A DNA stretch of 62,562 bases, counting the filler, from Rhabdomonas costata (taxonomy: Eukaryota): the NCBI GenBank assembly GCA_019059605.1. It is 29 parts of 29 records of this genome, joined end to end, with 100 filler letters (N's around TTAATTAATTAA, not from the genome) between each part and the next. Parts side by side here need not be neighbours in the genome. Positions count along the whole stretch, not along the records: positions 10,820 to 12,882 come from JAHMHO010005981.1; positions 12,983 to 15,043 come from JAHMHO010005982.1; 27 more parts are not named here. One strand, 5' to 3'. Below the pieces are notes generated by a model, which worked only from the letters and a program-made list of their open reading frames with translations, made no database searches and was not told where the DNA came from. Position 1 is the stretch's first letter; the number at the start of each line of letters is the position of its first letter. The translations under genes and the position numbers were made by a program. Of this stretch, positions 1-62,562 are shown in pieces.

Positions 1-537
1 TTGTTTGGGTGTTACTAAAACGGTTCCACAAGTGTGCCTTTCATCATAAAATGAAGTGAGTTCTTCTCTTCTGCTTTTTTTCCCGCTCTTTCCTCTGGCT
101 GCCTTTCGGTGCTACGTTCACGGGCGCACATGTATCGTCTCCTCACCTCCTCACCGATTATTCAACCACGACTTTCGGTGATGCTCAGCTGCTCATGGGG
201 TTTTGCATTGTGCTTTTGTGTCATCGAGCGCACTCCCTGCCGTGGATGTTGAGGAGAACTTGCCCGACTCTCTTGCTCCGGAATGGCAACTGTGAATTTA
301 CAATCTCAACTGAAACCGCTTAGGCTGCATACCGAAGGGTCTGAAGCGGTCCGACCCTAAACTAACCACCTAACTACTCTTATAACTATTCCGAAATTTT
401 TACGAAAAAAGGAAAATGTGTATAAAAAACAAATTTCAATTCCTGCTGAAAGCGTTTCTGGGAGGGGATGGAAATTAGGTTAAGCTGAGAAAAAGCAAAG
501 CGTGCCCCATGGGGTGCTGTGGTTTGTGGTGACGCAG

Positions 538-1615
538 GAAAAAAGGACAACGCCCTGGGGGTGAAGCGGATTGACCAGATGTTCACTGACGCCGTGCAGA
601 AGGAGTTCCAGCTCACGCACTGCGATCCACGCAGGAACCGGTGCGTGGCTTGATTGTGCAATCCAAACAACCATGGGTCGAGGATCTGTGCCGACAAGGG
701 GAGGAAGGCCATGGCTTGCCTTGGGAGGGGGTGTCGTCACATCCTGCACAAATTTCCTAGAAGAGGACCGGATGGGGCCCAACGGAGAGCAACGAGAGAA
801 GGTGCAGCTTCCCCGTCAAAAGCTCACCCTTGCCGCATATGCATGATTTGAAATCAGGCTTGTTGTTCTGTTGCAGCAACAGTTAAGCTATCCTTCTCTG
901 CGGGCCTTCGGACCAGCGCCGACTGGCAGGGGATCCAATTCATGCTGGGATTGTGGTGGACAGGACAGGACAGGACAGGACAGGACAGGACAGGATGGCA
1001 GCACCTGAAAAGATATGATGAATGTATGAATAGACTAGGTAGCCTGGACTGTCAGGCTAGTACCAATGGTAGTCCTCCTGAGTTGAGGTGGAGGTAAATT
1101 TCCATCATTATAGTGCATTAAAGGATTTTTTGGCCTTGGCTGAGACCTTTTTGAATTTGCCACATTTCCAAGGGTCTGTGTGTTCCTGGATTTTGGAGTT
1201 TTTTTTACCGTCGTTTCCAACATACGCCCCGGTGGTCACTCAAGAATATCCGGTTTTTTTTTGTGTGGGTCCCATCGAAGGTATCTCGCCGCCGCCTTCC
1301 TTGTGCGGGGCCGGGACGTCACCGTGGCTGACCTGCAGCGCAACGTGCAGAAGATGCACACCAAGCTGGATATGATTTATTGGAACAAGGAGGGTCGTTT
1401 GTGCGAGAGTGATCCCGCTTTCAGCATTTGGGACAGGCATTTTAAGCATCTGATACGTGATAAGAATTGCATGCGTTTCGTTGTGCCATTCTTTTTCATA
1501 AAAAAGGCTTTAAGCTTGGGCTCTGCGCGGTGCCCCCGATCGGGCAGCCATTCTCGCTGTTATGCTTGGCTAACAACTGCGTGATCAGTGAGACCTTGCA
1601 GGACCTTTCCGATCG
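538..1615 (+). CDS. TUBE1: Epsilon-tubulin, partial; exons 538-640, 1281-1393, 1507-1615
   Basis: Spliced at GT-AG borders: KRIDQMFTDAVQKEFQLTHCDPRRNR-YLAAAFLVRGRDVTVADLQRNVQKMHTKLDMIYWNKEG-FKLGLCAVPPIGQPFSLLCLANNC. This matches my recollection of the epsilon-tubulin C-terminal half (LDQMFSDAF...YLACALMVRG...SLCSVPP...LLALANN). Confidence 0.85.
958..994. repeat. (GGACA)n pentamer microsatellite inside a tubulin intron
   Basis: About 7 tandem copies, directly visible. Confidence 0.9.
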
Positions 1616-2063
1616 GTTTCGTCCAACCCCCACCCCCTTCCTCCCTGCCCGCTCCCCTTCACACTTCCTGCGGATCTCAAACGGAGTTTAAAGCACTACA
1701 ACTATTTCTATAGCCTGCACTCTGCTTCCCTCCCTCCCATTCTGCAGCTCGCGAACACGGACATCGCTATGCGCGTCATACTCATATGTCTCGTTTCGGG
1801 AAGCGGGAAGTTTGAGATCAGGAAAAAGGCGCTTTAACTCGTCCAGGGCCGTTCTAAGGCGGACACCCAACAGTGGTGTGCGAGGTCAACAAGCGGATGT
1901 CTCAGACATGATGAAGAACTGCCTTAGGGCCAAACGTAGAGCCGAATCGTCGCAAGTTTTGCACCCACCCACATACACACGCACACTCTCTCTCAGCTCT
2001 TACCCTCTCTGCACCCCAAAACCGCAGCTGTATGCGGCTGTACTCGGTGAGAGACCCACACAA

Positions 2064-2163
2064 NNNNNNNNNNNNNNNNNNNNNNNNNNNNNNNNNNNNN
2101 NNNNNNNTTAATTAATTAANNNNNNNNNNNNNNNNNNNNNNNNNNNNNNNNNNNNNNNNNNNN
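2064..2163. other. Artificial contig-joining linker (first of 28)
   Basis: N-run + TTAATTAATTAA (stops in all six frames) + N-run, recurring about every 2.16 kb. Confidence 0.99.
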
Positions 2164-5100
2164 GGTTTGGTGTTTCAGCTTTAATTGGAAGTCATTCTGT
2201 CTTCGTTTGCACGGAAAATGAGCAGCAATTATGATGGAGGGAGGAACGCGTCCATCACAATCCAACGAGGACATACAGGCTAAAAGGAACTTTAATGAGA
2301 ACCATACGGACCCCACAGAGAAACCTCAACGGAAGAGATGAACGGTGCTTTTAATGGGCACCGAATAACTGAAGTTTCGCGAGTACAAGGAATGCCAAGG
2401 TCATAGTCCCACGGATTCCGCATCAGAAAGGTGAAAATGAGATACAAAGAGTGTCGTGTGTGTGTTTTTGCCAAGGTATGCATGTGCAAACCTTCAGTTT
2501 TGGTTGACTGAAAAAAAAAAGTCGAAAAAAACAGAACTCGTATGCATCAACATTTCGTAAGTTTCGCCTCCAATCAAGTATGACCCTGCCACGCCACTGC
2601 AAGACCTGAATCCTTTTCAAAACGGCATCAAAGACTGGCCGCTCTAACCACAGATTAGCACAGACCGTCTAGACTTGGGTTTCCGAGCCGCCCGTTCAAG
2701 AACACCCGGAGCGGCCGCGAGGCAGCCACAGGGGAAGGCTGAGACAGCTCATAGTCCGTGCCGTCTTCTCCAGACATTCCTCTTTCGCTGAAATTCAAAA
2801 GGCAGAGGGAAAGCAGGAAACCAAAGATTACAAAAAAAAAATGAAGCACAAAAGAGGGCGATAAGCTGTTGGCCGCGGCTGCAAGTGGCGGTAACCCAAG
2901 TGGGAAAACGTGGGCAGAGGGAATAGGAACACGTATGATTGTGATACCGATACTGGCACAAAGGCACAACGACAAATCAAAGACCTCACGTATCACGCCA
3001 ACATTTGCCCGGTGAGCTGCAGGCCCGTGCAAGCATGTATGAAGTCAGCTCGAGAGCCCCACACAGTCATGTCACATGCAGGCCAGCTGAAAAGCGCAGC
3101 ACCAGAGCAAAGCCGTTGACGCACATGTTTCGTGGAGCATTGAATCTCAGTCAGAATCGCTGCAACAGGGCGAGGGGGGGCAAGACTCAGCATGGTCGAA
3201 AACCCGCAGTCGAGAATGGTGGGTGGACCCGACGAGCCAGAAAATCCTGCAGAATAATCTCTATCATACAGGCCACACAGCGCTTGACAGGTTCTAAACA
3301 AAAAAGAATGGTACTTCGTTGCACAGGAGTAGAGTAGCTTTCTATTGCACAATGAACACTGCAGCAACAGCAACAGGGACAAAGCAGGCCACCTCTTTTC
3401 CAGAAACTTTCACACGAGTGACATATCCTTAAAACCATTCCCCACGGGAGCTCAGGAATTTGCCCGTTCACGCCTTGCGCCAAAGTCTGCACTGCTGCCC
3501 CCAGAGAAGCGCAAGCCCTCACGCCAGCATTGGTGCAGAGGTAGGCGAGAGTGACAGCGCTGTGACTCCACTCAAATGAAGCGGAGGTTGTGGTGAAGAG
3601 AAGGCCGGCAGGGCCCCACCAGAGGCGTTTGTGGGCACTGGGGCAGTAAACTCCTCTGTTTGGGCCCACAGCACCTGCTGCAGCCGTGCCACCAGCTGGT
3701 CCCGGGAGAGGGTGGAGCTTGGGCCGGTGACCGCAGGGTCAGCCAGCATTTCCTCAACGTCTCGTAGCCTGCATGCGCGCAAGCGCGTACGGTTTACAAA
3801 ATGCAGCGTCATCAGCTGACCACTGAAAAATAGTAACAAAAAGAGACTAGACATTCCACAAATGGCGCCAGCTCAGGCACTGGTTCCCGGCCTGTGGTAA
3901 CTAAAGATTCGAATTCTGGTCGTTGGGGTGCATTGCGCACCCCCACACCAAGAACAAGAACAGCAGCTTTTGCGGAAGGAAACAGCGGGACTAAAATGCA
4001 AACCTACCCACACGAGGTGCAGCCACAAACTGGAGGGTAAAATGAAGTATTAAGAACCACCGTAATCACCATCGCCGGTGGTGGTGTCCCTTGAGGCTCT
4101 TTCGTAACCCTTTTATTTGTAACCCTTTTGCGCCGCTCGGTGCCACACGCAGCGGAGGATTTACGACAGCACCCACAACGTATAACAAAAGAACCACCCA
4201 CCCCTCACCCAACGCCGAAAGGGGCANNNNNNNNNNNNNNNNNNNNNNNNNNNNNNNNNNNNNNNNNNNNTTAATTAATTAANNNNNNNNNNNNNNNNNN
4301 NNNNNNNNNNNNNNNNNNNNNNNNNNGAGGCGGAGGTAAGGGTGGGGGTGGGAATTTCACTGCCTTGCAGTTCTGTTGTTTCTGTTGGCGTGGGGACATT
4401 TCTCTGGCGGGAGGAAGGTGTTGTGTGTGATTTTTTCACAAGCTCGCGCCGCCTTCTTCGGCACGTTTTTGTTGTCCACCCGTGGTGCGTGCTTCTGCGT
4501 GTGGTTTTAGTGAAATCTTTCTCGGGGACGGGAAGCCCTAGGTGGCCATTCTGCGGCTTGATATCATTCCCTTTCCCGTTGGGCTCAGTGCAAAAAACTC
4601 ATGGTGCGGGCCAGGCGGCCGCCTCGGTCACAAACCGAACCAAAGGAGACGCAAAGACTCCTTCCTCGTGTTGCTGGGATGGCATCCCGCGCGTGCCTCT
4701 CCCTGTGTGCTGCTCCTTGCTCTTCGGCGTGCAGTCCGTCCTTTCTCAAGCCCTCCAAAGAAAGAGTATGTGGGCCGTGGTGGCGGCTTTCGGGCCGGGG
4801 GGGCATCTGTCAAAAGTGGACTTCCCCAGCTTCCAGGAGACGTGGAATACAAAATCTTACCACGGTTAGAATGACTTGGGTTTAACCGTTTATGTACTTT
4901 ACCACTTCGTTGGCTGGTGGGGCTGCTGGTATGTAGTGTCGGCGGTGGCCTCTTTATGAGCAACAAGAAAAGAGTGAACAGTGAAGGGATGAGACTCAAC
5001 AGCGGTTTTCATTCCAGTAGTGCGGTAGAATTGCAATGAATGCAACGGATGCCATTGGTTGGCTAATGGCGTTAGCAAACCAAGCGGAAAAAAACAAACC

Positions 5101-6583
5101 CGTTAGTTGCGCACTAGAGAGAAGAAAAGGAATGGTATGCTGAGTTACGCCGCTGCTAGCTGCTGCCCGATGAAGTCGTTGGGTCGGTAGGTCGCATGAA
5201 AACTGGCAGCTGAACAACGGAAATAGCAATCAAAAGCTCTGAGACAACGCACCGTCGACAAGGTAGAAAATAGTGTGCCAACGGGGTGGTGGTCGTAGGC
5301 AGCCTGACGGGCCGAAGGACAGGGGTTTAGTCCAGGCTTGACGCTTGACTGTGATAGCGTCTATGGTTTTCCTCAAGGACTCCCGGGGTCAATCCGGTGT
5401 GACGAGAAACACTCTGGCGTTGTCTTGGCAGATGTGATCCAAAAACAATGGATATGAGTGACCATGGGTGTTTATCGTAAAAAGCGACGTCCGGGTACTG
5501 TCCGGTCCAGATCACCCAGGTGTTCCACATCCAGAGAAAAAGGGGAAAAGTCACATGCGTGGGATACAGACATTTTCCAGAGGTATCCAGGGTGCCATTT
5601 TGTCAAGGGTCAGCTGAGACAGAAGTCGAATCTCGGCCCCTCGTGAGCCAGCTCCTGGCCAGGTCATGGGTCAGGCAATATATCAACCAGCTGGGCGAGA
5701 AGGCGAGCAGAGCAGGGCGAGGTGAGAGAGGGAAGGCCAGCAGAGAGACAGTGGGGAAGACCCAGGGCGAGGCAGAGAGCCAGGCCAAGGGAGGGAAGTC
5801 GCGTGGAAGGAGGTAGCCAGCACACGACCCGACCGCATTAGAAATCCACAGGGTGTGTTCCAGGGTTCCAGCGGAAGAAAGTTGCGTCCTCACCTTTCTC
5901 CCGAGTTTTCACAGGTCAGGCGGATTTCGAGATTTCGTCCTGACTACCCTGGTGCCCTTGAACGCTAAGAACTACGAGAATTACAGAGAGAGGTCCTTGA
6001 TTAGGTTTTTGTACATTGCGTGATTCCTTTAATGCGGAATTAAACCTAACAGGTCGCTTTTTGTTTGAATTTGTGTTGTGTTTCGCCTTTAATTGTGTTT
6101 TTGCAGAGGAGGTGCAGCAGAACCACAGCGGAACCGCAGGCGAGAGCCGCGGAGACCCGAGGCACCAGCAGAGGGAGAGGGTGGAAAAAGGGTGTGGCGT
6201 TAGTGCGGTGAACACAGGACAGGGTGTGTGCGTGCGGTCGCGTGCCCCTTCCACAGCCTTTCTTTGGGTGGGAGATTGGGGAAATGCATAAGCGGCGAGA
6301 CCCGCCCAGCGAAACCCCTCCACAGCCCAGAAGGTGTGGGCACCAAGGCCCGGCCAAGAGACCCCCCCACTGTGCCTAAAGCAGCCCTCACGANNNNNNN
6401 NNNNNNNNNNNNNNNNNNNNNNNNNNNNNNNNNNNNNTTAATTAATTAANNNNNNNNNNNNNNNNNNNNNNNNNNNNNNNNNNNNNNNNNNNNGTGTTGG
6501 GTGTGGTTGGTTGTGGTTTTCCGTGTTTGTATTCGTGCGGCCGCCCTGAGCCTTTGCCGATTCCTTTTTTGTCTTGTTGTCAG

Positions 6584-8457
6584 GGACTCTGTGATCAAGA
6601 GGATGCAGTTCATGCACAGCTGCATGGAGGAGATCAAGGACTCCTTTGATGTCTACGTGGGGATCTTTTTCGTTAAGATGCTCTGCTTCCTGCCGCAGAC
6701 ACTGATGGAGCTGGTGTGTTGCTATTCTACGTGCACCTGCTTGTCTTTGTCCCACCAGGGCTGCTCCAGGAATCTCACTCGAACCCGTTGCAAAGCAGGC
6801 ATTCCGAAAATTTGGCCTTTCAAGACTTTCGCGTGGGCTTTGTTTGGCGGGGTGTCTGGAAAGTGTTTGCTGGGTTATCTTAAATTTCCTTCCGATGAGC
6901 AGGTCTTCAGGTCCACCCGCAAATCATATCACTGAAATCAAGAAACAATAAATAATCGAAAATAAACGCAAGTTCGTTCTTTTGCGCTGCGTCCAACGAC
7001 TGACGGGTGCGGTATTGTATCCTCACGTGTTGTCTTTTGGTCGCTCTTTTCTCTGTCTTTTGTTAGGCTGTGCGGTACTACTGCCGGTTCGCGTCGATGG
7101 TGATCACCAATGTGATTGTCAACGAGAAGCCCGTGTACATTGCCGGGAGCCACTTGAAGGAGATGCAGTTCTGGGTGCCCTCCGCCGGAGGGATCGGAGT
7201 CGGGGCATGCCTCGTCCCCGCCACCCCTCCCCCCGTCTCCGTCTTGTCAGCGTTTCTTTCGACTGTGATGGGATCGACTTGCGTGAGAGAGAGAGGGGGG
7301 GGAGCTTTGCATTTCGTCAAACGATGCGACTTGATGAGGCCTGCGGAATCGCGTCAGTTCAAGTCAGCTCATTTCCTCTGTGGTGTCCCGACATTCCCAT
7401 GAGTGTACGTACCAGAAAAGTGAACCTCTCACCCTGACTTTGTTTTCGCCGCTGGAGTGCAGACCTGCATATATTTGTTAAAGACCACTCAGGCTTATCT
7501 CGTGATGAGAAGATAAACCAAAGGCCACATGAATAATCGGCAGCCACTGCCTCGGTGTTGAAGAAATGACTCACTCCCATCGCATTCAAAAAGATCTGAA
7601 GCCGTCGTAGAACGAGAAGATGAAGTACGCTGCGCCACTTGAGAGCGCTTGACACTCTGTCCGTCTGAAAGCATTCGGGGCTGGGGTTGGGGGGAAGACA
7701 CTTTCATTCCACCCGCTGCATGGAGCCCCAACCGTGGCCGCCACTATGCATAGGTCGGTGTGGCGTCGTTCTTCGGCACTGAGGAAAAATAGGGACATCA
7801 GAGTGAGGCATCGCCTGCCCTTCGGTCCTGCCCGAATTGGGCTCTGGCTACGGACGTCTGGCTAGGACTTGGGAATCGCCTAGTGAATGGTGTTCCTACC
7901 GGCGCTTTTACGGGTTGACCCCTGAATAATGGCTGTCCGCTGGTCAGGAGGCTGGCAAATGAGGCAAGATGGACGTGTTTTTTTTAACATTATGTAGCCT
8001 TGTTGGTGTTCCCAGTTCCGCTGACTCAACACTGCAGCTGGGCCGACTCGCACGCTGCACTTCCGTCCTTCCAGCAAAAAGTGTCCCCGGTGCGAGTCGC
8101 AGCCGGCGCAGTCGAGTTGCTCCGTTTCTAGGTGGGCATAAAAACCCTGGCCGCGATGTTGACGTATCTTCAATGTTCGTTTTTCTTCCGTACGCTGTCC
8201 CCCTTCCCCCAACACGTCCTTTTGAAGCAGCGGACCTCGCCAGTGCACCACCCCCGAACTCTCAGGTCTCCATCCTGTCCTACATGGGTGGGATCACGGT
8301 GTGCCTGGTGGCCGACGAGAAGCAAGTCCCCGACCTTCCCATTCTGCTCCGGTGCTTCCAGGAGGAGTGGACCGACATGAAGCGGGTTATTCCGGCTCCT
8401 GCCAGCCCTATCTCCCCCTCCACCGATGGCGGAATGAGCTCGCCGGTGTCGTCGTAG
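6584..8457 (+). CDS. Wax ester synthase/diacylglycerol acyltransferase (WS/DGAT, WSD) C-terminal region; exons 6584-6713, 7067-7204, 8266-8457
   Basis: SMVITNV...PVYIAGSHLKEMQFWVPSAGGIGVG|VSILSYMGGITVCLVADEKQVPD fits the WS/DGAT C-terminal pattern (TNVxGP..lyiaG..FWVP..G.G.G.SILSY.G). Confidence 0.8.
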
Positions 8458-8987
8458 AGCCCTTCAGCGGGCGCCCATTTGTTTTAAAGCTGCTTCTCCC
8501 TTACATTCCCACAGCACCGGTTAAGCTGTGCCCCCCGACATCCCCTCCCCAACACCNNNNNNNNNNNNNNNNNNNNNNNNNNNNNNNNNNNNNNNNNNNN
8601 TTAATTAATTAANNNNNNNNNNNNNNNNNNNNNNNNNNNNNNNNNNNNNNNNNNNNGTGTGTGTGTGCGTGCGTGCGTGCGTGCGTGCGTGCATCAGAGT
8701 TTACGTCAGGTTCTACCTTCTGCAGAGGAAAATCTGATTCTCACCACGAGATGGAAACCACCCAGCAACGTTTCGCGCGCTGCGGTAGCAAACGACGAAT
8801 CCAAAGGGACGCGAAGGGTAAAGAAGAGATGCACTGTTCGCGTGGCAATGGATTGGCAAACAAAGGCGAGAGAAGATCGGGCCCGATCATGTGTGTGGTG
8901 CAGCGATGTGCCATATGTATGGTCCACGTTACTTGCCCTTTCTATCTCGCTGGATACCCTTGCAAGAAGTCTTTGTCTTCTCTCAGC

Positions 8988-9191
8988 TAATTACGCTGGC
9001 CCATGTCATGATGTTCATCTGGGAGGTGGCCATCCTTCCCGAGGATTACATTCCCGGGGTGCAGCGGTACGTCTACCACAAGGGCCAGATGACTACCCCA
9101 ATCGTGGAGTACATCACGTGGGAGGGCTGGCCCGTCACCGTGGCCAACATCAGCAACCGGTGGTACTACCTCCCCTTCAACCCACACCAGG
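8988..9191 (+). CDS. Internal exon, partly hydrophobic; probably an upstream part of the cyclase gene on this contig
   Basis: AG/GT borders and GC3-rich codons; LITLAHVMMFIWEVAILPEDY...PFNPHQ. Confidence 0.5.
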
Positions 9192-10323
9192 TTTGTGTCC
9201 TCGAAGTGTGCTCCTGCCGATGCTTTATCTGTGTGCGAGAGAGTGTGTTCTCTCACCATAACGGCTCTTTCGGTTGGCATGCTCTGTTCTTGCATTGTTG
9301 CGCAATCCACCCGTTGGCGCCTCGCCCACCTTTGTTATCATACATCCTTCCAATACTCGTTTCTCTAATAACCTGGGCAAGGTGATGTTCAAAGTGGAAG
9401 GAGAAGCCAAGTGGGCTACTCTCTGTGCAACACAAATTTTGCTTACGTGAACCCAAGTCACTGACACAATCAGGCGTGCGCACACGCACACACACAGATC
9501 CTGCCATGCCGCGCCTCCTCCGTGATATGAGTGGACGCCATCCCCTATTAGCCTTCCTGCACAATTTTTCCTGCATATTTTTTTTGACTTGACTGTCACT
9601 TTGTTTTCTGTAATCGGTTTTCTTTACTCAAATGTAAATGTTTCTCCTTTTCTGCTTATCAGATTAGTTTCTTCTTCCTCTCAATGTTTGCATTCCATCT
9701 AAAACAGAAACTGAACATTTCCTGACCTCAGAACATGCCAAAAAAAAAGCAAGAATTTGTCTTCCGGATAGCCGCCATCAGACGGGACTCAGCACTTGCA
9801 CTTGCACTGGTGGTTTCGTGCACGTGCAGGGGCGCCGCCAAAAAGAACACGGAAATTCCGGCGACAATACCCGGAAATACCGAAACCCACCAGAAAAGAA
9901 TGCAAAGAGTAATTACCGAAAAAAAAAACTTCAGCTGAGTTCCGTATTACGCTGTGCGTGTAGGCCCCCGCTCCTTCAGGTTGTCCGTGCTCGTGTATTT
10001 CTGGTTTTCTGGTTTTTGTTTTCCTCCGGGTTTGGGGCTTAGTTATTATCTTGGCCGTAGCCACGCTGTGAATGCGCTGCCAATGTGCGCGTGAGTGTTT
10101 GTGTGGCCGTCAGAAGCTGCGGAACTCGCGCTGAACCTCTGTGGATGAGAAAATCCCGCTTCCCCTTGGACCTGAATGTGGAGACAGCCACCGGCACAAG
10201 AAGGAGGGGCTTTTTTGTTTGCTCTTATTTGTTGGCTCCGGGTGCCTCCTGTGTCCCGTTTTGGTGCATTCTTTAGCGGTTGTTGAAATGAAGAAAACTG
10301 GGGGGGTTTCCGTTCCCTGGCAG

Positions 10324-10537
10324 GAAAATCGTTTCTGTGATGGTAACGGACATCTCTGGGTTCAACGACCTGGCCAACACCATGGCCACGGAGGAGCTTC
10401 TGGTGATGCACAGCAGTTACGTCACCGTTCTGGAGGACGTCGGGAAGGCCACGAAGGGCACCGTGCAGAGCCTTGTGGGGGACCGTGTGATCCTGAGCTG
10501 GAACGCGGCGTCTTCGGTGGCGGCCCATGCGACGGAG
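10324..10537 (+). CDS. Class III adenylate/guanylate cyclase domain exon (N-terminal half)
   Basis: VSVMVTDISGFNDL...GTVQSLVGDRVILSWNA contains both metal-binding Asp motifs; AG/GT borders. Confidence 0.8.
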
Positions 10538-10819
10538 GTGCAGCCGACATTTTCTGTGTCTGTTGTCTGTGTCCCGTAAGTCGGCATCTCTGAATCTTGG
10601 AACGTGCGTCTGTACTGCATGTATGTTCGCGCGGGCTTTGCAATTGCTTTCATTTGTCTTTGCATTGGTTTGCGTTTTTTGCATAACTTTTTTGATCGGC
10701 CCTTGCACCCATCCCCCCCNNNNNNNNNNNNNNNNNNNNNNNNNNNNNNNNNNNNNNNNNNNNTTAATTAATTAANNNNNNNNNNNNNNNNNNNNNNNNN
10801 NNNNNNNNNNNNNNNNNNN

Positions 10820-10946
10820 TACTTTTGCCGTTGGCCTGTGTTACTGCTTTATGTTTTTACGTGTTAAAAAACATATAAAAATATAATTAGTATAGATGCA
10901 ATTATATTATATATTTATAAAAATTGAAATTTAATTATATTGTAAT
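10820..10946. repeat. 127-bp exact direct repeat, copy 1 (copy 2 at 12735-12861)
   Basis: Base-by-base identity read from the sequence. Confidence 0.95.
10920..10927 (+). promoter_or_regulatory. AAAATTGA Mimiviridae-type early promoter motif for ORF A
   Basis: Exact octamer in AT-rich context, about 125 nt upstream of ATG 11053. Confidence 0.6.
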
Positions 10947-11052
10947 GTTTATAATCACATGTAATAGCACTGTAAGCGAGGATTCGATTTTGGCTTCTTG
11001 CTTTTGCTTACAACAGGCGATCGTCATCTGCTTTTTAACTAAGCATTCAACA

Positions 11053-11458
11053 ATGTCTCGCACTTACGTGATTTCCAGCCGCAATGGCGGAAAACAGAAT
11101 ATTGTTGTCACGGTCGGAGATGATGAAGAGCAAGTTCATGAGTATGAACTTGGCAGCGACACTGACACTGACACTGACAGTGAAAGCGAGAATGATGTAA
11201 GCGACAGTGGGAGCAGCCTGACCAACGAAGAAGACATATGTTTGGTTGAATTTCCCGATTGTTGCTCTGGTTGCTATTCTGACTACTGTCAGGACTGCAA
11301 CAATAGAGCTTTGCCTGATCTGCGGATGTTCTTGTTGTTCATCCGTTCCATGTGACGAATGCGCGCAGCTGAAGATCAATCGACAAATTGAGCAGGACAA
11401 ACTTGCTCTGGAACGAGCCCAGAATCGGCGAGCTCTCCGCGTTCTTTATTCGTTTTAA
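11053..11458 (+). CDS. Cassette ORF A: acidic tract, CxxC-rich region and predicted coiled coil; apparent +1 frameshift near 11300
   Basis: MSRTYVISS...DTDTDTDSESE...CSGCYSDYCQDC continues in the +1 frame as TIELCLICGCSCCSSVPCDECAQLKINRQIEQDKLALER; the unshifted frame stops at 11355. Confidence 0.65.
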
Positions 11459-11517
11459 AGCATGGAGATGCAAGCTCAAGAGGTTTCGCTGCACTGTACT
11501 CAGTATGAGCTTTGTAA

Positions 11518-11691
11518 TGTATATAGAGGAAGATTCTATACATTCTTCCCACGATTCGACTTTTTCGTTTGCCTTTGGCCTGCGCCGTGCTGCTGCCTGC
11601 TATGCTATTGCTACTGCTAGCTCTGCTGTGTGCTACTGCTACTGCAAGGACTTATGTTTTTGTGTGTTAAAGAACACATAAAATCATAAGT
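11518..11691 (+). terminator. Conserved 3' element of cassette A ending in a hairpin (11650-11691, loop AAAG)
   Basis: Homologous to 12181-12361; ACTTATGTTTTTGTGTGTT-aaag-AACACATAAAATCATAAGT. Confidence 0.65.
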
Positions 11692-11729
11692 TTTATTAAA
11701 AATTATACTTGTACATCATTTAATGTATA

Positions 11730-11737
11730 AAAATTGA
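11730..11737 (+). promoter_or_regulatory. AAAATTGA early promoter motif for ORF B
   Basis: Exact octamer about 85 nt upstream of ATG 11821. Confidence 0.6.
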
Positions 11738-11820
11738 AAAATAAGTTGTTTACATATCTCATAATTATAAACAATATCACTTGATGCTTTGGTTCGAAAC
11801 TTTGAATCAAAGCTTTGACA

Positions 11821-12117
11821 ATGCCGACGAACACAAATGAGTACATGCTAAACGTTGTTGAACCCACGGTTAACGAGCAGAAAGAAGTTGTAATCAACAA
11901 TGTTGCAGTAAAGCCTGGCGAGATGCCCGGCGAGAAGCCAGACGAGATGATCGTCGAAATGTCCGGCGAAATGTCCGGCGAGATGCCCGACGAGATGCTA
12001 GACGTGATGCCTGGCGAGAATTGCTTTTTGTGCGACAATGCAATGCAGCTCGTGGCCGAAAATACTTACTGCTGCGCCACGTGCGGAATCACGGCCCTTG
12101 TCGGTCCTGTATATTAG
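11821..12117 (+). CDS. Cassette ORF B: tetrapeptide (PGEM-like) repeats and a C-terminal zinc-ribbon-like motif
   Basis: KPGEMPGEKPDEMIVEMSGEMSGEMPDEMLDVMPGE followed by CFLC-x13-CATC. Confidence 0.7.
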   Translation: MPTNTNEYMLNVVEPTVNEQKEVVINNVAVKPGEMPGEKPDEMIVEMSGEMSGEMPDEMLDVMPGENCFLCDNAMQLVAENTYCCATCGITALVGPVY

Positions 12118-12180
12118 TTTGGACCAAGTATCGCGGTCAGTAAGTACTTTTGTAGTATGTACTGTATCTTGTAGACTTTC

Positions 12181-12361
12181 TGTATATAGAGGAAGAATAT
12201 ATATCATCTTCCCACGATTCGACTTTTTCTTTTTTGCCTTTGGCCTGTGCCGTGTCTTTGCTGTTCTGTGCCTCTGCTGCTCTGTGTGCCTCTGCGCGAC
12301 TGTGTGCTACTGCTAGAACTTATGTTTTTGTGTGTTATCTAACACATAAAAACAATAAGTT
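12181..12361 (+). terminator. Conserved 3' element of cassette B ending in a hairpin (12317-12361, loop ATCT)
   Basis: AACTTATGTTTTTGTGTGTT-atct-AACACATAAAAACAATAAGTT. Confidence 0.65.
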
Positions 12362-12484
12362 ATACAAAAAGTTGAAAATTGGTTACATTCTAAATCTCAT
12401 GAATACATTTAATAGCACTGAATCCGAGGATTCATTTTACATTCTTGGCTTTTTCGATCAACTTGCATTCTCAGTCACTGTGCA

Positions 12485-12715
12485 ATGTCGACTGATGCAA
12501 AGAACGACAAACCTTTGAGATGTTCTGTCTGTAATGTACAGACGTGTTCTACGTGCAAAATTTGCAAATGCAATTTCGACTATGAACAGCTCTGTCCCAA
12601 ATGCAAAAAAGAGTTCGACGAAATGGTACTGGAACTGGAAATGGAAATGGAAAAAATAAAATTAAGAAGAGAAAAGTGCATGGGAGAATACATCTCCAAA
12701 TACGGTAATCTGTAG
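12485..12715 (+). CDS. Cassette ORF C: Cys-rich protein with predicted coiled coil (76 aa)
   Basis: CSVC-x4-CSTCKICKC...CPKC followed by an E/K-rich helix; preceded by AAAAGTTGAAAATTGG at 12367-12382. Confidence 0.7.
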   Translation: MSTDAKNDKPLRCSVCNVQTCSTCKICKCNFDYEQLCPKCKKEFDEMVLELEMEMEKIKLRREKCMGEYISKYGNL

Positions 12716-12726
12716 TTGGCTTCGTA

Positions 12727-12801
12727 TCGACTTTTACTTTTGCCGTTGGCCTGTGTTACTGCTTTATGTTTTTACGTGTTAAAAAACATATAAAAATATA
12801 A
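12727..12801 (+). terminator. Shortened 3' element of cassette C with hairpin (12764-12801, loop AAAA)
   Basis: TCGACTTTT...TTTGCCGTTGGCCTG core followed by TTATGTTTTTACGTGTT-aaaa-AACATATAAAAATATAA. Confidence 0.55.
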
Positions 12802-14234
12802 TTAGTATAGATGCAATTATATTATATATTTATAAAAATTGAAATTTAATTATATTGTAATATGTTTTTTAACACGTAAAAANNNNNNNNNNNNNNNNNN
12901 NNNNNNNNNNNNNNNNNNNNNNNNNNTTAATTAATTAANNNNNNNNNNNNNNNNNNNNNNNNNNNNNNNNNNNNNNNNNNNNGTGGTTTGTGAATGAACA
13001 ATGAACATTTGATTGCTGAAGAGAGTGCACTCGGAGTAAAAGCCGTAGTTCTGAATCAAACCCCCGGCGATCCCACAGTCCAAACAAAAACAGCAGAAAA
13101 CACGGCAGAAACTCCAGAACTTTCCATCATCTGCTCAAACGGAATATATATTCCGATATCCCCAGTGCTCCTGGTCATCGCTGAGATATTCTTCTGAAAA
13201 GGCTCTCACCTGAAACGCACTCTCTTCAGCAATCAAATGTTCATTGTTCATTCACATTCTCTCCTGAAACGACGCAAATAACATAAACGGAAGGGCGGAC
13301 GGAGGAGGACCTGGCTAACGGCACGGGTCTCGTGGTTTCCTCGAAGCAATGTTATCCGAGCCGGATAGCTGTGCGGCCGCCCGACAGCATGCATGCAACA
13401 ATCGCGCCACTAAAAGGCAGTGCCAAATTTTCAGAGTGGTGGTTACTCTCGAAGTTCCACTCAAACCCACGCGCACAAGTGAAAGCAAGACAGCAGAAGG
13501 GGACTTCGTTAGTCAAAACAAACCGAAAAATGATTACACTGAGAAACAGCGACGCTGGCTAAACTCGTTACGGAATCTCGAAAAAAAAAAGTGCTGTTCG
13601 TAAAAGGCAATCGACATCACAACTTGCCTGGACTTCATCGAAAACAAACAGCAAGTTTAAAGCATACCGCAGCTTCAGACACAGCAGCAAGGAGATGGTC
13701 TCCACGCTGTTCACTCCACGATCGACAAAATCCTGTTAGCGTGTTCCCGCACATCACACCACCCTTGAAACACCCGCACAAGAATTAAATTTGGCAGATA
13801 ATGTTCGCATTTGCTATCAGCAAATCGGCAAAAGTTGCGGGTTAAAAAGACGCCCCGCGACATCCAACGACGGACTCTTTCAACCAGTGTGCCGAAATTA
13901 TCATATCCTATTGGCAGCGTGACCTGGATACGAAGAAGCACGCCCCAGAAATGAGAAGTTACTTTAATTGGCAAAAAAAAGCTTTCAACTTCCCTCTCTT
14001 TTCGCATTCGCCCATCCCACTGACCATCCGCATCAGCTGGGCAAAGCATGTACGCATGAATTGGGCAAAGCATGTACACGTAGCTGCCCTGCCATATCAC
14101 TGTGAAATTGAAACCAAAGTGAAAGAAGAAGCATTTTAGCAGTAGTATTTTGGCATTGGGGATAGCATTTTGGGCATTAGGGTGATGGTTGGGGGGAGGA
14201 AGGGAGGAGTGTGCAAGTGCGCAAGTTTGCAAAC

Positions 14235-14812
14235 CCCCAGGAAGAGGTAGTTCGTGTCTGGGGGAGTGCCTCCCACACGAAACAGCTCCAGCAGGTCATA
14301 GAGCTGCCTGACCGCCATAAAGAATGGAAAAATGGAAGGCGGTATCGGGGCACAACATCGCTGCTGCCGCAATCAACTTAAGATGATGCCGCTCAAAGTC
14401 CCTGCTAGAATTTGTTCCTCATGCATCACCCCCGCTCACTGCGCTGCGATTAAGCAGGCGTGTGCTGCGGTCAGAACAGCTCTAGCAAGCCCAGCAAGCC
14501 CTAGCAAACCGGAGCTCTATCTACGTGAGAGGCTTTCAGTGAGTTATCCAGCCATGGTCACAGAGTTTAGAGAGGAGGAGACGAAGAAAGCCAACCAAAA
14601 AGAAAACAAGGGCACGACACATTCGCATGGCAAGTGAATGGAAAAACCCCCCAGTCGCCTTTCAACTCTCTTACGTAACCCACCCCAGGCTCTGGGCCCG
14701 TGAGCATCCAGAATCTTCTGAAACACGGTGCAGACCCGTGAATGTCCCCAACTATGGTCACTGGCGAGGGCACTGCGATGACGTTGGACTCCTCCACGAG
14801 AATCTCCTTTAC
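14235..14812 (-). CDS. Ser/Thr phosphatase catalytic subunit of the PP2A/PP4/PP6 family, partial; exons 14812-14736, 14307-14235
   Basis: [11 protein letters not shown]...[34 protein letters not shown], containing the GDxHG motif. Confidence 0.92.
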
Positions 14813-16008
14813 CTTCATGGAAGAAGGAGGAGAGGGCGGGGGGCGACGTGAAGAAAGTCACCAACAACCCATAGACCTAGTTTTGGATGCCGTCCTTGGC
14901 ATCTCACCGTGTTGGCATAGTCCCCCTACGTTTTCAGCACCCCAATATAAGTGAGTGGTAGTCAACCGGAAACAACTCGAAACGAAAAAGGTTTAAAGCA
15001 GGTTGTGCAAAGACTCGATCTTCTGTCGGATACCCCACCACCCNNNNNNNNNNNNNNNNNNNNNNNNNNNNNNNNNNNNNNNNNNNNTTAATTAATTAAN
15101 NNNNNNNNNNNNNNNNNNNNNNNNNNNNNNNNNNNNNNNNNNNTTTTTAGCCAATTCTGACACCGTCTCATCTTCTTCACGGACTTCCTCGGTGTCCTCC
15201 TCTGCTGCTGCTACGGCTGGCACTGCGGCTTCCTCCGGAGCCCGAGGGGGAGCGACTGTAGGAACGAGGTGCACTGGCAGAGCGCCGCGAAGAGAAGCTT
15301 CCGCTTTCGTCTTCGGGCGCAGAGGAGGACACCGAGGAAGTCCGTGAAGAAGATGAGACGGTGTCAGAATTGGCCATAAAACTATTAAACAAACTGAAGC
15401 GGACGATAGAACCTTATCTGGAGACAAACCAAGATGGGGAAACCGTTGTACCGTTTATTACAAGCGCACCTGGTGCAGCATCTTTATGGGTAAGAACTTC
15501 TTGAGACTTCTTCAGATAGCAGCACCGTTTTGCAAATCTGGTTACCTCTACACCAGGCGGCCGCCATGAGTAAACGTGTGAATGACCGCATGTTCCCCAA
15601 GGCGACAAAACTCCATTACAGTCACCGTCTTTCTTGTTGAAATCAGGATGTAGTTTTGGCCATTTACGGAACAATACCAGACTTGCCTGCCACGGATGGA
15701 TGGTCCAAGAAGGCACTTGCTGCTTACGGATGAAGCTTGGCGGCTTGGGTCCTCGTTTTGGGCACCTACACTACGGTTCCACTTGATTGGTCTTCGGCAA
15801 TGCATTAATCGATTAACGTTGGGCATCAAAGCTGCAAAGCAAAAAAAAACAGCACCACCAAATAAACAAAACGAAACATGAAGTCTCATCACAAATGTTG
15901 GGTGGCACTGAGAGTTCCTTCCGGAATAAGCAGCACACATGCACGCGAAGCAACATGCAGTCATAAACCGTTTCAAGACACGTCAGGTGAAATGCCCAGT
16001 GAATCCCT

Positions 16009-17205
16009 TCAGCTCGAGCCCCGAAGACCACTCACCTGAGGTGAGGGAGAGGCATGTCCGGCGCCCCGACCACGGCGTGAAAGTGGCTTCAATGCAGTCA
16101 AGGCCCCGGAGGATAGGTAGGGCCCATCGGCGGTGGGAGAGGGAGCAGCGAACGGGGGGTAGGCACCCATCACAGGCTCCTCTGGGCATTTCTGCGACGG
16201 AGCAATTGTGCTAAGATCGGTGACAATTTTCTTCCGCCGGCGAATGGGCAAACCCTTACGAAACTCATTGTGCCTGTAAATAGTGCTAGACTGATCGTCT
16301 ACCAATGGTGAAGGAGTGCCAAAGACCACGCTGTAGGTCGGCTTGGGAATGGTAGGACCCTTGGTGGCAGTGGCGTCGGTCAAAAGTCGCACTTCAGGGG
16401 CAGCATCCGGAAGAGCGGGCCGCACAGCTCTGGAAGGCCATCGGGAGCCCAATGCTCGACCGAACTTGTGCGCAAGCTTTGCGTTGTCATCTTCTCCAAG
16501 GCTTTTCCCAAGGCTAGCCTTGAGTGGTGGTGCTTTGGTGGAGAATGCCGAGAAAAGCGGAAGAAGGTCTGGAAACCCAAATAGCTTGGCAAGTCGGGTG
16601 GACGGGGAGGGCTGCTGATCGAGGGGAACCAAGACACGATTGGGTGGCAGCTGGCCACCGAGCACCAAGAAATCCAGCAGTTGGTCCTGCAGTTCGCGGA
16701 GAGCCATGGCTTTGCGGAACGCAACCTTCTCTTTCAGGTTGCAGGCCCTGGCTTCCAGACGCTCCCACACGGAAAGCCCTCGGATTTCCTGCTCCAATGC
16801 AAGCCAGTGCTTCTTGGCGTCCTTCCAGCACTGGCTGTTGTGCAGCAGCATGTGAATTCGTTCCAGCATTCTCGCGAGAGCCATGGGCATCTCCGAGGGC
16901 TGCCCTGCTCCCTCAGGCATCTTCGGCGGGGCCGAGGAGGGCCTAGTTTCTGAAAACGGAATCACGGCATTGTAGCTCGGCTTCAGGGTCGCGGACTGTG
17001 GGCGAGTTGGCGCCACGCGGCCACCCAAACGAAGGTGCGGGACAAAAACAGATCCGGAGCCAGAGCCCGGTGGCGAGATAATCGTAACACCAGACCCGCC
17101 AGATGCAAGGGGCTGCGCCAGAACAGATCCCTCAGGTTCATTCTTTTGCAGTGTGGAAGCCGAAGAGCTGTCAGCAGCATTGACCTCAGTCATCTCACCC
17201 AACAC
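16009..17205 (-). CDS. Long open frame, hypothetical protein fragment (exon bounds uncertain)
   Basis: 398-codon stop-free frame with a helical segment (LARMLERIH...LRELQDQLLDF); no family recognised. Confidence 0.45.
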   Translation of the reverse strand: MLGEMTEVNAADSSSASTLQKNEPEGSVLAQPLASGGSGVTIISPPGSGSGSVFVPHLRLGGRVAPTRPQSATLKPSYNAVIPFSETRPSSAPPKMPEGAGQPSEMPMALARMLERIHMLLHNSQCWKDAKKHWLALEQEIRGLSVWERLEARACNLKEKVAFRKAMALRELQDQLLDFLVLGGQLPPNRVLVPLDQQPSPSTRLAKLFGFPDLLPLFSAFSTKAPPLKASLGKSLGEDDNAKLAHKFGRALGSRWPSRAVRPALPDAAPEVRLLTDATATKGPTIPKPTYSVVFGTPSPLVDDQSSTIYRHNEFRKGLPIRRRKKIVTDLSTIAPSQKCPEEPVMGAYPPFAAPSPTADGPYLSSGALTALKPLSRRGRGAGHASPSPQVSGLRGSS

Positions 17206-17402
17206 NNNNNNNNNNNNNNNNNNNNNNNNNNNNNNNNNNNNNNNNNNNNTTAATTAATTAANNNNNNNNNNNNNNNNNNNNNNNNNNNNNNNNNNNNNNN
17301 NNNNNGGACGGTGAGAAACGCCAGAAAAAATAGGCCTGTGGTCTTAACTGAATCGCGGGGGTGAGCGAGCGGGTTTTTCCCGCTCGAGGGGGGGGGTATC
17401 AC

Positions 17403-18823
17403 CTAGCACCATGTGCAGCAGCAGCTGCGCAGAGTCATTCATAAGGTCTCCCAGGCCGCGGTCGACGAAGGAGACAATTAGCGCCACAAAGCTGCACACG
17501 CAGGTCAGGATGATCAGGGCGTCGTCGCACGGAGTGTTCTGCAGCTGGTACGCGGACTGGATCATCCACCTGGTACCAGACACCACACTCCCCACATTCC
17601 ACACTCCACACATGCGCTGGGCTGCGCCATGCAATTAAACAGTAGGCAACGCCAACACCAGAGTCTGGTGCCCAGATTTTGGATTTCGGGGGCTTGGTCG
17701 CTATTTTGGAGGGCGTCATGAAAATGGAGTTGGCAGAACTGATGAACGATCACTCCACCTCCATTAGATTCTACATGTATGGTTTACTCACTTACATTTC
17801 CCCCGCAAAGCGTTTTGTCTGTTCCGTGCCTTTTCCTCTTCTTTTCCACTTCTATTCTACGTCTGTGTAAGTGTCCTTTAATTGTATCGCAGAAAGCCGC
17901 CCCGTCATGTTTCCGTCGTCACAGTCGGTGGTTCTGCTACTTTGCACCATGAAAGCCAGCGTGCACACAGTTTTTCCACGTGACATTTCGGCTTTTTCAT
18001 TTCATGAGCGCGTTAAAGAAATGGGGATGATACATCCATAGGACTGGCAAGAGAATGCACTAGATGCATATATCAGCACATAGTTTCGATTCGTGAAACC
18101 AGGAAACGAGGAACAAAGCAAGGGGAGGGGTGTGAAACCGGTTGGCCGTCACGGCGCAGACCAGGCAGCAGCACGACTCCAGAGCCAGCCCGCAGGCCCC
18201 GGAGCATACTTTGGTGGCACACTCGCTGCAGCGCCCGAACATCCCCCCGCAGCAGACGTAGTTGTGCTCCAGGTCACCCAGCAGGATCCGCTTCCGCTGA
18301 GTGAACGCCATGCACCTGTGCAGGCGAGTGCAGGGGGTATCTTTCTCTCTGTCAAGCACTTGCCGTGCATCCAAGGTATTTTGCTACTCCTGAAGCACGT
18401 CACACACGCCCTATGATGGTGACTCGTTAACTGTTATGCACTTCATCTGCCAATACCGCAGGTACGCATAGTTCCGAGCCATTACTGCACTTCTAAGCCA
18501 AGCGGTAGTGTTGTGTGGAGGTGCCCCTCACAAACGCACATACACATACACAAACACATACACAGACACATACACATATACATACACACATACACATACG
18601 CATACACATACACATACGCATACACATACACATACGCATACACATACACACACCAAGGGAAAAAACAGGCCAGGCAGCAGTATGGGCAGTTTTTGCAGGT
18701 CTCGCACATCCCAATCGCCCACTCGTTGCGGAACTCCTGTGCCCGGTTGTGCCGCATGCATAGCCCCCCTTGCCGCGGCGGAGGTGGGGGCGGGGGCATA
18801 ATCAGCGCGTACCGATCCGCCAT
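17403..18823 (-). CDS. PLAC8-family Cys-rich protein, three exons, 3'-partial
   Basis: EWAIGMCETC...YCCLACFFPW|CMAFTQRKRIL...YVCCGG...LALESCCCLVCAVTANR|WMIQSAYQLQNTPCDD; GT-AG borders keep the frame. Confidence 0.8.
18535..18652. repeat. (CATACA)n-type microsatellite at the 5' end of PLAC8 intron 1
   Basis: Degenerate hexamer array, directly visible. Confidence 0.9.
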
Positions 18824-19744
18824 TCTGGTCTCTTCACGCCTTTCTCGCAAAAGGATAGGATATGGAAGGGGTGGGAGAAAAACCGAAAATCAAAAGTTGG
18901 TGGTGTCCTGCATGATGAGAAAAAAGGGGAGGAAAAAGGTGCTTTTCCCCAGACCAGCGAGAGTTAGAAAAAAAAATAAGGAAAAAAGAAATACGCTTTG
19001 GGTTGGAGGACCAGAAATTCCCCAACAAAGGGAAAAAATGAGGAAACAGAGTGACGTCCTGGGGTAAGGGTTAGACAGACCCGAGGCGATGATCGAGAAA
19101 GCTCTCCGCAATAGTGAAAATCACGTACCACGATGTGATAGGAACACGGGAAAGGCCTTCCAACCGTTCCGGCGGGCGCACAGACACCCGCACAGGACCT
19201 TCTGACATCCATTCCATCCCATGAAGAAAACGCAAACGGCACGATTATACAAGGAGTGACAAGTGACACGGAAACACACAACCGCACATACAACATTCCC
19301 AGGTATGACCAAAAAAGGGTCGCAGAGGGGACAGCAGAGCACCCTCTGCCGACCACAAACCCCCACAANNNNNNNNNNNNNNNNNNNNNNNNNNNNNNNN
19401 NNNNNNNNNNNNTTAATTAATTAANNNNNNNNNNNNNNNNNNNNNNNNNNNNNNNNNNNNNNNNNNNNGGTGGTTTGTCGGCGAAATTTCCCCGGCTGTT
19501 TTCCTACTGATCGAAAATATTCCGACGTTGCTTACACAATGTATGCGTATCCTCCTTGTGCTGCTGAGTGTTGAAAACAGCCAGTGTAGAAGCGAAGCGT
19601 TGTTGGGTTGAAAAAACGAGCGCTGTGGAGTAGAACATGTGATGAATGCTGTTATTACCTGACACCTGCTCGAGGTATGAATGCCTTCACGGTTCCACCC
19701 CCCGATATTGCAGCAGTTTCATTCTTCTCAGGTGTGCCGCGGCA

Positions 19745-20797
19745 ATGTTTGCGCGGCTTCCATTCTATTTGTGGGCACTGTTGTGCCCATGGGCACTGGC
19801 TGGGAAAGGCCCCCCTTCGGTTGATCTTCACTTTGGTCTCTGTGGAGGGGCCTTCAACTGTCACATGAGCGTCGTGTCGGCGACGTGGCTGGTTTCCCAG
19901 ATGGCCTCCATCCCCTTTCTGCCTCGAAAGATCCGCCTTGTGGTCCCTCCCTTGGACGCCAACCACGTTATCTCCCGAGAAACGCTGCCGTTCAGCCAGT
20001 TCTACGACCTACCGTACCTCCGGCAGGCCCCTTTGATGCGGGGGGTACCCGTTGTGGATGAGAAGCAGCCCTGTCTGAGGGATCTGATCTTGCCTCGGAA
20101 GCCAATAGAGAAGTTGCCCCGCTTCATCGCGGATGCTCTGGTTAAGGGCGACAAAAATCGCAAGACGTGCTTCAAGATCAAAAGCGCGCAGAAGCAAGGG
20201 TTTGGCATCGGCTGCCTTTATCATGTCTACCACACCTCGATGCTTCCGTTTTCATACCAGGTGCTGCGGTTTCATCCGCGGTTCCACGCCATGGCGGCGA
20301 ACGTCACCCAGGCCCTCGGGAAATACATTGCTATTCACCTACGGCTGGAGTTTCATTGGGCGATTCGCAAGGGAGACTTATGGCTGCTCAACCCACCTGC
20401 CCTGGAGAAGTGCCTGGTACAGCGGTTTGGAAACCTAAGCCTAAACAGCAGCCTGCCCATATGGGTGTCGGCCGGGGAAAGTGTGTTCAAGTTCCCTCAG
20501 TACCAGGCCTGGCGGGCGATGACGCGGTTCACGCTGGTGAACCGAACTGATGTGCTAGGAGCACAGCTTGGGGGGCTAGGGCGAGAGGAATTGGGCATTC
20601 TGGAGGCAGCTGTCTGTGAGCGAGCTAGTGTGTACCTGGGAATGTACCGGTCCTCGCGTACGGAGCACGTCATGCGAAAAAGGAGTTGGGAAACCCCGAG
20701 CGGCCTTTTAGACTTTGCGTGGAACGTGGAATGCCCTGATGCCTTCCAAAACAATGGCACGGCCAGTCAATGGGCTCACCGCCTCATCTTAGCATGA
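19745..20797 (+). CDS. GDP-fucose protein O-fucosyltransferase-like glycosyltransferase, intronless
   Basis: Signal/anchor MFARLPFYLWALLCPWALA; GGAFN, FSQFYDL, LRFHPRF, YIAIHLRLE and VCERASVYLG motifs typical of O-FucT-like proteins. Confidence 0.75.
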   Translation: MFARLPFYLWALLCPWALAGKGPPSVDLHFGLCGGAFNCHMSVVSATWLVSQMASIPFLPRKIRLVVPPLDANHVISRETLPFSQFYDLPYLRQAPLMRGVPVVDEKQPCLRDLILPRKPIEKLPRFIADALVKGDKNRKTCFKIKSAQKQGFGIGCLYHVYHTSMLPFSYQVLRFHPRFHAMAANVTQALGKYIAIHLRLEFHWAIRKGDLWLLNPPALEKCLVQRFGNLSLNSSLPIWVSAGESVFKFPQYQAWRAMTRFTLVNRTDVLGAQLGGLGREELGILEAAVCERASVYLGMYRSSRTEHVMRKRSWETPSGLLDFAWNVECPDAFQNNGTASQWAHRLILA

Positions 20798-23700
20798 TGG
20801 ACCGCGGGCTTGCAGACCGCGTGAGGCAGGAAGCAGTGTATATTATCAGCGATGTCTTGTTGGGACTATTGTGTTCTTTGCTGATATCTCTTTTTGTTTT
20901 TACTCTCAGTGCATATCGCTTTTGTTGAGTTGCTTTCACGAGTAGTCGAATATTATTATAATAACGGTCAGATTCCCTGCAGCCAGCGGCCTTGTTTGGT
21001 GCAGGCCGGTAAGGACCGTTTTTCTCGCATCCCTTATTTTGCCAAACCTTCCCCTGGAAATCGTTCTGGAGCGGCGCCTTCACATCTCAAAGCAATCGGG
21101 GGTGAATATTCACAAAGGACCAGGTCACCGTAGAGCTAACCTGGAACCGTCAAAATTCCGAGCCAGCAGTCAGCATTGTTCACAGTTTTAACAAAAGGAA
21201 AAGGAAATAATATCCGTGCCTAGAGAGAGATTAAAAAACGTAGCAAACGAAGCCTGGGAGGTTGGGGGGGGAAGGACCTGTTCGGGGTGTGGATCATTAA
21301 CCATCTGCATCCGCAATTATGTTTTTTGCACAGTCGAGTCTTATTAGCACGAAGGCGCTGCCCGGGATCGAAACGGATCAACGGGGACAAAGGAAGGCGC
21401 CTGGATATTCCCGCGTTTTCTTACTTAATGTTTACTACTTAATGTTTACCCGATGCGGCGGGGAAACAAGCGTAGGCGCAGCCGGGGCGCGCAACGACAT
21501 CAAGGGCCCCAGCCTCCACTACACAAACAANNNNNNNNNNNNNNNNNNNNNNNNNNNNNNNNNNNNNNNNNNNNTTAATTAATTAANNNNNNNNNNNNNN
21601 NNNNNNNNNNNNNNNNNNNNNNNNNNNNNNTTTTGTTTTGTTTGTGTGTGAAATCGGCGAGGATCTGAGATGAGCAAGCGAAGGTTCAGAGGCGCAAGTG
21701 CACCCCTGAAGTTCACTAGAATACAATAGCTGTGGCGTATTCGTGCGGGTCCGTCCCTTTGTCGCTGCTGTGAGCTCCTCCCCGGGGTTTCTTTTCTTTC
21801 CTCTTTGGCTACGGGATTGTTTTTCTGGCTGGCAGTATGCCCTTCCGAAATGGGCCCCCTGTCTTGCAGGGGCACTCACCTTGGAAAGGGCCATGCCTCA
21901 GAATCGTGCCACAAAGTGGGGGAGAGGACCCCGAGGAACTTGTTTTTCTCTCCCACGAGTGGGCCGCTTTGAAACCCTTTGCTACTTCTGTCGAAACGAA
22001 CGAGAGTATGGTGGCAGCTGTGGACGCCGCGTGGGTGTGTTAGGTACCTTTGGTAGCAAGCCGGCCCTTTTCTGCAGTTCGACGTTTCCGAAAAGGCGGA
22101 TTGCAAAAAAGACGAAAATGCAAAACAAATCTGATTATGTCTCATTTTTGAAATGGAACTCGCGAAACCTCCTCACAAAGCTGAAAACCAAAATTGTTAC
22201 TTCTATTTGGGTTTGCACGCCTCTTTGAGTTTTTTTGAGCTGCAAACTTCAGAAAAGTCTCTTTTCCAATGCATGAGCGGCGATGCTGAAGAGAGCTGTG
22301 AACAGGAAGACTATGTTCTCAGCTTAGACCCTTATTGGGCCCGCCAAGCAATTACAAAGGACACGTGCACTTAGAGATATTCCCATTTCCCATTGAATTC
22401 CCATTTAAAAAGTTTTTTTTGTCCACAAAAAAGGGCCGGTTTGCCGTGAGATATTTTAGTGGTCCTTTTGGGTGCCCGAAGTTGGTGTCCGCCAGTGAGC
22501 ATGTTAGTGCGTGCGTGCGCGCCCAGGCGCGTTATGGGTTATAGTATGCTTTTCTATTGCGGTTTTTCTCTTCCCTTGCATTCCTGTTTTGTGATTGAGA
22601 AAGACGGCTGCTGTTTGTCGGTGCCTGCCCCCTGCGCCTCGCGTTGAGGGGGCGTGTGGCAGACAAGGGCACTCGCTTCCATCCCAGCACTCTGCTCCGC
22701 CCCGTCGCGGGGAATTGAGAACACTGTACGCTGTTGTGCTGAGGTGGTGGACCCTGGCCTTTTTGGGACGCTGCTTCTCCTTGCTGTGGCCTTTTGTGCC
22801 CGTGTTCCAAATGCGCGATTCGGTCCCCCTGTCCCCAGCAATTTATCTTTCGCGATCCAACTGGTGAATCGTGAGCAATCGCGCCGAGTTATATGCTTAC
22901 AATGGAGCGAGGAAGACAGGCTGTATGCCACACCCACACCAAACCCACGAAAACGCGGACCGAAACCGAAGCCTTGCACACCAGCTTGCAGAAAAAATGG
23001 GAAGATTGTGTGCCTTTTGGTGTTTTGATATACGTTTTATTATAAGGTTACACTCCAAAACTCAGAGGAGCGCATGTTAACCCAATCCTTCTTTGAGATC
23101 CTACGGAAATCATCATTAACAGGCGGAATATATTATCCCGGATGCCCCGTGCGGTTGCACCCATTCCAAGACAGAGCTTCCTTTAAAGGGGCGAGAAAAG
23201 TTTTTTCTTCGAATGTGCAGTGTGGACGAATGGTTCTACGTGTGAAGGCGTGGAGAATGGTTCTCAAGCTACTAGTTTCCCCAACTTATAACTCCACAAC
23301 TATGAGAAGAAACCCCCTTAATAATTCCCCTTCTTATGCGTACTCTGTGGGGTATATTGTCGAAGGGCTAACTAAATTCAAAAACATTTCGCCCCAGACT
23401 GGTCCGCCGACGATCGTTTTTCTGTACTGCTGCCCGTCAAGTACACCGTTGAAAAAGGATCCCGCAGACATCAGCCTCTCAGCGGAAAGTGTCACCCCCC
23501 AAAAATGGATAAACTTCCGACCTCGCCTGCCTTTTCATGGTGTTCGGCTGCCTTTTCCTGGTGTTCGGGTGAAGTCCAATAAGGACAAAGACTGCAGGAA
23601 GCTCACGCGGAAAGAGCAAGGAAACTGCCTGCGCGTCTTCCGCGAACGGCGCTCATCCAAAACCCCCTCAATGCATGGCCGTCTTTCTGTGGTNNNNNNN

Positions 23701-24439
23701 NNNNNNNNNNNNNNNNNNNNNNNNNNNNNNNNNNNNNTTAATTAATTAANNNNNNNNNNNNNNNNNNNNNNNNNNNNNNNNNNNNNNNNNNNNGGGTGGG
23801 GTGAGAAGCCGAGCCAGGGGTTCCCCTGCTACGGTACACATGACTTTTTTATCTGCCAAGAAGTCAGTTCTGGCAACAAACCCGGTCGGAGCAGTATGAT
23901 GCTCGTTCGGTGTCTTGGAATGGGTGGGTGCGCTGGTGGTTTGTCCCGACTCGCAGTTCTTCAGTTGTTTGTTTATATTGCCCGTGCCACTAAGGTTTAG
24001 GGTTGGTGGATATTCTCCGTTGAAAACCTTGCCAACCCGACTACTCATATGCATTCGAATGTCCCCGGTTGCAGGATACTTTTTTGTGAAGTACCGATCG
24101 CTGGGTGTGCGGGTGCAGCCTTTAGCCTCTCATATCATATTTGCCAAATACGGGTGAAAAGGAAAGGTTGTGGAAGTCAAGCTAGGATGGAGGATCCCAC
24201 TCAGAACAGGCAACCAACGCGGAATTCTGGATAATGTGGCCCAGCTCCCGAGGTACGTGAACCTTTTAGATTCCATTTTACGGAGCGCAGGATGCAAGTG
24301 GGCATCTTGGGGATTTCATGGTGGAGCTTTGCTGACAGTAGAGTGCATTCCGCATCCATCCACCCACCTACCCTCGCTCCCTACCTCCTGTGCTCTGTCC
24401 CGCCTATCCCGAGGCCATGCCCTTTCCTCTCAATATAAG

Positions 24440-25430
24440 GTTCCGCTGCGGTATCAACACGGCGCGCGTGATGGTGGGAAACTTCGGCTGTGACTACCGC
24501 ATCTCCTACACCGTGATGGGCATGCCTGGGTTTTCCCTCGGCTTGCTTGTCGTTGCCTGCAAGCTTTTCTGTACCGGGCTGAGGCAGAGTCTGTGTGGTG
24601 CGTCTGGCGACACATGTGTCAGGCGCGTGTGTGGCATACTCAAGCTTCCTTGAAGGAGAAGGATGGGTGAGGTTGAAGGTCCGTGATATCGTTTTACAGA
24701 ATGCTGCTCCCGGGAACTGCTCCAATCCACCCCTGAACGGTTGTCATTTCATTTCACGTCATGGTGAGCATTCACATCCGCGCGCGCGTGCAGGAGACGG
24801 CGTCAACCTAGCCAGTCGCCTGGAAGCTGCAAACAAGGCATCACTCCTCCGCCGCGTGCGCAGCCTCTATCGTTCTATGCCCGATTCTTTCAGTTCAGTT
24901 TTCATGTGTCGCTGTGGCGTATACTCCAGTGACGTTGCTAAGTGGTAAGCCAACTCGGAATCTATATGTCCATCATTCTCTCCACTCCATCCGCCCTTGC
25001 AGGCTGGCATGTAAGAAGTCTACCTCCAGTTATTCGGTTCAATGAGAGCACTGCGGTGTTTTGCTCTTTACTGACGAGGCGTGGCTTGGAGTGTGTCGCG
25101 CAACATTCGAATCACACAATTACTCGAAAAACTGGGTGAGTACAGTTAGTTATTATTCGCACTGGCGCGCTTCAGGCTTTTCGCACGGTGGTGCTGGTCT
25201 CCGAGAGCACCTTTCTGGGCGCCTGCTCTCCTACGGCCTATGTGGGCAGTGGAGAGGCCGTGGAATTCCGGAAGTTGGGTAAGTTGGCAGTGCCGGGCAA
25301 GGCCGAGGTAGTGATGGCATACGAGCCTCTGTTCTTTGTTACTCCACCAATGACCGAAAGGACGCCCTCTGACGAGGGTGGGTATTTCCGGGGGAGCATG
25401 CTTTCCCTTCGCCTCGGCTCCTCCAACAGG
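24440..25430 (+). CDS. Class III adenylate cyclase, C-terminal catalytic half; exons 24440-24519, 24794-24837, 25176 to about 25430
   Basis: FRCGINTARVMVGNFGCDYRISYTVMG|DGVNLASRLEAANK|AFRTVVLVSEST...LGKLAVPGKAEVVMAYE. Confidence 0.9.
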
Positions 25431-28117
25431 GTTCATACTTCTGCTCCAGGCATGGTTGGGGCTTTGCTTTTCGTTCCCATTTGTTGTTTTTGCTGGCCGC
25501 AAAATAGAAACCGCCCTTCACCTCACGGACCACTTAGCAGACGAAAGGGATCAAAGAGAGCAAAGCCAAAGTAAGAATATGTGAAACCCTCCCTTTCGCG
25601 GACGGGACTAGTGTCGCCACTGGGAGTGGGCATCGGGTCACCTTCTGGGCCGCGAGGGCTCTATCCCGACGTTGCAGCTGTCTTCCCTTCCCTTCCCTTC
25701 CCGTTCAGCTCCGGTGGCTGGGGGTCCGCCCTCCTACTGCACCCTGCGGCCCATCCTGTCTCCCCTCCCAGTCTGCTATGAACATTGTGGGCTGGATCTT
25801 TTTTCCTGATCACATCGCATCGTTCTAGCAAGCCTTAGGGGGATCCACACCACCCNNNNNNNNNNNNNNNNNNNNNNNNNNNNNNNNNNNNNNNNNNNNT
25901 TAATTAATTAANNNNNNNNNNNNNNNNNNNNNNNNNNNNNNNNNNNNNNNNNNNNATGACTCTAAGCCTTGATACTAATGTTCTATCACTAGGTAATAAC
26001 ATGAAGATATGGATATGTCAGTTCTCCAAGACTAGTCTCACAAACATGTTAGAACAAGGAGTCCACATCCAGGTTTCTTCCAAACAAAACATGATGGAAG
26101 TTCACGAACACTACGTACCGTTTCAATAATACTTGTAACACACACATGGAAATGGCACGTTATTCAGTTGTGGAAGGTGATTAGGAAAGTGCAGAGTTGT
26201 CAGGTTACCCACACACAAGTTCGGTCGAACCTCTATTTAGCAAAGCTCAGATTGGTACATTGTCATCACGTCATGAGAGCAAGCAATATTCTCCAGCTGA
26301 TATAAATTTGACGGAGCAGAATAATTTACACATTTTACAAACGAGACATCAGCACAAAGATGGTTCCTGTTCTTTCTAAAATGTTGCAAATTCAGTAGTT
26401 TTGCATGGGCATGATGTCTTGAAGAGTCGCAAGCGGCAGCTCAGCTGATTTCTAATTAATATGCAATTCAATTACTCAGAGTTTCAGAAATACAAAGAAA
26501 ACGAAGCCAACATATTGCATTGGCTAATCACAGTTGTGTGATATTGTGTATTGTGTGATGTGATATGTTATCGCATAGTCCTTGGAGAACTTCAGGAGTC
26601 CCAGAACCTCACTGTGTACAGAGGACTGAGAGAAGTAGTTGAACCAATAGATTTGTACAAAATACGCTATGTGTATAGTATTTTTCGTGGAGAATTAGTC
26701 ACCAGTTTTTACGATGACGTTTCCTGCAAGTTGTGCAATGTTTTTGGTCACAATAAGATAGAGAAATGCTTCTAAAACACTCTACACAGAGGTGTTATGA
26801 ATTTGGGCATGCAGAAGGCAGTTTTAGTGCAACAAAGAGCAGTGTAAGAGATTTCATTCAGGCGGGCATGTAAAAGTGGAGGTTATGTGCCGGAGCGAAC
26901 TCAGATTGTGTCAAGTGTGTTACAGCAAAGCCTGAGATCTACGTCTTCTTAAAATCAGGTATGTAAGCGTAGAAGGTTTGAGTATAAACTACCATTTTCC
27001 GTTGTATTTTACCTTTGTCAACATTGATAAAGCTACTTTGTTCCACAGTGCTTTCGCGTTTGTGCGGTAAACAGACGTTTGCTATATACAGCTAATGCTT
27101 GTGACGTCTTACTTGCCTTAAGCCATGTTTTGCTTCTATAAGAAGATTAGACAACCAACCAAACTGACCAAAGCGGAAGCCATTTGACGATATACACCAC
27201 ATTACAAAAGCTGATAAATGACTCAAAGAATGAGTGTGGATAAATTTAGATGAAGAAGCAAATAAAGTCAGGCGAATAGGGAAGTTGAGATGTACAGACT
27301 GTTAAAAGTTGTAGGTAGTCAGCTGCAGGAATGTCATCTTCAGCTACTTCAATGCAGGCTATTGCTGTCACCCATACATACACGGTAATGTCGATCGTGT
27401 ATACAAAAATGATCAGCTAGAAGAACCGATGTTCCAGTAGAAAAAGTCCCGTATACACAGATTCCAGCATTTGGGCAGAAACAAAACTGGATGTGATGGT
27501 ATACAGAAGTGGCGTAGGATAGTATACGGACGGAGGTGGTAGTGTTGATGATATAATGCAATTGGAGCTTGCACGGTAGAGGAAGTCGAGATGCAGCCGC
27601 CGAAGTAGCTTGTGTATTACGACAATTGTGTAGAAGAAGGAATAATAAGCAAATGGTAGTAAATTCTACAGTCATGCTGTGTACTTAAGCTTTTGTGGCT
27701 AGGAGGGTGGATGGGATGATTAGGAGCAATCTAAAGGGACTAAAGAGGCCTGCGTTCTGCGTTTTTAGACACATTTGTTGCCATTGCAAGCTCTGATCAT
27801 TGGAATAAACCCAAACAACATAGAGAAGCAGGACCTACATAAAGAAAGGTGAGAACGCGGGCTTGAAGCGGAAGCCCCAATGCAGCACCTACAGCAGCAC
27901 AGCAGCAGCGTGACTGGATATTGATTTTGATATAGCTGTATTAAAAATTTTATGTATAAGCGGTAAAAAATCCGTTGCATTGAGCGCATTTTGTTTGCAA
28001 TTCAGCAACCACAACAANNNNNNNNNNNNNNNNNNNNNNNNNNNNNNNNNNNNNNNNNNNNTTAATTAATTAANNNNNNNNNNNNNNNNNNNNNNNNNNN
28101 NNNNNNNNNNNNNNNNN

Positions 28118-29991
28118 GGTGGTGGTGCTTTTGGAGACGGCTGAGGAGAAGCCGGAATGCCGGAACTACGTAATTTCTCCGAAGGACCTGGGCTTCGCGA
28201 CAGACAGCACTCTGGCCATATCCGCGAACCCGTTCAAGATGTACTTCCCAGGAAGTCTGGAGCAGGTTGTGTATGGGTGTGCGTTTAACATATTTTCAAA
28301 GTGAGGCATATACACTTGAGTCCGAAGTAAACGCTTAGTGCACGTTTTTGAGTAGTGTTGTGATGTTTCAATGAGGGCAAAGCAAATTAGGATAGTTGCA
28401 CCTCAAAACTCAGTGCAACGTATGCACAGCATAAGGCAAAAATGACTCAGTACGGGGCGGAAAAATGGCTCGGGCTACAGTTCCGCCATGAGCGCCTGGG
28501 AAACTGCCCTGCCCAGGCCCAACCGTCTGCGCATTTTCTTGGGACCATAGCATCGCCGTTCCCCACGTGTCATCACGCAGACAGGAGAACTCCCAGGCCG
28601 GAATCAGTTCTTGGGGGTTACACCTTCATGCAGCCTGTCTTCCCCTCCACTTCTGCCTAGCTCTGCAAGCGGAAATACCAGCCACGGCAACATCTCCCAC
28701 GACCGGTTGATTTTCAGGACAATTCTCCATTAAGCTGGGATGCGACGGTACCGGCCTCAAAAGACCTCGTTTCTGACTCCCTTTCGGATGCAGAAGCGGG
28801 TGGACCGGATAATGCGCGTGGGAAGATCGTGGCTAAGAAAGTTGACCTGGGTCGACAAGTTGCTCGTTTTGCTCGTTTCCATTTTCGTTCATACCCGCAT
28901 AAAAACGACTTGTTTTGGTTTGCTACACGCTTAAGGCGCAAGGAAAAGTTTCGAAGTGTGGACCCACCTGGAATGCTACCACATCGCAGATGTGTGGACT
29001 TATCATCATCATTAAGCATTCGAAACCAAGAATTTCCGTGTTTTGAGTTTGCTGTGTAACGCAGTTGATACTTTTTCTTTGGCGATTTTGTCCAAAAGCA
29101 GTCACAGGGATGAAAATTTGACAGGATGTGGGGGCCTTTACCGACAGCCAGGGTGTGCGCCTGTTTCACAGCGAAATGCTTTATGACTTTGCCACCACTT
29201 TACTGCCTCCTCGAAGGCTTCAAATAAACAGTAGGAGTTTTATTTGCAATTGCAATGCTCTGTGGTATCAGGATTTAGCAAGGTGTACAATGGTGTGCAA
29301 CGTGGGCACACCGGAGCAGACGAAGAAAAGCGTAAAACAACAACAACAATGCTATACAGAGACAGAAGCTAGAAGCTGTATTTCATTACTCTCTGCTCCC
29401 CTACACCCCGGCCACCACTGGGACTTTTCAAAACCTTTGGGAGACGGAAAAAGAAATGTCCGTGGCTGAATCGTTCTATGTTGGGTCATTTGCAAACCAT
29501 TTAAGTGGCCGCCGCAAAGCCATATGCGGCGCGGTGGCTCAGTGGTGGGGAGAACGTAGCGCCATATCCGAGCAAGCCAGTTGTGCCTCGAGCGACGGTT
29601 GCAGCAGTTTAGCAGCACCTGTACTCATTCGGCGCACCCTCAGGAGTACCGGGACTGGGCCCACATGCACTACATCCCGTCGCGAGGCTGGCTCCTGCTG
29701 GCTGCCTTCCTGTCTGAGCTGGACATCTTCTGCTATGGCATGCTCTCCCACTCCACGGACTTGCTCCTGATGCACGCCGCAGTGGTGGCGCAGATTGTGA
29801 TTGCGATTCTGCTGTCCATCCCTCGGCTGTACCCGTACCGCAGGCACATTGTTCTGGGGATTGGGGTGCACAACGTGTTCTACGCAGGGATGATCGTGGA
29901 GCAGGTGGTGCACCGCTCTTCTGGGATGCACCAGAACACGTTCGCGGTGCTGCCTTTTTACTGCTCGTTTGCCTGCGTGGTGGCGGCCCAG
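28118..29991 (+). CDS. Multi-pass membrane protein fragment; exons about 28118-28265 and 29644-29991
   Basis: ...FKMYFPGSLEQ|EYRDWAHMHY followed by four hydrophobic segments; family not established. Confidence 0.5.
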
Positions 29992-32900
29992 GCATGTCTT
30001 TTTTAATTGCGTTTTGAATTTTTGAAGCTCTTGTCATATGTGCTGATGATTACCCAAATCCCCCAAGTGTCCTCAAGTGTCCTATCGAAATTGCCCGCCC
30101 CCGCACCGCTCTGATGACCCCAATGTTTCTGATCAACCACAGTCTCGCCCATATGCCCGTCAGCAAGCCACAATCAGACNNNNNNNNNNNNNNNNNNNNN
30201 NNNNNNNNNNNNNNNNNNNNNNNTTAATTAATTAANNNNNNNNNNNNNNNNNNNNNNNNNNNNNNNNNNNNNNNNNNNNTTTTTTAACTTAAATCGGCAT
30301 TTAGGGGGCAGTACAATAGTAATACAACCTCACTCCATTTTCCAAAAAAAAAAAAAAGCTGGCTTCCGCCCCTAAAATTTTGTTCCAATTGACCCACCGT
30401 TAAACGGTGGGTGGTATGAATTCGATCGGCGCTTCATCCCCTGCCATTGTTTAGTCTTTGTGTTGGTGTGTATGTATGGCGTAGGCGTTGCCAGTAGGAT
30501 GAGCACTCGAATGGGTATGGGATGTGGGAGGGGTGATTGAATCTAGTTCACAGTTGCGGCCCCCGAGAATTTTATGCCTTCCTTGAGTCTGTGTTTAGGG
30601 CATATCTGCTTCGGATCGTGACGAGACGTGTGTGAGAAACTGATGTCTGTGTTCTTCATTCCTCGCTTTGCTCGTCGTGCGTGCACCTATTACTTGTCTT
30701 GAGTGGTTATGTGGTCAGTTCTGCCTTTCACCCCGCCCTCTCACTAGTTTACCTATTCACAGGCTGGAGATAGGGGTGCGGGTGTATCGCACCAACGACC
30801 GCAGCGCGGACCGGGTGTATCTGCTGGACTTGTACCTTGTCAGTCCCGACATTTTGCGGGGAATGGATGCAGTGCACGGGCTCTTCCTTAGCTTGATGGA
30901 GGCAGGCCTGTAGCAAAATTTCTGCCTTTCTGCGCTGTGACCATCGGTGTGGGTGGGCCATTTTAGCTGTCTCACTCCCCAACGCTCCCCTCCCTATGGA
31001 GGAGCTCGTATGTTTCGGCGAATAGAACCAGAAGCTTCATCTTATTAGAGAAAACTTTCGCTGCCCGTTACACAGCTTCTTGGTGTTGTACAGCGATGTA
31101 CAAGCATACCCCACCTGATCTCTCTCGCTTTTGGCATCCACCGCTGAGTGTGTCCTGCACCTCATCGTCTTGTGTTTTCACATGTGCCGACGGTGTGGTC
31201 CTGCCGCTGCCGAGGACACACTCCGTGTGTTTCGCCGTGTTCCTTGCACGAAAGAGTGCCCGTGAAGCTCACACGCTTACTTTGGATGGATGGATGGATG
31301 GGTGGGTGGTATTTCTGGTGGTGATGGTGGATCTTTGGGCTTCGTAACGGGGAAGAACCCATCGAAAGTCGGAATGTGTTCAACTCCAACGCGTGCCAAA
31401 GGACACCACACACGAGCCGTTGAGTAGAGCGAGCAGAAGTTGACTCTGAGCAGGTTTTTAATGCAACGAAGTTCCCGTTTGTGTTGATATTCATCGTGAA
31501 GAGCGCGTTGCTGGGTGGTCTTTTTGCTCCATTATCCCACACGGGGATAGGGTCATCCCGATTCCGGCGAAGACCATCGGACCACAATCACCCGTGAATC
31601 GCTCCACCGCGCTATGACTTGTGCCATAACTATACCCCATGGCCGCACGCGTTCAGCTGGCTCACTGGATCTAATCCCTGGGTATTTATGGCGCATGGCT
31701 AGCACGGCTCCTTGGCCGCCCAGCGGAAGAAGGCACCTGGTGCGACAACTGCCAAACCCAGAGCGCTTCCGCAGGAAAGCACGTGATCGGAAGCTTCCGC
31801 ACACAGTGTGCTCAAGAGACAATGCGTGCCATTCACAAAGGCCCACGATCCTTTGGGAAAGGTCCGCCGGCAAAAGGATAAGCGGTATTGGCGGGACGCC
31901 GAATGGAGTTACTCCGTTTGGGCCGCGAACGGGAATATCATCACCCAGTGGACCCAAGTGATGAGCAGTCGTTTATGCCAGGATGGCCCATTTGGGTAGG
32001 ACGCTCCTTAACGCACCCGCTTCGCACCGAGTTCTTGGGTTTCCATCCATCCACCCACGCCGTTGCCACGAGGGTTTCCCGCGTCCAAAAATTAGTTGTT
32101 CTACAATTGTACGGTGTGGACACCTGAAACGCGCGGAACTCGACAAGCTGGATATTCTGGCCATTTAATAACGACGAAAGACACGTTCACGGAGGTCTGG
32201 GCTCTGATGCCCGCCGCCTTCATCATCCCCTACGCCGGGACTATCACTTGGTACGTCCCTGACACAGGCGGCCGCGACAATAAGCAGAATGAGAACCACT
32301 GGATTACCGCCGCGACATTGGTATATTACCACAAAACCNNNNNNNNNNNNNNNNNNNNNNNNNNNNNNNNNNNNNNNNNNNNTTAATTAATTAANNNNNN
32401 NNNNNNNNNNNNNNNNNNNNNNNNNNNNNNNNNNNNNNAAAACGTGGTTTTTGGCTTGAATTGGCCGAAAATGATGAAAAAATGAAGCAGCGCTCAAGTA
32501 CTACGTGCATAAGTGGGTGGGGATGCCAGAAAAATTACTTAGGGATAAACTTGTATAAGGGTGGGCAATGGGAGACTTGGCTGTGACGGAGCTAAGAGAA
32601 AGCGAATTATTAGCCATTTTTTACTGTGTGATGGTGCTTTGTCAAATGCATCTAAAGTTGCAGAAAAAACATCCCCAGGAAATTGCCCGTTGGGCGTTTA
32701 GGATGCCGTCCTCCTCATGGAACGTCTTAACCCATCCTCCCATTCCGGCAGCGGACACCTTGCCCCATATCTCTGCCAAAATCCAGCAGCGGTAGCTCCA
32801 GAAAAATGCGCAAAAGCCAAAAAGGTTTAGCAGTGCTAAACTTTTCATTACCCCCATCACAAAAAATACAATGATCACTACATCAATGACGGAATACCCT

Positions 32901-34196
32901 CTGCTCCCGCAGGACAAGCTTCTTCAGGGGCTTGTGGCTGTATGCCTTCCATATCCTCAAGTTCTGGTCATCACTGCCACTGAGTGTGAGAACAGGAAAG
33001 GTAAAACGTAAAAAGGCCTCAGCTTGCCAGTGCCCCTAGAGGGATGTTGTCCTGTTGGTTCGTCCAGCCAAAGTCCATTCCTCAGCCAGCAGTCGTGTTT
33101 TTCTGCTGCAAAGCAAAAGCGCCCATCTCGGGAACACTGGCAAAGGTTACCTGATGCACTGCACTAATATAAACATGTCGAGGGGCTGGTATGTTTAACC
33201 TGAATCATCTTTTCAAGGAAATTTAGCAAACGCTTAGAGTTTTCTGGTAACCGCCACAGACACACCTCAAATTGGGCCTATGTGCGGACATTCTTCTTAA
33301 CCCCTTTCGTCCTGCAAATCGTCATACTGCAGAAATTCATGAAACCTAAGTGCACACTCTTGAACGAGCGAAGCAAGCATTCCTGCCAAAGAACAAAAGT
33401 ATACTAAGCTCTTTTTAATCGAGCAGACAAAAACACAAATATCCTTAACTTTCTTCACATGTAGAGAGCCACACAGCTCGCACTGTAATGATGGTTCACT
33501 TTTCCCCTGGGTGGATCACCCCGTGCTTTCCTCGTCGAGTTGTCTTGTCCGAGGTTTTTGGGGGCCGCGCCGTGCCTCCATTGTCTGTTTTTCTGGAACT
33601 TTTCTGGATATTCAGACTCCTTGCCCTGGAAGCTTTCGGACTGCTGTTTTTCTCGAGGGCCTGCGCAGCAGCGCGTCCGCAGATGCCCGGGAACACTATC
33701 TGTTTAAAAAAAACGTCCTTCAGACTTCCACCAGCTTAAGCCGCTCTTGCTTGGTTCGCATATGTGAGGATGACCGACCCTTCCGTTCACCGTTGTTCAC
33801 CTACATTCTCAATACACTTCATGTGTTGAGAGCCACGAGCTTATTCATCCATCCATCCTTCCATTGCCAAAACGCACCACTCGTCATGGCAGTTCTAGAC
33901 ACATACCATTCTTTTGCGGTTCAGCAAGCACAGCACAATATGCAACTAAGCTTTTGACTAATCGCCTCAGGTTCAGCCTGCCCCCCTCATTTAGAGTTCG
34001 GCACTTTGGTTGTAGGAAGACCGTAATGTAGCAATATTACATTCCTTGTATTGCAGCTACTCTAATTTGGTGGGGGATGGTAAGGTGTGAAAAACAACCA
34101 GAGCGGTTGAATCCCAATTTAAACAAGCTTGGGAAGTGGTACACGGCACGGCAAGAAAGGAAAGCGGGTAGTGAGTTCAAAAGTGGAGTGGGACAC

Positions 34197-34316
34197 CTGA
34201 GGATGAAGTTGTTGTCGTTGGTCCATGCTACACTCCATACCCGCTGCATCCGCTTGGCGTAGTACGTGTCTCGGGACCACGTCTGGTCGCTCTTTGTGTC
34301 CCATAGCCGGAGCGTC
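34197..34316 (-). CDS. DCAF13: DCAF13/Sof1 (WD40 SSU processome protein) exon
   Basis: TLRLWD...SRDTYYAKRMQRVWSVAWTNDNNFILS matches the Sof1 SRdxYHTKRMQRV signature; AG/GT borders. Confidence 0.8.
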
Positions 34317-37300
34317 CTTCGCAGAGTATGCAGCCACACAGAAGACAACGCAGTGCCAGCCGGACACATTTTCATCCACCCATTCATTCAAATTCATTTC
34401 ATGTGTTACAATAGAAGCTGCTGCAAACGTCAATACAATGATTACAACAAGAAAATTGTGTCGTTAGGTGCTAGTGCATTTATGCCCCCCCACCCCACAA
34501 NNNNNNNNNNNNNNNNNNNNNNNNNNNNNNNNNNNNNNNNNNNNTTAATTAATTAANNNNNNNNNNNNNNNNNNNNNNNNNNNNNNNNNNNNNNNNNNNN
34601 CAGCGCCAACAGGGACGGAAAGACGTACGCCAGGGGGTGGTTCGCCGCCAAGTGCAGCAGAGACGAGCATAGCTTGTTGTGCTGAGAGAGCGAGCGAGCG
34701 AGGGAGCGAGCGAGTAAGAGAGAGAGACACCGTGCACAGTGCCCAATGAAACGAAAAAAAAAAGGGGGGGGGGCAGGCCCACTATGGCAGGAGGCAGACA
34801 GCGCAACAATGGCACCAAACCCCTCTAACGGTAACTCAGGGACTGGTGAACCCCATGGACAGGGACTCAGCAAAGAAAAGAGCGTACAATAGACGTACCA
34901 TTTCAGCCTGCACAAACACTAATAATTGCATTTCAGGAACCCCAAATTTAAAGAGAGAGAGAGAGAGAGCGCGAGAAGGTGCGCGGGGAGAAGGGCCAAA
35001 GGGAGCAAGGGCAGGGCAAATGAATAAGATGTACCTTATATCCCGTAAAAAATCGAATTTTTTTACTGAAAAAAGAAAACCAAATCGATTCTTTTTTCGA
35101 GTTTTTCTGAAGCAATGAATGCTTTCGGAGATTCTTTAATCTTTCGGAGGTTCAGGCGAAGCGGGAGTAATTTTCCCCTTGCCCTGCTCAGCCCCCCTGA
35201 GGTTTATATCCCGTAAACATAGCGAGGTAGAAAGACAGAGGTCCACAGAGGGGCTTCAAATGACACTGGGGCTCTCCAAGCACACCCTGCACCCAGGGCA
35301 CGGACCTGGTACCCCAGAGGCCGTCGGGCGGAGTCCAGCAGGTTGTCCGTGCTGCTTGAGCCGCTCTCCGCGCCGGAAGTGGCGGTCAGGGCGAGCAGCT
35401 CCAGGGCGGTGTGCTCAGAGGGCCCCCGAGGGCCCTCGGGCACAAGGGTCGGCCCGAAGGTGTTCCGAGGGGTGGGGTACTGCGTGCGTGTTTGTGCAGG
35501 CTGTGCGTTTTGAGCTGAAGATGCACTGGTTGTGCAGGTCGCGGCACCACTCTTTGTGTGTCTCACAGCCTCGCAGCCTCGCAGTCTTACAGCGGGGTAA
35601 AACGGGGGTGCTCTTCGCCGTGCACTGAAGACGTGATACTCGTGTGCGTCTGCTCATCAGAGAACGTGCGACACAACAAGTACGCAACAAGATGTGCGTT
35701 GGGTGCCTGTTGGGTGAGAATGAAAAACGAATGATAATGTTTGCTGAGAGAAAACATAGAAGACACACAACGAAGATTCTGGCCAATTCCCTGCGCCGGT
35801 CTGTGATGCTCAATTTTTCAGTGCGTTTGAGAGAAGCCCGATCGTCATGCGGCCGTAAATGAGCTACTTCCAGAGAGGGTTTGGGTTACCCTCAGCGGGA
35901 TGGATACCAATATACACGCGAACATGTTCACCAAAGAGGTGTGAGCTTGAAGAGAGAGAGTGAGGTGGCGCAGGGTCCGTCGCACCATCATGGGGCGGTG
36001 GTGCCAGATCTTGCTGCGGGCGCGGTAGCTGACACTGAAGCTGATGCTCCACAACCCCAGGACTTTGCCCATCACGCTGCGGCTCAGGGAGGACAGCGAG
36101 GCGGACGAGGCGGACGAGCTCGAGCTCTCTTGCTCCACTGCAAGAATGGAACGATAAAACCGTTCAGAATCACCTTCTCCCCTTCCACAGCCCACCCACG
36201 GCTATGGCCCCTTAATCTACTCTGAGAAAGAAGGTCCACGGGCGCTGAGAACGGACAAAGTGAGGAATTAGGCATCATTCAGGCCACCCCAACACCCCAA
36301 CCAGCCCCCCCGTGCGGACACACCCAATCGGGAGATGCCTTGCCCCATTTGGGTGTGGCTCAGCAAGGCGTCCAGCACGGTTTGCCCCTTGGAAACCTGA
36401 AATCCCCCAATGGTTTGATATATACGGGCTTTCTGCCTCTCCCACACAAACACGTTCTTCCGTTGTGCAAAGAAAAAGACAAACCGATGCAAGTTTCAAG
36501 CTTTATAATGATAATTCGAGGCTAACACCAAAAAAATTTTCACAAACCCAAAAAACACGTACATCCAGGCAATGCCGTGCTCTCTCAAGCACCAACCCGC
36601 CACCCGTTGAGGTATCCTAGCGAAGAATATCCAAACCCAACAACGAAANNNNNNNNNNNNNNNNNNNNNNNNNNNNNNNNNNNNNNNNNNNNTTAATTAA
36701 TTAANNNNNNNNNNNNNNNNNNNNNNNNNNNNNNNNNNNNNNNNNNNNGTGGGTGTGGGAGGCTCGCTTTCGCGTTATTTGTTGGCGATGTCCGGGGGTA
36801 TTTTTTTTGCATGTTAAGGCATTGGTGAAGGCATATGTCCTGTGAAGCACTTTCGACTCATGGGGCTTTCAGTTTTCAGTTTACGAAGTGGGCCCTGTTT
36901 GCCCGTTCGGTAAAGTCCGCCATTCTGCCCATGGAGTGGTTACCTGCCAATGCTTGGACCTGGCTCATCCAAGCCTCTGAGACCGCCGGAATCGTCAGGT
37001 GGACATATATCATGCCCCGCGTTTGCATCCACGGAGGTCCGCCACCACGCCTCGCTCGATAGACTCCTTGAGTGGGTCCCTCCTTCGCCGGGAAGCCGGG
37101 GTTGGGAGCTTCTTGCTTGCCATACTGTCCGTTTTTGCCGACGAGCGGCGCCGCCGCCGGCCACGAACCGGCTTGCATTGCTCCAGTGGGTGACTTGCGG
37201 GCTCTGCGGTGTGGCGCTGGACGAAGTGACACGCGTCCAGCGCCAGTCCCAGTGGCGGGATACCCTCCACCATCCCGTAGGCAGCGCGGGGGATCGTCTA

Positions 37301-38106
37301 TCTCCGCCACCTGGGGCTCCGTACCTGTAATGACCCTGGCGGGGACACAATGCGACCAGGTCCAGGCCTTCTGGTTGCAGGGTATGTGGAACCCCATGGC
37401 CAACACAGCGGAGCGATGGACGAGATTCCTGGTATCCCCATTCGTACCAAACATCCCCCACCTCGATTTGGCCCCACGAGGTGTGGACCTCGTTGGACGG
37501 CGTAAAACGTGTGGTGGGCAACCATGTGCTCCACTCAGCCCCGGCCTCCGTGGGTCCTTTCTCGCCATGGAAGGCCTTCCGCCTCGTGCGCTGCGTGAAG
37601 GTCGAGGGCTCGTGGCCGTCGATGCTGCGCCGTGATCACAAAGGCATCCGAAGGTACCCGGCCGCAGGAACGCCTCAGGACCAAAGGCACCTTCCTGTGC
37701 TGGGAGCCCACATTACACGAACACTACATGGCCACTACTCGGGGCAGGCGGGAACTCCTGTGGCTCATTTCATTTGATGTGGAGTGCTTTCCTGCTCTCC
37801 CCGATGGTGGGTCACCATCAAGCGGGCACTCGCCATCCCTCATTGGCTGCTTTCGTAGCTACTACGCGGCTCTCTACCAGCGCTATTTTTTGGCTTGCGG
37901 AATGGGGCCGAGTGGTCCTGGGACAGGGTTACCATTTGTTGAGCCCGGTTTCAAGCCCATTTTTGAGCTCTTCTGCCTGATGGGGCAGGGGACCGGCACT
38001 TTCTCAATTTCCCTTTTTGGCCTGTCTTGAATGGTCAGAAAGACCTTCCCTCACCTCCCGTCACGGTGACCGCTCTTTCTTGTCGAGGGGTCCGGTTTAG
38101 GGGGGT

Positions 38107-38469
38107 GGGCGTTAAACGGTATAACGCCGTTATACGGTAAAACGGTGTTATACGACAAAGTTCGAAACTAAACCACGGGGGCTCCGGCCCACCTAAACAC
38201 TAGTGTACATGCTTCGGTTTGACGTGTATCGACAACTTAGTATTGAAATCCCCCCAGGCACGTCCCCGCCTCAGCCGGCCGCGCCTCCGCCCCTAAACTA
38301 AGCGAATCCCTTTTGCTGACCAAAGTCCAGCGGGAGATGAGTTCCTACCACCAATACTAACCAACGTGAAAGACAATGGAATGGCCAAAAGAATTGTTTT
38401 TTTCACCTACCGCCCCATAACCGTATAACGGTGTTGTACCGTATAACGGCGTGATACCATTTGACGCCC
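38107..38469. mobile_element. MITE-like element with imperfect terminal inverted repeats of about 48 bp
   Basis: 38107-38154 GGGCGTTAAACGGTATAACGCCGTTATACGGTA... versus the reverse complement of 38422-38469 GGGCGTCAAATGGTATCACGCCGTTATACGGTA...; non-coding interior. Confidence 0.6.
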
Positions 38470-39553
38470 CCAAAAAAAATTAGGCCGGACCGCCTGTCGA
38501 TTTTATCCGGAACACAATAATCCAGAATTTGTCCTGCTGTTGGAGAGGACATTCTTGTTTCTCGTTTTATATACATTTGCGGTTGCATTCACAATATACA
38601 GAGTTCGCTGCCTTTGCGGTGCTTCTCGTTGGGTTTTGCAGGTATGTCAACGGTGCGCTGATCGCTCAGTACAACTGGAGCGCTCCTGCTTTTGCAGCCA
38701 GTGCGTATTTTGTCATCTCAAAATACACCACTAGCTGGGACAACACCACCTTGCAGACGGCCTCCAGTCTGAATTTTCTCGGGTGACCCCCCACCCCCAA
38801 AACACACCCNNNNNNNNNNNNNNNNNNNNNNNNNNNNNNNNNNNNNNNNNNNNTTAATTAATTAANNNNNNNNNNNNNNNNNNNNNNNNNNNNNNNNNNN
38901 NNNNNNNNNTGTTGGGGGGGATCCCCAGCATGGGGTCGTCATGGGTCTCGGATTCGGGCCCAGGGCCCTTTTGGAGCTGCCTCTGGCGCCGCGCCGCGTG
39001 CTCCAGCTGCAGCGCCAGGAGCATCTCCTCCGGGCTGGCCGTGGTAGGCAAGGGGTACGTCTCAGCGTCCGCACCCTTTGGGCAAGTTGAGCGAGTGGTT
39101 GAGGGAGAACATTGAAGGCGGAATCATTGAAGCCTTCTGATGCGTTTTGCTTTTCGCATTCTGTTGTAAGGAAACCTTAACCAGGGTTTCCTCACAAACA
39201 GACGATCGCTTGGGAAATGTTGGAGAAACTTGAGGAGATCTTCGGGAAAACAAACACAAAAGTCTGGGCGGTCAAAAGCGAAATGGATAGTTTGCATCCA
39301 CGCGACCAAAACAACACAACACACACACGCACATGCGCGAACGCAAATGTAACGCCGTTGTTGGCTTCACCGCCAGGAGGCCGACTCCTTTGCTCGACCA
39401 GGCCGAAAGCACTGAATTCACACCAACATGATGCCCATTGCAATTCTGAAGTAAAACTATGCACCCGGAGCTGGCCCCACGAGTAGATGGATGAAATGAA
39501 TCTAAGAAATGAGCAGAAAACCAGAAGAATCCAGATATCCCAACAAAGGTAAC

Positions 39554-39952
39554 TCAACGGACCTCAAGACCCGGATTCGGTCGTTGGGAGAAATTTCCGA
39601 AAACAGTCACCGGAGGTACGCCTGCTCCCCCATCCCCGAAGGGGTCGACGCCTGCGAAGCCCATCTCCCCAGCGAGGAAATCCGAGGAGCCCGGTTGGCG
39701 TAACGAGCCCCGCTGCCTCTCCAGCGTCTGCAGGATGAACCGGTGAGGGCAGAACCGCATGGCGGAGTACCATGAGCGGTCCAGGAGCTCAGCAAGGAAC
39801 TGCCGGACGGCGGCTTGGTGGGCCTTGTCTTGGGAGTCCGGCAGCCAGAGCTTCACAGAGTAGCTGCTGCGCTGCTTCCGGAACACCGTTACCCCGTGGA
39901 TGATGCCAGGAAAGTGCCCTTCGGCCAGAGCTTGCACAATGCACATCCACAC
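39554..39952 (-). CDS. Divergent eIF4E-like protein exon (C-terminal part of the domain)
   Basis: VWMCIVQALAEGHF..IHGVTV....SYSVKLWL..SQD resembles the eIF4E W...L...GE.F...I.G.V....I.IW pattern. Confidence 0.55.
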   Translation of the reverse strand: MWMCIVQALAEGHFPGIIHGVTVFRKQRSSYSVKLWLPDSQDKAHQAAVRQFLAELLDRSWYSAMRFCPHRFILQTLERQRGSLRQPGSSDFLAGEMGFAGVDPFGDGGAGVPPVTVFGNFSQRPNPGLEVR

Positions 39953-41306
39953 CTTTTGCGTGCGGGCGCGCAGGGGGTTCGGGGTCTTGTGTCATTGTTC
40001 AGCGCACATCACACACAACATTGCATAATCTCTGGAAGCAAAAGTTGAGAATAAGGATGGTCAGTATGAACTGCACATGTTTGCTTGCAGTTCGGAAGTT
40101 GTCTGTTCGAGGACAAGCAGAATCAGAGCAGGCAGCATTTCAGAGTTTGGAAAGCAGTGCAAAAGAAACCAAGAAAGAAGCAAAGCGGCTGCATCAGCAT
40201 CTCTGCAAACCTGAGCCAAGAGGGGTTTATGCCATCTTGAATCTTGAGCCCAAAAAGAAAGCTCCGCAAAAATTGGCGATTTGCAACCATTTTCGTCCCA
40301 TAATAGGTTAAACGCACGGTTTATGTAATCCCAAAAGTGAAAGGTGAACAAAGGCGAACGTCATACACACACTCTCTCTTCGTGCACAAGGCATGGTTTT
40401 GGTGGAGGTCTGTTCTGCCTCCAGCGGGCATTCGAATACTCTCCCCCTGACTGGCCCTCTCTTGTCTTCTCTTTTTCTGCCTGGAATCTTCAACTCAACT
40501 TTCTCTGACCACGGAAGTAGCAACTTCGCGTGGTCCTCACGCTCTCCACCGGCGCACCCCACAATGGGGTCTTGTGGGATTCTTTGGTCTGCTGCAGGGC
40601 TCATCACGTCAAAAAAAAAGTCCGGAAATAACGAAAAGACGAGCAACAACTGCTCTTCAAAATCAGCAATGCTCATACGTTTAAGGATACGATTCTTGAT
40701 GCGAATTTCTGAGCCCCTGCAAGTCCATTAAGTCCTCGCTGACACTTTTTAAGATGAAATAAAATAAAAGCCCGCGTTTCTATATTTTCAGTTCTGCTGA
40801 CCCTTGGCCTTCAAGTCGAATCCGGCCTTACTGAATTCAGTTTTGCAGCTGGAAGCTGCTGTATCCCGCCCCATTTGGATTGCTCCGCAGTGGTTTCACG
40901 GGAACCAACTGAGAAAAATATATTCACACGCTTGCACCCCACCCCCCCTCACCCGTATCACACACCACCNNNNNNNNNNNNNNNNNNNNNNNNNNNNNNN
41001 NNNNNNNNNNNNNTTAATTAATTAANNNNNNNNNNNNNNNNNNNNNNNNNNNNNNNNNNNNNNNNNNNNGTTTGTTTTGTGCTTAGTTCACCCCTGCTGT
41101 CTTTCTCGCGTTCCTTCTTGTAAATTGTTTGTTTTTTGTGTTGCACCCTTCCCGAACTCCTGTGCCTGTGCCGCAGTGCCGTGAGATTCTCTTTAAAAAA
41201 AAATGTGGTAAAGACGCTTTTTTTGTGTTTTGACTCAAGCCGCGAATTCCACCACTGAAGGTCGTGGGAAGTGGGCATTTGTCTTTTTTGTTTTGATTTG
41301 CTGCAG

Positions 41307-42439
41307 CTACCATACCCCGGAAGATGCGAAAGAGCGGTACACGGTGACGCGGGTTGCGCACGACAGCGACCCAAAGTCACTGGCGACGACGTTGACCAAT
41401 GAGCTTCGAGCGAAGGGGGAGGTCGGGGTTCAAGCTGTTGGGCCAGAAGCCGTGAACAATGCGGTGAAGGTGCGCGTGTGGGGAGATAATGATGGGATTG
41501 TTCTTCCAGTGCTTTCAGGGGAGTGAGAGGTGAGTCTCTTTTTATGAATGCCAACCCCTCCTGCCGCCCTTCCGCTTTTCACGCAGGCGATCTGCATTGC
41601 TCGGCGAATTGAGCAGGAGGTTGGGGGCTGTGAAGTGGGCTGTGTGCCTGACTTTGTGGGGATCCCCGGGCCAGACCCTTCGGAAGGGGAGTACACCGCA
41701 ATGCGGTGGACGCTTGCTGTGCGTCAGCGGGAGGCTGAAGTGCTCAACTGGTATGCAGGCTACTGACTTTTTCTTTTGTGGAGACACGCAGTTTGGTTAC
41801 TCTTTGAGAATGGGGTGTCCTGCAGGAAGCCCACTTTGGAGTTGATGAAGCCCCCTCTGGTGCACATCGAGCAGAGGGCGGAGGCCGGCGAGGTGAAGCT
41901 GGATGAGCTTCGGGTGGCGGGCTGGAGCGATCCTAGGATGGTTGGAGCAGCCGTGGCATCCCGAATGCACAAAGGAGAGAACGTGCGAATCACCGTTGTT
42001 GGTATGCATTTGGGTTTTTGTTTCCGTTGTGAGGTTTCACCGTGCTGGTTCTTCAAGCAGTTCACGATTTTTTTTTGGGCTGTTTCAGGCCCCGCCAGCG
42101 TGAACCAAACCATCAAGGCCTTGGCGGTTGCCCGTACCTATTTGGAGGAAAGCAAAGTGGACTTTGCGACGTTCCCTCGGTTTACAACCACTACGCTGGA
42201 AGGTTTGCTTTTTTCTAGGAGTTTGTTGAGTCACGTGGGGATGAGTGTCCGCTTTTTGAGAGCGTTTGCTTTTATTAGGCCCCGGAGCTGGCCAACCACG
42301 AGACATGTCAGCGGTGGAGCTTTACCTTTGCCCAAGCTGCTCCCCGAAGTTGGTTGGAAAGGAGATTGTGGAGTACCGAGTGGCGGTATGCTGTCAATTC
42401 CTGGTCGTTCCTGGGCAAGGAGGAGTAGACCATCTTTAA
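41307..42439 (+). CDS. Tandem SpoVS-domain protein; exons 41307-41469, 41587-41750, 41826-42001, 42089-42202, 42279 onward
   Basis: Two repeats, RVAHDSDPKSLA...VQAVGPEAVNNAVKAICIARR...GCVPDF and RVAGWSDPRMVGAAVA...VVGPASVNQTIKALAVARTY...TFPRF, resemble bacterial SpoVS (KVSAKSNPNSVAGA...QAIGAGALNQAVKAVAIARGF...CIPAF). Confidence 0.8.
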
Positions 42440-43009
42440 GGCCTCTTCCGCCGCCGTGAACTTCACCTGAAGGGCCAGCAAAAAAAAGAGAGATATGCAA
42501 ACTGTCACGTTGAACTCTGAACAGCTGACATTGAACTGAATTGATCCCTGAGCCCTCATTGAACTTTGAGGTCGGTGAAACCCTGCATGTGCGGTCGGCG
42601 GCGGCGGGGGGGGGGGATTTAGAGACCCGTGCTCACTTCTATTTTCTTATTTACCCCATCTTATTTTCCCCTAACCAGTTTCCAATCTTCCAAGTTTCCA
42701 AGTTTTGTGATGGCGGAGCCTTTCTCTCTTTTTTATCGACCTGATGCGCTGAGTTGATGTGGAAGACTGTCAACATCAATTAATAATCGAGGTACAGCAG
42801 TTGTTCAAGGTACAGCAGTTCAAAGAACAGAATTTAATTCCATTCCGATGCCACACCCGCTGAGGGCTACGCACCTCGGTGGGAGTATTCAGACGGACCC
42901 TCACCTTCAGCCCCGCGGGTAGATTTCTTTTCCCTCGGGTGACCTTGTCGCCACTGAAACGCGAGCTCCTCCGGGTAGTCCATCAGGGCTTCCTCCTCCT
43001 CGCTAATGC
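42308..43009 (-). CDS. Hypothetical convergent gene, last three exons (43009-42905, 42582-42503, 42466-42308)
   Basis: Three phase-compatible AG/GT-bounded exons ending in a stop codon; no family recognised. Confidence 0.45.
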
Positions 43010-45391
43010 CTGCGAAAGGCTACGCGACCCGGTGAAAAAAGACCTAAAACGCCCATACGGTCACGAAACCCGTTAGGAGGCGGTGCACGGCGGGTGTACG
43101 CTTCCATGCGATCACGGAACCCCAACCCCCNNNNNNNNNNNNNNNNNNNNNNNNNNNNNNNNNNNNNNNNNNNNTTAATTAATTAANNNNNNNNNNNNNN
43201 NNNNNNNNNNNNNNNNNNNNNNNNNNNNNNGGGGTGGGGTTGAGCGTCCGCTTCGTTGGGCCGGGGCGCCGAGCAGGGCTTGGGGCCAGCTGCCGCTGCC
43301 ACTTTGTTTTGTCTGCCTCGGCCTACTCCATCGCCATTCACCTGAAGGGTCCACTCTCGCCGGAGCTACTTCGCATGGTTTCCATCAATTTCTGCTCTGT
43401 GCGGCAAATCAAGGTGGATGGATCGCATGGGATGAAGCATGAAACATTTCTTGGCTTGGGGTGCAAGTACCAGCATGCAGCCGTTTCCTGCGCCTTAAGC
43501 CCCAACGGGATTTCATGCTTGGGAACGAAGCATGCCTATCCCCTCATTTATTTCTCACACTAACATATAAGATGATAACAATGCGTTAAGAGGGTTGCAC
43601 AAGTCTGGTGCAGACATGAACACAGGTGGCTGGGGACCTGCCTTTCCGCCAGGAACACTCTGAGGGTGGGAGAGGGGAGAGGGACAGAGGGCTTGGGATG
43701 GGTGTCGTCGAGCTGCTTGACCAGCCATTCAGATTTTTGAGAAACCCACTGCGAATGAAAGACCCAGCCCTGCTTGCCCCATCAATCAGCACAGGTGGTA
43801 GACGCCAAACCTAACCCATTGAACCCACACCAACGCTTTCGTACCGCACATCAACAACTGCAAACGCAGTGCATCAGCATCGGGTCAGCATCGGCCTTCT
43901 CCTGCAGCTGGTTCTCACACCATAAACTCCAAATCGTAGCAGACTTTACCCCTTGATCTCGGTCTTACACTTGCACGTGAATTGAATGGGTCACGCTCTT
44001 AAAATATGCGCCCCCCCCCATGATCAGCTCAAGATTGCGTCCGTTGGGCGGGGCGTATAATTGAGGTTCGCCAATGGGTTGGTGCACGCACACACACACA
44101 CACACAATGGCAGTTGAGTTAGACGTTCTGCTTCTCGCCCAGCCGCTCCGAGCGGGGGTGCTCCCCAGCCTAAGGGTCAATCCCAGTTCCCTCCAGAAGA
44201 GAGGTGGGGGTCACAATGGGGCTCACAATGGCGTAACGGAGACACGGGCGCTGAAACACAACTGTTCCAAAGCTGCAGGCGGAATGAGAGCTGACACATC
44301 CGCCGACCGTGAGCGACTGCTTTCGCACGACACCTCTAATTTGGAAGAGCGGGAACAACATACACGATGAGAGGAGAGAACACTCGCGGACCCAAGAACG
44401 AAAATCCAGACAATGTCACCACAAACTGCCCAAACTGACACCCAGTCAGACATATAGCAGAGCGCATTACACGAACCCTTCGTGTACCCTTCGTGTAGAC
44501 TATCGGGTAGGAACAAAAAACTTCATCACCAATATATGAACACGTTACCATTTATCTCATTTCTGGATGAAATCCATTGATTTCGTCTCATCTCGTTGTA
44601 TGCACTGGCTGTTGGAGAGAGAGAGTAAGAGAGAGATCGCATCCACCGCAAAACGATTTGCGTGTGCATTGGAGAGAGGGGGCACCTTTCCTCCGGTCAG
44701 CAGAGTCCGAGGCGAGGACGGCCGGCAGCGGGAGTACCTTGTCAAAGGAACAGTTCGGACGACTGCCGACCGCCAGGGCAGTGACCGCCCCCCTGCGCTC
44801 AGTGCACCATGGGGGGTCAGCAGGACGTGCGCGTAGACCGTGTCGTTGAGGCTCTTGACCTGGCATTCCAGTTGCAGAGCCAGCGAACGCAGACTATTTC
44901 ATGGCAAACCGATAAGGCTGAAGACTGCGTGTTGCTCAAGGCTCATCTTGAGGTTTTAGGGTCGATGAGCAGCAGTACACGTTGGAAGGTCAGCAACCAA
45001 GACGACCACCCATAAGCTTACGCCGCTGCTGTTCGCCCACTGGTTTGTTTCGCTGGCGATGCCCCATTTGGCTTGGTGTGCTCGCCACGCGTGCGGGTGC
45101 TTGGGAGCGACCAACAACAACCACAATTTAAGAACGGCCGTGAAGCGTATACAATCGGATAACTCCGGCCCCAACTCCGTATCCCCTACTCAAGTCTTCC
45201 TTTCCATTGCATTCAAACTCACCCGTAAAAAAACCACCCCACCCCTGGCTGTCTGGCTGTGTTCCGCCCGCAGCAAGCGACCCCCCCACAANNNNNNNNN
45301 NNNNNNNNNNNNNNNNNNNNNNNNNNNNNNNNNNNTTAATTAATTAANNNNNNNNNNNNNNNNNNNNNNNNNNNNNNNNNNNNNNNNNNNN

Positions 45392-46244
45392 AACTCTAGA
45401 GTTGAAAGAAGGATGAGAAGCGTGTACACCTTGAAAACCTCTGAGAGATCTTTCTTTTGTTTTCAAAACCCCATGGAAGCCCTCCAAAATGTTGATGTGT
45501 ACCTTTCCCACCTTTTTATGATCACAAAGTGCTGAGAGTGATTTGCAGTGTCGTGTATGTAATACGAAGAGAAGAAAGTCGTGAGTAGCCATTCCATAAG
45601 TCTGTCTGGATAGAGCAGTTTCCTTGAACATGTTTCTGTATATTTGAAGCAAGCGCGACAAATGAGCGATCAGTAACCACGTCAGCCATTAGTCTCTTAG
45701 CCACTCTTCCGCCAATGGACTCGTCGACATCCAAGATTGTCTGGATCCAAGCTACGCCATCTTTGCGTTGTTGTCGACCTTTGTTGTACTTGTGCTTGCC
45801 AATGGCGGCCTCGTCAGCATCGAAGAGTCCGAACAAGCGCTCTTGGGTAGCTTCTGAAAGAGAGTAATATAGTAATTAGCCCTGTTGGGATCCGTCCCGC
45901 CGGACACGTTCACCCCGCATAGGTCACTAGGGGACACGTTCAAAGTCTCCTAACCCCATGCGAGATACAATACTTTTGTTCTAATAATAAGGGCACATAC
46001 GCTCAGGAAGAACAGTCTCTATGCATATCTTGATCACCTTGGTGACAGTGTGCTTTTATAAACGACATTGCTGGAGAATCTGAGACGGGTAGAACTCATA
46101 ACACCACATGTAGGTTGCCTTCAGAACTGAGTAGCAGTCTTTTAATCTTTTCAGAAAGCAGTCGTCGGTCACCACCTCCACAGTCTTGCAGCAATTTCGA
46201 GAAGTGCAACTCCAGTGCCAGGGCATGGGGGCACATATCATCAT
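45392..46244 (-). pseudogene. Decayed Merlin / IS1595(ISXO2)-like DDE transposase
   Basis: DADEAAIGKHKYNKG, VTDRS, IQKHV..NCSIQTDLWNGY, DHKK and VHINILEGFHGVLK motifs, interrupted by a frameshift and stops. Confidence 0.85.
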
Positions 46245-47838
46245 CGAAGAACCGTGGCAAGAAGGGGGCCATGCAAAAGACCAGCATCAACCAGATCATG
46301 GACAAAGGCCAATTCGTCGCCCTTGTAGTGAGCTCCGATGTCGTCGTGAGTGAGATCAAAAAGAGTTCCATTTTTTGTGTAGAGAACTCCAAAAACATAA
46401 CAAAAACACCATGCGTGAAGATTTCTTACCTCGGGAAGATTTCTTATCTGACCAGAATTTTATGACAGAGCTGGCATTTTCAGCGAGAACTACCTGTTCC
46501 GTTGGAATTTCTCTGCGTTGGCATGAGTATAAACTCTGCAGATTGTAGGCAATATGGATCTCGTAGATGTGAGCGAGGGAAACGTGTCAAGACAGCGGTA
46601 GAGCTTGTGGAGCGCTAATGTGCTTTTGTTGCGTGGTGCGTGTTCAGCAGCTCAGGTGGATGGTAGATTTGTCCACTGCAGAGTAAGGCGCTGGCTGCGC
46701 GTTTTGTGGGAGTTGTCTTTCAAGGGTATGTTCTGCTTTGGTGAATGGTTTGTTTATGTTTCTTGTATGGCGCATCGTCTGCACTTTTTCAAGGTTGTGA
46801 AAAGAAGTGGGTGTTGTGGTAAAATGTGGAGTCAAATGTAACGTTTGTATGATAAACTTGGACTCGGTTCATTTAATTTTTATTCACTTTAATACAAAAC
46901 AGTTTTAGAAAAGGATGCAACAAATTAATTAGGATTGTTTAGCGCTAAAAAGACAGGACGTTTTTACTTACAAGTGACATTTAAAGATGGATAATGGTTG
47001 GATATGCATTTGAACGTTTGATTTGGGGTCTAATCTCTTCTGCATATTTCTTTTATACATATTCATAGAAGAATTGTTCTCCAAGTCTCTTTTGTCGTAA
47101 AGCTTTCCCAGTGGTTACAATTGATATCTGAGCTGGTTCCTTCATTAAAACTCGTTGTTTTGACTTTTGTTTCTTTTTGTGTTACTAGATATGGATTATC
47201 GTTGCATTGAATGCTTCGGAAATATCTTTTATTTTTATTCCTCCGTTTTATTACTGCGTCATCCAATTGAACCATTTATTTCAATACACTCCTCTGCGCA
47301 TTTCCTGAAGAACTTCAAACTGCTGTCATCGTGTTCAACCAAGAGGCACCGTTTGCGCGGCTATCAACGTCTCCTTACTGGAGGAAAATAAAAATAAAAG
47401 ATATTTCCGAAGCATTCAATGCAACGATAATCCATATCTAGTAACACAAAACANNNNNNNNNNNNNNNNNNNNNNNNNNNNNNNNNNNNNNNNNNNNTTA
47501 ATTAATTAANNNNNNNNNNNNNNNNNNNNNNNNNNNNNNNNNNNNNNNNNNNNTAGGGGTTGGTGGGGGGGGGGGGGTTGCCCTGTGGATTGCTGTGCCC
47601 TTTCCATCCAGTGTAAATCTCGTTCACCCTCTCTCCTCCGTGGTTTCTTCTTTTCACTTTGACGATGGGATATGATGTCGATGGATGCAGCACTATGATT
47701 GGGAGGGTGGATGAAAGGAGGAGTTTTTGCTTTTAGCCTGATGAGCGGGTGGGATTGGGGATGCCTTTGAGCTATTGCCGTAAAGCAGCAGCCAGTCCCC
47801 TATGGATGTGGGCGCCTCCCTCTGTTGCTGTGGAATAG

Positions 47839-49202
47839 ATCTCGTTGCAGCTGGACTTCTCCGTGCAAGTGCTGACCACGGGGTACTGGCCGGCGTATAA
47901 GTCGGAGCCCGTGAACCTCCCTACTGAGCTGCAGTACCACATCGACCTCTTCAAGAAGTTTTACGATCAGACCACACAGAGCAGGCGTGCGACAGGCGGG
48001 GACAAACCAAACTATATGTTTCGCCCTTGTTTGTTAAGTTTCTTCTGAGGGGGGAGGGTCTTCCTTCAGCACCCATCTGCCTCGTCAACAGGTTGCAAGA
48101 ATCGTCTTTGGTTATGTCGAAAATGGTTCTTGGGTGTTGATGGGGTTGCGGTTACTTTGGCTCAGATGAATTAAATTTCCTGGTGAACTACCATTCTACC
48201 GTGTGCATCTCGTCTCATCATATTTGCTTTCAGTTCTCGCCTACTGGCATTCAAAGCACAAATCGGCCTATTTTGGAGCCCTTTCGACCTACGTAGGAAG
48301 CAAGATCGACCCCTTTGAACCTTTTTTAGTCCCGCGCACACGGAGGCTGAGCCAGTTGGTCTCTCTGGTGCGCAGTGGTGTTCCAGCAACCCTGACCTTT
48401 TGTGCGGTCCCAACAACAACACCATCAGCCAGGGAGTTTGGAAGCGCCTCCCCTCCCTTCATTTTGAAAATTGGCATCTCTGTGGTTGTGTGTATATCCA
48501 AGGTAAACTTGTTGAGGAGATTTGATGATGGTGTTGATGGTGGGGTGCAGGGTTCTGCGGTGGATCCACTCCCTGGGCACGGCCACGGTGGCGTCGCGGT
48601 TCCGGAGCGGCCCCAAGGAGATTTCTATGTCGACCTACCAGGCCTGCGTGTTGTGCCTGCTGAATACTCGCGAGGAGATTGCGGTGCAGGTCATCACGGT
48701 CGAGTTGGGGCTGCCCCTGGACGAGGCGTGCAGCCCCTTCTCTCTTTGGCCTTCAGCCCCTGCAGCCACATCACACACTGATATGACGCACCGACAGGAT
48801 GCAGAATGGGCGTGGCTGCTCGGGCATGCACGATCCTCCCCATTGCACTCCCTGCCTCTCCCCGCATTTGTGCCGTGCTTTGTGAGGTGGCCCTTCCACC
48901 ATATTGTTTGACCATTTGTGGGTGTATTCGGTATGCTCTCGATGGCGCTGCGCTGTACTGTGGTCCCCCGCGCGGTCATCTCTCGGTCATTCCCTTTAAT
49001 CTGTGCTTATTGACCTGCTGATTTAGGGCTCGGTGGGCCTTATCTGTAGCAATTTTTCTACGATGGAGTGTGGGCATGGGGTCACCGGTGGGTGGCTTAG
49101 GTGAAGCCTGTGCTGCACTCGCTGGCCTTTGGGAAGTTCCCTGTGCTGAAGAAGGCTGGGGACGTGAAGTCCAAAACGATCACGGAGGCTGATGTCTTCC
49201 AG
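47839..49202 (+). CDS. Cullin, partial; exons about 47839-47984, 48551-48725, 49101-49202
   Basis: DFSVQVLTTGYWP...FKKFYDQTTQSR|VLRWIHSLGTATV...MSTYQACVLCLLN...LGLPLDE|VKPVLHSLAFGKFPVLKK. Confidence 0.93.
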
Positions 49203-52200
49203 GTCGGGTCCCTCCATCCCGCATGCACCTGGTCGGGCGATTTCGAGAAGGTTGCGTTGGCGTGAATTTGGTCACATCCTGCAAAATATGGCGCCTGCGA
49301 ATAGTTGATAATTTATGGAGATCTCTCAATTACTCGCTCATCTTTTACTGGAACTTCTGTCTTTGTCGATCCCATTTCTCTTGTAAACTGCTGCGCTGTC
49401 ACCATTTCGATGAAACTATTCTTGCCGTTCTTTGTTGGTGCAGGGGGCTTCTCTTATGCCCGGAAAGGTGCCATGGGCAACGCGTGGAGTGCAGAGCATT
49501 TGTATGAGAAACGGAAAGCAAACCGAGCCGAAAGCCGGAGCTCCACAACACCGATTTTTAAAGCCCCGTTCCACAACGGCGACAATGCCTCGTGTAGGTG
49601 GTACACCACCCCNNNNNNNNNNNNNNNNNNNNNNNNNNNNNNNNNNNNNNNNNNNNTTAATTAATTAANNNNNNNNNNNNNNNNNNNNNNNNNNNNNNNN
49701 NNNNNNNNNNNNCCACGCCGACACACCAACCGCCCCCGCCCCATACCCATTCGCTGCAGGATGGCGGCGTCTCTGACGCTCCCCGTCGCCGCGGAGCTTG
49801 CGCCTGGTACCGATTCGCATCCCCCAGCCAAGGGGTCGCCAGCCATGAGCGCACCAGCGCCGCCACACTGGGGACAGCCAAGCGCAGCGTCACCAGAGGG
49901 GCCTTCCCATCTCGGAGGGCTCCATGTCCGACCCCACGTTCCCGCGCCAGCCGTCGGGACCAGCCCGACAACCAGCCCACATAAGGGCACACCCGAGCAC
50001 ACCCACACGGGAACAATCACGAAGCTGATGAGGCGACCGCCACGCAGACACGCAGCACAACAGCACACATGCCCGCATTCACACTTCCACACTGCCGTAC
50101 TGCAGGCTTTTCCGTCACACGCCAGCCCACCCGGCATATTCTATTCTGCACTGTTTTTGTTTTTGCCTCCTGCCGCCTTGCTCATTGTTTTCTGGCGGGC
50201 ACCCCCTTGTAAAAGCAGTTGAACCCTCCTAGTTGCCTGTATTTCAGGATTCTGTGTGTTCTCCCCGTGCGTTGCTGCGGTGGACTTTCGCATTTTCTCG
50301 CCGCCAGAGCATTGGCTCGAGACCTGCGGCCTCCCTACATTTCCTTTTTCCCCAGCCAATCACACCCTTTTCTGCCCTTCTATGCTCCTCCGTATGCCTG
50401 TTTCCTTTGTCTGCCAGAGCTCCTCTCCTAGAAGCCTCCCTCTCTTAGATTCGGCCCTTTTGTGCTTCTGTGCTTCTGCTCCTGCGTATTGCTTTTTTGT
50501 GTCAACAGTTTTGTGCTCGGTCTACTTTGCCCCAAAAAACCAATGGCAACAGCATACGTGGTGTGCCATTACATTGGCTTGCTTTGGTGGTCGACTGTAG
50601 CGGAAACTTGGGTTCGGATATTGTGCCCGCCCGAATGGGAAAGCAGCGCCGGGCTTTCCAAAGTTTGGCAGCACTGGTGCGCTCAAGGCGGGAGGGTCCC
50701 ACGTGGCGGAGGGATGCGCACAGGCGCTTGGCAGTAGCGTTAGTGACCGCGTCTTGTGGCGGACAATCAAGTATGGGAACCGGGTGTTGGTGTCTCGCGT
50801 GGGGTCTCGGGGCCCAAAGGGGTCCATATCCATTTGCGGATGGGGTCCACCTCCTCCATCCCGTTGTCTTCGGTGAAATCCCCTGACCAGACTCAGACAA
50901 TAATCCTGCCATGGACACGTTCCACACATTGGAGTCCAGGTCTGCGCCGTAGTTCGCATAGGCGCCGCCAGTCTTCAGCTGCTTTTTGTGTGTAAACCGC
51001 CGGGCGTGTCCGCGGCCCATGGAGAGTAGCTTCAACGCTTATACTCGTGCTTGGCGCCAGTACAGTCCAGTCCAGTCCAGTCCAGACCTTGAATTACAAA
51101 GCGCGTGGTCCTTTGGGAAGGATGTTCTGGAACAATAGGTTGGGGGGTACCAGTTCATGAAGGTGCGGAAGCGCACTTCCTTCAGATGTTCCCGTTTCGG
51201 CGCATGGCGCACATTGTCTCATACCATGGGTGTCTGCCAGCTTTTTACAGGCCAATTGCAAGGAGAATTGGTGCGATGAACGAGGAACGCAGTGACGAGT
51301 AAACGAAGGAGCGAGCGTGTCGAGTGACAATTGGGGCCCCAAAACACACCATTACCTATACCCACTGAGTTAAGGAGCCCTTGCAGAGGAAGCGGCAAGC
51401 GGAGTAGGCGGTACATCTTGGGAGTATGTGACCGGAGTAAAACAAATACGATCTGGAAAGCATTTTTTTGACATTTTTTCTATGATTTCTATGGGGTTCG
51501 GTGCTTCATAACTCATTAGTTGTGTGACGTCACGCATTTTAGAGAAGTGAGGTTTTTTGCTCCGGTTTTTACACTTCGTATGTTTTCTCTTCATCACTCT
51601 TTTTTCTTCATTTCAACGGGGTATCAAACGATATCCCGACGGAGAGTAGAGCCGGCGTTTTTTCAAGAAAGTCTCCAAAAATACGCGTTTATTTTGCACT
51701 TTTATACAAGTTTTTCTCAGAGGTGGGTATCCCACACCAACTACACTCTTTAAAAGTGGTAAAAAAACACNNNNNNNNNNNNNNNNNNNNNNNNNNNNNN
51801 NNNNNNNNNNNNNNTTAATTAATTAANNNNNNNNNNNNNNNNNNNNNNNNNNNNNNNNNNNNNNNNNNNNGTGCCCGGCCCAGTGTCTTCAGCCGGGAGG
51901 CCTCCATCCCCGTTAACCTTTTATTGCGTCTGCATGCCACACCTATTCGTACTGTTGCCACGATCCCATCACGATCCCGCATTCACATTGCGCCCTGGCG
52001 GTGTGAGATACTTTCCCCTGTTTTTCCTCCTTGACCGTTTTCCCCCGTCTTGGTACGCTTAGATTCTCCTGCGGCGTGTGTCTCCATTTTGGATTTTGGG
52101 GGTCTTTATACACCTCTTTTCTGGTCTGAGCGCCCAGCACGGTTCTTGGCTTTTGCCTGAATAGAGGAGTGTCGATAAGGGGCTTCTGTCCCGGCTTCTG

Positions 52201-54636
52201 GTTTTTGCATGTCCACAAGTGCTGACATCCCTGTCATTTTTCTGCAACCAATACAAACAATACACGCCTCATGAAAGTGATGCGTCCAGGTTTGTTCGAA
52301 TTTTTTTCTTTGTTCAATTTTTATAGAGCGGCTGCGAGTTGGTCTGCTCCCGACTTGCGCCAATGTGCGTCCTCGTTTTTTGTAAGGTTTTTCAGAAATG
52401 GATAGGCCCGAGGCCTTTTCTTTTAAGTATGTTTGTTCACTTGCATGAGAAGACGATTTCTGTGCATCGTGTCCTGAGCTCGTGTGCATCTCTGTGGATT
52501 TCCCGCTTATGGGGAGGGCCGGTGTAAAACGTTTGCGGCGGGGGGGGGGGCGTTTCCCGGATATCCCCCAATCACCTTAATCACCCGCGCGCACGTGATT
52601 TAATCTGACCGCGTGCGAGAGGAAGGAACTTTCCGTCTGGGAGTGGAATGGTGTGGGCACTAATTTGCAGCACTGCGATCATTGGGCGTCATCAAAAGGA
52701 GCAGCATAGTCCATTCCCAATGACTCACACTATAGAGCTAGCATTGTGTGCAGGTGAACTGGTGGGCCCCCTTTGTCCTAGACAGGATTTGGGGTACCGC
52801 ACAGAGAGAGCCCAAAGAAGAAAGGCAGAAGAAGACAAGCGGTGAACCAAAAGATGGATGAAAAGAAAAGATGTCGGAAAGCTTACCCCTCGTTAATCAC
52901 AACCCATTGGAAAGCAAACATTGTCCAGTATTCAAAATCCGACGCACACAGCAGCCGCACAGATATAAAGAGGAGAGGAGTACGGGAGAGTGCACGAAAA
53001 ACAGTACAGTTTTAGGGGAGGCATGTGGGACACGGCAAATCGGAAACAATCCGGAGCAAAAAAAAACGGTTCAGAATCCAGTTCCGAGCATCAAACAGTG
53101 CAAATCTGAGTTGTGGAAGGTTCATTGTGGAGGGAGAAAGAGAAAGAGAGAGACCGGATGGTGCTGAATGGGAGAATGCGCGTATTTGTCACCCCTCGTT
53201 TGTCCCCCCCCCCTTTCAGGCTGAGAGCAAAGCCTATCACCCTCTCCTTTTCCTTCATCAGCAAAATGCCCTAATTTCCAACCGGTGAACTCAAGAACCA
53301 CTGGGTTCTAAAACTCGTCGTCTTTTGGTGGCAGCGCAATCGTGGAGTCCCCAATCTCTGAACTGAAAGAACAAGTCAGCGACCCTATTTCTATCAGCAC
53401 TCAGTTCAAGCAGTATTGCAGGCTGGTTCAAATCTTTCAATTTCTTGCCCTTCGGTCTCAAATTCGGGGCGGGGGACCGGAATGACTGTTGTTTTTGGCC
53501 GAGAAAACTCGAGATGTCTCCGAATCTTTCTCTTCTGTCATTTAATCGCACAAATACACTCAAGCGCAATAAGACTGACACAGCTATATGACCTCAAAAA
53601 AAAATTCAGGTTTATTTTGAATGTCCATACTACCGCAGGACTTGGCATGGTTTGTCCCGTCCCGTCCTCACGTCGTCCCTCACGCCGCGGAATTGCAGTG
53701 AAAAAAATGTGTGCGTCTCTTGAAGACAGGAAAACCAACAGAAATCTAACCGGCAGAAAGGTGTAAGGCCGACAGCGGTCCACCCCCTTGTGCTTCTTCC
53801 GTTCCAGTTCGTTTTAGGCTGTGGTATGCTTTAGAAGGTGCAGCGTGTCGCGCTTCGTCGGGCCCTTTGGTTCTTCTCAGCCTCCTTTTTCCGACTTTTG
53901 GCTGCCTTTTCGCCCAACCACCCACACAANNNNNNNNNNNNNNNNNNNNNNNNNNNNNNNNNNNNNNNNNNNNTTAATTAATTAANNNNNNNNNNNNNNN
54001 NNNNNNNNNNNNNNNNNNNNNNNNNNNNNGGGTTGGGGGTTTTCACGGCTGTACTGCATTGAGTCATTTGCGTTTTGAGTTTGGAACCGTGGCGTTTTCC
54101 ATACAGACCGTTTTTGTGGTGAAATTGGGATTGGAAAACTGTGTCTTTTTGTCGTAGCCCATCTTTCTTGAACAACGAACAAAGAGCCTTGTCCTTATTT
54201 TTACGAGCTTTATGCTCGTTTTTTCTTTCAGAATCTCACGAGCCCAGGACTGGTCTGGCACGACGCCCCGTTCGCTTTCCCGCTCTTTGGAACTCGGGCA
54301 TGGCGAATCTCCAGGTGTGGTGATCGCTTGCTATCATGATCTCGGCATGATCTCGCTCGCTCTTTTATGTGTACAAATGATGGTGTGCGAAAAAGGGAGA
54401 TGGGTTGGTTGCGGTAATGCGGATTTGGCTAAACCTGCAAATTATTAGCATGCCTGTTTGGAATTGGATGTAGTGAATACGCCGTCCGGATCCATTAATA
54501 TGGAAAGATCTCGAAGATGGTGTGTGGTGAACGAATTCGTCAATGTCTTTTCGAGCCTCCCTTCCGGTCCAAATCGGATGTTTTGGTAAGCATTTTCGGG
54601 TGTGGTTGTGCGTCCCACGGTTTTTGTTGGGGGCAA

Positions 54637-55295
54637 AGCTGCCTCTGGGCTGGACCTGGCCCAAGCCTACCGAGTGGAGGCTCTACGGCGGCGGGTGCTG
54701 GAGGACGAGGCCCGGCGGACTCAGCTCCTTGTCACCGAGCTCCGCAGCGAGGTGGACTCTTTGCGGTACGTGACGCACTCTCAACAGTCCCTCAACTGAT
54801 CTGACCTGCACCCTCTAGCTTGTGGAGCCCACATCCATGGATACGCTGGCCTTCTTCCACTTGTGCAATGGGTGAAGAAGGAAGGGAAGGTTTTTTCGTC
54901 GTTGGTGTGACCCCGTAACTTAGCTTGGCTTCCGCGTGTTTTTGAAAACGTAAACTCTCGTAAGGACGGCAAGTGCGGAGTGGGTGGGCGGGAGGATGCT
55001 CTGGATGCCTGTTTGTATTCATAGTCGCCGCGATAGCTGTATTGATTTCGGGGAAGGTGACATCTCACCCCCCCTTTAACCCTGGGTTGTTTTGGATGTT
55101 GAACCTTCACCATTTGTATGTTTGCAACTCGCTTCCTCACTTGGCAGGCGAGAGAGGCAAAGAATACAGGACGACATGGGGCAGTCTCTGGTGCGGGCGG
55201 CCAACGCCACAGCGAGCTGGTCCACCTGCCTGGCCGTCGACGCCGAGCTTGCGGTGGTGCTGGAAAAGAACCGGAACTTAGAGAACAGAAACCGG
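54637..55295 (+). CDS. Coiled-coil protein exons (about 54637-54766 and 55148-55295)
   Basis: VEALRRRVLEDEARRTQLLVTELRSEVDSLR|RERQRIQDDM...; AG/GT borders. Confidence 0.45.
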
Positions 55296-56974
55296 GTACC
55301 CCCAACGGAGGTCGGGAAGACCGGCTCCAGATTCTCCGGCGTGGGCCCCTCCCCGGGAGTGCCAGGAGTGGCATCCTCTTCCGCCACTGCCTTCTCCGGC
55401 TGGTGCTCCTCGGTTGCCGTCTTCTCCGTCTTCTCAGGAGCTTTGTCTTCCTCAGCAGGCCGCGGTGCATCCTCCACAGGAGCCGCCGCTGCGTGGGTAG
55501 GGCTGCCATCGAACTCTTGCACCTCGGTAGAGGAGGTTTGGGGAGGTTGACGGGAAGAAGGGGTGAAGAGCTCGGAGATTCCTCTCCTGGTGGTGCCCGC
55601 GGGCTCGGGAGAGATGCTGAGATCCCCCTCGCTGCTGGTTGGGGTGAGGTCCCCTTTGGTCAGGGGCTCGGCATCCCGCGGGCGCAGCACCCGGGACAGG
55701 TAAAGGGTGACCTGACACCAAGCAGGTTTTAAAATTTTCTCCCTTTCTTCCTTTTATCGTTTTTGATTTTCATGATACACGAACTAATGACAGTGACCGA
55801 GGATAAGCAACTCTATGAGGGTACAGAAGCTGCCACTAGGCCACCTGGGCATACGTTTTTCTCTCACTTTACAGCTCCGGGAACACAACGGCAACCCTCT
55901 TCCAATAGAAAGTCGACAACTGTCCAACGCACCTCTCCACCTCCATTTAACTTTATTCAACATCGGGTGTTCACCAGTGGAAAAACACAACCCGCAATGC
56001 AGCGAGCATATGAAGCCACCCCCACCTGCCGGAAAAATACCGCAGAAAGTTCCCCGTACTTACACAAAACACGACGGACCCCCACCACNNNNNNNNNNNN
56101 NNNNNNNNNNNNNNNNNNNNNNNNNNNNNNNNTTAATTAATTAANNNNNNNNNNNNNNNNNNNNNNNNNNNNNNNNNNNNNNNNNNNNTGTTGTTTGGCT
56201 CCCTTCTTGCGTGCGCACAACACCCATACACCACACACGTGTAGACACACCCACTTACACTCTTCCCGGAGCGCTCTCTCGGCCGAATGGATGGGGCCGT
56301 GGCCCCACCCAAACACCCCTTCTGTGTGTTTGGAGCCCTGTGGGCCTCTCTTCGTGTCCTTCGTGCACTCTCGCATGACGTTTGTGTTGAATGTTTCTGC
56401 ACTGCATTTTCTGAATGCTCTCTGAACTCACCTGAATGCTGCAACATGTTGCCTTTCCATGAGTGTTGTTCTGTCCTCTCAGCTATTGATCATTATCATT
56501 ATTCCGCGGACTCCACGGGTACGATGTGTGAAGATTAGTAACTGCAGAACGAAACCGAAGAGAGATGACCATCTCACAGCGGGGGATTGCCTCTACTTTG
56601 CCAGCTGTCGAAGAAGTTTAGTGTACCAGTACCCTTGCGGGGATGGGACGATTTGATGTCCTCCACCCTCTGCAAATCCATTCAGCAACCAGATAGTGGA
56701 TGTGGGGGCAGTAATGGACACAATTGGTTTTGACCCCGAAACATCAACGAAACATCAACGAAACGTCGCATCTGATGCGCCTGCTGCTGCGAAGAGCAGC
56801 TAATGCCAAGGATTTTTCGGTGGTGTTTGCATCTGTCCATTAGTGTTTGTCCTGTTTTTCACCAAACCTTCTGAATGTCGCAGGCCCATAACCTCCAAAA
56901 ACTTGCCAAGGTGTGCTCTTCCGTGCCTTCTTTGCACCTCACGTTTCGAGCCAGACCTTGGCTATCCTGCGACG

Positions 56975-57925
56975 ATGCGCGTTCTTCGCGCGCAGGGGCG
57001 GAGGAAAGAGGAGGACTGTCGGGTTAAGATTGAGCTGACGGAGCAGCAGAAGCGGGAGATCAAGCAGGCCTTCGACCTCTTTGACACTGAGGGCACAGGT
57101 AGCCCCATTTATTTTCTGTTTGTGAAAGTGTCGGATTGGTCAGTTTTGGCTTGCATCTATTCTGCTAAACACCCATGGATCGTGAGGGGGCAATGACAGG
57201 CGAGGGCAATCATTGTTCTCCCTGCTTGGCCGGCAAGCGTAGTATTAGTCCTTGAAGCCCACATCATACTGAGGTTGTGTTAATGTTACCCCATCGGCAT
57301 CCGTTTTCCCTAAAGGAAAGATTGATGCTCGCGAAGTAAAGGTCGCGTTGCGTGCCTTGGGGTTTGAGCCGAAGAAGGAAGAGATGAGCGCCATTGTGAA
57401 GGAGGTGGACAAGGATGGCAGCGGGAAGATTGACTTCAACGAGTTCCTCGACCTTCTTATCCGCAAAATGGCATATAATGCTCTCTCATTCATCTTGTGT
57501 AAGTGGCCCCTTGTTATGTGCTTTTGGGCAGCGGTTGTGTTTTTGAGGTTTCGTGACGCTTTTTCTTCAAAAGGTGGTGTTTGCATTCCACGGTGTTGTG
57601 TCAGCATTGACATTTTCAGCAAAAATAAAAACAAAGGGAGAGAAGGACAGCCGCGAGGAGACTCTGAAAGCATTCCGCCTGTTTGCGGAGGATGGCAGCT
57701 CAACTCAGGTGAGAAGCTTTTTTCTGGTGGCCGATTTAGCGAAAACTTTCTTTGATTTTAATGCGCCTCTTTACTATGGTTTCCATTCTCGTGGTCCCTT
57801 TTTTTGTTTGGAACCCTCCTTTTGTTGAGTCCATGGGGGCGTGTTTCCTCCCATGCATTGTCTTCCCACCTCAGATGGAGCAAGATGGATTCAGCCCCGG
57901 CGTCATCACCTTCGAGAACCTTAAG
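56975..57925 (+). CDS. Centrin-like EF-hand protein, partial; exons about 56975-57098, 57316-57470, 57637-57708, 57875-57925
   Basis: [45 protein letters not shown]...[14 protein letters not shown]...[18 protein letters not shown]...ITFENLK. Confidence 0.92.
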
Positions 57926-60027
57926 GTGAATGCTCGCTCCTTTGGCGAGGCCCCCTCCTTAATAAACAACAGTTTGAGGAGCTGCTCATCATTGATGCTT
58001 TGCGTTGTTGACATTTCCCCACATTTTATCACACCAAGCTTGGGGTTCGATACAGAACTTCCCGTGGGTTTTGCGGAAGTAACGCGAAATGTGGTGACAC
58101 TTCTTCGTGGGAAGACCTTGTCTGCTGGAATGTGTTCCCACAGTCAGGGTAAACAACCGAGCTTTATGCCATTGAACATTGTCTCGTTAGCTTCCCCCCC
58201 CTTCCAGCGGACATATTTGGGAGGCTTGTATCCTTGGTTTCCTTGTCNNNNNNNNNNNNNNNNNNNNNNNNNNNNNNNNNNNNNNNNNNNNTTAATTAAT
58301 TAANNNNNNNNNNNNNNNNNNNNNNNNNNNNNNNNNNNNNNNNNNNNGTGGGGGTGCTGGTTTGCAGGGAAACCTGTGGGTGCGTTTGCAGTTTGTAGAA
58401 GGTTTGCATATTTTCTTTTCTTTCCCCTCGCGCATGGCCGCCGCGTGGTGACATGGGATCATGGGATCAAGTTTGCAGTGGTGGATGTTTCCTCACTGGA
58501 GACTTTTCCCATGTCCCCAGCCCGAAATTGTGTAACGTATCAACAAAGGGAGGGATCAGGTCTCACCGAGTAATTACCATGATTCATCCTTGCCAAGGGC
58601 ACAAGATTTGCGTTTACAAAGGAAAAGGCCTCATATTATCTGGCTATGAGAGCTGTTTTCAAAGGTCACACCGTTGAGAGGTGGATGGGTTGCCACGCCA
58701 GCAAGGAGACAGAATGCGATGCTATGTGCCCAATATTATTTTGTGCAACCAATATTTAGACCTGGGATGTAATGAAACGTGAAAAACAAAAGCCTCCACT
58801 GGCAGACGAACAGTCATGGGACACTGATGCAGGTATTTTCCTTATTTTCAGGTTGAGTTTCTGGCCCAGAAGCGGGCCCTGCAAGCCTTCGGCCTCTCTG
58901 AAGAGGTTTCCGTCGCCTTGGCTGCGTGTCCGTGTGTAGAAATGTGTGTGTGTGGATGAGAGAGTGGAAGGCCCCATTTAAAAACAAAAGCGAGCATTTA
59001 TTCATAAACAGTTGGCGGGGGCTTACTTTTGCAGTTCTTTCTCTCATCGCTCTTCTTTCTTCTGGAGTTTCTTGGAAATGGGGACCAAAACCTCGCCCTA
59101 TTAGCTACGTTTGCCATGGTCACCCCCGGACCGGAGTGGAGACCTAACATTGACCTCAGAAGTCGAGCTAGAGTGACGGGTTGGGGCTCATATTTGGTGG
59201 AATGGTAGTGCTCCTGAGATGATTTGGTTGGCCGCTTCCCTGGCCTCGGACTCCTTCTCTACGCCGAGATATGGCCCCTTCAAGGTCCCAAGGTACCCTT
59301 GCTTTTGCTTGGGCTTGAGTTTGGATAAGAGAAAGTAGCGGCGTACCGTCCGATCACACTGCGTCAACACTGAGAGCAAATGGGGCGTGTGAGCTCCGTG
59401 TGAGCTAAGTGTAAAGGAAATCATGAGTACCATACATACCGTAAATACACACCATACAACATACATGCAATACAACATGTACACATACACACCATGGGGG
59501 TGTGAAGAAAAAAGAAGAAGAAAATCACCCAGAGCTGCACAAGCGCGGAGGGTTGGCGCCCAGAATGAGGGCTCTCGCTACCACGAACGGCCTTTTTGTC
59601 CCATCGCTGTCCTATGGGACAAGAGGAATTGGGCATTCCCATCATATGTTACGCTACATAGGAACCCATGCGAACTCTTCCGCGGATCCGGGGGGGTGGG
59701 TGTTAAACAGTTCAAAGTTGTTTTTCCGTGGAAGGGTTAAGCTACAGTGTGAAGGACTCCGGAAAAATTACCAAAGGAATTTTTCAGTGTCAAAGCCCAA
59801 GTTCTTATATCGGCGGTGCACCCCCCCCCCCGTGGTCCAGACCGACCATGACTCATATCGTTTTCCGGTTCCACACTGACTTTCCGGGTTTCACCACACA
59901 ACCAAGCGAACCTCGCTGCATGTAGTTGCAGAGGGTTGTCAAGCATAGCTTACATGTTGAGGCTGGAGAATAATGAATGTCATCCTCAAAGCGAATCGCT
60001 CTTTGATTTTTCATGTGCTCGTCTTAG

Positions 60028-60225
60028 GAATGGGCCGTGAACGTGCAGCCATACTCCGGTAGCCCAGCCAACCTTGCCGTGTACATGGGGCTTCTCAACC
60101 CACACGACCGAATCATGGGCCTCCACCTCGCCTCCGGCGGGCACTTGACCCACGGCTACTACACACCCTCCAAGAAGATCACCGCCTCCTCAGTGTTCTT
60201 CGAGTCCCTGCCGTACCATGTCAAG
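60028..60225 (+). CDS. SHMT: Serine hydroxymethyltransferase exon (eukaryotic type)
   Basis: [44 protein letters not shown]...SVFFESLPY. Confidence 0.97.
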
Positions 60226-61218
60226 GTTGACAAATACATATCCGGCTTTACACAGAGGGCTCTTCACGTACCACCATTGGGGATCAGCAAAAATGTTTGG
60301 TGCTCGTATACGACGTGCACCCCCCCCCCCTACCCAAGTATCAACATGCACCCCCATGCACTCCGGGAAGAAGCCGCAAGAAACATCACGTCTAAGCCAC
60401 AAACCCNNNNNNNNNNNNNNNNNNNNNNNNNNNNNNNNNNNNNNNNNNNNTTAATTAATTAANNNNNNNNNNNNNNNNNNNNNNNNNNNNNNNNNNNNNN
60501 NNNNNNAGGCAGCCTTGACCCCCGAGGCCGTTAATGGCGCATTCAAGGTATCTGACATTGGGATTGGAATTGAGGCGCACATTACCATCGCAATGTGAGC
60601 AGGACAGAGGGTGGTGGAGGGTGGGCGTGAACTATACCAGGCTCCCAGCCGGGCACAAAGCGGGCGATCATATTTCTTGGTGGCTAGCGTGCGGTGAATG
60701 GGGACAGAGTGCAATGCTCGCAACCATTTGAAAGTCTTTGGATTTGAACGTTTTGGATTTTTGATGAGAAGCAGGGAGTTACAAATTTCGGGTTACTTAA
60801 GGATTTAACTAACATGGGGAGGGTGTTAAACGAGTGAGGGACCATTATGGGCAAGGTCCGGGCAAAATCTACCTACACCTCGACCGCTCTCGGTTGACCT
60901 GTAGCGTGGGTCACTCTGTACGAGCCCAGGCTCGACCGTGTCAGGCACAGCTCGATCTGCGGGTCGTTGACCTGTGTCAGGGCTTGATGATAACCTTTTT
61001 CAACAACTATTACGCTTGGTCTGCAGCGAAACGTGCACCGTGCGCAAATGAGAAACGTTGCCACGACGTTGCAGTCACCAAGGTAACCCATCTCCAAAGC
61101 ACATCGAAAACAGCTACGAGAAAAAGCAGCCCTTTCGCGGATGGGAAAAGAGGGCCTCCCGGATCGGGCTCCCATTTTAACATTGCAGAGGAAAAGGGCG
61201 AAAACCGAGAAAATAGGG

Positions 61219-61584
61219 TCAGAGGCCACCTTTCCCAAACTGGCTCCATGCCCGCCGAAAGTTCTGTATCGCGGCCTTCTTGTTGTAGTCCCTCACGAAG
61301 CGCAGGTAGGGTAGAATAGGGGTGTACCGCGGGAACTGCTTATCAACAATCTCGAGATTGGCCAGCGAAGCTTTGAAATTAGTGCGGTTCTGGAGTCTGT
61401 GGTTCATCCCATTGTAGAGCTCATGTGGCAGCATCAGCAGCCCTCTTTCAAAGGCCTGCGAGAGCTCCCAGGGGCGGCGAAGCAGCCACGCCTGAACGCC
61501 GAAGGCTCCCCGGTTGGCCTGGTACACGCGGTATCCCAACCGGTTGGGGAGCTGCTCCACCAGAAAGGCTGCAATGAAGGACAC
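61219..61584 (-). CDS. Probable exon of an unknown protein
   Basis: Stop-free frame with GC3-rich codons and protein-like composition; no family recognised. Confidence 0.4.
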   Translation of the reverse strand: MSFIAAFLVEQLPNRLGYRVYQANRGAFGVQAWLLRRPWELSQAFERGLLMLPHELYNGMNHRLQNRTNFKASLANLEIVDKQFPRYTPILPYLRFVRDYNKKAAIQNFRRAWSQFGKGGL

Positions 61585-62562
61585 AGGTATCAGCGCCTAC
61601 TGCCTCCGACTCTTAGTGATCACAACACCTTGACAGGTTTCGGTCCCTTGTGGAAGTCTGGTCAGCGACGACATGTCTGCAATTTTCCAACTTTTCTTCT
61701 CCACCTTTTTCAGGCGTTCTCCGCCTTTCTCCATCCTTTCGTTTTTCGTACTTACACCTACATTCCCCATCATCAGCAAAACCAGCTCATTCCAATCTCG
61801 CTGGGCTGCGGGTTTGAGGCCCATACGAGTGCATTTACACAGCAGGCCTGCGAGTTTAAGTTGCGCTCAGAAGAGAGTGTTGCAGGGGGCTATTACACCT
61901 ATTAAACCAACACCGGGAGCGTGCGCACACACATACACACATTTGCATCTCCGCTGCCGCTGCTTTGTGAGGTCCTTAGGAAACCTCACTGGCGGTTTAA
62001 AACCGCGGTTTGATGGGGGTATCAACCTTCACACACACATACACACACCGCGACTAATTCTGGGGAGCAGGTGCAGTGCTCCCGCCGAGACTGCATCGCG
62101 AATCCCCCCCCGACATCACCGCCTACGGGAGAGCCACTGTTCCGCCCTGGGGGGGTCACCGAGCCCACGACTGCCCCCACGGCCCCCCCGACCGGGAGGA
62201 TGGGGGAGGCCAGGCCGCAGGTCGGGGTGACCCCCGTGGTGGCAGAGAGGTTTTCCAGCTGAGGGTCCGCTCTGCAATTGTTTTGGGTTCAGGCGGGTCA
62301 GGACATGCCGTTACGTAAGCAAAGCCCAGTGTCAGTGGCATGTACAGTTCAGGGAGACCACGCTTTCGTGCGACGAGGTGCCGCGGAGCAGTCCTCATTT
62401 GTGGTGTCTTGGACGCATATCGTGCGCTGGCTGTTGCCTGCTGATGTATGTGTTTGTGTGGGTGTTTGTGTTGTGCATTGAGAATCCATCAACTCCTCTT
62501 TTCAGAACCCTCGGTTCTATCTGTAATTAATAGCCGACGGTGCGAAACCGGACCCATCCAAC

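Follow-up and report, generated by a model that had tools for sequence, protein, structure and literature searches.

A 1.9-kb repeat unit in a Rhabdomonas costata assembly as a candidate fast-evolving gene array of a large DNA virus

One short contig in the genome assembly of Rhabdomonas costata raises the question of whether it comes from the sampled eukaryote, a large DNA virus, or a small episome. The window, i.e., the whole stretch of DNA that we analysed (62,562 nucleotides, spacers included), consists of 29 contigs of 2048 to 2067 bp each, linked by N/TTAATTAATTAA spacers. Our evidence comes from a single orphan contig in it, drawn from an amplified assembly, for which an earlier sequence-only reading had proposed a set of giant-virus-type expression cassettes.

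10820 to 12882, plus strand: contig of 2063 bp, in which one 1915-bp unit is followed by a 127-bp overlap and a terminal fold-back of 21 nt

Composition and modular layout of the contig

The G+C of the contig was 0.388, the lowest of the 29 (0.402 to 0.561 in the other 28), giving an A+T of 61%, with 48 to 62% A+T in its ORFs. Islands with a G+C of 0.20 or less occurred three times per unit, and among the 28 other contigs two held one small island each. G/T-rich 5' ends (at least 11 of 12 positions) were seen in 16 of the 28 other contigs and C/A-rich 3' ends (at least 11 of 12) in 20 of them, compared to only 8 of 12 and 10 of 12 positions, respectively, in this contig. Its composition is foreign relative to its neighbours, with low G+C, AT-rich islands and no primer-like G/T and C/A ends; the sequence-only reading had set it apart by its AT-rich spacers, its lack of introns and its lack of G/T-primer-like ends. 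The G+C of its ORFs was 0.38 to 0.52 (0.43 to 0.65 at third codon positions), which is not far below the 0.49 to 0.63 found in the ORFs of neighbouring contigs. The plus strand carried all four ORFs with 75 aa or more, and at least three on one strand were obtained in 11 of 1000 simulations. Across the whole window, just 13 stop-to-stop frames reached 200 aa or more.

The unit contained three modules (A, B, and C), earlier estimated at about 800, 670, and 445 bp and measured here at spacings of 803, 668, and 444 bp. All three had the layout that had been described for them, in which an AT-rich island with a motif comes first, then a small ORF rich in Cys, then a conserved 3' block and finally a strong hairpin, and they were organised as self-contained units, as had been proposed.

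10866 to 10950, plus strand: AT-rich island A, G+C 0.09, with AAAATTGA at 10920-10927, 133 nt upstream of the ORF1 ATG
10958 to 11052, plus strand: 5' leader A, homologous to leader C
11053 to 11355, plus strand: ORF1, first frame (ORF1a), with an acidic low-complexity N-terminal part, then C-x2-C-x4-C-x2-C
11294 to 11458, plus strand: ORF1, second frame (ORF1b), +1 relative to the first, with I-C-x-C-x7-C-x2-C and a helix-like tail; TAA at 11456-11458
11518 to 11700, plus strand: conserved 3' block A, with a small hairpin (11528-11549), a CTG-rich, A-poor tract, and a large hairpin (11647-11694)
11676 to 11765, plus strand: AT-rich island B, G+C 0.16, with AAAATTGA at 11730-11737, 91 nt upstream of the ORF2 ATG
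11821 to 12117, plus strand: ORF2, 98 aa, with in-frame 12-nt repeats (PGEM/SGEM-like), then C-x2-C-x13-CC-x2-C
12181 to 12365, plus strand: conserved 3' block B, with a small hairpin (12191-12212) and a large hairpin (12317-12361)
12345 to 12405, plus strand: AT-rich island C, G+C 0.21, with the variant AAAGTTGA at 12368-12375, 117 nt upstream of the ORF3 ATG
12485 to 12715, plus strand: ORF3, 76 aa, with an eight-Cys knuckle region, then a long helix (model residues 38-73)
12716 to 12810, plus strand: short 3' block C, with a hairpin (12757-12807) of the same sequence as 10842-10892; it continues into island A

Pairwise alignments of the blocks were each scored against 200 shuffles. The 3' blocks of A and B matched at 79% across 191 columns (z 70) and shared an exact 23-mer, located in A at 11544-11566, while the 3' block of C scored z 12 against A and z 10 against B. 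The 5' regions of A and C matched at 76% across 89 columns (z 16). Similarity among the modules was mosaic, with the 5' part of A resembling C and its 3' part resembling B, which points to exchange between units. We also considered that the 3' block could be a coding C-terminal exon, but the reading frame is not maintained from A to B owing to a 2-nt indel, placing the conservation at the DNA level. When the three ORFs were compared pairwise as DNA, z values were -1.1 to 0.4. The sequence-only reading had held the non-coding blocks, but not the ORFs, to be homologous at the DNA level; both points stand (z 10 to 70 for the blocks), although ORF1 and ORF3 agree in their cysteine spacing.

At the protein level, ORF1 contained a frame break between about 11301 and 11309, and its first frame stops early through this frame change. 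In ORF3 and in ORF1 read across the break, eight cysteines were spaced alike and a helix came after them, suggesting that the two ORFs are diverged paralogues and not unrelated cargo. The comparison of ORF1b with ORF3, in which the spacing was identical, gave a z of 3.9 that was matched by 2 of 500 shuffles; the signal of paralogy in the predicted proteins is weak but present. Neither the frame break nor the protein-level cysteine spacing had been recorded in the sequence-only reading. The ORF3 structure model had a pLDDT of 84.7 (59 for ORF2), and Foldseek found no match for it at E ≤0.001 in PDB (3 matches at E ≤10) or BFVD (59 matches at E ≤10). Searches of four reading frames against Pfam yielded nothing above threshold and no replication, capsid, or recombinase domain, in agreement with the earlier statement that no such gene is present. 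A word-based search of 5.8 billion clusters, among proteins of near length, retrieved nothing for ORF2, ORF3, or an alignment of ORF3 with ORF1b, and an exhaustive phmmer search of 1.84 billion representatives retrieved no true homologue of ORF3, its sole match being a 530-aa repetitive protein that we judged spurious. The best score in the ESM Atlas was 0.85, under the lead level of 0.9. Among PDB sequences, ORF3 gave just LIM or CTCF zinc-finger pattern matches (E 0.19 to 0.74), and ORF2 a low-complexity match only.

Promoter-like motifs, hairpins, and searches for DNA relatives

The motif AAAATTGA is described as the early promoter core in Mimiviridae as well as in certain other large DNA viruses (PMC6163669, PMC3542560, PMC4402537), and a distance of 150 nt upstream of the ATG has been applied to it in Mimiviridae (PMC3542560). 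Within this distance, two of the three modules carried the exact motif and the third carried AAAGTTGA. The independent exact copies numbered two (10920 and 11730), as the copy at 12835 is the assembler's duplicate; these two in 1.9 kb compare to two in the other 58,035 nt (both strands). The motif columns were invariant and the rest of the AT-rich islands was variable, making the motif their most conserved part. At least one AAAATTGA would be expected by chance with P 0.19 for the plus strand of the unit and 0.046 for the islands alone. Since the copies are paralogous, they are not independent, and with a chance P of 0.19 the motif evidence for viral promoters is weaker than it appears. The motif has also been reported from pacmanvirus, ASFV, and some iridoviruses (PMC11788076, PMC5294985), and parasites of algal mimivirids are described as bearing the same early motif (bioRxiv 10.1101/2022.07.28.501842). 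Of the Mimiviridae-type promoters that had been proposed, the motif and its position upstream of the ATG were thus retained, and its specificity for that family was not. Bacterial signals were looked for and rejected, with 7 sigma-70-like sites compared to 5.7 expected, no terminator-like sites, and no Shine-Dalgarno sequence when the contig was read by eye.

As had been noticed from the sequence, a long hairpin is present in every module; a strong AT-rich fold followed all three ORFs. The large hairpins after ORF1 (-21.3 kcal/mol, z -5.6) and ORF2 (-20.9 kcal/mol, z -5.7) were equaled by 0 of 200 shuffles each, and the hairpin after ORF3 (-14.1 kcal/mol, z -3.5) by 2 of 200. Stems were conserved among the modules and loops, of 4 nt, were variable. 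In Mimiviridae, a window of up to 150 nt downstream of the stop codon has been used for stable hairpins (PMC3542560); here, the large hairpins started about 189, 200, and 42 nt past the stop codon in modules A, B, and C, i.e., within 150 nt in one of three.

Relatives of any ORF or block were not found in the viral, metagenome, phage, plasmid, and prokaryote collections searched. The exact 23-mer of the 3' block was absent from IMG/VR and GTDB genomes, the 5' leader pattern was absent from IMG/VR, a protein-guided search of IMG/VR for loci with ORF3, ORF2, or ORF1a retrieved none, and blastn against phage and plasmid collections gave no match. A gapped 3'-block pattern hit 1 IMG/VR locus and 22 metagenome loci, which we consider chance matches because all were G+C-rich or lacked wider blastn similarity. 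An 18-mer from a hairpin arm occurred at 10 IMG/VR loci, six of them AT-rich with many AAAATTGA; in two of these six (L030 and L031), it lay inside apparent coding sequence, without a palindrome. L029, another of the six, was read as well. These matches were also taken as chance, as blastn showed none of the 10 loci to be similar over a wider stretch. Further cassettes with these blocks, for which the earlier reading had suggested a BLASTN search with the 11518-11691 block, did not appear in any of the collections searched. In the window itself, there were no Rfam families and no tRNAs.

Origin of the array

We tentatively read the contig, with a probability of about 0.45, as an array of rapidly evolving ORFan genes that belongs to a nucleocytoplasmic large DNA virus (NCLDV) or to a small NCLDV-derived episome. 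In the mechanism that we infer, an NCLDV or its small episome would be present in the sampled eukaryotic cell, and the contig would represent a short multi-copy region, arranged in tandem or released from such an array as a circle, in which three paralogous, fast-diverging expression units encode small ORFan proteins with predicted zinc knuckles. The viral early transcription machinery would transcribe each unit separately from the AAAATTGA-type core in an AT-rich island of 60 to 90 nt, producing an mRNA made up of a leader of 70 to 110 nt and the small ORF, and the large AT-rich hairpin would be the site where this mRNA ends or is processed. The units may have been born by duplication, with coding parts that then diverged past DNA alignment and promoter, leader, and 3' blocks that were kept similar via selection, gene conversion between units, or both.

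In favor of a viral origin, we counted the foreign composition, the thrice-repeated layout, the position and density of the motif, the hairpins, the non-bacterial signals, the one-strand ORFs, the apparent ORF1b-ORF3 paralogy, and the precedent of pacmanvirus lostcity (see below). Counted against it were the absence from the contig of viral hallmark genes such as those for the major capsid protein, PolB, VLTF3, A32, and viral RNA polymerase, the lack of homologues in the searches above, the motif P of 0.19, the ORF1 frame break, the two hairpins >150 nt from the stop codon, and an ORF G+C that is nearer to that of the neighbours' ORFs than to Mimiviridae. As in published descriptions of Mimiviridae transcription units, the ATG is preceded by the motif at a distance of <150 nt, the ORFs are followed by palindromic hairpins rich in A+T, and these hairpins are conserved by stem, with varying loops, and not by sequence alone (PMC6163669, PMC3542560, PMC4402537). 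However, Mimiviridae genomes are reported to have >70% A+T (PMC4402537), compared to 61% in the contig, the coding G+C is much above that of known family members, two hairpins lie some 190 to 200 nt past the stop, and no family marker gene is linked.

A family of nuclear genes arranged in tandem in the sampled eukaryote (macrosatellite-like and encoding small Cys-rich proteins), with a coincidental resemblance to viruses, appears unlikely to us. The G+C of the ORFs overlaps the lower end of the neighbours' range, tandem satellites also produce cycles in assembly graphs, the motif could have arisen by chance in AT-rich spacers, and viral gene linkage is absent; yet such AT-rich islands are nearly missing from the 28 other contigs, three units per 1.9 kb is a gene density unlike that of the neighbours, the motif is the islands' most conserved part, and a strong hairpin stands at every 3' end. 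Small size, AT-rich stretches, a k-mer-sized overlap, and the chimeric fold-backs found in the same assembly would all fit a small plasmid, organellar or otherwise, or an artefact of a misjoined collapsed repeat. We hold this to be improbable, as there was no tRNA, Rfam family, or organelle gene, and the modules are 75 to 84% alike with no exact 127-mer common to different modules, so that they offered the graph no route for fusing separate molecules. Kinetoplast minicircles carry the CSB-3-like universal minicircle sequence GGGGTTGGTGTA, and none of its 12 matches in the window (≤2 mismatches) lay in the contig.

Conserved flanks around ORFs that are unalignable as DNA, together with the mosaic of 5' and 3' similarity, would also suit an integron-like array in which site-specific recombination at the conserved blocks mobilizes unrelated, exchangeable cassettes, which is the logic that the sequence-only reading had favored. 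Integrons consist of an integrase gene plus promoterless cassettes bounded by recombination sites, and the contig resembles such cassettes in having short modules with a conserved structured element 3' of a variable ORF. It differs in lacking an integrase or other recombinase, in the promoter-like island and motif that each module has of its own, in having at least two cargoes that appear paralogous, given the eight-cysteine spacing common to ORF1 and ORF3, and in its eukaryote- or virus-type context without Shine-Dalgarno sequences. No additional cassette was found in any collection searched. We therefore consider this explanation highly improbable, and the notion of interchangeable cargo was given up.

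Circle or tandem array

The prefix of the contig recurs near its end, a feature found in this contig only among the 29.

10820 to 10946, plus strand: 127-bp stretch recurring exactly at 12735-12861, 127 being the length of the longest exact prefix that recurs

This repeat sets the unit length at 1915 bp, and our recomputed values were the same as those first given. It had also been cautioned that 127 is a common assembler k-mer size, and the overlap length indeed fits a k=127 assembly graph, in which the overlap has the form of the vertex closing a cycle. Such a cycle arises equally from a circle or from a tandem array. A free circular 1.9-kb episome or satellite that has no replication gene and relies on a helper giant virus for its copying and transcription would agree with the exactly 127-bp self-closing overlap, with the absence of assembled flanks, and with the sole branch being a 21-nt tail that resembles a chimera. 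An identical cycle is nevertheless expected from a tandem array, and no origin-like feature was found. CRESS-DNA or nanovirus-like circles have a stem-loop with the NANTATTAC nonanucleotide, whereas neither of the two matches in the window lay in the contig, where hairpin loops are 4 nt. On balance, we find the free episome rather unlikely.

The nearest precedent, by analogy, is the 2-kb episome (PLE) of pacmanvirus lostcity, described as having three paralogous ORFs with AAAATTGA before each (PMC11788076). The 1915-bp unit has this type of layout and a matching size, and both consist of about 2 kb with three small ORFs without annotated function behind AAAATTGA (two exact and one variant in the contig) and no replication gene, going by the description of the PLE (PMC11788076). 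The likeness is one of description, as the exhaustive ORF3 search gave no true homologue and no locus homologous to the contig was found in IMG/VR viral genomes. According to the same source, the PLE terminator is a T-rich motif, compared to a hairpin in the contig modules; its paralogues are 25 to 42% identical, whereas just the Cys pattern remains in the contig; and its episomal state is known from gel and reads, whereas that of the contig is a proposal (PMC11788076). The PLE has been interpreted as an excision product of a viral genome region that is unstable and evolves rapidly, of which it is a rare by-product (PMC11788076); the rarity speaks against a free episome in the present case, and the matching size and layout speak for one.

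A narrower proposal, which we regard as a long shot, is a helper-dependent 1.9-kb circular satellite, without a replication, capsid, or recombinase gene, on a giant virus of an algal or other protist. The early transcription machinery of the helper would then activate all three genes, and the conserved 3' blocks with their hairpins would act as mRNA 3'-end signals as well as sites of circle copying or recombination. Transpovirons, virophages, and polinton-like viruses (PLVs) are likewise small DNAs described as having the helper's early promoter motif and small zinc-finger-type proteins (PMC11788076, bioRxiv 10.1101/2022.07.28.501842). Transpovirons are reported as linear, of about 7 kb, with terminal inverted repeats and a helicase, and virophages and PLVs as 17 to 20 kb with capsid genes (PMC11788076, bioRxiv 10.1101/2022.07.28.501842). 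The contig, in contrast, has a 1.9-kb unit, no helicase, no capsid gene, and, as a terminal inverted repeat, only a fold-back tail of 21 to 36 nt.

If the satellite reading were true, this would be the smallest member known of the giant-virus mobilome. If both a viral link and a free circle were true, it would be a second, unrelated, very small gene-bearing giant-virus episome after that of pacmanvirus, suggesting that unstable ORFan arrays of large DNA viruses generally give rise to mini-episomes as a by-product, or are parasitized by them. The array would also represent a compact natural case of coding sequence that has become nearly unrecognizable between conserved promoter, leader, and 3' hairpin blocks, and would be a useful system for studying early promoters and hairpin-dependent 3'-end formation.

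Past the overlap, the contig ends in a short tail that the earlier reading did not record.

12862 to 12882, plus strand: fold-back tail of 21 nt, the reverse complement of 12769-12789

With 12847-12861, the tail forms a 36-nt arm that is 94% complementary to 12769-12804, and the terminal fold-back has a folding energy of -35.4 kcal/mol (z -7.3). A hairpin telomere was considered and set aside, a chimera being likelier given that host-like contigs end in similar fold-backs. Comparable terminal fold-backs were present in 3 of the 28 other contigs, and the tail is, on that ground, probably an amplification chimera.

Ends and closure of the target contig

The window consisted of 29 contigs of 2048 to 2067 bp each, sorted by length and separated by N/TTAATTAATTAA spacers, and did not represent a single locus. 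At least 11 of 12 positions were G or T at the 5' start of 16 of the 28 non-target contigs, and at least 11 of 12 were C or A at the 3' end of 20 of them. Judging from the ends themselves, these look like the residue of degenerate G/T amplification primers, and the contig ends in this assembly would thus not be genomic sequence.

Examples of primer-like contig ends
6494-6523, primer-like contig end
43231-43260, primer-like contig end
38780-38809, primer-like contig end

All results on the target derive from one contig of 2063 bp (10820-12882). Its proposed distinctness from its neighbours was borne out: the primer-like G/T and C/A ends were absent, its G+C of 0.388 was the lowest among the 29 contigs (neighbours, 0.40 to 0.56), and its 1915-bp unit (10820-12734) carried three AT-rich islands, compared to one island each in just 2 of the 28 other contigs.

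The first 127 bp of the target were repeated exactly at 12735-12861, and no other contig among the 29 had a recurring prefix. We infer that the 127-mer was the point at which a cycle branched in a de Bruijn graph built at k=127 (a frequent upper limit for k in assemblers), leaving a short dead-end tip. Read as a cycle vertex, it would mean that the join from the third module (C) back to the first (A) was assembled from reads, while the overlap length, being fixed by the assembler, is uninformative as to circle or tandem array.

The contig extended 21 nt past the 127-bp repeat, and this tail (12862-12882) was the reverse complement of 12769-12789. The tail arm as a whole measured 36 nt; it paired with 12769-12804 at 94% complementarity across a 42-nt spacer and gave a fold-back of -35.4 kcal/mol (z -7.3). 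Three of the 28 host-like contigs also had inverted repeats at one end (40 to 65 nt, perfect or near-perfect, arms 113 to 188 nt apart), which are probably amplification fold-back chimeras.

Terminal inverted repeats of three host-like contigs
12989-13028/13217-13256, inverted repeat at one contig end
15144-15205/15319-15380, inverted repeat at one contig end
47175-47239/47387-47451, inverted repeat at one contig end

Since end fold-backs thus characterize this library, the 21-nt tail is most simply explained as an amplification chimera. A hairpin telomere is less likely, given that host-like contigs in the library also end in fold-backs.

Layout of the three modules and their ORFs

Modules A, B, and C carry ORF1, ORF2, and ORF3, respectively, and were spaced by 803, 668, and 444 bp, as measured from a 50-nt repeat family. 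The 3' blocks of A and B shared 79% identity over 191 columns (z 70 against shuffles), with z 12 for A-C and z 10 for B-C, and the 5' regions of A and C shared 76% identity over 89 columns (z 16), the 5' region of B being weakly similar to both (z 2 to 3). Pairwise DNA comparison of the three ORFs gave no similarity (z -1.1 to 0.4), and the claim that the non-coding blocks are homologous whereas the ORFs are not, as DNA, therefore held.

A large hairpin followed each ORF, and between modules the stems were constant while the loops varied.

Large hairpins of the unit
11647-11694, large hairpin after ORF1 (-21.3 kcal/mol, z -5.6; matched by 0/200 shuffles)
12317-12361, large hairpin after ORF2 (-20.9 kcal/mol, z -5.7; matched by 0/200 shuffles)
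12757-12807, same sequence as 10842-10892, large hairpin after ORF3 (-14.1 kcal/mol, z -3.5; matched by 2/200 shuffles)

A smaller hairpin in A and B, GGAAGA-N10-TCTTCC, likewise had invariant stems and variable loops, and was no more stable than shuffles (z 0.4 to 0.5). In these two modules about 190 nt, including an A-poor, CTG-rich tract, separated the stop codon from the large hairpin. The tracts (11570-11646 and 12235-12316, A-poor and CTG/TGC-rich over about 60 to 80 nt) lay between the 3'-block core and the large hairpin and contained short internal repeats of two families.

The AT-rich islands (60 to 90 nt, G+C 0.09 to 0.21) each lay between a large hairpin and the next leader. The octamer AAAATTGA, a Mimiviridae-type early promoter motif, occurred at 10920 in island A and at 11730 in island B, with a further copy at 12835 in the duplicated end, and the variant AAAGTTGA occurred at 12368 in island C. 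The motif columns formed an invariant core within otherwise variable islands. The homologous leaders of A and C (10945-11052 and 12399-12518) each opened with an upstream ATG, with similar peptides (NST-x-SEDS...IL); this frame ran stop-free into ORF1 in A, and in C it overlapped ORF3 out of frame. An N-terminal extension, an upstream ORF, and conservation at the DNA level only are candidate readings.

The ORF1 frame starting at 11053 ended at a stop at 11355, and the +1 frame was open from upstream of 11355 to 11458, encoding the remaining Cys-rich domain and a helix-like tail. Across this break the cysteines ran C-x2-C-x4-C-x2-C and then I-C-x-C-x7-C-x2-C, with the same spacing as residues 13 to 40 of ORF3. 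Aligned with ORF3, the second half of ORF1 gave z 3.9, with 2 of 500 shuffles scoring as well, and a BLASTP E value of 0.039. Together, the common Cys spacing and the alignment score indicate that ORF1 and ORF3, as predicted proteins, are distant paralogues. ORF2 ended differently, in a four-Cys, ribbon-like segment, and its acidic stretch was built from in-frame 12-nt repeats; an acidic low-complexity stretch and CxxC knuckles were present in all three proteins. The ORF3 model was fairly confident (pLDDT 84.7) and comprised short knuckles and then a helix spanning residues 38 to 73. That of ORF2 was poor (pLDDT 59), exceeding 70 in the C-terminal strands alone.

Four ATG-initiated ORFs of at least 75 aa were found, all of them on the + strand; when the unit was simulated 1000 times with a first-order Markov model, at least three such ORFs on one strand arose in 11 runs. 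The fourth (12038-12316), overlapping ORF2 and block B, is probably spurious. The ORFs had a G+C of 0.38 to 0.52, compared to 0.09 to 0.21 for the islands, and 0.43 to 0.65 at third codon positions. Direct inspection of the ATG contexts (ACAATG, GCAATG) revealed no Shine-Dalgarno sequence.

The sequence-only reading had described the 127-bp recurrence, the three modules, the hairpins, and the promoter blocks correctly; it did not include the fold-back tail, the frame break in ORF1, or the ORF1-ORF3 paralogy.

Searches for relatives and weighing of the readings

Searches of the ORF frames against Pfam gave nothing above threshold, and a word-based search of 5.8 billion clusters, restricted to near lengths, found no match for ORF3, ORF2, or an alignment of ORF3 with ORF1b (the half of ORF1 past the frame break). 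Exhaustive phmmer of ORF3 against 1.84 billion representatives returned a single repetitive 530-aa protein, which we regarded as spurious. The top Atlas score was 0.85, PDB sequence and fold searches had no significant match, the phage and plasmid collections had no match, and the Rfam and tRNA scans were both empty.

Further cassettes with the same blocks, as had been proposed, were not found in the viral and metagenome sets. An exact 23-mer of the 3' block had no occurrence in IMG/VR or in a set of prokaryote genomes with each species represented once; a gapped pattern present in all three modules matched 1 locus in IMG/VR and 22 in metagenomes, with wider similarity at none of them; and a leader pattern had no match in IMG/VR. 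An 18-mer of the hairpin arm matched 10 IMG/VR loci, 6 of them AT-rich and dense in AAAATTGA. In L030 and L031, the two of these six that were inspected, the match lay inside apparent coding sequence with no palindrome, and blastn around the matches found wider similarity in none of the 10, which were therefore taken as chance. Five of these loci (L026, L027, L030, L031, and L032) are viral contigs with a G+C of 0.26 to 0.28, parents of 21 to 232 kb, and 4 to 13 copies of AAAATTGA per 9 to 15 kb; they are presumably Mimiviridae-like, with only a chance 18- to 20-mer in common with the target.

In Mimiviridae, early genes are marked by AAAATTGA no more than 150 nt upstream of the ATG, and hairpin-forming palindromes define where mRNAs end; together the two signals are counted as a family hallmark (PMC6163669, PMC3542560, PMC4402537). 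Pithovirus follows the hairpin rule as well (PMC4402537). The motif is not confined to Mimiviridae: in pacmanvirus it stands ahead of 44% of genes, and it is also reported from some iridoviruses and from ASFV (PMC11788076). It occupies positions -19 to -2 relative to a transcription start in IIV-6 (PMC5294985), and in the algal virus PgV it is the early core, common to its polinton-like parasite (bioRxiv 10.1101/2022.07.28.501842).

The unit is laid out as three transcription units, each independent of the others. By analogy, a viral early transcription complex would start about 10 to 20 nt past the motif, giving mRNAs with a 70- to 110-nt leader and one small ORF apiece, whose ends would be set, by termination or processing, at the large hairpin. 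This analogy carries suggestive rather than strong weight. Copies of the motif trace back to a single ancestral block and so count as roughly one event; by chance, AAAATTGA would occur at least once on the + strand with a probability of 0.19 for the unit and 0.046 for the islands alone. Conservation of the motif within variable islands adds weight to the viral analogy, and so does how often it occurs: 2 copies in 1.9 kb versus 2 in 58,035 nt of the remaining window, both strands counted. Two of the three large hairpins lie more than 150 nt past the stop codon, farther than is usual, and we know of no counterpart in the hairpin rule for the long conserved 3' block of A and B.

We tentatively read the target as a giant-virus gene array, or a tandem or excised derivative of one (probability about 0.45). 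That no marker gene is linked on the target counts against the viral analogy, and its A+T of only 61%, with the third-position G+C, counts against Mimiviridae proper. A tandem gene family of the host is rather doubtful. A truly free satellite circle is unlikely. The closest precedent in the sources cited is the 2-kb episome of pacmanvirus lostcity, described there as an unconnected contig of low copy number with three mutually paralogous ORFs of unknown function, each preceded by AAAATTGA, and with homologous copies integrated in two related viral genomes; homologues occur in strains A23 and S19, and its authors read it as excision from a rapidly evolving, unstable region (PMC11788076). The target resembles it, as there described, in size, gene number, promoter motif, and the relatedness of its genes. 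Unlike the episome, it uses hairpins, and no sequence relation of it to anything could be detected.

An organelle plasmid or an artefact is improbable. The sequence-only reading had combined virus-like, self-contained expression units with interchangeable, integron-like cargo; this reading is partly supported. The first part stands; integron-like cassettes are highly improbable, and an integron proper was ruled out, since the target lacks an integrase, every unit comes with a promoter-like motif of its own, and the cargoes are paralogues. Also ruled out were a transpoviron (the target has no 7-kb linear form, terminal inverted repeats, or helicase), a virophage or PLV (no capsid genes), and CRESS-type and kinetoplast-type circles, the motif typical of each being absent from the target.

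Other contigs of the window

Long open frames were scarce in the neighbours, with 13 stop-to-stop frames reaching 200 aa or more across the entire window. Eukaryote-type genes were present, e.g., one with a GDP-fucose O-fucosyltransferase domain; most of the Atlas clusters closest to this protein came from Chlorophyta and Haptophyta, which hints only weakly at the organism. One of two other low-G+C contigs (45392-47453, G+C 0.423) carried, at 45525-45836 on the - strand, a fragment weakly matching the ISXO2-like (IS1595) transposase domain (E 2.2e-4; 21.7 bits, under the Pfam cut-off of 27). Unexpectedly beside eukaryote-like contigs, an open frame at 41767-42456 on the + strand matched the SpoVS domain (E 4.4e-13); bacterial contamination or gene transfer could account for it.
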